A stretch of 63,601 nucleotides of DNA, the filler included, from Ionaspis alba (lineage: Eukaryota), in assembly GCA_964255285.1 (NCBI GenBank). It is 5 parts of 5 records of this genome, joined end to end, with 100 filler letters (N's around TTAATTAATTAA, not from the genome) between each part and the next. Parts side by side here need not be neighbours in the genome. Positions count along the whole stretch, not along the records: positions 12,780 to 25,424 come from CAXUUL010000496.1; 4 more parts are not named here. One strand, given 5' to 3'. The notes below the pieces were generated by a model. That model was not told the DNA's origin and did no database searches. It saw only the letters and a list, made by a program, of their open reading frames with translations. Shown here piece by piece: positions 1 to 63,601 of the stretch. Numbering within the stretch: position 1 is the stretch's first letter; every line of letters starts with the position of its first letter. Both the position numbers and the translations under genes were made by a program.

Positions 1-643
1 TAGATCGACAGCGGGTACTGGGTCGGGGAGGTCGCGCCTTGGGGGACATAGCCCGTGGAGAAATTCGCCGGCATCTCGCGGGCGTCGAATTCGTACTGCA
101 GGGCGACTTGGATGGCGTAGCGGGCGAAGGTGACGGAACCGAGGGTGCCGGCTTTGGGGGAGATACCGGCGATGCCGCCGATGAGGAAGTAGGTTTTTCG
201 GAGGTTGAAGAGGGGGGAGAAGGTTAGGGCTGTGATGGTGGAGGCGGCGTTGATTTCTGTGGTGGATCAGTTGAGGGGAAAGGGGAGAGGGCGGATGGGG
301 GAATTAGAGGGGTGGTTCCTACCGCTCTCGCCGGTTACGAGTTGGCAGATTTCGCCCGAGGCGGTGCAGTGCGCGTCTGGGTAGAGGGGAGAGAAGCCAG
401 GGACGGTGATGTTGCGGGCTAGGAGGTTGAATTCGAGGATGTTGTACCAGATGTCGCCTTCGGGTGGGAACTGGATGGAGCAAATCAATCGAAGGCTTGG
501 AGATAGACGGGAGCTTCTTGACTTACCATATCGATGATGAAGACCTTGGGTGTCACGGGTGGATCTGTGCAAGTGGCAGCTGCAAGTCCCACGAGTATTG
601 AGAGCGTAACCAGCATCGCGCTGGAAGGATTGAGGAAATGCAT
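1..643 (-). CDS. Purine nucleoside permease (NUP family), secreted; 3' part missing at window edge
   Basis: Manual splice: MHFLNPSSAMLVTLSILVGLAAA (signal peptide) ...PKVFIIDM / intron GTAAGT / FPPEGDIW...ICQLVTGES / intron / EINAASTITALTFSPLFNLRKTYFLIGGIAGISPKAGTLGSVTFARYAIQVALQYEFDAREMP. These are the characteristic motifs of the fungal/bacterial NUP family. Confidence 0.85.
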
Positions 644-1664
644 AGTTACTGAAGTACAGGAGAGTCACACGCAGAAAGTAGTTGTTCGTTCCAAGGAAGA
701 ACAGCTACTAAGGTACAGTAGAAGGCGAGGAGAGTGAGAGGATGAAAGAAGGAAGAACGAGAAGAGCTGCAGCAATGGGAGCTCCCTCCCTCGTATAGCT
801 TCCCCCAACCAATAAAAAGGAATTTCCCGCCTCATCATGAAGCGGTACGAGTAGGCGGTTGATAGCCAGAAAACGGGAAATGGTCAGATCCTGTGCATCC
901 CAGTCTGGTTCCTGAGGCTACTGTTCTGTACCGTCCTATCGTACCAAACAATAATGCAGCCGTAACAATAATAATAATGCGTAGTGAGACAGGTTAAGCC
1001 GCCTGAGGAATAAATGACGATGTCCGATGCGTCCTTATCTTGTCCGAGCCCTGCACCATCCCGGATCGAGATTAGCGAGTCGTTGGCATTAGCTTGATTG
1101 AGTTAGGCTCCAGCACTGGCGTTCGCAGCGGCCCCCCACTTGCATGATAATGATCCGACCGTTGGATGTTTCTTCCTGTTCTATTCCGTTCTGGCGAGGA
1201 GCAATGATAGAATGGCTGCTCTATGGCGCGGCAGCGAAGTGTGTTGTGCCGTGCTGTAGCTCAAGCTTCGAGCTTCAAAGTTTCGAGGAGTCATCGGCCC
1301 TAAAAGCTCACCGTCTGTTTCTCATCTTACAGGAAGATGCATGTCAGCTTAGCGTACGAAGAGGATTTGTTCCTTCGTTTGTCGTTTGGTCGCATAACCT
1401 GTCACCAGTGGTTGTGCTGAGCAGCGAANNNNNNNNNNNNNNNNNNNNNNNNNNNNNNNNNNNNNNNNNNNNNNNNNNNNNNNNNNNNNNNNNNNNNNNN
1501 NNNNNNNNNNNNNNNNNNNNNNNNNNNNAATCCGAGAACTAGACACAGTGCTTGTTGAATAGCATGTAGCTGTCCTAGGAAACAAATCTGACCGCCCCTT
1601 TTGAGCTTGCCACAATCGCCATGTCCCGACACTCAACCCATCATTCATTGATTCAAATTTCCCC

Positions 1665-2756
1665 TTACGCTTCTTTTCCAGAGAGTCCTTCCCACGCCTT
1701 GCGGGTTACGCCTTGCAGCAACTGCGTGATCTTCTCAATGTCCTTACTACATTCCTCACCCAACCACTGCGGTTCCAAACGATCGAGATTCTCCTCGATT
1801 TCCCAAGACCGACCGCCTTCGACGTAGAAAGTCTTACCGTTCAGCCCTTCCAATCGGGTAGTATCGATGATCGTCTTTCCCACATCCTCAGCTGAATTGA
1901 TGGGTATGTTGGCTCCTTTGATCATGTGTAAAAGTGGAGCCCCCATCGCGGTGTCCGTTATGAATGGACAGACGGCATTGACACGGATACCGCAAGTTGT
2001 CGTGAGGTAACGACGCAGACTGCGCATGAGACCGAGGACGCCGTGTTTCGATATCTGAAGTCCGATCAGATCTTCAACTGTCAGAAGGACGGACAACTTC
2101 ACCCATACCTGGTAGAGGAATAGCCCCGGGCTTTCCTTGAAGCCTGCTAGAGAAGAAAGGAATGTCAGACTCTTGTCTTCTCCATCCTTCCGATTCTGCC
2201 GCAGATACACGGAAGCAATCCGGGCAAAGTAGAGGACGCCAATGATGTTAACATCGAGAACCGCTTGCGACGGAATCTGGAGCGTCAAGTCAGATGCCGG
2301 TCTGAATTGAAGGACCAAAAGCATCGCTGTTTACCTCTTCGACAGTCTCGAGTGTCAGGCCAGGATGGAACCAGTTTACGTTTTCACCTACTCCCGCTAC
2401 ACTGACGGCATGGTCGACCTTCCCATATTTTTCCAATGCTGTACGAAACAGTTGCAGATTGTCTTTGTAATTTGCAGCATCGCTCTTCACGAAAGTCACG
2501 TTTTCAGGATCGAGCGCAGCGACGAGTTTATCTCCTGCTGCAACGTCCACATCTCCAAAGACGACTTTGGCACCACCTTCGTGGAAGAGACGAACAGTTG
2601 CGGCTCCAATACCGTTGGCTCCACCTGTAGCATTATATTTTGTCAATCGCTAGTGCGACCCGGAATAGAGGCTTAGCAGAGGGCAATACCTGTGACGACA
2701 GCCACCTTATCCTTCAAGCTGGCAAGCGACTCGGCAGGTGGCGTAAATCGAGACAT
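1665..2756 (-). CDS. Short-chain dehydrogenase/reductase (15-hydroxyprostaglandin dehydrogenase-like), multi-exon
   Basis: MSRFTPP...KVAVVT/GGANGIG (TGxxxGxG), VSVAGV, YxxxK split by an intron (LYQ/ISKHGVLGL), GIRVNAVCP. ORFs 2290-2646 and 1665-2324 join via GT-AG introns. Confidence 0.9.
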
Positions 2757-2850
2757 GATGCACTGTCAGGATCTCTCATGTTATGCTGACTTCAATCTTT
2801 TGACCAAGATCCCATTGATATACTCGTTCCAAGGTCTTGTCAGCCCTGCG

Positions 2851-2901
2851 ATGACTCAAAGTGACTTGTCCTGCAATGACTCAAAAGTGACTTGCCCCGC
2901 A
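2851..2901. promoter_or_regulatory. Tandem ~25-bp duplication carrying two TGACTCA (Gcn4/CpcA/AP-1-type) sites upstream of the SDR
   Basis: ATGACTCAAAGTGACTTGTCCTGCA followed by ATGACTCAAAAGTGACTTGCCCCGCA, about 100-145 bp upstream of the ATG at 2756. Confidence 0.45.
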
Positions 2902-4098
2902 GTAATCTGTTGTGCATCCGTGTTTTGCCGCTCGTTACCAGTCGAAGAAACGAGACGACGATCAGCTGCAATGTCAGCTTGGAGGCCTGATCAGTTGCAT
3001 ATAGACATATTCAACATATAGAATCGCCAAGCGTATGTATGGAAGGCCTGTGGGGTTTCATAGTAGGCCAAGCATTGCACGCCGGATAAAAATTCGGGCA
3101 TCTTTCCACGGCTCGACAAGTCGACGAGAACGTTTGTCCTTGTGCCACTAATTGTATTACCAGGATAAGCAATGACAAAAGGTCGGCAGAAAACCGGAGA
3201 GCATAATAAATAGTGGGGCTTCATCGAGATGTAATACAACGCTATCTCAAGCAATATCACTATGAAAAGAGGAAGACAAACGACAGTACAGTCTTGATTG
3301 CAAATATCACTGAGGATCTTGTAAGCACGGAAGCGCGTCACAAAAATGAATAAATTCTGGGCAGAATCGAATTAGTAGGAATCCAATTCAATTACTGGCC
3401 AGCACATCGTATCCAAGGTAGCGCAGCCTGTTTAATAGAGATACGTCACCGGTTAGACTCCGCGTGTTCCTCGGACAATGTACCTCTCATAGGTAGCTTC
3501 GAAAATCTCGATGTTTCAAGTCGCGTCGGATTGGCGTCCTTCACCGGCGTTGCGCTGATCGTCCTGTCAACGCGGTCGTTGAGCAGAAAAAGGAATACAA
3601 TGAAAGGCAACCACATCACGGGAGAATCTTGTTTGGCACAAAAACATCTTCGAGTACGGAATAATGAAGATGGGAAGAGTTGAGGCTCTCGTAGTGGAAA
3701 GAAAATGTTTATGGATCATCACCACTATTTCCCCCGTTGGTGTCGTCCGCTATCAGCCACTAATGCAGGTCCCAAAACCCTTGAAACTTTTGATCTCCGC
3801 CTGCTGCCATTGATTGGCCAACAGTCACCCGCCGAGCTCATCCCTTTCTTCAATCATTGACACTCTCTTCTCCTCTCTCCATCCTCTACCTTCAAGTCTT
3901 CAGTGGCGTCCGACCCATTGTCACTCCTTCAACAACCACCACCCGAGAACGCAGCGCGTGCTTTCGCACAGTCCACTCTTTTGACACTTCGATTTGCTCC
4001 ACAGTCTCAGCGACAACAACAATCTTTCAAGTCAATCTTTTCCACAAAGCAACAAAGCCAAACACAGATCTGTTTCTGCCACTAGACTACCCACAATA

Positions 4099-5264
4099 AT
4101 GAAGACCTCAACCACCCTCCTCACCACCCTCGCCCTGGCGGCCACCTCTCTCCTCACGCCGACCCACGCCCAAACCTGGACCTTCTGCAACCCCCTCAAC
4201 CGCACCGACTGTCCCGCCAACCCAGCCCTGGGCATAAACCACACCTTCACCTTCGAATCCTCCCCCGCCGCCTGGAACACCACCGCCGGCCTTCCAGACT
4301 ACAGTCCCCGCGGCGCCGCCTTCACGATCAAAAACCGGGGCGACGCACCAACCATCCAATCGCAATTCTACCTCTTCTTCGGCGTAGTCGAAGTAATCAT
4401 GAAAGCCGCGACAGGACGGGGCGTAATCAGCAGCATCGTTCTCGAATCCGACGATCTGGACGAAATAGACTGGGAACTGATGGGCGGGAACGCGACCCAC
4501 GCCGAGACGAATTATTTCGGGAAGGGCAATACCACTTCCTATGACCGCGCGATCTACTACCCCGTTGCGAACCCGCAGGAGCAGTTCCACAATTACACGG
4601 TTCTCTGGACGGCCGAAAAGATAGAGTGGATGATCGACGGGGCGAGTGTACGCGTGCTGAAATACGGGGAGGCGAATGGCGGGCGCACGTTCCCGCAGAC
4701 GCCGATGAATGTGCGGTTGGGGATCTGGGCGGGGGGCGATAAGAAGAATCCGAAGGATACGATTGAGTGGGCCGGCGGGGAGACGGATTATGGGAAGGGG
4801 CCGTATACGATGGTTGTGCAGAGTGCGAGGGTGACGGATTTTTCGAAGGGGAAGGAGTATGTGTATGGGGATAAGACGGGGAGTTGGCAGAGTATCAAGG
4901 TTGTTAAGTGAGTTTTGCGTATTTTTCTTCGAGTTGTTGGTAGCGTGATCTGAGAGAATGCTGATGGGTTGGTTACAGTGGTACATCTGACCTTGCGAAC
5001 ATCATCAATGCGCCTCCTACGCCGACTCTCGCTCAACGATGGGCCGCTCTCTCGTCGACGGCTCGGATTGCCATTTCCGTGTCTATAGCTGTGGTCTGTC
5101 TCCTCATGGTCGCTCTGCTCGCCTTCTGCTGCGTCAGACAACGCCGGATCGGCCGTCGGGAACGAGCGATTGAAGATGCCAAGTTCGAGAATGGTAGAGC
5201 GGAATTGATGGCTTATCGTGCCGAGATGGATGGGTTCAAGGCGCAGAGGGAGAGGTATATTTGA
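4099..5264 (+). CDS. GH16 Crh-family chitin/glucan transglycosylase with a C-terminal transmembrane helix
   Basis: Signal peptide MKTSTTLL..., QTWTFCNPLNRTDCP, catalytic DLDEIDWE, TNYFGKG, FPQTPMNVRLGIWAGG. Intron 4908-4978. Exon 2 encodes a hydrophobic helix (IAISVSIAVVCLLMVALLAFCC) and a basic tail. Confidence 0.92.
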
Positions 5265-5559
5265 TTCTTTGAGGGAATGAGAATGAGGGCAAGAGGACTT
5301 CTTTGTAAATATGTGGTACAGGTATGGCAGACGCTGGACGTCGTGATGCTTTTGTCTGCTTTGGTCTTTGCTAGATGTGATAGTTTGGATGAATAATTGT
5401 GATTTACCTATGGTATACTATGCCAATTCAACAATGCGTCGATCTCGTGTCGCAACTCCTCCACATGCTGATATCAAACAGCCCTTCCAAATTCCACACG
5501 CATCCAACTGTCTATGCAAACCCCATTATTCCTAGCAAATGCAAAATTCAATCTCCAGC

Positions 5560-7341
5560 TCATTCAAGTTCTTCAAATCGTCCTTCTCTCATAGCCTTCG
5601 TCACTGGGTTCTCCACATCCACCACGCCAGTCGCCCTCAATCTACAATGCCGTCAGCAAGCCAATCCTTCAATTCTACTCAAGAAGTATAAAAACAAACC
5701 TTTCAAATAGCACAAACAACCTCTCCGCCTCCCGCTCCTTCTCCTCCTCCGTCATATCCACTTCCAATCCCCCTTCCATATCCCTCCTCTGCCCCGTCAC
5801 AGGATTAATCTCGACCCCATCCACATTCGTGATCTTCTCCCCTGGATCCTCTACCTCGCCCTTCACCTCACCTTTCTCCCCAGCCTCCGTACTCCACGCT
5901 TCCATCGCATTTTCCGGCACGGGCATATCGTGCGTCATGAGGAAGCCCGAGGCAAATCCATACCCGACATTCCGGACAAAGCTTGTAGCGTCGCGGCCGG
6001 AAAGCTCGAAGAGCAAATTGGAGATTGTCTCCCGTAGGTTAGGCGCTACTGGGGAGGTCGAAAGACGGAGGAGGAATGCAGAGACTGTGTCTGATTTCCC
6101 TAGCGGCTCGTTCCGCTCCTCGTTCGACGGTAGAAGTCGTGATCGCATGTAGGTCTTGATTGCTTCAGGAGCAAAGTCGTAGATACGGCGAATGAGAGAG
6201 ACGAGCGGAGTAGCGAGTTGCTCCAGCTGCTCTTCCTTATAAGCGCGCACAGAAGCGTCGAGGAGGGTGATGAAGCGGTTAGCGTTGCATTTGGTGTCGA
6301 AGAGGGGGAAGAGTGGGTTTTGAGTGAAGGTGCGGGATTTGCGGTCTTCGAGGTCGAGGTTTAAGAGGGAGTTGATGAGGTAGGTTATTGGGGGCTGGAG
6401 GGGTGGGGAGGGGATTTTTAGGCAGGATAGGATTTTGAGGATGGGCAGGAGGGATTTCGTGAAGGTGTGGGCTTGGTGGGGGTAGAATTGGGTGAGGTTG
6501 AAGAGGAGTTTGAGGGTTTCGGAGAGGGCGAGGGTGTCCGTAGGTTGGGGTTGGTTTTTGGTGGTTGCTTTTGAGTATTGTTTTGCATGGCGGGCAAGAT
6601 TCTAGATCCGCGTTAGAAAGTCCCATCTTGGTTACTGGGCTCGGGACAAACATGCAGTATTGATACCCTCGGCTAATTGTTGCTTCGTGAATATATCTTC
6701 AAAGTCCAAGTTTGTTTCATAAGTACATAAGAATAGGAGTCGTGATGCAAGGAACTCATCCTCTCGGTTGTCATTCTGCATTTAGTCAGCAAGCTTGCAT
6801 CGTCCTTGCGTGATTGCCATCACCTTCAGCCTTTCCGCAGCTTTCGGAGCATATCCAAGGTCTGCAAATATTTGTCTAGTCTTGGGCTCAAGGAGCATAA
6901 CGTTGGCCAAGCATTTGAGTGCAGCCCGGGCGGTGTTCAATGAATTGCCGTCAAAGCTATGGCGACATATCATGGAGACGCCCTACAATTCTCAGTTGGA
7001 GTCCGTACTAGGAGCTCGAATAGTGTCATACCTCCTTTGTAAACAATGGTTCCGCGTCCTGAACGTTTCTCGTGTATACTCGGAGCTCGTCCAGCGCAGC
7101 ATTTCGTTCTATCAGGCTCGCCTCAATGACATGTTCTTTCTATTCGACTTGATATACCGTGCTCACGAGGTGGTAATAGATTCGTCTCTTCCAGGTCTAC
7201 CTCGAGTAGACTTATCAATTTGCTGACCCCACGGACTTTTTCTGGTACATGATCAGCTATCTTATAGACTGTGTCGCGAGGAATCTACGCACCGTCTATC
7301 GAGGACGTTCGACTCTCTGAGCTTCGAGGAGTGGTGGTCAT
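5560..7341 (-). CDS. RIC8: Ric8/synembryn G-alpha guanine nucleotide exchange factor, multi-exon
   Basis: ALKCLANVMLL, VRNVGYGFASGFL, INPVTGQR, MTEEEKEREAERLFVLFER/LRATGVVDVENPV. The start codon (7341) is inferred from splice signals. Confidence 0.9.
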
Positions 7342-7834
7342 CTTTGCAGAGGTATGTGAAGAATTTTCCTAGTGAAGGCACCGATGGACTCGAATTAATG
7401 GCAGAGCATTGCTGGCAAATGCTGCTTTGAGCTATCTTGATTGATCTTCACGTCCAGCAAGGAGGTACTGCATTAGATCTAATCTTTGGGCCAACAAGTT
7501 GTCTTAGTCTCTGACTCTTAGCCATTGAGCGGTCAACCGTAGATACAATATGCGCGGTCCTATTGGATGGAACCAATTCGGAAGACCAAATTTATTTTTC
7601 ACGACGGCCCGTCTTTTTGGATTTGCTTTTGATGGTAGGGGCCAAAGGGTTGTAGCTAGTCCAGACGCTTAGTTCAAAGACCAGAAAGACGTTCACGAGT
7701 ATTCAGTTGAATGATTGCTGTGGGAGAGGATGTCGCGGCTGTCAGCAACAAGAGAATCGCAACTGTATCGTTCTTGCAGGGATACCACTTCGATGTCATG
7801 GTGGATCATGGATCATGGCTTGGCATCACCACTT

Positions 7835-7908
7835 AACGCGCCCGGCCCGCCGCGGTATCACAATTTTGACGGATCTTCGCTACGCGTTCCCCGGACTTAG
7901 AACGCGGG
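7835..7908 (+). promoter_or_regulatory. MCB-like (ACGCG) cell-cycle boxes upstream of RIF1
   Basis: ACGCGT at 7882-7887, plus ACGCG cores near 7836 and 7902, within about 220 bp of the RIF1 start. Confidence 0.4.
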
Positions 7909-8049
7909 TTGAAGCTGCCCATGCACACCTACCAGCAGAAGGGGTATCCCCTTCACTCCGAATTCAAGAGTTTCTGCCATATAGCGTTTGCTTCATGATG
8001 CTGCAGGATACCTGCAAGCAACCACAGCTTTCTCTCTTTCGCAGCTGGA

Positions 8050-11000
8050 ATGGAGATGGCCAATTCTTTTTCTGCTCTTCCAGCGCGCCCTCCAACACCA
8101 CCGAAAGATTCCGGCTGGAATAAGAAAGACATCGCAGCAGACACAGCAAGTCCGTTTGCCACNNNNNNNNNNNNNNNNNNNNNNNNNNNNNNNNNNNNNN
8201 NNNNNNNNNNNNNNNNNNNNNNNNNNNNNNNNNNNNNNNNNNNNNNNNNNNNNNNNNNNNNNTGGAATAAGAAAGACATCGCAGCAGACACAGCAAGTCC
8301 GTTTGCCACGTATACACACCCGGCACTTGATACGCCCAACGAGTCTCCAACTTCCTCGGAATATTTCCCACCGTCAGGGAGAGTCTACAAGCGTGTGGAT
8401 TTCATACCACATCTGCCCGGAATCTCGCCATCTTTAGAATCGACTTTGCCCTCATCTGAGAAGCAAAAGATATCCTTGCCGCCCTCAAAAGAATGCAAGC
8501 CATCAAAGTCGATCCTCAAACCCTACAACAGTGCGCTCTTTTCTGATCCTGCCAGCGAATCAGACCAGCACGACCAACCTGATTTCCCCACAATGCTGGA
8601 AGATTGTGTAAGGCAATTGGCCAGTACATCTCAAGGTACAAGGCTAGATGCATACAAGGCGCTCAATGGCTGTCTACAGGCTTACCAAGATCTCCCTGAT
8701 CCACGGTCGATGGAGGAAAAGTTGCCATTGCTTGCAGACTTCGTTCAGCGGGATTTAGAAGGAAAGGGGGTTGCAGAAAAGAACTTCGTTGATACACAAT
8801 TACAAGTCCAGGCCCTGAAGCTGACAGTTATATTCTTGAAGTCTACCAACCTGGCCGAGAAGCTTCAGGATGAATTTCAATCCTTCATCTTGGAACAGGC
8901 CATACGGGGACTGGGAGACTCTACGAGCGCGAAAGTTCTTATAAGTCATTATATGCAGATTCTCTCAAGGCAGAACTTCGGTCCAAAGTCTGTGAACCAT
9001 GATCGAGTCAACCAGCTCCTGACCCTTCTGGGAGATGTCACTACGGTCGTCAAGGGCAATAACGTGGTTGGCCAGAGACTGATGGTTTATCAACGATTGT
9101 TGCAGCAAGCGAAGCCGGTTATGATAGCTCGCGTTAATGACTGGGTGGACCATCTCTACGCTGGCCTGCACAGCAGTCTCAAAGAAATCCGAACCCGTGC
9201 TCTTGACTTTGGATTTGAAGCCAGCCTGACTCTAGGATCTACTAGTCAAATTTCTCGCGCAGTAATCGATCTATTCAACCGACTATCCAACGACGGCCGT
9301 AAAGTTGCCGACTTCCTCAGCTCCCGTCTCAATGAAATGATCGACATCAAGGAGGATATCATGCACGTCCCGCAAATCTGGAGCGTGACAATTCTGTTTC
9401 TCAGAAGTCGGCCAAATCAGCTTGCACGATGGGAACACCTCAATGATTGGATCTCCATCATACAGAGATGTTTCAATGCCAGTGATCGTCAAGTCAAAAC
9501 TCAGGCTTTCCGGGCTTGGAATCACTTCATCTTCACGGTAAATCCGAGCTTGACGACGAGCCCACAATGGTCAAAATCGCTTCAACGGCCTATAATGACC
9601 CAACTTAAAACCAGGTCTGATGGGAAATCTGCAATTATCTCAAGGCAAAGTGCGCAAGCAAGCTATTGCACCTTACTATACTATAGTTTTAGGCCAGGTG
9701 CCACGCATGAAACCTTTGATCGGTTCTGGAAAGAATATGTGACGCCACTGAAGGATCAACCGGACTCAACTTTTGCCTGCCAAGTGATGACATACCTCAT
9801 GGGAGACGGTCCACAAACGACATGGAACTCCAACAGAGGAAACGAAACTTCACCAATGACTCCAGAGGAGCTCCCCCGCCTCGACCCGAGATGGATTCGA
9901 TTACGAGCAAATGTCGTGATCAACCTCTTCGAGCATCTCTGGCGTGTATCGAACTGGTCATCGGTTGATGGCAAGGAAGCGTGGGTCTTGAGAGCATGGA
10001 GAAGTTTCACAAGAGCGCTTGGTGATGCTGGGAGCAAGGAGATAAAGGTATCAGGAGAGAGTATGGCTGCTATGGCGTACATGACGAGCTCCATGAGAGG
10101 GTTATGGATCTCGGCTATCACCGACGGACTTCCCCGGTCTTCCGCTTCCGCCTCCTCCAAGTCATCATACCTTTCTCTGCTTCAGATCGCGGCCCTCAAC
10201 GTCGGATCTTTGCCGTTCACAGAGAAGCGTTTGGTACAAAGCCACAATGGGACATTTGAAGCAGCCGAGACACCGTCAAGCCGGCACGCTCGAGTTCATG
10301 GATCTGTTACATCTGCCATGCTATCTATCTTAGAAATGGTAACTTCATCGACTAACGATCGGGATACCAACAATGAGTTTGTAGATGTTTTGAGAGAGTT
10401 ACTCAGTATCAGTCTTCGTTCTGCTACATCAAGACTGTCAAGGTTGAAGGTGCTGCGAGACATCGTTCCCTTCACATTTTCCGAAACACTCTCTATACCA
10501 AATTCGAAGGTCCTGCTATGGCAGATCATTGCAGATTGTCTATCCGAGGCCATGGACTCCGACAAGCACACGAAAATTGTGCATGATAGCCCACGGCATC
10601 TGGGACAAGACTTCCGAGAAGCAATCAAAATCTTGGATTTCGGCACACGGCAAGATCACGAAGAAAGCATGGCCACCTGGATAAGAACCTTACAGCATAT
10701 TGATTCAAAGGTGCAAGAGGAAGTGGGTATCGGAGGCTCTGTGCTCGCCGTTGTCGAACCGCTTGCGAGCTCGATGCTGCAACGCCAGACAAGTCAATGC
10801 ACCAGTGATGTTCTCCAGCGAGGCACGGCTATCATTCAATGTGCTCGTTGGCCGTCGTCACGAAAGGTCGTGGAGTCGGCTCAACGAGATCTCTGGGGTG
10901 CAGTCACCACAACAACGAAGTCTCCATCGTTTACACCATATGACAAGCTCTACGATCTCGTCGATGAAATCCTTCTCATGGCGTATCGGTATCCCGAAGT

Positions 11001-12679
11001 ACAAACATCACCACATATCATCCACTTCATCCAAGCAGTGACCCGCTTTGTCGATTCTTGTCCTTTGTCGCAATCCGAAATATTACTCAAACGCATACAG
11101 TGTGGACTTGCCATCTGGATAGCAGATGATGACGGCTGGATGGGCTCTCCGAATCCGCATTCTAAGAGGCTCCTCTCTGCAGTGAGTATCTTTCTGAATT
11201 TGGAGATGGTGATACTAATCTTGTCATAGGTAATGGATTTAGCCACAATTGTCGCAAAGACTGTTCAAAATTTGCCCAGCTTCGATAGTAGTCGTCTAGC
11301 GACGCTGGATATCCTCTTTGGTGCTTGTCTCTCGAGTAGGCACAGAATGATGATCAATCAATTCATTCCCTTGTGGAACAGCACCTTTGGTCTAGTAGAT
11401 ACTCTTGAGTATTCGGACACTCTGCGTAAGGTACTGCAGCGCCTCAGTGGATTCACCGAAGTTCTACTGCCTGGTCTTCAGGTCAGGAGAGAAGACATAG
11501 AAGTAAGCATTGTAGTTTGGATGTCAAATGGTCTCGGAACTAATCATGCGTAGGTTGATCCAACGCCTTTCAATTTCATCGAAATTCTAGAGCAAGAGGA
11601 GCCGGCTGATCAAATCAGAAAGGAGCACGAAAGGCCCGGCGTTCATGAGATCGGCTATCCACAAATACTCGCTCGAAATGGTATATCACAAACCGGAGCC
11701 CAACGTTCACCCTACAGAAGCGACGTAAGAACTCCAGACCGAAAGGCGGCACCCAAAGTGAAAACCACTCCGACACCCCGGCTTCGCCATGACGATTCAC
11801 AAATCCAGTTTACTACCATCGAGTCATCGCCTCTGGGCTCGGAAGTAGCAGACTCACAACTTCTTACAGACAGACAGAAAGAGGTGAAAGAGCGTCAAAA
11901 TCAAGAAGCAGCTGCGGTCTTCCCAGATCTGAGAACCAGCCCCAGACCGAAATCACGAGATGTAATGGTCAGATCACCAGGTTCAAACTCCAAGGTGATG
12001 CAGGATCAAGGTGCAGAGGTGCACACGGAAGAGCCAATATCACCAAGTCTCCCACCACAGAATGAGGTGATGGATTCATTCCTGGGTTCTTCTCCAACAC
12101 CTAGATCTGGTGAGAAACGAAACTTTGACAAGGTCCAGAGCGTTCAACTACGCTCGTCATCTCCACTGCCGGAAAAGACTCCCGGAAACGACCGGGTAGA
12201 TGATCCACCCTCATCACCACCAGCGGTTGCCGTACGTAGCTCGCCGATCATGAATGAGCCAAGGACGGGAAATTCGCAAGAGACGACAGGAGTACCCGTT
12301 ACAATGGATACAGAAGGTTCTACTAAATTCATTGGTGACTCCTTTGTCGGTTCTGAAGAGCTAGAGAACATGCTAGATCAGAGCACAAGGTGGGTTTTGG
12401 AGCCAGCACCGGTGGCAGCAGAGGAGCATGATCCTGCAACAGACAAGATATTCTCGGACGACCATTTTTTTAACGCTTTAGACAATCCGCAAATATCCAG
12501 CTTACCTCCAATTGAGCCTCTACAACCACTGGCAAATACTGTGGCTGGAGAGCTGCCGCGTATCGAAAAACTTGAAGAACTACCTGCAACGCAATTGGCG
12601 ATTAATCAGAACATAGAAGCTCAAGTTGTCATTGAGGACCAAGCTACCACTGATAATCAAGATCAGCCTGAGGCGGTAG
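8050..12679 (+). CDS. RIF1: Rap1-interacting factor 1 (telomere length/replication timing regulator), 3' truncated at scaffold end
   Basis: N-terminal RPPTPPK, PP1-docking motifs KRVDF (RVxF) and KSILK, RLDAY at the start of the Rif1_N HEAT region, later RLRHDDSQIQF and a disordered S/P-rich region. Introns near 11182-11229 and 11503-11553. Confidence 0.88.
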
Positions 12680-12779
12680 NNNNNNNNNNNNNNNNNNNNN
12701 NNNNNNNNNNNNNNNNNNNNNNNTTAATTAATTAANNNNNNNNNNNNNNNNNNNNNNNNNNNNNNNNNNNNNNNNNNNN
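12680..12779. other. Artificial scaffold linker
   Basis: N44-TTAATTAATTAA-N44, which puts stops in all six frames. Confidence 0.98.
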
Positions 12780-13087
12780 CAAGCCTGAACAGGTCTTGGC
12801 AGTCTGAGCAAACCTACATGTGAGCAAGCCAACATTGAAGATTGTCACGAATTTGGGACAACTGGCGTTCTAAATTCGGGCCACTCCCGATAATAATATC
12901 GTATCTATATCCTAACTGATCTCACTTGATTTCTGTTTCTAAATCTAGCGTAAAACAGTCTTCTTTTAAAATTGCTCCTTTGACACAACTTCCCAACTCC
13001 TCTATATATCAGTAAGTACTAAAAATCAAAAACACTCAAAAATAAATGAAATGGAGTAAAATTTGAAGGAAAAAAAAGGGGGGGAAT

Positions 13088-13094
13088 AAAAAAA
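13088..13094 (-). terminator. RNA polymerase III oligo-T terminator of the tRNA-Lys gene
   Basis: On the minus strand, AAATC-TTTTTTT immediately follows the discriminator base at 13100. Confidence 0.75.
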
Positions 13095-13099
13095 GATTT

Positions 13100-13217
13100 A
13101 GCCCGATGCGGGAATAACCCGCAACCTTAGGATTAAGAGTCCTACGCTCTACCGATTGCTGGTCCATGTTAGTATGATGATTTTCCAGTACGACTCATAA
13201 CTCACAGCTAACCGGGC
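13100..13217 (-). tRNA. tRNA-Lys(CTT) split by a 47-nt spliceosomal-type intron; T-loop 2 nt short
   Basis: Spliced sequence: GCCCGGT TA GCTC AATCGGTA GAGC G TAGGA CT-CTT-AA TCCTA AGGTT GCGGG TTATT CCCGC ATCGGGC T. All four stems pair (7-bp acceptor with one G-U, 4-bp D, 5-bp anticodon, 5-bp T). Exon 1 is 13217-13206 and exon 2 is 13158-13100. Confidence 0.9.
13159..13205 (-). other. Spliceosomal (U2-type) intron inside the tRNA D-stem, between tRNA positions 12 and 13
   Basis: GTGAGTTATGAGTCGTACTGGAAAATCATCATACTAACATGGACCAG: 5' GTGAGT, branch site TACTAAC, 3' CAG. Boundaries are unambiguous and exact removal restores the D-stem. Confidence 0.88.
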
Positions 13218-13237
13218 CTAATGGACTGACATGTCAC

Positions 13238-13245
13238 TTTATATA
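13238..13245 (-). promoter_or_regulatory. TATA box at -28 of the tRNA-Lys gene
   Basis: TATATAAA on the minus strand begins 28 nt upstream of the mature 5' end (13217). Confidence 0.6.
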
Positions 13246-15072
13246 AAATATATTGAAATTTTATTTTCCCGATCATAAGACTCTTGAGATATCGCAACAT
13301 GGCTGACACCAAGCTATTTGATCTTCTCGGTTTGTTGGCGCATAAGTAGTGCTACTCGCTCAACGCAAGCAAGACTACAAAAATCTAAACGCGCGGAGTC
13401 AGTAATAGAAAGCCGACGGCTAACCATTCCGAATCACACGCCATAAGCGCAGTAGTAATACCCGTAAGCCATGACCCATTTCCTGTTTCCAGCTACCAAT
13501 ATCTATTATAAAACATTCTGGCAAGCACACCCCACGAGCTTCACCTCTTGCAAAACCACCTACACCCTATCTTCATCTCAGTCATAAACATCCTACTCTT
13601 ATCAGGACAAATTTTAGTTAATAAATATGGTTACTGTGTATTCGAAAGCAAACAATCCTAAATCCACTAACAGGGTGGCAGATGTTAGGGTCCAAAAGTC
13701 GGCTTCCATTAGGTTTCGAAAACGCCGAACGGGTTGTTCAAGGCTTGAATTCCTCGAATCGTCAACAGCGGTGCAGCTACGCCCTAAACGAATGACCTGC
13801 CCTTTGCTACGGTAGAGATCGCCGATGAACCTTGCCAGCTAACACTTCTAGCACGGCGATCAAACGCTCAAAGACAATCGAAGAAACGGTAGCCATGGGA
13901 TGAGGAGGAAGGTGACGGCAGGAAAAGGAGCCAACTTGGAAAACGAGAGATGGTCTAATGCGGAAGAAGACGATATCTAACGTTATTGCCTGCGCCCAAG
14001 TATCTGTCGAGATATCTTGATCAAGATAGATAACACAGGTGACGGCGTCGTGCCAGGAGCAGGTTCGGATGCTGTCTAATTGTGCTCAGCCCTGGCCGGC
14101 CCTGTCATTCATTCTGCTGTGCTTGAAACATGTGCCTCGAACATGCCCCTATCGAGCCTCAGACGTCACCGAGCAGAGTCTATGATGTACCAGTTAACGT
14201 ACGGCNNNNNNNNNNNNNNNNNNNNNNNNNNNNNNNNNNNNNNNNNNNNNNNNNNNNNNNNNNNNNNNNNNNNNNNNNNNNNNNNNNNNNNNNNNNNNNN
14301 NNNNNCATCCAAAGGATCGCCAGCTCATGTTGTGACGCTTTTCCCACACCCCTTTATATAGATTCTCTTCCTCGTAAAGCTCCAGCCTCGTGCTGTAAAT
14401 ACCCGCTTCTCCACCAGTATGTATAAACGACATCCCGCACCAATCTAAGCTAATAAGTCTGCGCGACTATGCCCAAAGCCTACGCAGAGAATCTTGCAGT
14501 AGAACCTAAACTCCATCCCTACATAGCGAAATACGCCTGATGCCGAAACCGTGCCAATATACTTGATACGCCGGAGACCATCTCACTGCTCATAATATAT
14601 ACAATCAACTTGTCCCTGTACCACTGCCGTCGGACTCTGCTTGCGCTATCAATTTATCTGCTTGTACAATTACCCCGTCTAATTGTTTACGGTGAGGTGG
14701 TGTAACTTTAGTCTCAAGAACGTTCTTTCATGAGACCAACACACCTGCGAAAAAGGCCGTACAATAGATTCTAAAGGCAATGGCATATTGCAATCTCTGC
14801 AGCTAGTGGAAATCACTATGTTTCAAATCACTATACAGTATCATAGTTGAGATTGTAGACAACTTTCACTAGACTGCAGTTTTAAGTGGCTGCAGGCGAA
14901 AATTGTGAACATGACGTAGAGCCACCCAAATGACTTCCAGTTTGGTGGTCAAAGTATAGAGAAAAACGTTAACAATATAAAGAGAATGTTCACATAACTC
15001 TGTATTTACATTTTAATAGCAGACCAGTCTTTTAGTATGACCAGCAGCAAGCTGTAAGAAAATTGTACTTGC

Positions 15073-16233
15073 TTAGGCATTAACTGAGACCTGGGCACTT
15101 GGCTTCTCAGAGACTGGAGCGCTCTTCTTCTCGGGAACCGAGTAGATGCCAGCGCGGGCATAAACGTCCTTGTACTTCTGACGCACGTAGTCCTCGACCG
15201 AGATTGGTGCGTACTTTTCGTCCTCCGGCTTCGCTCGGCACTTCTCGATGCACTTGATGATGAAGTCCGGATTGCCGTTGTAATTGAAGGGAACGGAGAA
15301 ACGCTCGACACCGGATTTGTTAATGACGCGGTGCACGTTGGAGACGTAGAAATCATTGGTCCACTGCTCGAACAGGTTGCCCATGTTCACGACATAGGCA
15401 CCCTCGACTGGTGGAGCTGGGTACCAGTCCTTGACCTCGTCATCCCAGACTTCGAGGCCGGGCACGTCACCCTGCAGAAGGAGCGTGATGATACCGAAAT
15501 CGCGGTGGGCACCGATTCCTGTTTACTTCCGTCAGAGTAGGAACAATGGTGACAGGATTGGGGTTGGGGCATACCTCGCTGGAGAGCATGGGCATCGACA
15601 GGTTGTGGCGGGTAGTGCAGCATCTTGTAGAAGCACATTGGGTCGGTACAGAACTCATCGAAGAAGTCCGGCTCGTACCCCAGGCTCATTGCGACGGCAC
15701 TCATGACGGACTCGGTCAACGATTTGATCCTGTTGAAGTAGTCCATACAGACCTCTTTGAACGACTCGCCGAGAGCCTCCGGCCAGACATTCGGACCGTG
15801 GGCAAACTTTCCAGCAACGACCTGGGGATGATCCAGAGGAAGATCGCGGGACACATAGTAGCCCTCTTTGAGGTCAGGACGAGTGTTCGCCTCAATCATT
15901 TGACCCCTCATGACTTCGTAGCCACGATTATATGAGTTCTATGAGAGACTGGGAGTCAATCCCTCAGAGTCTTTTGGTGCTGGCGGTAGGAAACGCCCTT
16001 ACCTGTGCCTTGTCAAGCTTCATCTTGTCCTCCATGGGAAGGTCGAAGAATTCCTTGGCAACCTTGAAGATGTCTTTCTGGAGCTTCGAAGGAATATCGT
16101 GGTTGACAATCTGGAAAAATCCTTGAGTGGAGCAAGCATCTCTGATCTGATCAGCGCAGTGCTGCATCCTCTTCTTGTCCCCCGAGAGGAAGTCAGAGAA
16201 GTCGATGACCGGTGGCACTTTGTTGGAAGGCAT
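15073..16233 (-). CDS. 2-oxoglutarate/Fe(II)-dependent dioxygenase (IPNS/DIOX_N family), 3 exons
   Basis: PPVIDFSDF, GFFQIVNHDIP, DLKEGYY, HYPPQP, HxD (GAHRDFG), VVNMGNLFEQWTND, SNVHRV, RFS (RxS). Confidence 0.93.
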
Positions 16234-17316
16234 CTTGAAATTGGAGACGTAAATTTAGGAGTTCGATTGATAGATTGCTTGCTCTAAGAGAGAAACTGAT
16301 AGTATCTTGAGTAGTGATGGTGGAGATCAGGTAGTTGTCTTCGTAGGAAACCAGGCTCTTATATATTTGTCCTTTGGCTCTCTTCAGCCTAAGTTTATTA
16401 GATGTTCATACTGGTCGACATGAGGATCGTCTCGATCCACGCCAGCGTAGTCTCGATCTACACAAACTCAATCCTGATCGCCGTGTGCCTAGTAGTCCGT
16501 ACGTCATAATTGATATTGTCTGAGCGAGGCAATTCGCGGCGCTGCCGGCGCCTGTGAGCCACGAATGTAGCTATGAAGTTTATTGAGCGCTATCCAATGA
16601 TCAATCGCCCTTATTTTCACGGCATCTGATTCATTAAATGATATTATCTTTCTTCTGGCGTTGTAGATGTTTTTTTATGGTATCGTTGAAGAGAGATTAT
16701 ATAATTGAAAAAAGAACCAATTGATTATAATCAATGACTTGAACCTTTCGTTCTGCGTACGTTATAGGGCGTGTACATGCGTAATCTGGCCCTGACTAAA
16801 CCTCAGACCGGACTGGGACTTCATGAAAACTCGGAAATCAACGTCGAACTGCGGGGTGAGTGCCCTGGTCCGCGTCAATTTGTTGAGTGTAGATCATTGA
16901 GCAGCTGTTTGCGAAGGATTTCTAGTACGCCTGTTTCATCATAATGCATTTGTCACCATCACATATTGCAGTTTCTCCGCGTCAGCTGAGTCACTCACTT
17001 AGTGCACAGACCATTTAATAACTGCATCTAAATCCTAAATCCTTCCCCCTCAAATACATGCCACGTCCAGTCGCCGTTGGCAGAGATGATTGGTCTTGAG
17101 CTCTCCACTATACTGTCAATAGTACTTATGATATCATCTTATACGCCACAAATGTGAAGCTATCAATATTCCACGATCGGTCGGTTCTGTTGATGTGTAG
17201 ATTGCTGACTGCATTGNNNNNNNNNNNNNNNNNNNNNNNNNNNNNNNNNNNNNNNNNNNNNNNNNNNNNNNNNNNNNNNNNNNNNNNNNNNNNNNNNNNN
17301 NNNNNNNNNNNNNNNN

Positions 17317-17349
17317 ATTCATGGCAGGATTCATGGCAGGATTCATGGC
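17317..17349 (+). repeat. 12-bp tandem repeat (ATTCATGGCAGG)n abutting an assembly gap
   Basis: About 2.7 visible copies directly after the 100-N gap 17217-17316. Confidence 0.7.
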
Positions 17350-17987
17350 GTGATCGCTGGGTGGCTCTGCTGATATTTCAACAGTTTCAAAGCACCTTGC
17401 AGTATGATACGAATATTTGGCTTCAGCTATGCAAGGCTGGTAATACAGTCGAGGTAATATTTAGGAAAGATCTGTTATGGTTACTAGCGCGGCTATTCCA
17501 GAAGAGGTATCTAAATGTCACACATCTCATTATTTTGAAGATATTTGCTGTTTCACAGATTCAGAAAAAGGGCTTGAGTTAGGCCGCCCATCTGAGTCAG
17601 CTACTAAAGCATGTCAGCGTAGCATCATTGTGATATCCTTTGCAGGCGGGACATAGTGCTTATAGCACACGTTCTCCGTGGAGAGCGGCACAGACAGCCC
17701 CCAAGTCTAGGCAAAAACTTGGTCGGCCTTAACGATGTAATGGTTCTTCCAAGATGTGAACAGTCGAAGGATCGATAATGGCTTCTCGACGATCGTCACT
17801 CCGGACTACACAGGAGATATTCAGCATTTGCCACAGTATGATGCCAGAGAGGCTCTTGAGCATCTTAAATTCGACACTTAGTTTCGGTAATTATGGGCTC
17901 CGGGTGTCGTTCGAACTACTTAAACTTGAAAACATATCGTTTGGACTGGTCTAAATCCCTCATTATCCTCAATCTCGATCTGCCACC

Positions 17988-19664
17988 ATGCACGTGGGAA
18001 TTGTGGGAGCTGGTATTTCTGGCCTGTACACGGCCCTCCTACTACGTCGCGAAGGACATCAAGTCACCATATTTGAGGCTGTAGACCGCGTTGGGGGCCG
18101 AATCTACACCCATCGCTTCTCACCTCAAGCAAAAGGCGACGATGTTTATTTTGAGGCTGGTGCAATGCGAATACCTCGTTCTTCGTTACATACCAAAGTT
18201 TTCGATCTTATCCGCTATCTGAACACGCATTGTTCGGCAGAGGACCAGATTGAGCTGATACCCTATATCCTTGATCACGAAAGCAACCGTTCATTCTTCC
18301 AAAACCAGAAGGGAAGCTTGGAAGAGACGCACTGGGCTGAGAAGGCCGGTCTACCCAAAGAGTATTGGGGTAAGACGCCTCAGTCGCTCCTTGGGACTGT
18401 CGTGCTGCCGTGGCTCGAGCTGCTCCGAAAAGATTTCGACTCTGGATTCCAGAAATTACTGGACTACGACGAGTTCAGCTTCAGAGCCTACCTCCGTCTG
18501 GTAGTTGGATGGCCACATGAAGTGATCGAATTCGTGGAGCTTTTCTGCTCGCAGACGAACCAGTATGATTTAAGCTTCACCGAACTGATCATGCAGAATC
18601 TGGATTTTGACACGAAAGATGTGAGGAGCCTTAATCCCATATACAATCGCGCGTGAAGGCGTATGCTGATGCTTTTTTAGTGGGTGACAGTCAAGTATGG
18701 CATGTCCCGTGTCACTCAGTGCGCAGCTCAGCTTGTAGGGCCCAAGAACATCCGCCTCAATTCGAAGGTCGATCACATCGAATACCTTGACGATGGTCGG
18801 GTCAAGCTTTCGGCCACTGGTCTTCACCAAACCTTTACAGGAGAATTTGATGCCATAGTCTTGGCCACACCTCCATCTGCTGTCCATTCCGTCGTGGAAC
18901 GGCCCAAATGGTCTTTCCTGAAGGAGCAAGCAATCCGTGGTGCTCACTACGAGCCTCTGTATAAGATCGGATTGCATTTCCGCACCCGCTTTTGGGAACG
19001 CACAAGCTTTAATCCTTGCTTCGGAGGCCAGAGCACAACTGATCTGAGGTTTCGTTGGATCGTGTATCCATCGAACGACCTGGGTAGCACCAGTTCGGGC
19101 GTGCTGCTACTCTACAGCTGGATGAGCGATGCCACCAAATGGGCTGGCCTCCCCCGTGACCAGCGCATCCAGGTTTGCCTACACGATCTGAGCTTATACT
19201 ACGCCGACGATCCCGAAGTGGACGTCTACGAACAATACATCGAGGCCTATGATATGCTCTGGACAGCCGAATCAGCGGGTGGTGATGCGATGTTCCTTCC
19301 TGGCCAGTTCTCACGCTTCTACGATATTGCTAAAAAGCGGGAAGGCAACATCCTTTTCGCAGGCGAGCACCTGTCAAAACATCATACCTGGGTGAGTTTC
19401 TACTCTCGAGGCTGACGTCTCAAACTAACGTGCGGTTAGATTGCTGGCGCTATTGACTCTGCTCTGCACACGACTGCTGAACTGCTAGAGCGGCCAGTTC
19501 AAGGGGAAGAGTCCACGAATAAGAGCTCAATACCTCCTCTAGGCCGTGAATTTCTGACCGTCGATGACGCGATACGCGCGGAGCAGACCGATATCAGTTC
19601 GCGTCGGCATAAGGCTTCTATTATCCCAGCGCATATGAACGTTCAATACGTCACCGTATACTAA
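17988..19664 (+). CDS. Flavin-dependent amine/L-amino-acid oxidase, no signal peptide, 3 exons
   Basis: VGIVGAGISGL (GxGxxG), FEAVDRVGGRIYT, EAGAMRIP, ILFAGEHLSKHHTW/IAGAIDSAL. Introns 18621-18680 and 19392-19439; stop TAA at 19662-19664. Confidence 0.92.
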
Positions 19665-20247
19665 TTGGCACTTCTGCAGCGTATAGCTATGCCCATATCA
19701 ACGGCAAGATACAGGTAGCGTGTTTCCAAGTTGAGATTGAAAATTTCTGTGTATATAACAAGGATATGTGGTTAGAACTGCAACTACATACGCAAGTCAG
19801 CTTTCCGTTATTGATACATCAAGGCCATCCGAACGTGTGCAACTCTGATCGGTCAAGCCAATTGAGTTGGAAATGCGCTAGATTGACGTTCAAAAAGGTG
19901 GTTTGACAGATTTTGAATTTTACGGACCAGCCAAATCAGCATACGTTAGTATTAGACTTTGTCAGGGAATTTGACTCAAGATTAGAAGAGATTCTATCCA
20001 AGATTTTTTCCTTCTATACGATATTGCTCTAATTGGATCCAACGGCTGATGGCAGTGTGAATATATCGAGCTATGACTCCAAATACCGATTGTTTTTGGA
20101 CAGAACATTGTGTTTGATGTCGTAACTGGTTGAAGTTCACGTAATGTTAACGATCGAGTGGGTCAACCGGGTTTCTTTTTTTCTATTCATCACCCAGTCG
20201 GGTTTAGTTTCTTATTCAAGTGCTAGAGAGTCATAAGAACAAAGAAG

Positions 20248-21230
20248 TTACTCAGATGATCGTTTTCGCATCAAGACGTCCCTCCCACATCGTTCCCAGA
20301 CGTCTATACTCGTCAAAATAGTGGTGATCAACATTGACAACCCTACTATCCCTGGGTGGACTCTTATCCAGCCCACATAGGATCCAGGAAGCATGATATC
20401 CAGTGCATTTGATAAAACATTGCGGACCAGTTTGGTGAGCTGTCGATTAGACTCTAATCCTTTGTGAGCTGTATCTGACTCTGGCGGTACAATTCCCACG
20501 TCTGACTTGGTTTTGTTTTTCTCATCTTGCTCGTGCTTTTCCGAATTAACATCTGTCCTGTTATCTCCTGCATTGCCCTGGCGAGTTTTGTCCTTAGTTG
20601 GCCGGCCGGAGTTGAGGTTCAAGAGCTGCGAAACTCTGAGAATGCCAGAGGCCACCCCACAGACCAGTGCAAAGAGCCAGAAGCGTTGTGCCTCCATGGC
20701 AAAGCTCTGCTGGAGCTCCGGACCTAAGACCCGAAGCCCGTCGATTTCTAATGCGTCGATGACGGTGGCTCCGTCGAGAAGGAACCACATTCCGTTAAAA
20801 GTGTGACCCGTTATCTGTAACCATTCCACCATGGGATCCTTCACCAAGCCCTCACCAGATATTTGGACATGTGAACGTGACACGGCAACATAAAGCTGAT
20901 TTGCGACGTGGAAACATTCTAAAAATCGGAAAACGCGAAAATGCCGTCTGGCTTGTCCTAAACGTTGGTTGACTTCTAACAGGATCGACCGAGTGACTGC
21001 CAATGGATGGAGTTTATTGTCGCTTGGGCGAAACGCACGCGTCATAAGGCCAACCAGAGGTGTATGTGATAAGACTATCAATACTATTGCTTGGAAAAAC
21101 CGTAGCACACGTTCGACGCCGACTACTTCTTGATCAGCAAGGCTAAATCTTCCTGCTGTAATGGGGAAGAAAGCAAATGTAAAGACTGTATGTATTATAT
21201 ATTCTACGTTTCCGTCGTAGATGCCATCTT
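20248..21230 (-). CDS. PEX11-domain protein (peroxisome proliferation family); 5' end uncertain
   Basis: GVERVLRFFQA, RLGQARRHFRVFRFLECF, EAQRFWLFALVCG, NALDIMLPGSYVGWI...GIVGLSMLITTILTS..VW resemble fungal Pex11-like proteins. Confidence 0.7.
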
Positions 21231-22526
21231 GCAAAAATTTGAATATTAAATTGCTACCTACAGGCAAACAATGTTTCTGATATAATGATTGGGCTTCGTT
21301 ATGGCCACGTACCTGAATCTGTCGAAAAATAGACCAATTTCTCGAACGTAGTAGCTGACATTTCAACACGTATGACAGTTGAAAACTATCCAGAAGTCTG
21401 CCAGGAAAAGAACAACCGAGGCTGCTGATCATCGGTTAATGTGTACGTGCAAAGACTATTCTCAACACCTTGATAGCTCCACGGCAGAGGAAATGTAAGT
21501 GGTAAAACAGCATACTGATCAAGACAGGCTGACATGTAAGACGTTCAACTACGTCAGAATCGTGCTTGACAAGATTCTAATTACTCGTCAGTCCACACGT
21601 AGTAGAAGCCCCCAGCTAAGGCCCCCAGTTTCTAATGCACCGTGACAGCCCCCAAAAGGATTCGACTAGTGGCCAAGTCCTATGCTTATAAGTAAGACGA
21701 GATGTGTATTGAACAGGCTGTGTATCGAAAAGATTGGACCTACTTGGTTAGCTCGGATCTGAAAGTCGGTCAGAAATCTATATGGTTCCTCATGTCACGT
21801 TGATCTCCCGGCTGTGGCGACGGCGACAAGAGCGGATTACATGCAATGTACTGACAAAAACAATTTACTTATACAATTTAAAATTCAATCTCAATTTTAT
21901 TTCTGGATTTCATAGAAAATTGAATTTCAATTTTCCTGTTCTAAAATTCAATGTTTTCAATTTTCATTACACTGGTTACATGAACCCGGGTCAGCGGCAA
22001 TTTTCATCCGCGAAATTGACGTCAGCCCCTTTAGATTCCCTCATCTCCGCGATTGTTCGCTGTCCCTCGATTGCGGAGTCTGACACGAATCTATACATTG
22101 TTTCACCAAATATGGCATGGATCATGTCAACAGCCAAAATGCAGCTGAGGCGGTGAGACTGTCAAATTCTACTTGACGGGGAATCGCTCGCCAAATCTTG
22201 ACATACTTAGCCGAGACAAATTGCTCAAGTCGTTGCAGCTATCTTAAAGCTCCGACCAATTTCGGGAAGCTAGTCATTGAAGCGAAATCGTACATTTGAT
22301 GAGTCTCCAGACAAATATCTTAAGCAAGAACAGTTCGTAACCGTAAAATCTTATGTGCAAGCTCACCAGCATTCGATCTACCATATATGGGACGAGACAT
22401 CAGGTATCCAAGCCAGTCTGCTGGAAGGCCAACCTGCCTATATAGGCCCCTTAGGGATTCAGGTCACTACTCTTTAGCATATCGAGTCTTCTATCAGGAC
22501 ACTTCTTGAGTTATCTGACTACATCC

Positions 22527-24551
22527 CTAGCGTTGGAGTATGTGAGCGTTGTCATTTATCAGCTTGATATGTGCGGATCGCCAAGTGTCGGGCTCGACGT
22601 AGTTACTGTCGGTATCAAAGACAAAGTTGAGTGGGTCCTTGTTGTCGTAGAACGGCCACTCTGGCTCATTGCCATCCCACTGGCCCTGGCGGCGCCAGGT
22701 GTTCGGATCATGCGATACGAAGAAACTGACCCACGAACGACTCATAAAATTAGCGAGTCTCGGGAAGCTGGGTGGTGTGTTTATGAAGGGTGGTGTATGC
22801 GAAGATATCGGCCAGTGGTATCCGTGATTATCAGTATTGTCAAAGACAAAGGCGACCTCGTGGAAGTGCGTAGGCGCCTGCTGGCCGTTGGGAATCGTGT
22901 CGAAACGATAGCAATATGCCGGTATGCCGAAGCGAGCGAGTGCCTCGCATGTCTGCCGGCGTGGGGCGATAAAGACCACGTCGCCTGCGAAAGTTGATGC
23001 ACGCATATCTATATAACAGTCAGAATAAGTAAGCAAGCCTTCAAGAGGCTAATAAAGCTGTTGAACGTACAACCCGGGGTCATATCGGTAACCCGTGAGT
23101 GACTGAGAGTTGTGCAGTTTCCTTCCTTGTTGTCGGGGCAGATTCCTGGCCAGTATGCTTCGAAAAGCTTGTCGGCGAGCTTGCGTGGTAGACCTAGCTG
23201 ATACGGCCGGCCAGTTAAGATTTGAGGGTCTAAAGAGCAGAATCCACGAGTCAGAAGGACTTTAGAATGAAGGATAGAGTATAACTCACGTAGCAAATAA
23301 GTGTGGAATTCCTCGGCAGTACTGATTGGAGGGACAAACCAGTGGCCTTCATTCGTGGTAGTACCCGATATGATTGGGATCTTCACAAAGGCTCCTCGGT
23401 TCAGCTGACGTGTGGGCAACTCTTTCAGCAAGTCACCATCGACGACAGGGAACCACTTCTGACTGATATCACGGGAGCCATTAAACACAGCGACGAGTTC
23501 TTCAACACGGCCGGTACGCAGACATGCGAGAGTATCTATTGCGTCTGAACAGTGTTCATCAGGACTCATATTGTGCTCCGCTGCATAAGATGCTGAGGGG
23601 TGCACGCGAGACGTGACGTTTTCATAGAGGGGTTGGTAGAATTCGGTGCCGTTCAGAGCTCGCCACGATGCTGGATTACCGCTCTGCATGACACCGGCAG
23701 AGAACAGCCCGTCGTCGCGTCCGCCGTAAGCAACCATATGAAAACCGACGCTATTTGCACCGCAGCTTTGACCCCAGAGGGTGACTCTGCGGGGGTCTCC
23801 GCCGAAAAGTCTCGCGTTTTCTTGAATCTGTACCATAACCACCAATTTCAGTAGCTATTCTATGACAAAGCACGATACGACTCACCCAGTGTAAGGCCAA
23901 GCGCTGGTCACGGAGGCCGAGGTTTGTAGCTCCCTCACCTCGAACTTCATTGGAGTATAAGAATCCCCAGCCGTTCAGACGATAGTTCAAGCTTATGGCA
24001 ATGAATGGTGTTCTGGCCTTTTGGCTATTCTCAACGATGAAGGACATGTTGAAGCGCTTGTCGGCGCTGCCGCCCATATAAAAACCTCCACCGTGGAGCC
24101 ATACAGCAATGGGTAAGAGGTCGTTTGACGAGCCCTCTGGCAAATGTGGGCGAATGATATTGAGGTACAGACAGTCCTCGGATAGTGTATATCCCCAGCT
24201 ATCCCAACCAAGGCCAATGCAATTGGGACCATACTGCGTGGCGTCTTTCAGTCCAGAGAAGGACTTATTTAAGCTTTGGGGTAATCTCCAGCGGAGATCT
24301 TCGACTGGAGGCTGAGCATATGACACGCCTAAAAAATAATCTTGGTTGTAAGTGGCCGAATAAACACCAGTATACGTGCCATTTCGGGTGTGAAGTTTCG
24401 GTGCGGCTGAGAGATACTCTGAGGTTGTGAGAGCCTGTTGAATTCTTTGACCGACACCAACGATCTGTTCATTGAATGTTGCAAAATAGGTTGATTCCGC
24501 TAGCGAATTGCAGGCTATTGCGAGCATAAAGAACACTAAGGAAATCAACAT
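22527..24551 (-). CDS. Secreted type-B carboxylesterase/lipase, multi-exon
   Basis: Signal peptide, FLGVSYAQPP, SEDCLYLNI, WLHGGGF, NLGLRDQRLALHW, FGGDPRRVTLWGQSCG (GxSxG), GTTTNEG, PTHFHEV (Ser-Glu-His triad). Confidence 0.93.
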
Positions 24552-25424
24552 GACTATGTAGCAAGTAGTTCCACCACCGCTTGGGAAACCAGCCGGAGGC
24601 TAGGACTTAGAAAGGCCTCGGTATGCTAAAGCAGAGGAAAAGATTGTGTATAGAGATAACAGTTCCACATGAGAGAACAGAAGGATGGACAAGAGGAGGT
24701 ATCTGCAGGAGGACGAAAGATCTCGCAGTCGAGTCTTCTCTAACGGCAGCAGAACGTATTTCAGACTTGAGGTTCTACCAAGAAAAAACTCAATTAGAAA
24801 TTGGAGCAGTGGCACAATGATCTGCAAAGACCGTCAGCCGGAAGAATCATCACCATTCCGTATTGGAAACATGATATTTGGAAGGAAGAGAAACGTCATC
24901 TCACACCAAGTCAGACAATGCCTGAGCAGAGGTCAAAATGAATAAGGCCTTCCGTTAAGGATCGTGGCTCTCAGGTTGAGATTTCATGCATAGGCGTATT
25001 TAGAGTTTTATGGCAAGCAATGTGATATGGGCCCGTAAGGGACGGCAGGACTTGTGAAGCTAAATTCTCACGCGTTTGTTCCGCACATACCGTACATACA
25101 AAGTGATTGCGACCTTACACTAACTGACAGCTGATATGTGACAGTAAAGCCATTGCGTCATAACACATCGTTTGGGGGCCGGCTGTCTCTATTCGCGCGA
25201 TTTGAGGGAGGATGGAGGAACGGCGGCTAGGTACAGTAGCCGAAATGCTGTCCGGGGCAACAGAGCAGTCCAGCATACCTATCATTTCAGCACCACCTCT
25301 TCCTTCGTGCACGGAAGTAGCAGTACGGTGAAATCCTCAATATTAATAATTAAACGCGCGGGGTTCCGCACAGGTCGATCAGGTTACTAACAGGCCGGGT
25401 AGATCGGTGCCGAACAGTCCGGTT

Positions 25425-25524
25425 NNNNNNNNNNNNNNNNNNNNNNNNNNNNNNNNNNNNNNNNNNNNTTAATTAATTAANNNNNNNNNNNNNNNNNNNN
25501 NNNNNNNNNNNNNNNNNNNNNNNN
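25425..25524. other. Artificial scaffold linker
   Basis: N44-TTAATTAATTAA-N44. Confidence 0.98.
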
Positions 25525-26454
25525 GAAGTCGGACCAGAACAGATTCCAAGAATCCGAATACTCTGGGATGAGCTTTAATGGGAAGCAATCAATTCAGAGT
25601 ATCGATTTGCATAGGTGTCGCAGCAGTCAGGTGTTAATGGCTGATGAAGAACACAGGATATCGATGGGAAGAACCAGTACGCTGCTATTATTTAGATTTG
25701 ATGTTTTGCTGGATAGGAAGTGGTTCTGTAACATGAGGGCACGTCTCTGATGACACGATGCCGGGAGCGAATCGAGAGCAGTAGTGTAACCTGAATAGAA
25801 AGCGTCTGTAAAATCCCAGTACTTAGAGTTGATGGTTCGTCGAGTATAAGCAATTCCGGAGCGTCAAGTCGCGTCGTCACGAAAGCAGGCTTCGGCAGTT
25901 GACGAATACCAACTGTATGAGATCAGTAAAGACACTGCAAACACCAGTATCCAGGGTTGATGCTTGGTAGGATGCGAAGCAGTTCTGGAATATTGAGATA
26001 CGTCCTCTCCTCTCGAATCCAGGTTTGGGTGTGGGAGGCCGATAAAGATCGGTATGGGGTGAAGAGCAGTGATATAAAGACAGCGAGAATATCTCGTAGA
26101 TTGCTGGTGTCTCTGTCAGATGCGCGACTAGATGGGTATTTATTCTGGAGTGTCAAGCTGCGTTTTCAAGAATCTGGTTTGTGCTGGTCGATAAGGTTGA
26201 TGAATGAAGTTTGAGCAAAAGACTCAAGACACGGAAGACCAGGAATATACCAGCTTGATGCTTCGGTGGATGAGACTCTGTTCGAGAATGTCTGGATGTG
26301 TCGAGTTGTGATGGAGAAAGTAGACTTGGGACTGAATATTCATTTATAGGACAATTTGTGGGATCGCATCGTCTCAACCAACGCTGTCTAACCACGTCGG
26401 GCGGCGCCGGGAAACCTTCATCGATCAGGTTGTGCCATTTAGCGCGAGTCCAAT

Positions 26455-28089
26455 TCAGAGCGGCACTTCGACACTTGCTAGAACTTCCTCTATCACCTGC
26501 TCTGGCGTAGTTCCTCCTAACAAGGCGGTGACAGCTGCTAGGTCGCTGCCATATTGCATGCTACGGTCTTGATCTGGAGATATGATTGAGATTCGATGTC
26601 TATATACCTTGCGTGTAGCGAGTGCCACCAAAGAAGGTGTCACAAAATCAAGTCCGTGGAGTGGAGCAAGGCACCTGAGCCGCTGTCAGCTTCAAGAGCG
26701 TGGTATAGCATGGACGAAGCACACTTGACCAGCAGATCGAAATGTTGGGTCGCGCGAGGAGAAACTCCACCAGCAACAGCTCGATGCAGCCTCAAAAAGG
26801 TGAGTATGTTATGTAGGTAACGCTTGACCTCAATGCTGATGCTCGTATTGGTGCCTAGGTTAGTTAGAATTTTGATATACTTCCCACGACGTCAGCAAAG
26901 CTTAGCACGGGGAGCAATTGGACAGGCACCTCTTGAGGAACTATAGGATTCAGAGACGATCCCTTTGCTACCGACTTATGGACAACAGAGGATTGAGACG
27001 CTTGATCGTCCTCAATCCATTCGGTGCCTTCTTCGAGGTTCGGAAAGCCATCCTCGGGATCATGATGATGACATATGAACATATGATCTGACTAGGAAGG
27101 GTTAGCAAAGTTCAGGAGGAGGGATATAGCAGGCGATTGACATACAAGGTGTTTGACTAGTCTGAGACCTGTGCCGGATATCAACGCTATGATAAGGAAG
27201 GGCTTTGGTGCTGTATATACGGCGGTGTGAGTAAACATTCGACGTGTACGCATGAGCTAACAATCCTCAGTAGAGTACCCATCTTCGTCTTCGAGAATAC
27301 GAGACCTCCAGTACTTGAATCTGAACTTGACGGCTGCTTAAGTTCAGGTCTTTGGCTACGATGACATTGGCCAATACTCGATCGTCCAAGGATTGCTCGA
27401 GCCGATAAGAGGAGCTCCTACGCTTGGGACTTGGACTCTAAGGATATTCAACTGTTAGCTTCTATGCATGATTATGTCTCAAGTGCAAGGCACAGTGTTA
27501 CAAGTATGCTATAACACATTGGTACGAAGGGGCGAAACACAATTTGACAAAACAAGCGGGACATAAACATTTCAACAATTCAATACAGTGATAGACCGAA
27601 GCTGTTTGATTCAATGAAGTCGCCTGGTGCGTTAGAAGTGTGTCGTTGGAACAGACAAGAGAATCAATATACATCTGGCTAATGGATGTTTGAGGAGGGC
27701 CTGGACGCCGAGTTCAAACATAGCGAACGGTATGGAAGGTGTAGCTGGCAGTTTGTTACCTTTGCAGGTACTTCATTTTGAAGAGACTGCTTGGAAACCA
27801 TTGCAGCATTTCGAAAGTCGTCCAGCGTGGTCCTCTCGGAGCACTGGATTACTGCAGCAGAGAGCCCAAAGGTGTTCGAGGCAATCTATGGCTGCCTTAG
27901 CCGCAGCTCAGATTGTGTGAACAATCGATACGGTACCAGCTGAAGCTCATCTCGAAGTCCGTCAAGGAAATCTTTGTCAGTCTGGATGATGCAGTGCTGG
28001 TTGGCTACCAGGCATAGAAGTGCCGCAAGCTCGACATCGCTCAGCTCCTGCACTTTCTGAACAACTCTTTGATTATCCATGGTCGCCAT
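26455..28089 (-). CDS. Conserved fungal protein with a degenerate MoxR/ChlI (Mg-chelatase-like) AAA-lid region, multi-exon
   Basis: Exons by manual splicing: VQELSDVELAALLCLVANQHCII; IASNTFGL...TTLDDF; ANVIVAKDL...VQIQVLE; FICHHHDPEDGFPNLE; FLRLHRAVAGGVSPRAT; FVTPSLVALATRKVYRHRI...DRSMQYGSDL. Confidence 0.65.
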
Positions 28090-28704
28090 GCATTCAACTA
28101 TCCTCAAGAACTTCGACGGTAGACACCATATCTGCTCATGTAGACCAAGATTGCTATTGGATACTTAGTTCTTTGGTGGCCATGAAGGTGATAGAGAGTC
28201 GAAGAGAAAGACTGTCGTTTAGATATCTGGCTTTGATCGCTTAAGTGTGGTCTTCGCCCTACAGCCCTGCGGGAAGCCTCTCTAGCACGGCACTTGACCA
28301 TGAGAAATGACAATTTTCTTGTCGCAGACCCTGCATCGAAAGTCGGTGTTAGTGAATTATCTTCTATCCAAGGTCGTGGCGGAGAGTTTGGGTGCTTCCC
28401 CTGATTGAACAGTTTCAATCCACCCTCAGGAGTTAGGCTCCCTCCTCAAGCAGTCAGTGTCCTCGGCAGATTAAATGCTTCTCTACGATTTGTGTCAAAA
28501 GCCTACGGTCGCGATTGTCTATCTTCATTCTAGCAAGCCCATTGAGCTCGTCTTTTAGTCCTAAATGCCCAATGAGGATCAAGCTCTGAGAAAGTGGACA
28601 ACAGCTTAGACAATGGAAGAGGACGCTGTTCCTTTACCCGAGGTAGGATGAAGTGGTTGAAGCCTTTACGATCTACATACAAGAGGCTACTGCAAGTATT
28701 CAAG

Positions 28705-29634
28705 ATGAATAGCCAGAAAAAAGTGGCCAACAAGGATATACTGCAGGCAATAGAAGATGCAAGTGCTGTGGGTGACCTGCAGGATGTCTTGAAGCTTTTC
28801 GGATGCTGGAAAGAAGCCAACAATGGCATACTTGTCAGAATTCTGGACCATCCTTTGATGATGAGTTGCATTTCGATCAGGCCCTCTTCAATGCCGCCGA
28901 GAACGACCATGCTGCTGTGGTGTCATTTCTCATGGAGCAAGGGATCAGAGCCTACGATTATGTAACTATGGGTGCCAACACTAGCAAGTCCAGGGATGTC
29001 TTTCAAGCGCTGCTGGATCACGGATGGAATATCAATACGATATTTACTACCCGCTATGGGAGCCATACTTCGTTAATGTGAGTTCTACACGAGCCCATAT
29101 GCTCAACCACCCTAAGATAACATCATTTTTGAAGCTCGTTGATCACACACGATAGCCTTGTAGGATGGCTTCTTGCCAATGGCGCAGATCCCAATATTCG
29201 ATCCAGTACTTGGGATACAGCTCTCGTGGTCGCTGCTCGCAAGGGCTCCGTAGACGTGATGCAGATGCTGCTGAGCTACGGAGCCGATGTCACAAGGAGC
29301 AGTGCTCTGCACCACGCCGTACAAGCCTACAAAGGAACCCCGAACCGCCTAGAGATTATGTCTCCTCTCCTGGACTATGGTGCACGCATTGACGCTATCG
29401 AAGACGAGTACAACCTGCCACGACCGAATCCTCGTCTCTTCCGTAATACAGGGACAGCTTTACATCGAGCAGTGGAGAAGAAGGACAAAGACAAGGTTCG
29501 CCTGTTGCTCCAACGAGGAGCTGATCGAGACGTGAGGAATCTGATTCATGAGGCTACGCCCCTGAATTGGGCCGAGTATGCCGGTTCTAGCGAGATCGCA
29601 GAAATCCTCCGCAATGAGTGGTATCCAAGGGTGA
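28705..29634 (+). CDS. Ankyrin-repeat protein, apparently frameshifted near 28830-28850; 3' end at gap
   Basis: ALFNAAENDHAAVVSFLMEQG, LLDHGWNIN, WLLANGADPN, TALVVAARKG, TALHRAVEK, TPLNWA. The N-terminal segment MNSQKK...WKEANN is in a different frame from the first ankyrin repeat. Confidence 0.75.
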
Positions 29635-30068
29635 GNNNNNNNNNNNNNNNNNNNNNNNNNNNNNNNNNNNNNNNNNNNNNNNNNNNNNNNNNNNNNNNNN
29701 NNNNNNNNNNNNNNNNNNNNNNNNNNNNNNNNNNNTTGATGCTCATACCTCTCTGCGGCACCCTGAATAACTTGCATGCGTTCCTGCCTGTGCTCTAATG
29801 AAGTCATGTCTTCAGCCATAGAAGCTTACGAATTTTGTAGGTGTGTGACAGATGACTTGCATGTCTGGGGTTTGCGGCAAAATATGGCTCAGTGCTCGAT
29901 CCTGGCGCCAGCTCAGCACAGCCTTTATTACTGGTATGGAATATCGCACTCAGCAAATTGTGGAGGTGTAGAATCTACTCCTCCGGATACATGTCAATAA
30001 AGTTGTCCTGCTAGGGACTTTTTATCTCTTGACGAAAGCTTCGACTGCTAGAAAAATCATCTGTCGAT

Positions 30069-32642
30069 ATGGAGAATGTGCGAAAGTCTATTCATTCTTA
30101 TCAAGTGTCTAGGATCTCGGCTGAAAGCTACGGGCATCAACATGAGGACAACGGCAGCTCCCCTCCTTCACCGATGCCTCAACAAACTCCAGCATATGAG
30201 CATGATACTCCCCTGCAACAACCTACAACTCCTTTGATTCCCCAGGATCAGGGGCACTGCGATCAACATGCAACTCAGAAGAAACTGGTCAAGCCTCCAT
30301 CCTCAGCAAAGCTACATCGCTCCGTTTATGTTCTATGCCTCGTTTTCCTTTACATGGCCCTGGCGCTTTTTGCCTGGATAGTTACTTGTATTCTTACGAT
30401 CCGACCCATTACAGCCAAGCACTATGGAGTATGGATCTGGACAGAGGATAACAATAATTATGGCTGGGGACCAGCAGAATCTCTCCGCCCCCTCTATCTC
30501 CAGAACGAGAGCTGGTTCCAAGCCGCAAGAGTCATGCAGTCCATTGTCAGTGTGTTAACAATTCCATTGACTACGGCAGTCTGCTCAAGTGCCGCTGTTA
30601 TTTTTACTCAACACAACCGAAGGGCTCCTGGGCTCAGTGTTAGGCAAGTGATGTCGTTGGCGGATAGAAGTTGGACAGACCCGGCGACATATACCAGAAC
30701 GATTTTGACTTCCAAGGGATGGAAAAGATATGGAAGCTCGTTCCTTTTGCTTGCAATGTTACTCCACATCCTCGGCAGCGTGATATCCCCTCTTCAAGAG
30801 GTGTTTCTCTCGTCGAAGACTATCAAAACACCAACATGGCCCCAGTATCCATCAACTTTACTTGATATTCCCGATCAATGGTCTCAGAAAAATCCTAGAG
30901 ACGACAAGCTTGTCGTACTTATAACTCGCAACGCTCTTATGACAGCAACTGCCACCCAGCCGCAGGCGCTGCTGTGGCAGAGCGCAAGCTTGAGCTGTGA
31001 TCCATCTGGTATTTATCCATCCACTGCCAACAAGTCGAGTGTTACATCCCAGGTGTGCGATAAAGCGGCCACTTTTGGCAATTTCAGCAAACTTATTGAT
31101 CCTTTCCTTGCAGAGCTGTCTTCTGGCTACAGCACAGGGCTCATCCGCCAGTTCATACCACGGATAAACTCGACGGCAAAGTATGAGACCGTAGCCGTCG
31201 GAGATTTTCCTAAAGATTGTAGCCGAAGACCCGGCGCTTTCTTCGTAAATTACAACAACGTCACTATGGTGGACAGTGTTAAGCGCACATGGGGCCTGCA
31301 AGCCTGCATGCCTAACGACCTTCGCCAGTCGCCATGGCAATCCACTCGAAACCGCCAGGATTTCTCCGAAGAACTCTACCTCCACATAAGCTGGAATACA
31401 GAGATAGCGGGATGGAATCAAGACACGCCTGCAGGAGGTTCGTTCTATAAAGTGACTGTCAATACAACAGCTGGGTACTTTGAGCTACCTAATTATATGA
31501 ATGGTCAAATTGCTGGTCCCTTACTGGCGTGGGATCCCGCCAACGTATGTGGAAACGACTGCGAGCCGGAAGGGTTTGTCCACGGATATTTTGATATCTT
31601 GTAAGCACACAACTGTTACAATATCCTCATCCCTCCATTTGGTTCTAGCACGCTGATGTGCTACAGTCCCCATGATGAACCAGATGATAAGACAGGCCGT
31701 AAACTCACCGCAGAAGACCCTGTCAGTCCTATTGCCCTCGAAAGTGTTTCCAATAAAGGGCCTCTTTTGACGGTCGCCATGGCACTGTTCGGTGAAGGAT
31801 CTTTCCTTGCGAATCATGTGGCTTGGCCACAAGTATACAATGCTTACAATGGTAATTCTTTGAGCGAGGATAGTAGTGCACCTAACAATAGCGGAGCCTG
31901 TTTTGATTTAGCACCGATGGGCTCTTTACTTCCTGGTTCGGCTAGCACGCCAACCGGAGGTCGTTCTTTCAACGCTATGAATTGCATCAGTAAAACCACA
32001 AGTGGACTTAACAATTCTAACACCGAGATAGAGATGGTCGGGTTCGTCAAAATGTTTCAGTACGGAGAAGAACTGTTGAGCAACGCCTTCACTGCTGCTG
32101 CATTTATTGCAAACCAGGCATGGATGTTTAACGCCGTCGAGCCAGGATCTCACACACTTTCTATTAAGTACGATCATGGCAGCGATAGCCAAGTTCCCGT
32201 CATCTCCAGAGCTGGCTTGATAATCATTTCCACCCTTCTAGGCTTGGATCTTCTCTCACTCCTCGTTATGGCTCTCTACGCCACCTTCTACCCGCGGTGG
32301 ACGAACCAGCTTGACGCCTTCACAATGATGAGACTGGGTGCTGCAATGGCAGACAAGGTACCATTGTTGATTGGACGGCGTACCGACAAGATCGAGGCGC
32401 TAGACGAAATACCTGGTTGGATTGGAGACACGGCACAAGAAGATGAAGAGATTGGCCATCTCGCGCTCGGAGCGCCAGTCATGGTCAATAAGAAGAGGAG
32501 ATATGAATGTTATAGTGGTGATCATGAGCCGCCGACCGCAAAGGAGATGAAGGCCTCAGAAGAGAAGCAGGGCAAATCCAAGCGGAAAAGAGTAAGAGGG
32601 GCTGGTGTCAAAGCATTAGATAGTATCGGTATTCGGATGTGA
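30069..32642 (+). CDS. Uncharacterised multi-pass membrane glycoprotein, 2 exons
   Basis: Long ORFs 30069-31604 and 31656-32642 separated by a GTAAGC...CTGAT...CAG intron. Three N-terminal hydrophobic helices, a large N-glycosylation-site/Cys-containing loop and one C-terminal helix. Confidence 0.75.
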
Positions 32643-33098
32643 ACAAAACACAGACATCCGTTCATAATACTGCTGACATTTGGAAACATTGCACTAATTT
32701 GAAAGAACAAATGCATGAATCAGCCTGATCATCTCTTCCGGGTTGCCTACGATTTGTAGGCGAATCTTGTCACCAAATCGTAGCCGACGCGCAATTGCCT
32801 CAATAGTTGCTTAAGGGGGTTTACCTCCAGGGTATTATGGGAGATGAGATTAGCTAGCCGCCGCTGGGGCTTCGCTTCTCGCCAGCTATTATTCTCGTCA
32901 TTATTAAGTAGCCCGCTTCGTAGGTGCTTGTTCTGACAGCCTGTATCCGAGCTTCCCACCGAACACCCGCCGATTCTCCTAGCAGATGAATAGGCTGCTG
33001 ATCGACATTCGTGTCGTTCATCGTCAACCTTCTTCTCTTCTTCGCAAGTAATTGGTTATGGAGGCTGCCTTGGTATTGACTTGAAGGCTCTCTTGATT

Positions 33099-35838
33099 AT
33101 GGCGAATGCTACGGCCGACTGGGAGAGGATCGGTGACCGCTTCTATAGAAAGGTCAAGCTTTATGATGCTGTTTTCGACCAAGATTTAGAACTCGAGAAT
33201 TATATCATTGCTGGAGCTCCGTACAGTGGTGCCGTTGGTGCGCTGAATCCAAAATTTTGGAAGAATGAAAGCTGTGCTGATCTCTCCAGCCCTTTACCGT
33301 GATGAAGCAAAACTACATGCCTATCGAGGCTCGCAAGCAGCTAAGTCGAGTATCGACGTCTACAGCTGTGCTGGAAAGCTCATCCGGAGAATTAATGTGA
33401 GACTCCTGTATTGAAGTATTGGTTCAGTACTCGTCTCTGATGCTTTCAGTGGGAGAAAGGATCTATACGTGGACTGGGCTGGTCCGAAGATGAAAAACTC
33501 CTTGTGATTACGGAAGATGGCACAGTCCGTTGTTACTATGACCTGCAAGGAGACTTTACCCAATTTTCTCTGGGACATGTGAGCAAGAATTTCGGGGCAA
33601 CATCTTAGTCCTTCTGACTGAAGAAGCGTTAGGGTGCAGAAGAGCTTGGTGTGAAGGCTTGCCGTTTCTGGTCAACAGGATTTGTTGCATTGTTGTCCAA
33701 TAATCATCTTATAGCCGTTACTCAGTACATCGAACCACGACCTAAACTATTGGCCATACCGCCAGAGGAGACAGTACACTCTTGGAGTCTAATCCCTCCA
33801 GCGTACACCCTGTCGCGATCGGTTGAAGTGCTCCTTGCCATCGGTCAGACCATATTTGTGGTGGACACCTCGGAATCCGAAGACAGGATTTTGCAGAATG
33901 GTCCATTCAAGCACATCAGTGTCTCTCCAAACGGAAGCTTTGTCACTCTGTATACAGAAGACGGCAAGGTTTGGGTAATCAGCAGTGACTTTCAGAACAA
34001 ACTCAGCGAGTACGATTCGAAGGCCAAAACTTTACCTAAGGATGTCCAGTGGTGTGGGAACAACTCTGTTGTACTAGCATGGGAAGATGAGGTTCACATG
34101 GTTGGACCAAACGGCGCTGCTCTCAAGTGAGCTGCTGGTTCCGCCCTTGCGGAACTTGCTGACACCATCGCAGGTATTTCTATGATGGTTGGGTACATCT
34201 ATTAGCAGATATCGATGGCGTTCGATTGATCACCAACGATGTTTGTGAATTCTTGCAGAAGGTCCCTGGTAGGCTTTTCATGCTACTGCTAAGACAAGTA
34301 CAAAGATTGACTGCTTTACAGAGGATACGGAAGAAATCTTCAAGCTCGGTTCTACCGCTCCAGCTTCCGTATTATTGGATGCAGTGGACCAGCTGGAGAA
34401 GAAGTCACCAAAAGCAGATGACAATATCCAACTAATACGTCCAAATCTGGACGAAGCGATTGACATGTGTGTTCGAGCTGCAGGTCAAGAATATAGCACA
34501 CACTGGCAAAAGCGGCTTCTCAAAGCAGCATCCTTCGGCAAATCAGTGCTCGATCTTTATAATAGTGACGAGTTTGTCAATATGTGCGAGACTCTGAGAG
34601 TGCTCAATGCTATTCGAGATTATCGAATCGGACTCCCGATGTCATATGAGCAGTATCTACGCCTCACACCCGCAAAGCTCATCCAAAGACTCCTGAATCG
34701 CCGAGAATATCTCTTAGCTATTCGAGTGTCCGAATACCTCCATCTCTCCACAGACAAGATCTACGTCCACTGGGCCTCCCAAAAAGTTCGCACTTCTTCT
34801 GCCGACGAAGACAGCATCTGCAACACGGTCGTAAACAAACTAGCTGGTAAACATGGTATTTCTTTCGAAGCTATCGCTCGCTCTGCATACGACGAAGGCC
34901 GGGGTCACCTCGCCACGCAACTCCTCAACCACGAACCCCGCGCTGGAAAACAAGTCCCGTTGCTACTGTCTATGGAGGAAGATAGTATTGCACTAGACAA
35001 GGCAATAGAGAGTGGAGATACCGATCTCGTCTTCTTTGTCCTCCTACAACTCAAGGCTAAACTTCCTCTGGCATCCTTCTTCCGCCTTCTCAGCACACGC
35101 CCTCTCGCGTCTTCCCTTGTCGAGTCCTCCGCAGCGGCTAATGATACTACTCTTCTCAAAGACCTCTACTACCAGGACGATCGTCTCGTCCCTTCCTCGA
35201 ATCTTCTTTTCGCATCCGCTCTGACCCAACCTACTCTACCACAGAAGATCGACAAGCTGAAGCTCGCTGGAAAAATGCTCTCCGAGTCCAAAGACCCAAA
35301 CGCAACGTTTCACCAGAAAGCCATTCAGGAAATTCAACAGTTACTTCGTGTTCAGGAAGCTCTGTCGAGAGACCTCGACTCTTCATATGTTGGCCTTAGC
35401 CTGTATACCACACTCCACACTCTCATCCGAACCGGCTACAGCAAGCGTGCCACTAAGCTGCAATCCGATTTCCACCTCTCAGACAAATCCTTTGGCTGGA
35501 TCCGATTGCGCGCACTCGTTGCAGCACGCAACTGGGGTGAGCTGGAAGAACTCTCCAAAGCACGTAAGAGTGCTATTGGCTGGGAGCCTTATTTCAATGA
35601 GGTTCTGGGCGCGGGAAATACAAAACTTGCAGGAGCATTCGTGGCTAAGTGTACAGCGATGACGGCGCAGGAGCGGAGCGAAATGTGGGTCAAGTGTGGA
35701 ATGGTGGAGAGGGGAGGAGATGAGCTGGTGAAAGTAAAGGATTTGAATGGGTTGGAGGAGTTAAGGGCGAAGACTAGCGATCGGGCGGCACAGGTGGAGC
35801 TGGATAGGATGATCAGAGGATTGAAACCAAAGAGATGA
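33099..35838 (+). CDS. VPS16: Vacuolar protein sorting protein 16 (HOPS/CORVET), multi-exon
   Basis: MANATADWERIGDRFYRK, GAPYSGA, WCGNNSVVLAW, AASFGKS, LRVLNAIR, LDKAIESGDTDL, KSAIGWEPYF. Confidence 0.96.
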
Positions 35839-36008
35839 GGCAAGGAGAAAGATATCTTTTTAATCCGTTGTACTTTGCATTCGTATGAAGGAGCCTGTTG
35901 CGCGCCTGACGCCTATGCTATCCTCGCTTTCAAGAAGTAATCATCGATCTCTACAGAAGACTCATGTTGTCGTCACTTTTCTCCGATCCTATTCCATCAC
36001 GACCTCTT

Positions 36009-37965
36009 CTAGTTGACTCTCACTTCTCCGAGTGGTACCTTCCTCCCTCTCACCCCCGTCCCAGTCCCAATTCCAAACCTCTCATGATCATCCGCTACCT
36101 TCCGTCTGAACAGTCCAAGATCCTTCAACAACTCCTCCATCTTCGTCTGCATTTCCACCGCCTCCTCCCCGATACCAGTCTCATCCGCCACCTCCTCAGC
36201 CTCCATCTCCGGCGTTTTCGCCCGCAGGTTCTCCTTTTCCTCTTCCTTGTCCTCGACATGCCCTTTCTCGCTCCTAACACTGAATCCGCTGAAATTCCTC
36301 GCCTCATTGGCTGAGGGCGCTGCGACAGCTGGAATTGGATTCCTGAGGCTTTCCACTGCAAGCTTGAGATGCAACCTCAGCGCCTCGTTCTGCTCCATCA
36401 GCTGCCTTATCTTGCTCTCTCCCACTAACCTCTCCTCCTCCATAAGCCTCTGCATCCGTTCAACCTTGATCTGATACTCCTCGAGCTTTTCGTCGCGCTG
36501 TCCAACTCCCAGTGGACCGTGATGGTACGTGCTTACTTTATGCGCTTTCTGGTTGTCGTTCGCCGCTTGATTGGCCAAAGATACTTGGATCTGCAGCTCA
36601 CGGATTGTGTTCTGCATCTCTGCGATCTGGGCGTCCCGCTCAGCAGCTGAGACGGAGTCCTGGTTGACAATAGCACGCGTGCGAATCCGTTTGGCTTGGT
36701 CGGCGTAGCGAAGTGTAGACAGTGTTTCGTCGTAGTCTGAGGGCGCGATGCAGGCGATCATGGCGGTCTTGCTGTTTCCACCCAGGGAGTCCTTAAGCAG
36801 CCAGGTCAAGATCGAGTCTCGGTAGGGAACAATATCCTTCGTACGGGCTTTGGTGCCAATGGGCCGGCTGTGGCGTGGGTCGGCGAGGGCGGCAATCACA
36901 CGGCCAAGGGTCGTGAGGGATTTGTTGATGTTGCTGCCTTCGCGGAGGCGGGCCCCGGTTGCTTCCGTGGCTTTTGCGCGCTCGGAGCCAGCGAGATCGA
37001 CGAGGCGGATGCGCGCGAGGCGTTCCGTTGTGGAGTCTGTGGAGAGGTCGTGGTGGATTTGCTTGAGCATGATGGTGAAGACGGCGTGGGAGCGGGAGGA
37101 GGTGTCGTTCATTTTTGTGGAGGCGGTTGTGCGCGAAGCGTCGCCGAGGCGCATATAGCGAAGGAGTTCGGGATAATTCTTGACCGGCAGGTCGGTCAGG
37201 TCTTTAATGTAGGGTCCTTCGACAGGGTGTTCGCGGATTTTGAGGTAGTAGGGATTGGACGCATTGGAAGAGTGGGAGGGCACGAGGAGGTCGCGGACGT
37301 GCTCATTGTAGACTTCGAAGTACGAGACTCGAACGGTATAGGAGATGTGTGGGGAGGTGCTGGCTTCGATGCGCTGGAAAAGGTCTTCGCAGGTTCGGGG
37401 GATCAGGCCGGGTTGGGTTGGTGTACCCATCATCGTGTATGATTTGCCGGAGCCGGTCTGGCCGTACGCAAAGATGCAGGTGTGATAACCTTCGAAGTTG
37501 TGGTCGAGGAATTCTTCTCCGAGCGCATTATAGATGTCTTCTTGATGGGCGTAGTGCTCGTCGTCGGTGTTATGAGACCAGAAAGAGTTGTCGAATGTGA
37601 AGTTCTTTTCTTCGATGACTCTGCGACTCTGAGAACGAGAATTGGCTGGGTCGTCGGTATTTGGAATGAGAAGTTTCGTTCCCTGGGTTTGAGGATCCAT
37701 CTCGATCAAGCACTCTGCTCCTCTTGTGATCTCTGCAGCGCAAGTCAGTAAACAGCTTTTTGAACTGCTAGCAGTATCCCATACCTCGTGGCAGGAATCC
37801 CCTAACCCGTACCACAACCCTGACATTTCCTCCCCCACTGTCCGGTGTGCTTCTCCCCATGGTGATTATCTCCGATTCCCTCGAGCGCAAGGACGGCGAC
37901 GAGGCGGATGATTTTGGTCTAATTTGACCAGCAACACCAGGAAAGGCTCTGGCATCAAGCGCCAT
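36009..37965 (-). CDS. Short fungal kinesin-3 (UncB/NcKin3-type: motor and coiled coil, no FHA or PH domain); start could be 38031, 37965 or 37860
   Basis: NVRVVVRVR, FTFDNSFWSH, FAYGQTGSGKSYTM, NDTSSRSHAVF, LVDLAGSER, VPYRDSILTWLLKDSLGGNSKT, ETLSTLRYADQAKRI, short tail. One intron at ~37735-37784. Confidence 0.92.
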
Positions 37966-38161
37966 GTCTTGGAAGAGCTCTTGTACACCGTGGATGATCT
38001 CTCTGTACCTCAGAAGCTGAGAAGCATACATTCATTCTGGTCCGTCGTCATGAATTGGGAAAGTAAACAACGATCGGCAACAAGGTTTGGTTTGTTTGTA
38101 AAGCTTATCTGGCTAGCGAACGCGATTTCCGCGTGTTAAGGCTGAGCCCTATTTTTGGATG

Positions 38162-38261
38162 NNNNNNNNNNNNNNNNNNNNNNNNNNNNNNNNNNNNNNN
38201 NNNNNTTAATTAATTAANNNNNNNNNNNNNNNNNNNNNNNNNNNNNNNNNNNNNNNNNNNN
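38162..38261. other. Artificial scaffold linker
   Basis: N44-TTAATTAATTAA-N44. Confidence 0.98.
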
Positions 38262-41028
38262 CCGTCATAGTACTATTCCCCACGACCACCACGCCCCCCG
38301 GACCAATCGCAACCGGCGTCCCAGAAATCGTCGCCGTAGACCCCACCCCCACCGTCGTCCCCGCAATCGCGATTCCAGACGGTCCAACAGTCAGCGTCTT
38401 CCCACCCAGCGTAACGACCTGCGACGAGAAGGGCGCAGAAGCAGCCGTAGGCGCAACCACAAGACTCCCAGCCGGATTGACGGAATACACACTCCCCGAA
38501 GCCGTGACAGCCTGCCCTCCAGCCGTAGCAGTCGTGCCCGCGACCACGACCTGTGAGGCAGAAGGCACGGCGAAGGTCTGGCTGCCGATGATGATGGAAC
38601 TGCCCGTGGTGCCTACAGCGGTGGGGAGCGCGATGGTCATGGCTGGGGCGGGGGTAATGAGCGCGTTGGCTCCGGATCCGCTTCCAGATCCGCTTTTACT
38701 TGTTGCAGCCACGATTAGGCTTCCGGCCGTATTGACCGAGTACACGGTCCCCGATGCTGTGGCAGCTTGGCCACCTGCGGAAATGGTGGAGCCTCCGACG
38801 ATGACTTGGGAGGCGGAAGGGACGGAGAGGGTTAGGCTGCCGATGACTATTGAGCCGGGGGTATTGGCGACCGGTGTTGGTATCGCGATGGTGGTGGATG
38901 CAGCGGCTGGAGCAGCGGCAGGAGCAGGAGCAGGAGCATTAGCGGTTGGTGCTACTACGACAAGACTTCCGGCTGTGTTGACGGAGTACGTGGTTCCTGC
39001 TGCTGTTGCAGCTTGCCCACCAGCTGATAAGGTGGCGCCTGCGACCACGACTTGAGAGGGGAATGGCACAGCCAGTGTTTGGCTTCCTACCACGACAGCA
39101 GCGGGGACATTTGGCGCTGCTGCAGGAAGCGCAAAGGTTGCGACTGGTGCTGGAGGTACATTGGCGGGATTATTGCCCGCATTACCTGCGGTTGGGGCAA
39201 CGACAAGATTTCCAGCTGTGTTGACAACGAAGGCTTCGCCACTGATTGTTATTGCTGGTCCTCCGGCTTGGATTGTCGAGCCGGCGGCTACGACTACGGA
39301 GGGTGATAGTACTTGGAGTGTTTGGCCGCCCGCGACGATGATTGCTGGATCGTTGTTGGAGGGGTTTGGATGTGGAAGCGCGATTGTTGTTGGAGACGCT
39401 GGTGCTGGAGCTGGTGCAGGGTTAGTATTGGCAGGTGGGTTCCCTCCGAAAGCACTGTTAATGATGCTTCCAATCGCTGGTGAGCCTGCGGCAGGTGTGA
39501 CAGGGTCCACCGGCTTGGGTGATGGTGCCGCATTCGTAGGATTTTGTCCGGTTCCTGGATCGGCAGCGGCAGGTGGAGCGGAAGCAGGATTTGGTGGATT
39601 AGGTGTAGCGGGTGCAGGCGCAGGCGCAGGCGCAGGTGAAGGGTTGGGGTCGACTGGATTGTTCTTGCCAGGGTCTGATACTGGAGTTGGTGGTGCGTCT
39701 GGTACCATTGCAGTGGCCGTAGAAGGCGCAAATATCGTTGGCGAGCTTCCGGGTCCCGCTGGCGTGGTCTCTGGTAGTGGTGGCGCAGCTGTGGTGGACG
39801 CTCCTCCACTAGGGGAGGGAACGAGCTGGCTCTGCGCTTTCAGAGCTTTTGGAGGATCGAACAGAGGCCAGAAACTCGTGGTACAGCTTGTCCATTCTGA
39901 AGCTAGTGATAACATCTCCGTGGGGAATCCAATCCATGGTTTACAGGGATCCCAGAGCTCGGTTATGACAGTTCCAGTAGGTGCCCACTCACGCGTGATG
40001 GTAGCGATGGCTGTCATGCGCTCTGAGCTCGGAAAGAAATCGACTGGTAAAGTGTCATTCGAAGTGCGATTTGTCGGAGGACACGACGTGTAGTCGGAGA
40101 CCTTGAAAGGATACCAATTCGCAATTCTGGGGATTCCTGTGAAATGTGCACGGTCATATCCGGGATTTTCCACAGATATGAAACGAGCTGTAGATAGTCC
40201 TTCAACTCGGACAGGAAAGGTTGTCGTGATGACAGGTCCTATTGTCTTATGGCAGAAATCCGAGGCAATCATGTTCTTGATTGCGAAGTACATGGAAGGA
40301 GATGTACTGGAGAGGTAACTGTCAGAAATATTTCACATCTGAGAGTTGGGCAGACTTACAATGTGTATCCTTCAGAGTTCGTGACCGTTGTCGCAGCATC
40401 CGGTGCAGCGGTCGTCGGCCAGTAGAAGACCTCTAGAGGACTGGTGAAAGCCACATTCTGCGCAAATATTCCTCCTTCCAAAGGTCCCACGGTACATACA
40501 CCACAGCATGGTGAAGCGGAAGGGGTAGGAAGCGTATACCAGCAAGTCGGAGTATTAAAAAGAGTGCTGGTGAAGGTATGCTCGCCACTAAGTGCAGTAC
40601 CTAGATCTGGCTCCTTCCCTACATAATAGCTTAGGGCTGGCCATAGCGATGTTGGAATTGTCTTCGTTATTGTTTCTGTAGTTGAAGCATATGAAGGACA
40701 TCTGGACCATTCGCTTGACCAGGCTGATATCATCGAACTGACACAGTAACTATAATCGCTGGCAGGCTGCTTGTAAAACATCGTTGCGGGATCCCATATT
40801 GAACCCTCGCTACTGGGAAGGCCGACTGAAGTTGGAACTAGTTGGGCAAAGTCAGACTCATTCAAGGTGAGGGCTTTTAGGGATAGCTCTATACTGACTT
40901 GTTACGGGACCTGAAGAGATCGTGGTATTCGCAGTGCTATTCGAGAAAGAAAGAGCATAAGACGACGACGCCAAAAACAAGACATAATGAAATATGAAAA
41001 GAATGATTTGCTGCATGGTGACCGCCAT
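38262..41028 (-). CDS. Secreted Pro/Ala/Thr/Ser-rich repeat protein (adhesin/mucin-like), 3' truncated
   Basis: Signal peptide (MAVTMQQIILFIFHYVLFLASSSYA), Cys-containing N-terminal region (SPCCGVCTV, VFYWPT, FDPPKAL), PA-rich linker, tandem V/G/T-rich repeats. Introns near 40912-40865 and 40358-40313. Confidence 0.8.
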
Positions 41029-44000
41029 CTTGACTTGTTACAAAGCTATCCAAACCACCTAAAACAAGGGACGAGGAAGTCATCTAGATATAAAATGAAC
41101 CCAAGTCCGCCATAGCCTCCGCCGCCATCCCTTGCAAATTGCGCCGATGACATATCGATTGCCGTTGAAGTCCAACAGAAAGAGAGTGTAGCTGATAGGT
41201 CGATCACTGCTCAACTTGCCTGCATATTCAGGTACTATTCCTTTGCTCTCGCCGGTGTGGATCCTTTTAGTGGGAAGCTACTGCGGAAAATGCAAAGTTC
41301 GGGGAGGGATTCGGTGCCTTTGACACGATGAGAGATGGCCTTGCCAAGGAAAACAAGATGTCGGCGTCTCGACGACCCGTTTCCCGTTGCGCGCGACTCC
41401 GCCCTCCAGGCAGGGATGGAAGCGAGGAGGATTTTCGTTTTCTCGCAAGGCAATTTGGCGAATCTGATATGTTCGTAGAGGACAGCAACTTCGCAAAACT
41501 CGGACACTCAAGTTTTGTCACAGTCATGGCGATTAATCCCTTGCTCGAGAATGGTGCTTGCTATTAAGGATTACTTCACGGCAGTTTCTATTTTCTCCAC
41601 GACGGCCAGGCAATTTGCGTAGCTAGATTCGTCCCTGTTCAATGATCCTTGTCCCACCTGCGTTCAATACGTGGAGTCCTTGTACTTTGAGCATGCATCA
41701 CTACTCCGCCTTCATCATAGGAGTTCTTCCTCTAGTTCTGAGCAGAGAATTTTAAGAAGCCCATTTCATATTGACAAGACGTCCATCCCCCTCTATCTAA
41801 TCTAGAGAGCCTTTATAGTCTGACCGTCGCTAGCGTAACGATGTGATTCTTGGATTCTTGTGAAGACGACCCTTTTTGTCCTCCTTCCTCCACGCCCTCT
41901 CTCCCACTTTTCCAGCCCTTCCGTCTCCTCCTGCTTTCTTATGCATACTAGTGTTGCCTAGAGGCAGAGTTCCTGTAGTAGTTGTCCCTGATCCGGTATC
42001 CTCGACATCCAAGTCTTTCGAGAAAATCTATAATACCCAGCTTGGGGAGATCTGTATCATTTTGATCTTCTACAAGACCAGGGCTAGAACGAAAGGAGAG
42101 ATGTCCAATACCTCTCCACCCGTAGCTTAGTCTAAGGCTTTGGATGCCTTCCCTGCTCGATCTGCTGCCGCGGACGATCCATGAAGACTTTTTGATGTAC
42201 ATAGCATGTTTCACAGTCATACGATTTCCTGTAGTTGCGACGACCCTGGGCTGCCTCGTTTCCATCAGTAGGGTCATCAGATCAGACTGAGAGCTGGCTC
42301 GAGAAAAGAGTACTCGGCAGATTTATTCAGCACAACTTTGACTTCGGAAGGGAGCATGGCCCACTTATTGTTGGATTACAGAGTCATCATGTTGAATCGC
42401 AATGAGATTTCCGCTGCTCGATTCATGCTTCTTGATTCTTCGTCTGTTTATGGATGACGAGCGGTCGTACACATGTGTTTTTTGTAGTGAAGTATTCTCA
42501 TCGGTGCTATCTTCAGAAATTGTTGGACATGAAACAGTAGACGTGCCACCATAAAAAGAATCTATTTACATTTGAATTATACGCATGCCCCTATAAAAAC
42601 TATCATACTGAGAATATTTGGTATCATTAGGAAGTGTTAGTCTGGTCTCGCAAAGCTCCGTCCAATCCCGAGAACTAATGAAGCATTTAACGTCAGAAAC
42701 ACACAATAATTGTGTCATCCAGGCTAGATGCACTCAGAATCGCTTCAACCTCGTTGCTTCCCGTGCTCGCCATGGATTCGGCAAAAACTGACCGATTGGA
42801 TGTTTATNNNNNNNNNNNNNNNNNNNNNNNNNNNNNNNNNNNNNNNNNNNNNNNNNNNNNNNNNNNNNNNNNNNNNNNNNNNNNNNNNNNNNNNNNNNNN
42901 NNNNNNNAGAGCAGTGTAATGACAAGGTGGGAGGAAAGCAGTGCGGGTACAAATGAGTCAATGGCTCCTGTGTAGCTAGCAAAGGCTTGTCTGGTAGAAT
43001 TGAGGGTTTCAGCTATGCGAGAGACTGTAAATCTCATATGTATATCCCAGATTGTGATCGTAAATCCTGGATCAGTCTTCTCGAAGTCAGAGAAGAGAAT
43101 GTAGGATGGGTTGTAGACAGTAGCTATTCAAAGAGCTAAGATGAGATGACACGATGGTGATGACATAACAAAAGGAAAGATGTATAAACAATTGCAGATT
43201 TTTCTCTCAATCACAGAACAGGTTCTCGATAGCGCTTCAATTCACATCATGTGTGAGTAGTAAGCATGGGTGTCAGGCTGTCTGCAAGACCACTCGTCCT
43301 ATTGGACTGTGGGTATGCAAGACATAGCACGACCAACATGCTGCTTCTTGACGCTCGAACTGGCAGTCTTGTTGAAGGAGCTTGCATGGTGTTTGTCCCC
43401 ACGCGTTTTATAGAGCGAAATGAGTGAGAACTTTTATTGAAATCCTTAGGGGGTGAAATCAAATATCACTCACGCGGAAATGGATATTACCGCCGAGAGA
43501 AAAACACAGTACTGAGAGGACATGGTATGACTTAAACATTGTGCGATCACTTTAGGCAGTCTCGACTGAAGCTTATTGCTTGGTCAAGATGATAGGCCTT
43601 TCCTCATCAACGTTAAGTGGCATCATGCTGGATTGCTCACATATAGATCTTACAGCGTAGTGGAGAACTGAAAGGCAAGACCTGAACCAGAATCATAGAA
43701 GCTCTAGATCGAAATCAGATCATGGTCTTACACACCAAGGTGGGCCGTAGCCTGCATGCTGACTTCATGAGCCAAGCATAGTGAGACCAAGTAATTGAGT
43801 ATCAATACCAAGGAAGCAGCGCTGGGAGTAGCATGATGGAAGTGCTGATAGGGCTGGTGCAGGAATGGGTTACCATTTGATAGGCTGTCGTTTTCTTCTC
43901 CATATAAGAACAAAGGAAGTCCCGCCCGAGCATGGTTCGAGGATGCGGGCTATGGAGTAACACATCGCGAAGAGGAGAGAAATCGATATGGTAGAGGAGG

Positions 44001-45264
44001 GTTCCCCAGTGGAAACAGGAGCTCCAAAGGTAGGATATGCGGAAAGTGAGGCAGAGATTATACTGCTGAATGACAAACTCTCCCAAAGAGTGGGGAAGAG
44101 GCCTTAGAGATCGAACAATGCAGAGTAATCGTACAGAGTGTTAGCCAGAGCGTCGTTCTCTGAGTTAGTTGTGTAGACCCTTCAGTCACAGAATCCAGAT
44201 CTGCAACCCCTCTTACCAGGCACCTGAGTACGGTATAAGCAAGTTGGCAAAACCAGGAGGAGGCGACCTTCACGTCCAGAATCTTACAGATCAAAGTCCA
44301 ATAGACAAATACATAGTAGAACAAACATCAACGTCTCGGCATACTGGAAATAGATTAAGAACAACAAAGAAGACATACACAGCAGAGGGTACAGAGGTAT
44401 AGATTGACACGAGCTTGAACAGGTGTGAGCACTTCCAACGAACATGCGATTGGCCTTAAATCTCAAAGTGCGTACACGGTAATGTAGGGCGTCATATTGC
44501 CGTCTTTTGATGTAATTTCCAAGGAAGTGCTCTTGCGATTGGCTTTAACAGTTGTCACAGGAAATGCGGAGGCGAGTGCCAATTTGTCATTCTCCAAAGC
44601 ATCAGTCAAAGCACAATTCTGATAACTTATTCCGACAAGCATCCTAAGATAGAGGGAAGAGGGTGCCACGTCACTTTCCACTAATGTATTAACCAAAGTA
44701 ATGCTTTTGTAAATGCCCGTAACAGTTGTCACAAAAAATCAGAAGGCAGTTGCCAAATCACCATTCCATGAAGGATTGACCAAACAGGGCTTCTAACAAA
44801 TTATTTTGATAGCTGTCGCAAGTGATATGGAGGAGGGTACCAAGTTACCATTTCTGATGCGTTGGCGAAGAAAGTGCTTTTGACGATGCCTTCGACAACC
44901 ATTGCAAGAGATCAGGAGGCGGGCACCAGGTGCTGATCTGTCTGGTATTTAGGATCAGAAATGGCGGCACCTGAGAGACATCAATCGATATAGCATGGGG
45001 CTTCCAGTATACCATAACATGATAAGCTGTGCATTAATAAATTTTGGAAATTGTAAACTTTTATAGATAATACGATTATGACTGTGTACTGTCCCTAGGC
45101 GTGTGGTAAACAATGGTCCGTGCGTTTCCCTCCTGTCAACAAACATTGGAACAGAAATGGTCGTCCATGAAGCTGTCATAAAAGCCTCCACATCTATTCA
45201 CGATCAACGTGAGCAGTTTTATTCCCCGAAGCTTGGTCGCGTTGCTTGTCTCTCAGCTCACGCG

Positions 45265-48200
45265 ATGGGAGACAGATCGGACTTCGACATCAACGATGCG
45301 CTGAAGTATTATCTTAGCGACCCCGCGACAGTCCCTACGCCAGAGGCAGATGGAGCGCTTCAGGACTGCGAGAACGAGCCAGATCTGCTCACCAGCTCTC
45401 TCGTTAATTCCGTCCTCAATCCGATGGTGGATGCTATAGCAGAGAACCCCGAGGCTCTGATCAGGAGCTCAATCCTTGATTCTCTACAATTCCTCCTAAA
45501 GTGTGCCCCAATTTCTCTTATATCTCAGCAGAATTATCCCAGTGAGCCTGATTCTGAATTGTTTAAACTCTCTAGATCATCGGCGCTGCTGTCTCCACAC
45601 ACTCTCAGCAAAATCCTCGACCTTGTTGTGTCAGGATTGGCTACCGAAGCGGAAATAATACACAATGACTTGGAGATTGAAGAGCAGGATGCCGTACAGC
45701 ACCATAAACACTTGCTGGAAATGTATGGGTTTCTTCTACAATGGACTGTCTCCGTTGTCGAAACCAAGGCCGCCGAGAAGTCCGCAAATGCCGCTCCCGC
45801 AAGAGGACGAGGTGGGAAAGGCACGAAGGCCAAATCTTCAGCAAAAGATGGCACCTGGGATTCTACAAGCCAATTACAAACGGCCCTCGATACTATGTGC
45901 AAAGTCCTAAAACTCAAGCTCGGTAAAGTCTTCGTAACAACCTCGGAAAGAGACACCTTTGTCGGGCTTTTTACAAGATCGGTTTACCTAGTTTTCGAGA
46001 GCGAGCAGAGAATCAAAAACACAACAATCAGGATGCATGCTTTCAAGGTTCTGTGTATTGCCGTCAAACATCATGGACATGCTTTTGGTAATTACACAGC
46101 CAATTGATAGAATGACTCTGCTGATGTTTGTCTCAGGAGCTCAAACTTCTATTATACAAAACCTTTCCTATTTTGAACATCTTTCGGAACCTATGGCCGA
46201 ATTCCTGCACATTCTTGCAGAGCAATATGACTACCCACAGCTTGCGGACGAGGTTCTCCGGTAAGTGATTTCCCATTGTAGCCAGACGATGAATATTCAC
46301 AATGCATGCAGTGAATTGAGTACGAAGGAATTTAACAGCAACGACACACGAGGACCAAAGTCAGTCTCTAGCTTCATAATCAAGCTCTCCGAGCTTGCCC
46401 CACGGCTTGTCATCAAGCAGATGACGTTGCTGGCAAAGCAGCTTGATAGCGAGGCCTACACCCTTCGATGCGCTGTCATCGAAGTATGCGGCAACCTCAT
46501 CTCGGACCTTAGCAAACAAGAAGAGCGTAGCGAAAATTACAAGACCCAGATCAACGGTTTTTTTGATATCCTTGAGGAGCGATTCCTTGACATTAATCCG
46601 TACTGCCGATGCAGGAACATACAAGTCTATATGAAGCTTTGCGACTTAGAGCAGAAGTTTCCGAAGCGAAGGCAGACTGTGGCTGAACTTGCCGCGAGAA
46701 GCTTGGAGGACAAGAGCAGTAATGTCAGACGGAATGCAATCAAGCTACTAGGCAAATTAGTCTCTACCCATCCTTTCAGTGTCATGCATGGAGGACAGCT
46801 GTCTTACAAAGACTGGAATAGTCGGCTGCAAGCAGTTGAGGCAGAGCTAGATTCTTTAAAGCCGCCAGTCGGTTCTCCCGGGTTGGCAGAGAAGTCGACC
46901 AAGGCCGACGTTACAGTGGACGAGTCGCTTTTAGATGACGCGACAGTACTCGAGGACAATCGAGAGGCTCCACCTATGACAGAGGAACAGCAACAAGCGG
47001 CTATGAAGAAGGCGTCGGAAGAAGCTGCGACCTCGGAACTCATGACCAGGCTACAGTTGACAAGGAAATACTATCTCGAAGCCATCCGCTTTATCGATGT
47101 GCTTCATGAAGCCACACCGGTGGTCTGCCAGTTGCTTTCGTCCAAGAACAAGAGCGAGGTGATCGAAGCCATGGACTTCTTCGTGATGATCGACGCATAT
47201 AAGGTGGAGACCGCCAGAACTGGGATACGAAGGATGCTCCGGCTTATTTGGACCAAGGGCAACAGCGACGAAGGGAAGGGTGTCCAGACACATCTCATCG
47301 ACTGTTACAAGGGCCTCTTCTTCGATTCTCCCGACAATTTCAGCGAAAATGATGCAGCCAACTACATTGCTCGCAACATGATAAGCTTAACTTTCGGGGC
47401 AACACCTGCAGAGTTGACGTCGTTGGAACAACTTTTGAGTACAATGATGAAAGCCGGTCATGTCTCAGAACTCGTGATCACGAAATTATGGCAGGTCTAT
47501 GGGGTCCAGAAGAAAGAGATTTCCAAGAATCAACGTCGCGGCGCCATTGTTGTCCTCGGAATGCTAGCCCTAGCAGATCCTGACATCGTGGTCAGGGAAA
47601 TGGAGGCAATGCTGAGGATAGGTTTGGGTAACCTCGGAAAGGCAGACCTGGGTCTTGCAAAATACACCTGCATCGCTCTTCATCGAATCAATCCCAGTGG
47701 ACGCAAGGTGAAAGACGCTGCAACATCCAAACTTCCGAATGACCATGCGGTCCTTGTGAGCCTGGGTGCGATGACTGAAGTTGTTTCAGACAGCAAAGAA
47801 TGGTATGTTTCAACGATGGAATCTCTTCGAGGCTCGTGTACTAATGCGAAGCAGGTTCGGTGTAGCAGAACAAGCTATTGGTGCAATCTATGCTCTGTCC
47901 AAATCTCCAGATACTCTCTGCTCTGAAATCTTACGTCGAAAGACGAGGCATGTTTTCCAGCCGCGGACTGCACCCCAAACCCGAGAGGATGTTAGCATGA
48001 CAGAAGGTGAAACTGGTATGCCAACTCCGCCACCCGAAGAGCCGGAAAAAGTACAAAAAGGAGCCCTTGCACTTTCCCAGCTTTTGTTCCTAGTTGGCCA
48101 TATTGCGATCAAGCAAATCGTACATCTCGAGCTCTGTGAGCAAGATTTCAAGCGCAGAAAAGCCGAGAAAGAAAAAAACAAGCCCTTGAATGAGTCTCCA

Positions 48201-49111
48201 CAGAAAGCGGCTGCCGCTGATCAGGATGAGCTGGACCTAATAGGAGGGACCACCGAGGATGATTTCACGGAGGCAATGGCTCATATTCGAGAGCGAGAGC
48301 TGCTCTACGGTGAAAAGGCGTTGTTGTCCAAATTTGGACCTTTGGTCACCGAGATCTGCTCCAACAACACAGCGTACAACGACGTGAATCTCCAGGCCGC
48401 TGCGACCCTATGTATGGCCAAGCTAATGTGCGTATCTTCGGAGTTCTGCGAGAAGAACCTTCCTCTTCTTATCACCATCCTCGAAAGGTCACAGGATCCG
48501 ATCACGCGCAGCAATGTTGTCATAGCTTTAGGTGACATGGCCGTGTGCTTCAACCATCTCATCGATGAAAACACCGATTTCTTGTATCGGCGTCTCAACG
48601 ACAATGACGCCTCTGTCAAACGAACATGTCTGATGACCTTGACCTTCTTGATCCTTGCAGGCCAGGTCAAAGTCAAAGGACAGCTCGGAGAAATGGCCAA
48701 GTGTCTGGAGGACTCGGACAAACGGATTGCAGATCTATCCAAAATGTTCTTCACGGAGCTTGCAACGAAGGACAACGCCGTGTATAACCACTTTGTGGAT
48801 ATGTTCTCTTTGCTCAGCGCGGAAAAAGATTTGGAAGAGGAATCGTTGAAACGCATCATCAAATTTCTCGCCTCATTCATCGAGAAAGTATGTGTCGCTC
48901 CCTCCACTCATACTTGTCATTGTATTGACCACTCTGTTAGGACAAACATGCCAAGCAGCTGGCCGATAAATTGGCTGCAAGACTTGCTCGATGTGAGACT
49001 GAGAGACAATGGAACGATGTCGCTTATGCTCTATCTCTGTTGCAGCATAAGAACGAGGAAATCCAGAAAACGGTCAGCGCTGGATTCCGCGTCGTCCAGG
49101 CCGCGGCTTAA
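45265..49111 (+). CDS. YCS4: Condensin complex subunit 1 (CAP-D2/Ycs4/Cnd1), multi-exon
   Basis: FDINDALKYY, AVKHHGHAF, YFEHLSEPMAEFL, LEERFLDINPYCR, MLRLIWTKGNSDEG, DELDLIGGTTEDDF, RSNVVIALGDMAVCF, GQVKVKGQLGEMAKC. Stop TAA at 49109-49111. Confidence 0.96.
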
Positions 49112-49206
49112 GCGCCGTCTCGGCAGGTCGATTGGCGTACAGGATTTCGAGATTTATTGTTTACGGGCGCATGAGGATAATGGTACACCAGACATGATAC
49201 CCTGAG

Positions 49207-49891
49207 TCAAGCGGACAGTGGCAATTGGAGTTCTCTATCATCTGGCTCATCGTCGTAACATATGCCGCCCCTTGCGGCTGTCTCTTTCACATAAAGCAGG
49301 AATCTGAATGCAGTATTGCCATTGAGGTAATATCGATGAAGTCGTTTGCTCCTGAGGAATCCTAGCCGCTCGTATAGCTTCATTGCTGCTGTATTGGTGA
49401 CTTCGGTCTCGAGAGCGATCTGTAGAAGCTTAGCAGACGCTCCGAGGGTGCTGTTCGTGGGTCCCATACCTCATCGGCATCTCTGTCGATCATGGCATCG
49501 ATTGCCATTCGCACGAGCTTGGTGGCAATGCCTTTCCCTCTGTGCTCATCCTTTACGGCCAGCATGGCAATATAGCCCCTAAGCGGCCCACTCCGATGAG
49601 GTTCAAGCTTCGAAACCACAACACCTGTTAGGTTGTTCGAAGAGTCCAAAGCCTTTTCATTGTATCAGTTCTTACGAGTGCACCAATCATTAAAATCATG
49701 AGACTCACCATGAAGCATAGTTCGCCCCATTGGTAGAGGAAATATCTGTAAACATAAATGCTGTAGGGCTCCGACAAATCTTTGGATATCATCTGCCGTA
49801 TTGCTGGCAGATACGTTGTCTCCTTACTACTGTCATATTGGACATAATGAATATCCGTAATGGGATTCTTGTGATATTTCTCTTCAGTCAT
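49207..49891 (-). CDS. MAK3: N-alpha-acetyltransferase 30 (NatC catalytic subunit), 3 exons
   Basis: ISKDLSEPYSIYVYRYFLYQW, RGYIAMLAV...RGKGIATKLV, LETEVTNTAAMKLYERLGF.RSKRLHRYYLNG. Confidence 0.95.
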
Positions 49892-50169
49892 ATCGTCTCG
49901 GTAGACCTGTGGGCATTTGATAGCTCTTCAAAAATTGTAGAAGAGTCCCTGGGTCAAAGATCTGCGTACTATGTACGGGACCCAGTATGCAAGGAACCGT
50001 TGAACAAAATTGAAGCTGCTCAATCTCGCTGCGGAGATCAGACATTCAAATATTCGAGGTCTTGGCACACGTGCCAAACGAAAACCCACTTTAAACGAGA
50101 CGCGCGCCTCTTGACGAGGCACAATACAGAATCACAGTCCAGATCAGGACGGAAAGGGCAACTTACCGT

Positions 50170-50887
50170 AAATATTAAAGGAATAGATATAGGAGAAACC
50201 CTCCACATTACAATAGCATCAGCCGATTAGTATTCAAAAAGTCTCAAGAAATGGCATTTGACAGGTACCACTAATTGTGCTTGGAGGCGGTCACCGCATG
50301 CCGATCAAACCGGCAATTAGGATTAAAAAAATTGACATCCGATAGACAGAAATATATGTAGGAGGAGGCCTCCAGAACACATTGGTATCAGTCGAATAGT
50401 ACTCCGGGATTTCCAAATGCTGGCATTCGAGAAATAGTAATCATTCTAGGGGGCGGGTACCTTATGCAGATTTGGCCAGCATTCATAATTTCGACAATTG
50501 ACATCCAAAAGACAGGGATGTATATAGGAGGGGGCCTCCAGGCTACAATAGCATCATTCAATTGGCATTTAGAAAATTCCAAAAGCTGGTTTTTGACAAT
50601 ACAATATCAAACAAGGAAGCGGCCTTCCCCTTCAAACACCAGCGCCATATTTCAATTTCCCAAAAGGATATTCAAAACACGACAAAACCCCGCGGAGACC
50701 TCATCCCCACACGATGACGTCACCCTCAAAACCACAATCACAATTTCCATTTTCAGAAATCATATTTTCAATTTCACAAACATCATCTATACACGGAGGC
50801 GGTCACCAGGACCGGATTTTCAAATCTCCGAGATACAATTTTCAAAAGCCTAAAATTGGCTATCTAAAAGTACAAAAAACCATCCCC
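50170..50887. repeat. Degenerate ~166-170-bp tandem repeat at scaffold end
   Basis: TAGGAG...CCTCCA... recurs at 50190, 50359 and 50525. AATTGACATCC..AGACAG recurs at ~50330 and ~50496. GGRRGCGG-type motifs occur at 50283, ~50450, 50615 and 50795. Confidence 0.65.
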
Positions 50888-50987
50888 NNNNNNNNNNNNN
50901 NNNNNNNNNNNNNNNNNNNNNNNNNNNNNNNTTAATTAATTAANNNNNNNNNNNNNNNNNNNNNNNNNNNNNNNNNNNNNNNNNNNN
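50888..50987. other. Artificial scaffold linker
   Basis: N44-TTAATTAATTAA-N44. Confidence 0.98.
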
Positions 50988-51426
50988 TTTTGCGGTGCGC
51001 TGAGATATCAGGGGAGCGTCGAACATATTTCTTAGGGTAATTAAGGGTATTTTGAGCAGATGGCGATGGATGGCTTGATGGATGGGCCTGATGGGTTTGA
51101 AGAGTGGGAGTTGAGGTGTTTGAGTGGGAGAGAAAACAATGGGAGGTTGATTGGTGTGCTAGCTGGTTGTATAGTCGATTCTTTGGTTGTGATTTGAATG
51201 CAAGGTCGGCCTGATGATGCTTCTACTATGTATCGATATGTGGTTGCCAAGTATGGAGTGTGCATTGTTGCGACTAAAACATGACTTTTGATGAACATGT
51301 CGATTCCAGCCCGAGTCTCTAACAAGCTGTCTACAATCGTCGTCGGTCATACAAGTCATGCCCAGGATCCATTTTCCGTCATCAGAAACGCCCTCCCATG
51401 CACCATCCTGTTCCATACCTTTCCAC

Positions 51427-52560
51427 TCACTCTCCCGCCTCATCTCCTACCTTCTGCAACTTCCCTTGGTCCCTCTTCTCGCCGGTCTCTCCAATCAGCC
51501 TCAGTCGATCTACTCTAACCTTCTCCCCATTCCCATCACCATCAACCACAAATAGCACCAGCGACGTCACATTCTGGAATTTGACGAACCTCAGTTCCAC
51601 CTTCGCAGTCCCGGTCTTCTCATCCCAATCCTTCGGTCCCAACGTGATAGACTGCGTAGCCGTAATGCCTTCCGCCTCATCAAATCCCAGAACATGTGCC
51701 GCATTCGTGTATAGCTTTATCGTCTTCGGTCTCATGGGTGTATCGTCTGAATCTTCGGATTTTTGCGGTAGAGACGTGATGTGGAGGGTATGGATTTTGA
51801 GTAGCGACTGGAAGGGCATGTACAGCATGAGTTGCTCATCCGTATCCGTTTCTATCCAATCCTTCGCCCCATCTTTCGCTTCCGCCTTTCCCTTGCCCGC
51901 ACCCAACGCCAAAGGCTTTGCCGCATCGAAGAGTGTTCTTGAGGTCCCAAATGCAGTGTCCGAATTCAGCATATCCACGCCTCTGATATCAATCTGATCC
52001 GTGATATCGCTGTAGCCCCTCGGCAATTCTCCTCCAAGCCACGAACTCCCGCCACTCGATTCCGCGAACCCACCCGCAGCCGATGAACCATCCGAGTCCG
52101 CTTCCGCCGCAAGCTTCCTGATCGCCTCGATGAGTTTAGGTGGGTTGGCACCGCGTATTGTTTCGACGGCCTTTTTGTTCTTGAATATCATGAACGTCGG
52201 CATACTGCGGCTCGTCAGCAATAAATTCTGTGGGGCAGAGGGAAGTGGTATTACGCGCTGATGCCGTAGGTCTGGGCGACCTCGGGCTGTGTGTCGACAT
52301 TGACTTTGGTGAAGGTGACTTTTGAAGGGCGGGAGAGCTCGGCAGAGAGTTTTTCGTAGATGGGGGCTATTTGTTTGCAAGGGCCGCACCAGTCTGCATA
52401 AACTATGTAACTTGCGCGTTAGCTACTTGAGGATAATATGGGTGGAGAGGAAAGGAAGTGAGGTTGATGGGGCAAGCGTACAGTCTGTGACTACTATTCT
52501 CGAGCTTGCGAGCAGGCTGTCGAACTGGCTTTTTGAGCTGATGTTCTGGGTTTTAGACAT
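51427..52560 (-). CDS. TXNL1: Thioredoxin-like protein 1 (thioredoxin + PITH domain), multi-exon
   Basis: YADWCGPCK active site after intron 1, MPTFMIFK, PITH motifs TDTDEQLMLYMPF, RPKTIKLYTN, LRFVKFQNVTSLVLFV. Confidence 0.9.
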
Positions 52561-53396
52561 TTTGAGGGAATGGGAGAGTGATGTATGATAAAGCGTTATG
52601 GGTGACGAGGTTATTGAATGGCACAAGATGTATCAAAAACTCGCTTGGCATAATCAATCACCCCACCAGTCCATCGCCTGCACATTCACCTTGTGTCAAA
52701 CTAATGTAGGAGGAAAGTCTTTGAATCAGATTCAAAATCATCCATGTTGCAAATGTTAAGAGCAATTCCCAGGCACGTCAAGCCTGTTTTTAAACCTATT
52801 ACTTCATATCTTTCAGGGTGTTCTAGTAGCCACTATTGTCATTTTTAAGAAACTCTACTAATACTTCTGTACATGATACGCAATGTCCTGTGTGCCTTTC
52901 AAGGTCATGCTGTGCGCCATGGGAGATAATCTTCTATTGGTTGGCTTGAGTATCACAAGTGTCCGCTAGTTGTCGACTACTCGGGAGGGCCGCTCCTCCC
53001 CCGTGTTGCCATTACACTTAGGGTAATGCCCCGTGTTTAGTAGAATAGTTCCAAGTTCATCATACAATACTAGCATTGCCAGTCTCAATTCTACTTCGCG
53101 TCAAAAGAAAAGAAGACATTCATGCCTGGTGGTTGTTTAGATCCTTGCAATTCCTCACCTACCGGCCCCTCACATAGTCCGCGCAGTCGATTGGGGGAAC
53201 ACCTATCAGTACTTCAGCCATGTTCTGTGCCGTGCGCCTGCCCTCCTTCACCAAGCGCTGGCACCAATCGAGGACATTCCCTGCTGCACCGATCGACTCC
53301 TCATCACAAAGTTCGTCCGCCTAGTCCTCGTCTTTCTCTTCGTCTGCGATCTATATAGCTTTCGTGGCACAACTCGTACGGCAATGCTGATTTTGT

Positions 53397-55662
53397 ATGG
53401 CAGATCCTATTTCCATCTTGAGTGCTGTTGCCGTTGGTTTACACACTGTCAACAAGCTCTCTGTTCTAGTCGAGGGTATTCGAGACGCACCGCGAGAGGT
53501 TCAGCATGTTTCCGCCGATTCTAAAGCTATTCGCGACATCCTCGACACCCTCAAGCGATTCCTGGAGGACAACAAGGATTCTGAGCTCCCTCCCGAGATC
53601 ATACAAAGTCTGTACATCCCGATAGAAAACACTCGCCGGTCGGTACAAGAATTGATTGGCAAAATAAAACCATTTGTGACGGAAAAGGGCGAGTTTAAGA
53701 AATCAGTATTGAGGGGAATCAAGTGGTCGTATTATCAAAAGGATGTCAAAGAATTGGCAGTACAGTTGAACAATTGCAAGTCAACACTGAGCATGACGTT
53801 GGCGGTTGTGAATATGTAAGCCGCGACTCACCACTCCTTTCCACCCCTTTTTGGGCTATAAGACCTATCAGAGTACTTGCTAATTGCATGCCAGAATTCG
53901 AACCTCCCATATCAAGAATGACACTACCGAAATCATCCAATACCTGAAGAAACTTGATTTAAATGTAAAACCAGAACAAGAAGACCCTGGGGGCAACGTA
54001 GTGGCTGATTCAGCTGAAGTGGAGGGTGCTGATCCACGGATGAAGGGTATCAATTTCGCTATGGCAAGATTTCTCGAAACTGAAACCACAGTTGCGGACT
54101 CTCCAGTTCATTCGCCATGGGCTTCGCCTATCGACGTTACGCACTTCCCAACATTCGACCAAGATGTGGACGATGACAATGAGTCGGACATTGCTCGTGC
54201 GCCAGAGTTGACCAGAGAAGATACTGAATCTGAAATTCGGAGCATGCTTGCAAAAGAACCCGTGCCAAACGTTCTGAATGACGATGGCCAGACCGTGCTC
54301 CATCTTGCAGCCATTGAGGACGAACACTTGACACGAGAGGTTCTGGGACGTGGCGTTGACATTAATATCCGCAATCTGGACGAGGAGACACCGCTTATGT
54401 GTGCGGTCAACGTCGGAAACATAGAAACCGTAACATTGCTGCTAGAAAATCATGCCGATGTCAATGCTGTCAACGAAAAACTTGGAACGTGTCTCCACAT
54501 AGCGGCGTCAAAGGATAAATCTGGTTCGATCACACAGCTGCTTCTGAATGGAAATGTAGACACAGAACTGGTAGATGGACTCGGACTCACGCCACTGTTC
54601 GCTGCAGCATTCCACGGCAATGAGATGGTCACACGTCAATTGCTCAAACACGGTGCAAAATACCAGGCAAATAAGCCAGGCGGCTTCACCGCCTTACATT
54701 ATGCCGCTATGCAAGCAAACCATGCATTCATGGGCCGCCTTCTTGACGTACACGGACCTGATTTCGAAGCTTTTTATGATCCCGCAATGTATAAGCTTCC
54801 TACCCGACCTTCCCATGATACAATGTTCAAGCGGCGCGCTCTCATAACCAGCATGCTTATAGAAAACGGTGCTGATGTTTATGTCCGTGGTAAGGGCTTC
54901 ACAGTACTGCAGATTGCAGCCGCGACTGCACAAGAGTTGATCGTAAACGTCCTGCTTGAGCAAGGAGCTAGCGCTCGAAGGGCCACCGTCATTTGCGCCT
55001 ATTGGGGGCTCAGTCCAGACACCGTGAAACTCCTTCTTGAACGAGGAGCAAACCTCGAAGCCACTGACATGCGATGGAACAAAACTGCCTTGACTTGGCA
55101 TGCAGAACTCGGCTCTCTCGAATTACTGGAAGTCATCCTCCAGCACGGTGCCAACGTGGGCCATCAAGATGTTCAGGGTTCCACGGCTCTGCACTATGCA
55201 TGCGCTCATGCCCGTATCGAACATGTCAAGCTCCTCCTGGAATGGAACGCCGATCCTAATGTGCAAGACAACGAGGGTAAGACCCCTCTTACCCGGCTCA
55301 CCTCACCACCGATGGGCCGCTTCTACCTTGCATGTCGTTGGTGGAACCCCACGCCTGCCGATCGAAAGGCCACAGCCGCCCTTCTCCTTGGCGAAGGCTG
55401 TGATACTGATATAAAAGACTTGCATGAAAGAACGGCAATACATTATGCGGCGAGTAATGGATATTTAGGTGCGGTGGAAGTAATTGTGGAGAATGGAGGA
55501 GACCCTGAGGTTTTGGATGAAAGGGGTATGACGCCACTGGAGCGCGCAGAGGAGAAAGGACATAAAGATATAGTGAGATTTTTGAAAAAGAAAAGGCTGA
55601 CAAGGAGAACAGAGGAGGAAGAGAAAAGACTAAACGCATTGTCTGCATATCAAATTGACTGA
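53397..55662 (+). CDS. HeLo-like/SesA-type N-terminal helical domain fused to ankyrin repeats, 2 exons
   Basis: MADPISILSAVAVGL...IRDAPREV...IKWSY...KSTLSMTL resembles the fungal N-terminal domain of STAND proteins. After the intron (53816 to ~53894) come about 10-12 ankyrin repeats (GQTVLHLAA, ETPLMCAV, LTPLFAAA, STALHYAC, RTAIHYAA). Confidence 0.8.
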
Positions 55663-56086
55663 AATGACTAAATTGGTCTTGGACTTCCCTCTGACGTCAA
55701 TCTAAAGGTGTGATCCATAGTCCAGGCGCTGGCCTCAATTCGAAGCTTGAAGGACAAGGTTTGTGGCTGCCATGCCGCTCCAGTCCTTGAGCGTCTGGGC
55801 TATTCTTCGGGAGTGACCGTGGATGCAGGAGAAAATCACAGATCACCTTGGTCACATATCAACATCGACGCGTAGATGTATTTCTGATAAGTAAGGGAAG
55901 AGACAAAGCCAGGAGCTTAAATCTCCATGATGAGATCTCCAGTTTTGACGGATTTGTCTCAATGTCCATCTCGTGGCCAGAGGTAGGAGCTTCTCAATGC
56001 TCTACTGTAGACCGCGTTCGACTCCTTTGCCAGCTCAGGGTGACAGATTCGTCCCTCAAAAGCATTATGGAAGCTCGCAGCTAAAG

Positions 56087-56587
56087 TCAGACTTCTGCTT
56101 GTTGAAACACAACTCTTAGCCAAAGGCTGCATCCTCCACATCCAGCAATGATTTCGCCATGTTCTACTTCTTTCTCGAGGTCTTCTTCAGAGATCAAGTA
56201 TCCTCTGGTATTCCCACAGTGACAAGGCCGATACCATATGCTTTGTTCCTCGTTGTAGTACAAATCGTCCAGATCCACAGTCTCCAACCCAGTGAGAGGT
56301 TTTGTCCCAGTCTCTGGAGCTTGAGAGTGCTGAAGCCGTAATTTTCGGTCGAATGCTGACCGACTAAGAGGGTCAGAGAGAACCTTGAACGCTTCGGCGA
56401 TCTCATCAATGGTGTACTTGGCTTTGCTCGGTGAAGAAGCCTTGGCCGCATTTGATTTGTCTGGATGGGATTGAAGCAGCGCCTGCCGATATGCTACCTT
56501 GAGCTGGTCGCGAGATATGGTGCGATCATCTTTGAATAATGGAGAAAGCGATAGGACTTTGTAGTGGTTCTGCTCTGCACGCGGCAT
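56087..56587 (-). CDS. DPH4: Diphthamide biosynthesis protein 4 (J domain + CSL zinc finger)
   Basis: NHYKVL, AYRQALLQSHPDK (HPD), ETVDLDDL, CHCG...GCGGCSLWLRV. Confidence 0.93.
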   Translation of the reverse strand: MPRAEQNHYKVLSLSPLFKDDRTISRDQLKVAYRQALLQSHPDKSNAAKASSPSKAKYTIDEIAEAFKVLSDPLSRSAFDRKLRLQHSQAPETGTKPLTGLETVDLDDLYYNEEQSIWYRPCHCGNTRGYLISEEDLEKEVEHGEIIAGCGGCSLWLRVVFQQAEV

Positions 56588-57093
56588 TGATGGGCAAGGG
56601 TGGAAATCGGTTAAGGTTGAGGTGAAGAGCGAGAAGGATGTGCTTCCGACAAAGATTATTGACCTATGACGTAGTATCAACATTCCAAAGCATGAGCTGC
56701 TGCAAACCATCCTAGCCAAAACAAAAGACCCATCCCTCCCAGAGCAAAAATCGGTCTTGTGCAAGGACAGGCCTGTTCATGACAAGTAGAGAAGCTCCAA
56801 ATACCAAACACTCTGGGTCCGATGACCTTGACGGTAACCCCACACTTTCTTCAGCCCTATCATTGCAGGTAAACCGGGATATGACGCCTACGCAACAGGT
56901 TTCTTGTTGATTGAATTGGTTGCCCGCCACGTCAGACTCTCTGAAGTGTCAGACCATGTTCTCCAACACTAAACTTCAGATTGCCAACATGTATGATATA
57001 TCTGCAGGATTATCAGCAAGTGATTGATACACTTTGATATGCCTCTCATGCTTACATGCTTGTCGTTGATTGGGCGAGTCCTCCGTTAATGAC

Positions 57094-60000
57094 ATGTCCG
57101 GCCACGATGACTTCGACGAAGATGCCTCCCGCCGTACCAACCCTGCTCCCTATACCCCAAATCATCCTGTTCCTAATATCAGCCGCTACCATGAGCGTCA
57201 AGAACACCGAAAGGAATTAGAGAAAACCTCTGCCAATGAGGCCCCAGAGGAGGAGGAAGGTACTGTGGACAAGGTGAAGAGTCTTCTCCACATAAACGGA
57301 GCTCACAAGACCCCGGAGCAAAAGGGAATCAAGAAACCTTATGAGGGTCACAATCGAAATGCAGAGGAACCAGCCTCTCTGGACGAAGAAGAGCAAACCG
57401 GTGGAGATGATGGTGGCCAACAGAACGACAAGCAAGATGGTGGAGGTGCCGATAACTCCCAGCAGAGCACAGGCGATATGGATCCACGACAAAAGCGGAA
57501 AAACATGAAGCATATGAAGCGGAATGACGCTGGTCGAGAAGTCACAGATCCAGTAACACATCTACCAATTACCATCCATGACTCTACCGACAAAGAGCTC
57601 AAGACCATTCCAGAGAATTATCCTCCTTCTGGATCGGGCCCTCGCACGTCTACCGGATTTAGTGCGGCCTCGAAGAGTGAGTCGCAGATACATTCTGAGC
57701 AGCAGGAGAGCCAGGAGGGATACGATGGAATGAGGAAGCTCTTCCCGCCTCCTAACTTCGAAAGCGCTAAGGAAAGATTAACCAGGGCTTATGGCATTAC
57801 GATCGTTGTTGGTCTTGGTGCTATGATGTTGGCGTCATTTGCGACACTTCTTGTAAACCACATCATACGTCCCAATGGTCCAAGATCGTGGCTAAGCTTA
57901 CTCATTACTACAAGTATCGTCACAACAGTGGGACTCACGTTGGGAGGTGGGATTTTGTATGGGCTACGCGGCTACCTTCAAAACAAGATCAACGAGATCT
58001 GGGACGATGAGATCTGGACAGCTGCAAGAGTGCAGGAGCAACAACAATCAGAATCGCCAACCCCCGAGTCCACCCAATGGCTGAACTCCTTACTGAGCTC
58101 TGTATGGCCCCTCATAAATCCGGACTTGTTTACGAGTTTAGCGGATACGCTCGAGGATGTGATGCAAGCCTCGCTCCCGAAAATGGTACGTATGATCAGT
58201 GTGGAAGACCTGGGACAAGGAAGCGAAGCACTTCGCATTCTAGGTGTTCGATGGTTGCCAACTGGAGCTGCCGCCAAAAGTGTTTCTGTTGACGGCAAAG
58301 TCAAAAGCTCGAACCAAAAGAAAAACAGTGATCGGACTGTACCTGGCGCGGGCGAGGTCGATGATGATGCCAAGTCGGACGTGAATGATTCGTCGGAGGA
58401 AGAGGACAAGGGACAGAAAGGAGATGACGAGAATATTGCTGAAGGCATGGAGGCCGAAGAAGGTGATTTCGTGAACATGGAGGTTGCCTTCTCGTACCGA
58501 GCATCAAGCACTGGGAAAGGCTTAAAGAAGAAAGTCAAGAATGCCCATTTATACCTCGCTTTCTACCTACCGGGTCGAATACGATTTCCTGTCTGGGTTG
58601 AGCTGAGAGGGATTGTAGGAACTATGAGGTTGAGGCTACAGTTGTGTCCGGATCCACCGTTTTTCTCGTTATGCACCTTGACCTTGTTGGGACAACCAAA
58701 AGCAAACATGTCCTGCATTCCGTTGACGAAGCATTTCCTTAACATCATGGATCTGCCTGTCATATCATCTTTTGTACAAAGTTCTATTGACGCAGCGCTC
58801 TCCGAGTACGTTGCACCAAAGAGCCTTACCTTAGACCTCAAGGATATGCTGGTCGGAGACGACTTCAAGAAGGATACCAACGCCCGCGGGGTGCTCGTGG
58901 TCCGAATCAAGAGAGCCAAAGAGTTCAAACAAGGCGATGGTGGCATTACTATGATCAAGAAAGGCTCTTCCGATCCGTACGTCAGCGTCGGCTGGGCGAA
59001 ATTTGGAAAGCCGGTATGGTCCACAAGAGTCATTCTGGACGAGATGGAGCCCGTATGGGATGAAACGGCCTTCGTTCTTGTAGGACCTAATGAGCTCAAT
59101 GCTGAGGAAAGACTTCGCGTACAGCTCTGGGAGTAAGTCTAGTTACCCGTCTTTGCTTGACATGCCTTGCTAACTTGATATACTTGAAGCTCCGATAGGG
59201 TCTCAGCGGATGACGATCTCGGGAGAGTTGAGGTGGATCTCAAAGAGCTCATGCACAACGAAAAGTCAAATGGCAAGATGTGGGACCGGCAAGACAGTTT
59301 CATGGGCAGTGACGCAAACGAAAGCATGCCAGGCCATTTAGACTGGAGTGTAGGATACTATGCAAAAGTTACCATGCAGAAAGACCAGTTCGAGCGACAA
59401 ACCGCGGAACCCAATGTCCGCAACTTGCAGGAGCTGAAGGACAGAGTATCAGAGACTGCGCAAAAGAAGCTTCGGGAGGCCAGTGACCGAGACAATTCCG
59501 ATGAGATCGCACAACAAAAGGCACAAGATCTGAAAGCTAGAGAGGATAATATGATAGTATCGGCTCCACCGCCGGTAGATTTCCCTAGTGGTATCTTCTC
59601 GATCCAAATTCACAACATCACAGGACTACAGTTTGAAAAGATCAATAAGAACGATAGCAAAGAGGAGGAAGGTGATGAAACCGAAGAAGGCAACGACGAT
59701 CTTCCTTCGAGTTATTGCACGGTTATATTGAATCATCAGGCCATCTTCCGATCACGGACCAAGCCCAAGAACAACAAGCCGTTCTTCAATGCGGGAACGG
59801 AGCGCATGATTCGAGACTGGCGGACGACAGAGGTCATGGTCGCTGTTCAGGACTCTCGGGTCCATGAAGATGACGCACTAATGGGCATCATATATCTAAA
59901 CCTCGGGCATCTATTTCATCAACGCTGTCAACTCATGGACACATTTCCACTGGTGGGAGGTATCGGATATGGCCGAGCACGCATATCCATGGTGTTCCGA

Positions 60001-60909
60001 TCAATTCGACTGCAGGCACCGAAAGAACTTCGGGGCTGGGATTATGGAACGATCGAGATCACAGGTCCAATTACTTCGAAGGACATCGCTGGCGAGCTCC
60101 GCGGCCTTCGTCTCAAATTGCACAGCTCAATTAATAGGAGTAAGATGTACAGCTCTGGCAACGACGGTACTTGGACTGCGAAGAAGGATCGGCACGTCCG
60201 AATAGCTATACGAAAGCGATATCGATCTTGTCTTGTTATCGAGTTCCGGAAGAACAGTATCACGAAGGATTCCACTCCCGCATTTGCGATCCTTTGGTTG
60301 AAAGACATACCTGATGACGAGGAGAAGACTGTGACTTTGACTGTCTGGAATGGCAACGCGAACCTGAAGCGAGCGGAGAACAACTGTCTAGATTCAATGG
60401 GTGACAAGGCAGGGACTATCGACGTACCACTGAAGTTCTGGCCTGGTCTAAGTGGCTACCACAAAAGCCTTGCTAACAAGAACCCCAACTTGAAGACTAT
60501 CTTCGAAGTCCTGGACACTGCTAGTGATAACAAGGAGATTCGAGACTCGATGGAGGCAGACGATTCCAGCAGCTCCGACAGCTCTTCTGACGAGGAAGGG
60601 GGGAATGATTCCTCCACTCATCCTCATTATGATGAACACAATCAGCAAAATGGTAGTAGAGGACCAGTGGATCAGATCAAGGATTACAAGGATCATCACA
60701 AGCAGCTTCATAGGAAGCAAAGGGGTATCATGCAATTCAAGGTACGAGACGATGGCCCTATTGGAGAACTATTCGCGACTAAGCTGATCATATCACAGGG
60801 AGCACGAACTGGCAACTGGATGAAAACCAAGCTGGATCATGGTAAGGAGCATATAATGGACAAGTTCAAACATCACGAAAGGGATCCAGGTATCGAGACC
60901 GAGGTCTAA
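57094..60909 (+). CDS. Mug190-like tricalbin-related membrane protein (TM hairpin, SMP domain, C2 domains)
   Basis: REVTDPVTHLP, two TM helices, PESTQWLNSLL...FTSLADTLEDVMQASLP (SMP), C2 motifs SDPYVSVGW and DDDLGRVEVDL. Introns 59133-59189 and ~60742-60798. Confidence 0.85.
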
Positions 60910-62047
60910 AGGGGTGTCAAGGCGGTTTCCTCTCAAACGTGACGAGGAGAGGGATCGTGCATATCGTTTGGGGATTACGGCAAGTCTGCGACTTTTGCTT
61001 TGACTCTTTGATTGATTTTGGCACAGATCTGATTGGGCGGCGATTACCCGTAACTGTAAACGCGGGGCGTTAAGTTAAGGATGGCTAATTACTGTATTCT
61101 TCGTGTATATACCCCAATTGAGTTGATATTCTTATGCTTGGCATATATGTTCGGCATTTCATTCTAGTGATATCTTCCCCTTCGCGTAGGTAACTATGAA
61201 GGAAATGAGAAATCTCTAAACGCCTTTGTACCTTACTTTCGGTCGCCAATATGACCGAACAGTCCATAGTCTGACCACTGCGTTCAGGTAGGATAGGCGG
61301 TTGAATAGAACGATCGTAATTTGGTTGAAGAAGAGCAATTCGAAAATGCATGAGAAGTTCCTGATTACATGATCGGCCGCTAAAGGTACTAGATTCTAGG
61401 CGGAAAAGTTCGAAATTCTGAATTGGCTTTTGTCTTTCCTCAAAATCTGTAAGCGCAGATGCTGGCAAGATATCTTACAGACGTCACCAGCATTGTAATG
61501 CAGTTGCTGAGATTCGGGTCTTCAAGCTCCGAAAAAAATGATGATCATGCCTGTGATCACCAATTGATCCAGGCGTCTATGCCGTATATCCCTTCCAATC
61601 TCTGTATAAATCCAAGTTTTCAATACACTTCCCCAGCACTATTCTAGCACACTACAATACCCACGGCTTTGCCTACCTCCTGCGCCTCTTTCCGTGGTCT
61701 TGGGGCATACTTTTTACTAGCCAGTGGGAGAAAAGAACAGGTACTTAGCAGGACCGCGTCTTCTCCACCCTACCGCTTCTTTGCTCTTTGTGGAGCGGTG
61801 GGACTACATAATGGACGGACATATCGTTATTTCTACCTCAAAGAGCCTGCAAGCTGGTTTTGGGACCAATTGCATCTATCTACCTCGTTTTGATGTCATA
61901 AAGAGATTGTGTATCGAGTGGAAGCTTATTCTAGTTTGGACCTTATTTGTGCTACTCCTGCTGCTATTCACCTCTTGCCCCAATCACCCTTTACCGTCCA
62001 GCTCGTCGCGGCTCTGCCACCTTTTGGGTTCCCCTCGAAAGTCTGTA

Positions 62048-62971
62048 TCACTTCCGTCCAAGTGCAATGAATGCCTTTCCCACCATACGCGCCGGCGTAC
62101 TTGGATACTTCTCTTTGATCCAATCCATCATCAACTCATAAACCTTTTTCAACTCCTCCTCTGTCATATCAGCAGCCAAAAGCTTCATGAGCGGATACGT
62201 CGTGGTAAGAAACCTCACAACAGCCTCATGGCTCTCAAAAGGCATATACAAATCTGTGGTCCGCACTTCCACCTCCCTAAACCCCGCTGCCTCCATTTCC
62301 GCACGCTGCCCTTCTTCACTCAACCAGCAAGGCGCCAGCGCCGGCACGACCTTATCCGGACGAACAACCTTAACGAATTCCACTACCTGGTTCCACTCCG
62401 CTTCTGCAGCCGAGCTCATCGCAAAAACACCACCACCATGCTCCTCACTCAGCACACGCCGCACCTGCTGCAGGCCTTTGCGTGCTTCAGGAAGCAAAAA
62501 GTACACAAACGACGCTGTGGCATGACTGATAGACTGATCCGGCACATCTGCCAAATCCAGCGCGTCGAGCACAGCCATTTCGACACGCATCCACCCGACA
62601 TTCCCCCGCGCGATCTCGGCCTCTTTGCGCTTGGCCACCTGCTCCAGCATTGCGGGACTCAGGTCCGACGCGATGATCCGTACTTCAGCGGAGATCTGGG
62701 AAATGTAGTCGTCGATCAGCAGGCCTGTGAGTTGGCCGGGTCCGCAGCCGATGTCTAGAATCGCTGTGGCTTTGGAGAGAGGGAAGGTGCTGTTGATGAG
62801 CTGGAGCAGTGCACGGGCTGAGTCCATCGGGGGCCCTGAAATGGCTCTGGCGGCAAAGTCGGAGGCAGAGGAAGACCATAGGGCTTCGCTTACTAGGGCA
62901 GGGGTGAGTTGGGTTTTGAAGAAAATGGGCTGGGAGAGGTGTGGAGGCTTACTGTTCATTTGGGAAGACAT
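62048..62971 (-). CDS. Class I SAM-dependent methyltransferase, intronless
   Basis: ILDIGCGPG (motif I), IIASDLSPAMLEQV, VLDALDL. Confidence 0.88.
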   Translation of the reverse strand: MSSQMNSKPPHLSQPIFFKTQLTPALVSEALWSSSASDFAARAISGPPMDSARALLQLINSTFPLSKATAILDIGCGPGQLTGLLIDDYISQISAEVRIIASDLSPAMLEQVAKRKEAEIARGNVGWMRVEMAVLDALDLADVPDQSISHATASFVYFLLPEARKGLQQVRRVLSEEHGGGVFAMSSAAEAEWNQVVEFVKVVRPDKVVPALAPCWLSEEGQRAEMEAAGFREVEVRTTDLYMPFESHEAVVRFLTTTYPLMKLLAADMTEEELKKVYELMMDWIKEKYPSTPARMVGKAFIALGRK

Positions 62972-63601
62972 GGCGACTGGTTGAGATTGGAGTGGTGGTA
63001 TCTTGTAGATCTCTAATGCTCTCAAGTTCGAGTAGACCCTTGTTGTGTAGGGAGTGTTTGACCCCTTTATAGATATCCTAGTACAGCCAACACTGCACAA
63101 TTTGCACCGCTTCGACGGTCATCGAGGAAACCAATAGCGTCTAAATATGTGTAAGGATGTTTCGCTTACAAATGTTCATTCTGCATGCCATTCCCTGCAA
63201 GTCTCCTCTTCCTCTACCACTACAAACAGGAAGAACTCGCTCAATGTGACTCAGGCTTGCTGCGCCACCTCACCGCATCCATTCATACACATCATTCTCA
63301 AAGATGCAAACACTCATTTGCTGCGAGGAACTAGCTCCTCATTAAAGAAGAATTCTAGTTTCAGAGATATACGACAGTTTATCATACAGCAATAAGTGAT
63401 TGTCATGGTTGTCGTAGAACTTGTACCTGAAGAGCAACTGTGGCATCTCCCCAGCATTCTTTGTGTATAGTCAAAATACCGCTTTCCGTAGCGTAGTTAC
63501 AAGACCTGCCTACAACTTATACCATGACACTTGACTATATAATAACATACGCAAATCGATTCTGGTAGTAACGGTAATAGTAAAGGGAACAGGTCTAGGG
63601 A

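Follow-up and report, generated by a model that had tools for sequence, protein, structure and literature searches.

The window, by which we mean the whole stretch of 63,601 nucleotides of Ionaspis alba DNA that was analysed, carries on its minus strand a tRNA-Lys(CTT) gene whose two exons are separated by a short insert with the signals of an mRNA intron (Table 1). The sequence is as the original prediction had described it, with the D-stem of the tRNA split by the segment 13159-13205. In this gene, as in the related tRNA-Lys genes presented below, the 12/13 intron lies inside both the D-stem and the A box. Because different letters stand at its two edges, the window insert has borders that cannot slide. 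The branch A predicted from the TACTAAC motif stands 10 nt from the 3' end of the intron, and the CAG acceptor is the first AG past it.

Table 1. Features of the split tRNA-Lys locus, candidate mRNA introns of the window, and related loci from metagenomes. Locations are window positions or, for L002 to L004, positions in the respective locus.
Feature	Location	Strand	Description
tRNA-Lys exon 1	13206-13217	minus	12 nt (tRNA nt 1-12): 5' strand of the acceptor, nt 8-9 and D-stem bases one to three
Spliceosomal-type intron	13159-13205	minus	47 nt, between tRNA nt 12 and 13
5' splice site GTGAGT	13200-13205	minus	Start of the 47-nt insert
Branch motif TACTAAC	13168-13174	minus	Predicted branch A at 13169
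3' splice site CAG	13159-13161	minus	End of the 47-nt insert
tRNA-Lys exon 2	13100-13158	minus	59 nt: last D-stem base to discriminator
Anticodon CTT	13135-13137	minus	In exon 2 of the window tRNA-Lys
Aberrant 5-nt T-loop TTATT	13113-13117	minus	2 nt short, without C56/R57
TATA-like element	13239-13245	minus	Starts 28 nt upstream of tRNA nt 1
T7 run, Pol III terminator type	13088-13094	minus	6 nt past the discriminator
T8 run	13070-13077	minus	Follows the T7 run
Upstream block	13284-13301	minus	67-84 nt upstream; 17/18 identical to L003 (about 1640-1660)
Candidate mRNA intron	11182-11229		48 nt, bridges open frames
Candidate mRNA intron	11503-11553		51 nt, bridges open frames
Candidate mRNA intron	19392-19439		48 nt, GTGAGT, AACTAAC, TAG; example given in the original prediction, bridges two open frames
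Candidate mRNA intron	34127-34173		47 nt, bridges open frames
Candidate mRNA intron	40307-40359		53 nt, bridges open frames
L001			Anticodon CTT; one intron, 47 nt; ARAGORN call after one excision
L002	1494-1611		Anticodon TTT; one intron, 45 nt; ARAGORN call after one excision
L003	1406-1574	minus	Anticodon CTT; introns of 49 nt (nt 12/13) and 47 nt (nt 55/56)
L004	1392-1512		Anticodon TTT; one intron, 48 nt; ARAGORN call after one excision

ARAGORN reports 0 tRNA genes in the intact window and none in the unspliced stretch. Once exactly 13159-13205 is removed, the same program calls tRNA-Lys(ctt) under all four of four option sets, and the spliced window copy is drawn as a cloverleaf with 7/4/5/5-bp stems and a Lys anticodon. 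At the gathering score, Rfam likewise returns no tRNA match in the window; in sensitive mode, the Rfam tRNA model RF00005 aligns to exon 2 only (13108-13160) with 23.6 bits, under the cut-off of 29. Exon 2 of three of the related genes (L001, L002 and L004) scores 30.5-32.8 bits with the Rfam tRNA model. The expectation that standard finders would miss genes of this kind was thus borne out, ARAGORN and Rfam having missed all five.

As a chance control, every GTRNGT...YAG segment of 35-200 nt on both strands was excised and the product submitted to ARAGORN. A tRNA formed across the junction for 1 of the 731 splice-signal segments of the window, and that segment is 13159-13205; among random excisions, 1/37,454 gave an odd ARAGORN call. 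An in-silico excision scan of the kind proposed in the original prediction, run over the window, picked out this single segment, and a pattern scan of metagenomes found four more genes. No other interrupted or partial tRNAs were seen in the window, nor, besides the Lys genes, in L001-L004. Some ARAGORN output was set aside: L004 produced three additional rows on its other strand, which merely mirror the one excision, and one tRNA-Thr with a 797-nt intron, called on the raw loci, was judged spurious.

Candidate mRNA introns of the window were defined as segments whose excision joins two long open frames. These ORF-bridging candidates are 47-70 nt long, with a branch-to-acceptor distance of 9-16 nt, donors of the forms GTGAGT, GTAAGT, GTGAGC or GTAAGC, and branch motifs of the form CTRAY. 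The tRNA insert is indistinguishable from them in length, donor, branch motif and branch-acceptor distance. The resemblance to mRNA introns of the window, first pointed out with 19392-19439 as the example, accordingly extends in size and signals to the ORF-bridging candidates, that example included. In terms of its sequence, the insert bears every mark of a U2-type spliceosomal intron.

Kinesin, Vps16, PEX11 and Mug190-like genes show the window to be fungal in its gene content. The closest named relatives of its Vps16 are those of Xylographa bjoerkii (79%) and of Flavoplaca, Xanthoria, Blastenia and Caloplaca (66-69%), the latter being Teloschistales lichens. Vps16 similarity points to a lichen-forming Lecanoromycete as the host, a placement at class level. 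The downstream neighbour of the tRNA gene is convergent with it, and on the upstream side the closest ORFs of the same strand are ~1.9 kb away; no same-strand ORF adjoins the tRNA locus in the window. The convergent gene is interrupted at its end by two N runs, 320-420 nt downstream of the tRNA. Altogether, the window has fourteen N runs of 44 or 100 bases (e.g., 1429-1528, 8163-8262, 12680-12779 and 14206-14305), and those of 44 bases come in pairs, 12 bases apart. We also note a weak match to snR92, a fission yeast H/ACA snoRNA family, at window positions 61707-61824 on the plus strand (30.6 bits, cut-off 80, E 0.037).

For the metagenome scan, we used a pattern that fixes only the D-arm letters flanking the insert, GTNNGT and AG. 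Four loci matched (L001-L004), all of which become tRNA-Lys after excision, and the same pattern matched nowhere in the viral contigs or in prokaryote genomes totalling 596 billion bases. Since the pattern demanded GT..GT and AG, the scan is silent on the frequency of other inserts at the 12/13 site. The hidden class that had been predicted thus gained four more tRNA-Lys genes with an intron at the same position, one of them with two introns. The comparisons that follow involve five genes only, of which L001, L002 and L004 are close relatives, and L001-L004 all come from metagenome contigs.

In all five genes, the first intron lies at the same site, between nt 12 and 13. The GTGAGT donor is shared by the window gene and 4/4 relatives, and the GA at intron positions 3-4 was found in 5/5 genes though the pattern did not demand it. 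Equally undemanded, ACTAAC is present in 5/5 first introns, its branch A 10-12 nt from the acceptor. The acceptor is the first AG at a usable distance in 5/5 genes; four of the six introns end in AAG, not YAG. AAG is the rarer acceptor in fungi, a point against the spliceosomal reading.

L003 carries a second intron in its T-loop, reading GTAAGT...TACTAAT...TAG, with the TACTAAT 10 nt from the acceptor. Only once both introns are removed does L003 become a textbook tRNA-Lys(CTT) with a 7-nt T-loop. The second intron was not sought by the pattern and, therefore, testifies independently to mRNA-type introns residing in these genes. L003 and the window have in common an alignable upstream flank of ~87 nt, which makes L003 probably an orthologue, or else a close paralogue, of the window locus in a related fungus. 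When the loci were compared with the window by tblastx and blastn, only the tRNA and this L003 flank matched. Among the flank ORFs of L001-L004, 1 of 32 had a Pfam match, to a C2H2 zinc finger, and a homologue search with that ORF returned only itself.

The tRNA bodies of L002 and L004, both with anticodon TTT, are 91-93% identical to the L001 CTT gene when the pattern-fixed columns are excluded, which suggests an anticodon switch within the intron-bearing family. Conserved blocks flank the tRNA in these loci: L001:560-760 and L002:1770-1960 lie downstream of it and contain an ATG on the tRNA strand, and L001:2020-2200, L002:1330-1470 and L004:1200-1400 lie upstream. The conserved blocks make the tRNA locus syntenic among L001, L002 and L004.

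We aligned the five genes (window and L001-L004) and counted the cloverleaf pairs that span the introns. Pairing is kept in 104 of 105 pair cells, and 5 of the 21 pairs have changed on both sides, that is, in a compensatory manner. None of 500 shuffles reached the observed pairing or covariation score, and controls with slid partners were 35-57% paired. The four D-stem pairs are fixed by the search pattern and count as no evidence; the other 17 pairs are independent of it, and there 84/85 cells are paired, the sole miss being a C-A in L002. The window and L003 have different bases at pair 29-41, and so do L001 and L002/L004. The pair therefore varies within both subgroups, and compensation happened repeatedly. 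Exon 1 of the window copy is invariant or compensated throughout the alignment.

Exon columns that are not fixed by the pattern are 71-96% identical, and the intron interiors are 26-58% identical, with a value of ~27% for the window against each relative, which is near random. The original prediction that orthologous loci would keep the splice signals as the interior diverged agrees with what the relatives display, GTGAGT and ACTAAC being invariant in introns with such interiors. Such a pattern is what one would predict for exons obliged to fold into a tRNA and an intron that the spliceosome has to recognise, and it is hard to reconcile with a dead gene.

The window copy itself departs from its relatives in the T-loop. 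All of its stems are otherwise perfect, and the splice signals, the TATA-like element and the T run are intact. The ARAGORN drawing gives the T-loop five bases; in the Rfam alignment, the two bases deleted are those that would align to C56 and R57. A 7-nt T-loop with T54-T55-C56, absent in the window copy, is present in 4/4 relatives after excision. In the tRNA elbow, C56 is the pairing partner of G19, and it is also the key base of the B-box promoter; with C56 missing, the window copy is without a contiguous B box, in addition to its split A box. The TTATT T-loop, put forward earlier as a diagnostic tag for transcripts of this locus, is rather a defect, and a 5-nt loop with neither C56 nor a contiguous B box means that the window copy may not yield a working tRNA. 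We give roughly even odds to this copy being a paralogue in decay that functions poorly, as opposed to a tRNA gene in working order.

The short T-loop sits where L003 has its second intron. An origin through imprecise loss of a T-loop intron was considered and rejected, no single deletion turning one form into the other, and the overlap with the L003 intron site is for this reason left as a coincidence that calls for an explanation. A 433-nt contig of run X1 resembles exon 2 (window 13116-13158), with 5 differences in 43 nt. The contig contains tRNA-like 5' and 3' parts, does not contain the 47-nt insert and has a 7-nt T-loop; judged from these parts, it may represent an uninterrupted paralogue whose acceptor stem would have one mismatch.

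Flanked by a TATA-like element upstream and a T run downstream, these genes look like Pol III units of the kind that have an upstream TATA, fission-yeast U6 being an example. All four relatives have a TATA-like element, at -35 to -39, and T7-T17 runs 4-14 nt downstream. Judged by consensus sequences, the A box is split in 5/5 genes; L001, L002 and L004 have a contiguous B box, which the window and L003 genes lack. In these latter two, whose A and B boxes are both broken, it is therefore doubtful that Pol III transcription is driven by TFIIIC in the standard way. Around the 18-nt upstream block shared by these two genes, the flank is otherwise about half identical; the block may be an external promoter element, a possibility that two sequences are too few to establish. 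A search by eye for a B-box-like element within the intron, as in fission-yeast U6, gave nothing convincing.

We take Pol III to be the most likely polymerase, with assistance from the B box in those genes that keep it intact, and Pol II to be the alternative. Two points count against a spliceosomal route: a Pol III transcript would have neither a cap nor the Pol II tail, both of which ordinarily assist the assembly of spliceosomes, and the 5' exon consists of just 12 nt plus leader. It had also been stated that the intron has no T4 run that would stop Pol III. That statement stands for the window, where the longest T run in the intron is 2, and fails for L002 and L004, whose introns contain a T5 run that could stop Pol III.

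In sum, we consider that the locus belongs to a conserved nuclear tRNA-Lys family of lichen-forming and related fungi with a true U2-type intron at 12/13, a reading to which we give a probability of about 0.7 on the sequences at hand. Under this reading, the gene would be transcribed from its upstream TATA-like element as far as the T run that lies downstream. U1 would pair with GUGAGU, and branch-point factors and U2 would recognise UACUAAC, U2 by pairing. The first AG, 10 nt downstream of the branch, would serve as the acceptor, and exon ligation would restore the 4-bp D-stem. End trimming and CCA addition would then give the tRNA. We are only a little above even in our confidence in a broader proposal, namely that in lichen-forming fungi and their relatives spliceosomal introns have spread into tRNA genes in addition to rDNA, that the supply of tRNA-Lys (CUU; UUU in one lineage) has thereby become spliceosome-dependent, and that the window and L003 genes are driven from an upstream promoter, made up of the TATA-like element and the 13284-13301 block, possibly by Pol II.

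The window copy, or indeed the whole family, could instead be a dead relic, a tRNA pseudogene with an intron-like insert from which no tRNA is made. Several properties of the window copy would fit such a relic, namely the 5-nt T-loop without C56, the lack of any contiguous A or B box and the Rfam score under the cut-off, as would the uninterrupted paralogue with a 7-nt T-loop suggested by the X1 contig in the same run. Against this stand the otherwise perfect stems of the window copy with its intact splice signals, TATA-like element and T run, and, for the family, the near-complete retention of pairing with repeated compensation, combined with invariant signals and near-random interiors. We therefore regard a relic as unlikely, though a possibility of some weight. 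It is improbable that the 47 nt are the intron of an overlapping Pol II transcript, either an mRNA UTR or a long non-coding RNA, and that the likeness to a tRNA is incidental: the borders restore a full cloverleaf exactly in 5/5 genes, with compensated stems, a T run follows 4-14 nt past the discriminator in 5/5, and in the window the downstream neighbour is convergent, with no adjoining same-strand ORF. Such a transcript would account for the perfect Pol II-type splice signals, the upstream TATA-like element and the split Pol III boxes, and it would fit the conserved downstream block of L001 and L002, which has an ATG on the strand of the tRNA.

A further alternative, an ectopic intron of the tRNA type that the tRNA-splicing endonuclease cuts and a ligase seals, as in Cyanidioschyzon merolae and nucleomorphs, would have the merit of precedent, as D-arm and T-loop introns interrupting the A and B boxes are on record in these (PMC3978253, PMC3728597). 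The fungal enzyme, however, measures from the mature domain to 37/38 (PMC3728597). The conserved bulge-helix-bulge motif is moreover absent. A search for it at the intron borders found no central helix in 4/6 introns, and only weak A-U/G-U helices with 0-1 outer pairs in the other two of the six, so that the endonuclease route is not supported by geometry. GTGAGT and ACTAAC are, in addition, invariant in introns that have otherwise diverged, and an endonuclease needs neither; we hold this route to be very improbable. An assembly or sequencing artefact, finally, has a negligible probability and nothing was found in its favour. A 1318-nt contig of run X1, possibly the source data of the window, spans 12888-14205 with 1 difference, a depth of ~83 and no joint, and four independent metagenome contigs carry the same gene structure; contigs of run X2 gave no cover over the tRNA gene.

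The reading as a true U2-type intron bears on how tRNA splicing is described. Pre-tRNA splicing is carried out by an endonuclease and a ligase, unlike pre-mRNA splicing (PMC10275265, 2023). In a review of tRNA introns (PMC4090602), the stem 'spliceosom' has 0 occurrences, and one of disrupted tRNA genes (PMC3978253) mentions no spliceosomal introns in tRNA genes. The non-mRNA hosts of spliceosomal introns named in a U6 review (PMC5855946) are U1, U2, U5, U6 and rRNA, with no tRNA among them, and tRNA goes unmentioned (0 occurrences) in PMC8527467. Our literature search, which had most subscription journals outside its reach, found no report of spliceosomal introns in tRNA genes. tRNA genes, as represented by these five sequences, are thus a probable new host class for spliceosomal introns.

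If true, the family would represent a third route of tRNA splicing beside the endonuclease-ligase pathway and self-splicing organellar introns, and would extend the non-mRNA intron hosts, until now snRNAs and lichen rRNA, to a third major RNA class. A tRNA family in need of the spliceosome would also break the rule of a 37/38 intron removed by endonuclease and ligase that is found in textbooks and reviews (PMC10275265). If real, these genes would further offer a natural test of the spliceosome on Pol III transcripts, or else a tRNA from a Pol II gene, and would make the tRNA supply of slow-growing lichen fungi depend on how much splicing they can perform, a link already argued for their rDNA introns (PMC8527467). 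The failure of ARAGORN and Rfam on five genes would, given a real family, expose a blind spot in tRNA annotation. Intron-bearing tRNA genes are invisible to the finders, and published fungal tRNA sets may consequently miss members.

Ectopic spliceosomal introns in the rDNA of lichen-forming ascomycetes were reportedly described by Bhattacharya et al. in 2000. Lichen mycobionts splice out these ectopic rDNA introns, which are spliceosomal, and a 57-bp rDNA intron of Cladonia grayi is spliced from Pol I transcripts even in yeast (PMC8527467). Like the introns described here, the lichen rDNA introns have a lichen-fungus host, are short and carry mRNA-type signals (Armaleo and Chiou 2021, PMC8527467), and they too sit in a gene that is not transcribed by Pol II (PMC8527467). 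They differ in that the host here is tRNA rather than rRNA, the intron splits an internal promoter, and its removal is a prediction.

mRNA-type introns are also found in fission yeast U6 (Tani and Ohshima 1989) and in U1, U2 and U5 of Rhodotorula hasegawae (PMC5855946). As in those fungal snRNA genes, a spliceosomal-type intron here resides in a small non-coding RNA gene, and fission-yeast U6, a Pol III product, shares with the present genes an upstream TATA and a T-run terminator. The snRNAs, however, are in or close to the spliceosome's active site, which explains a gain by reverse splicing, and tRNA is not.

Ectopic and multiple tRNA introns occur in nucleomorphs. Cyanidioschyzon merolae resembles the present case in having D-arm and T-loop introns, multiple introns per gene and interrupted A and B boxes, and in being missed by finders (PMC3728597, PMC3978253). 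The introns of Cyanidioschyzon merolae and of nucleomorphs, in contrast, have the bulge-helix-bulge and no GT-AG or branch signals, and here the reverse holds. Similarly to the canonical 37/38 intron, which the Sen endonuclease and a ligase remove (PMC10275265, PMC4090602), the insert described here interrupts a nuclear tRNA gene and needs precise removal, but it lies at 12/13 (and also at 55/56 in L003) and has spliceosomal signals.
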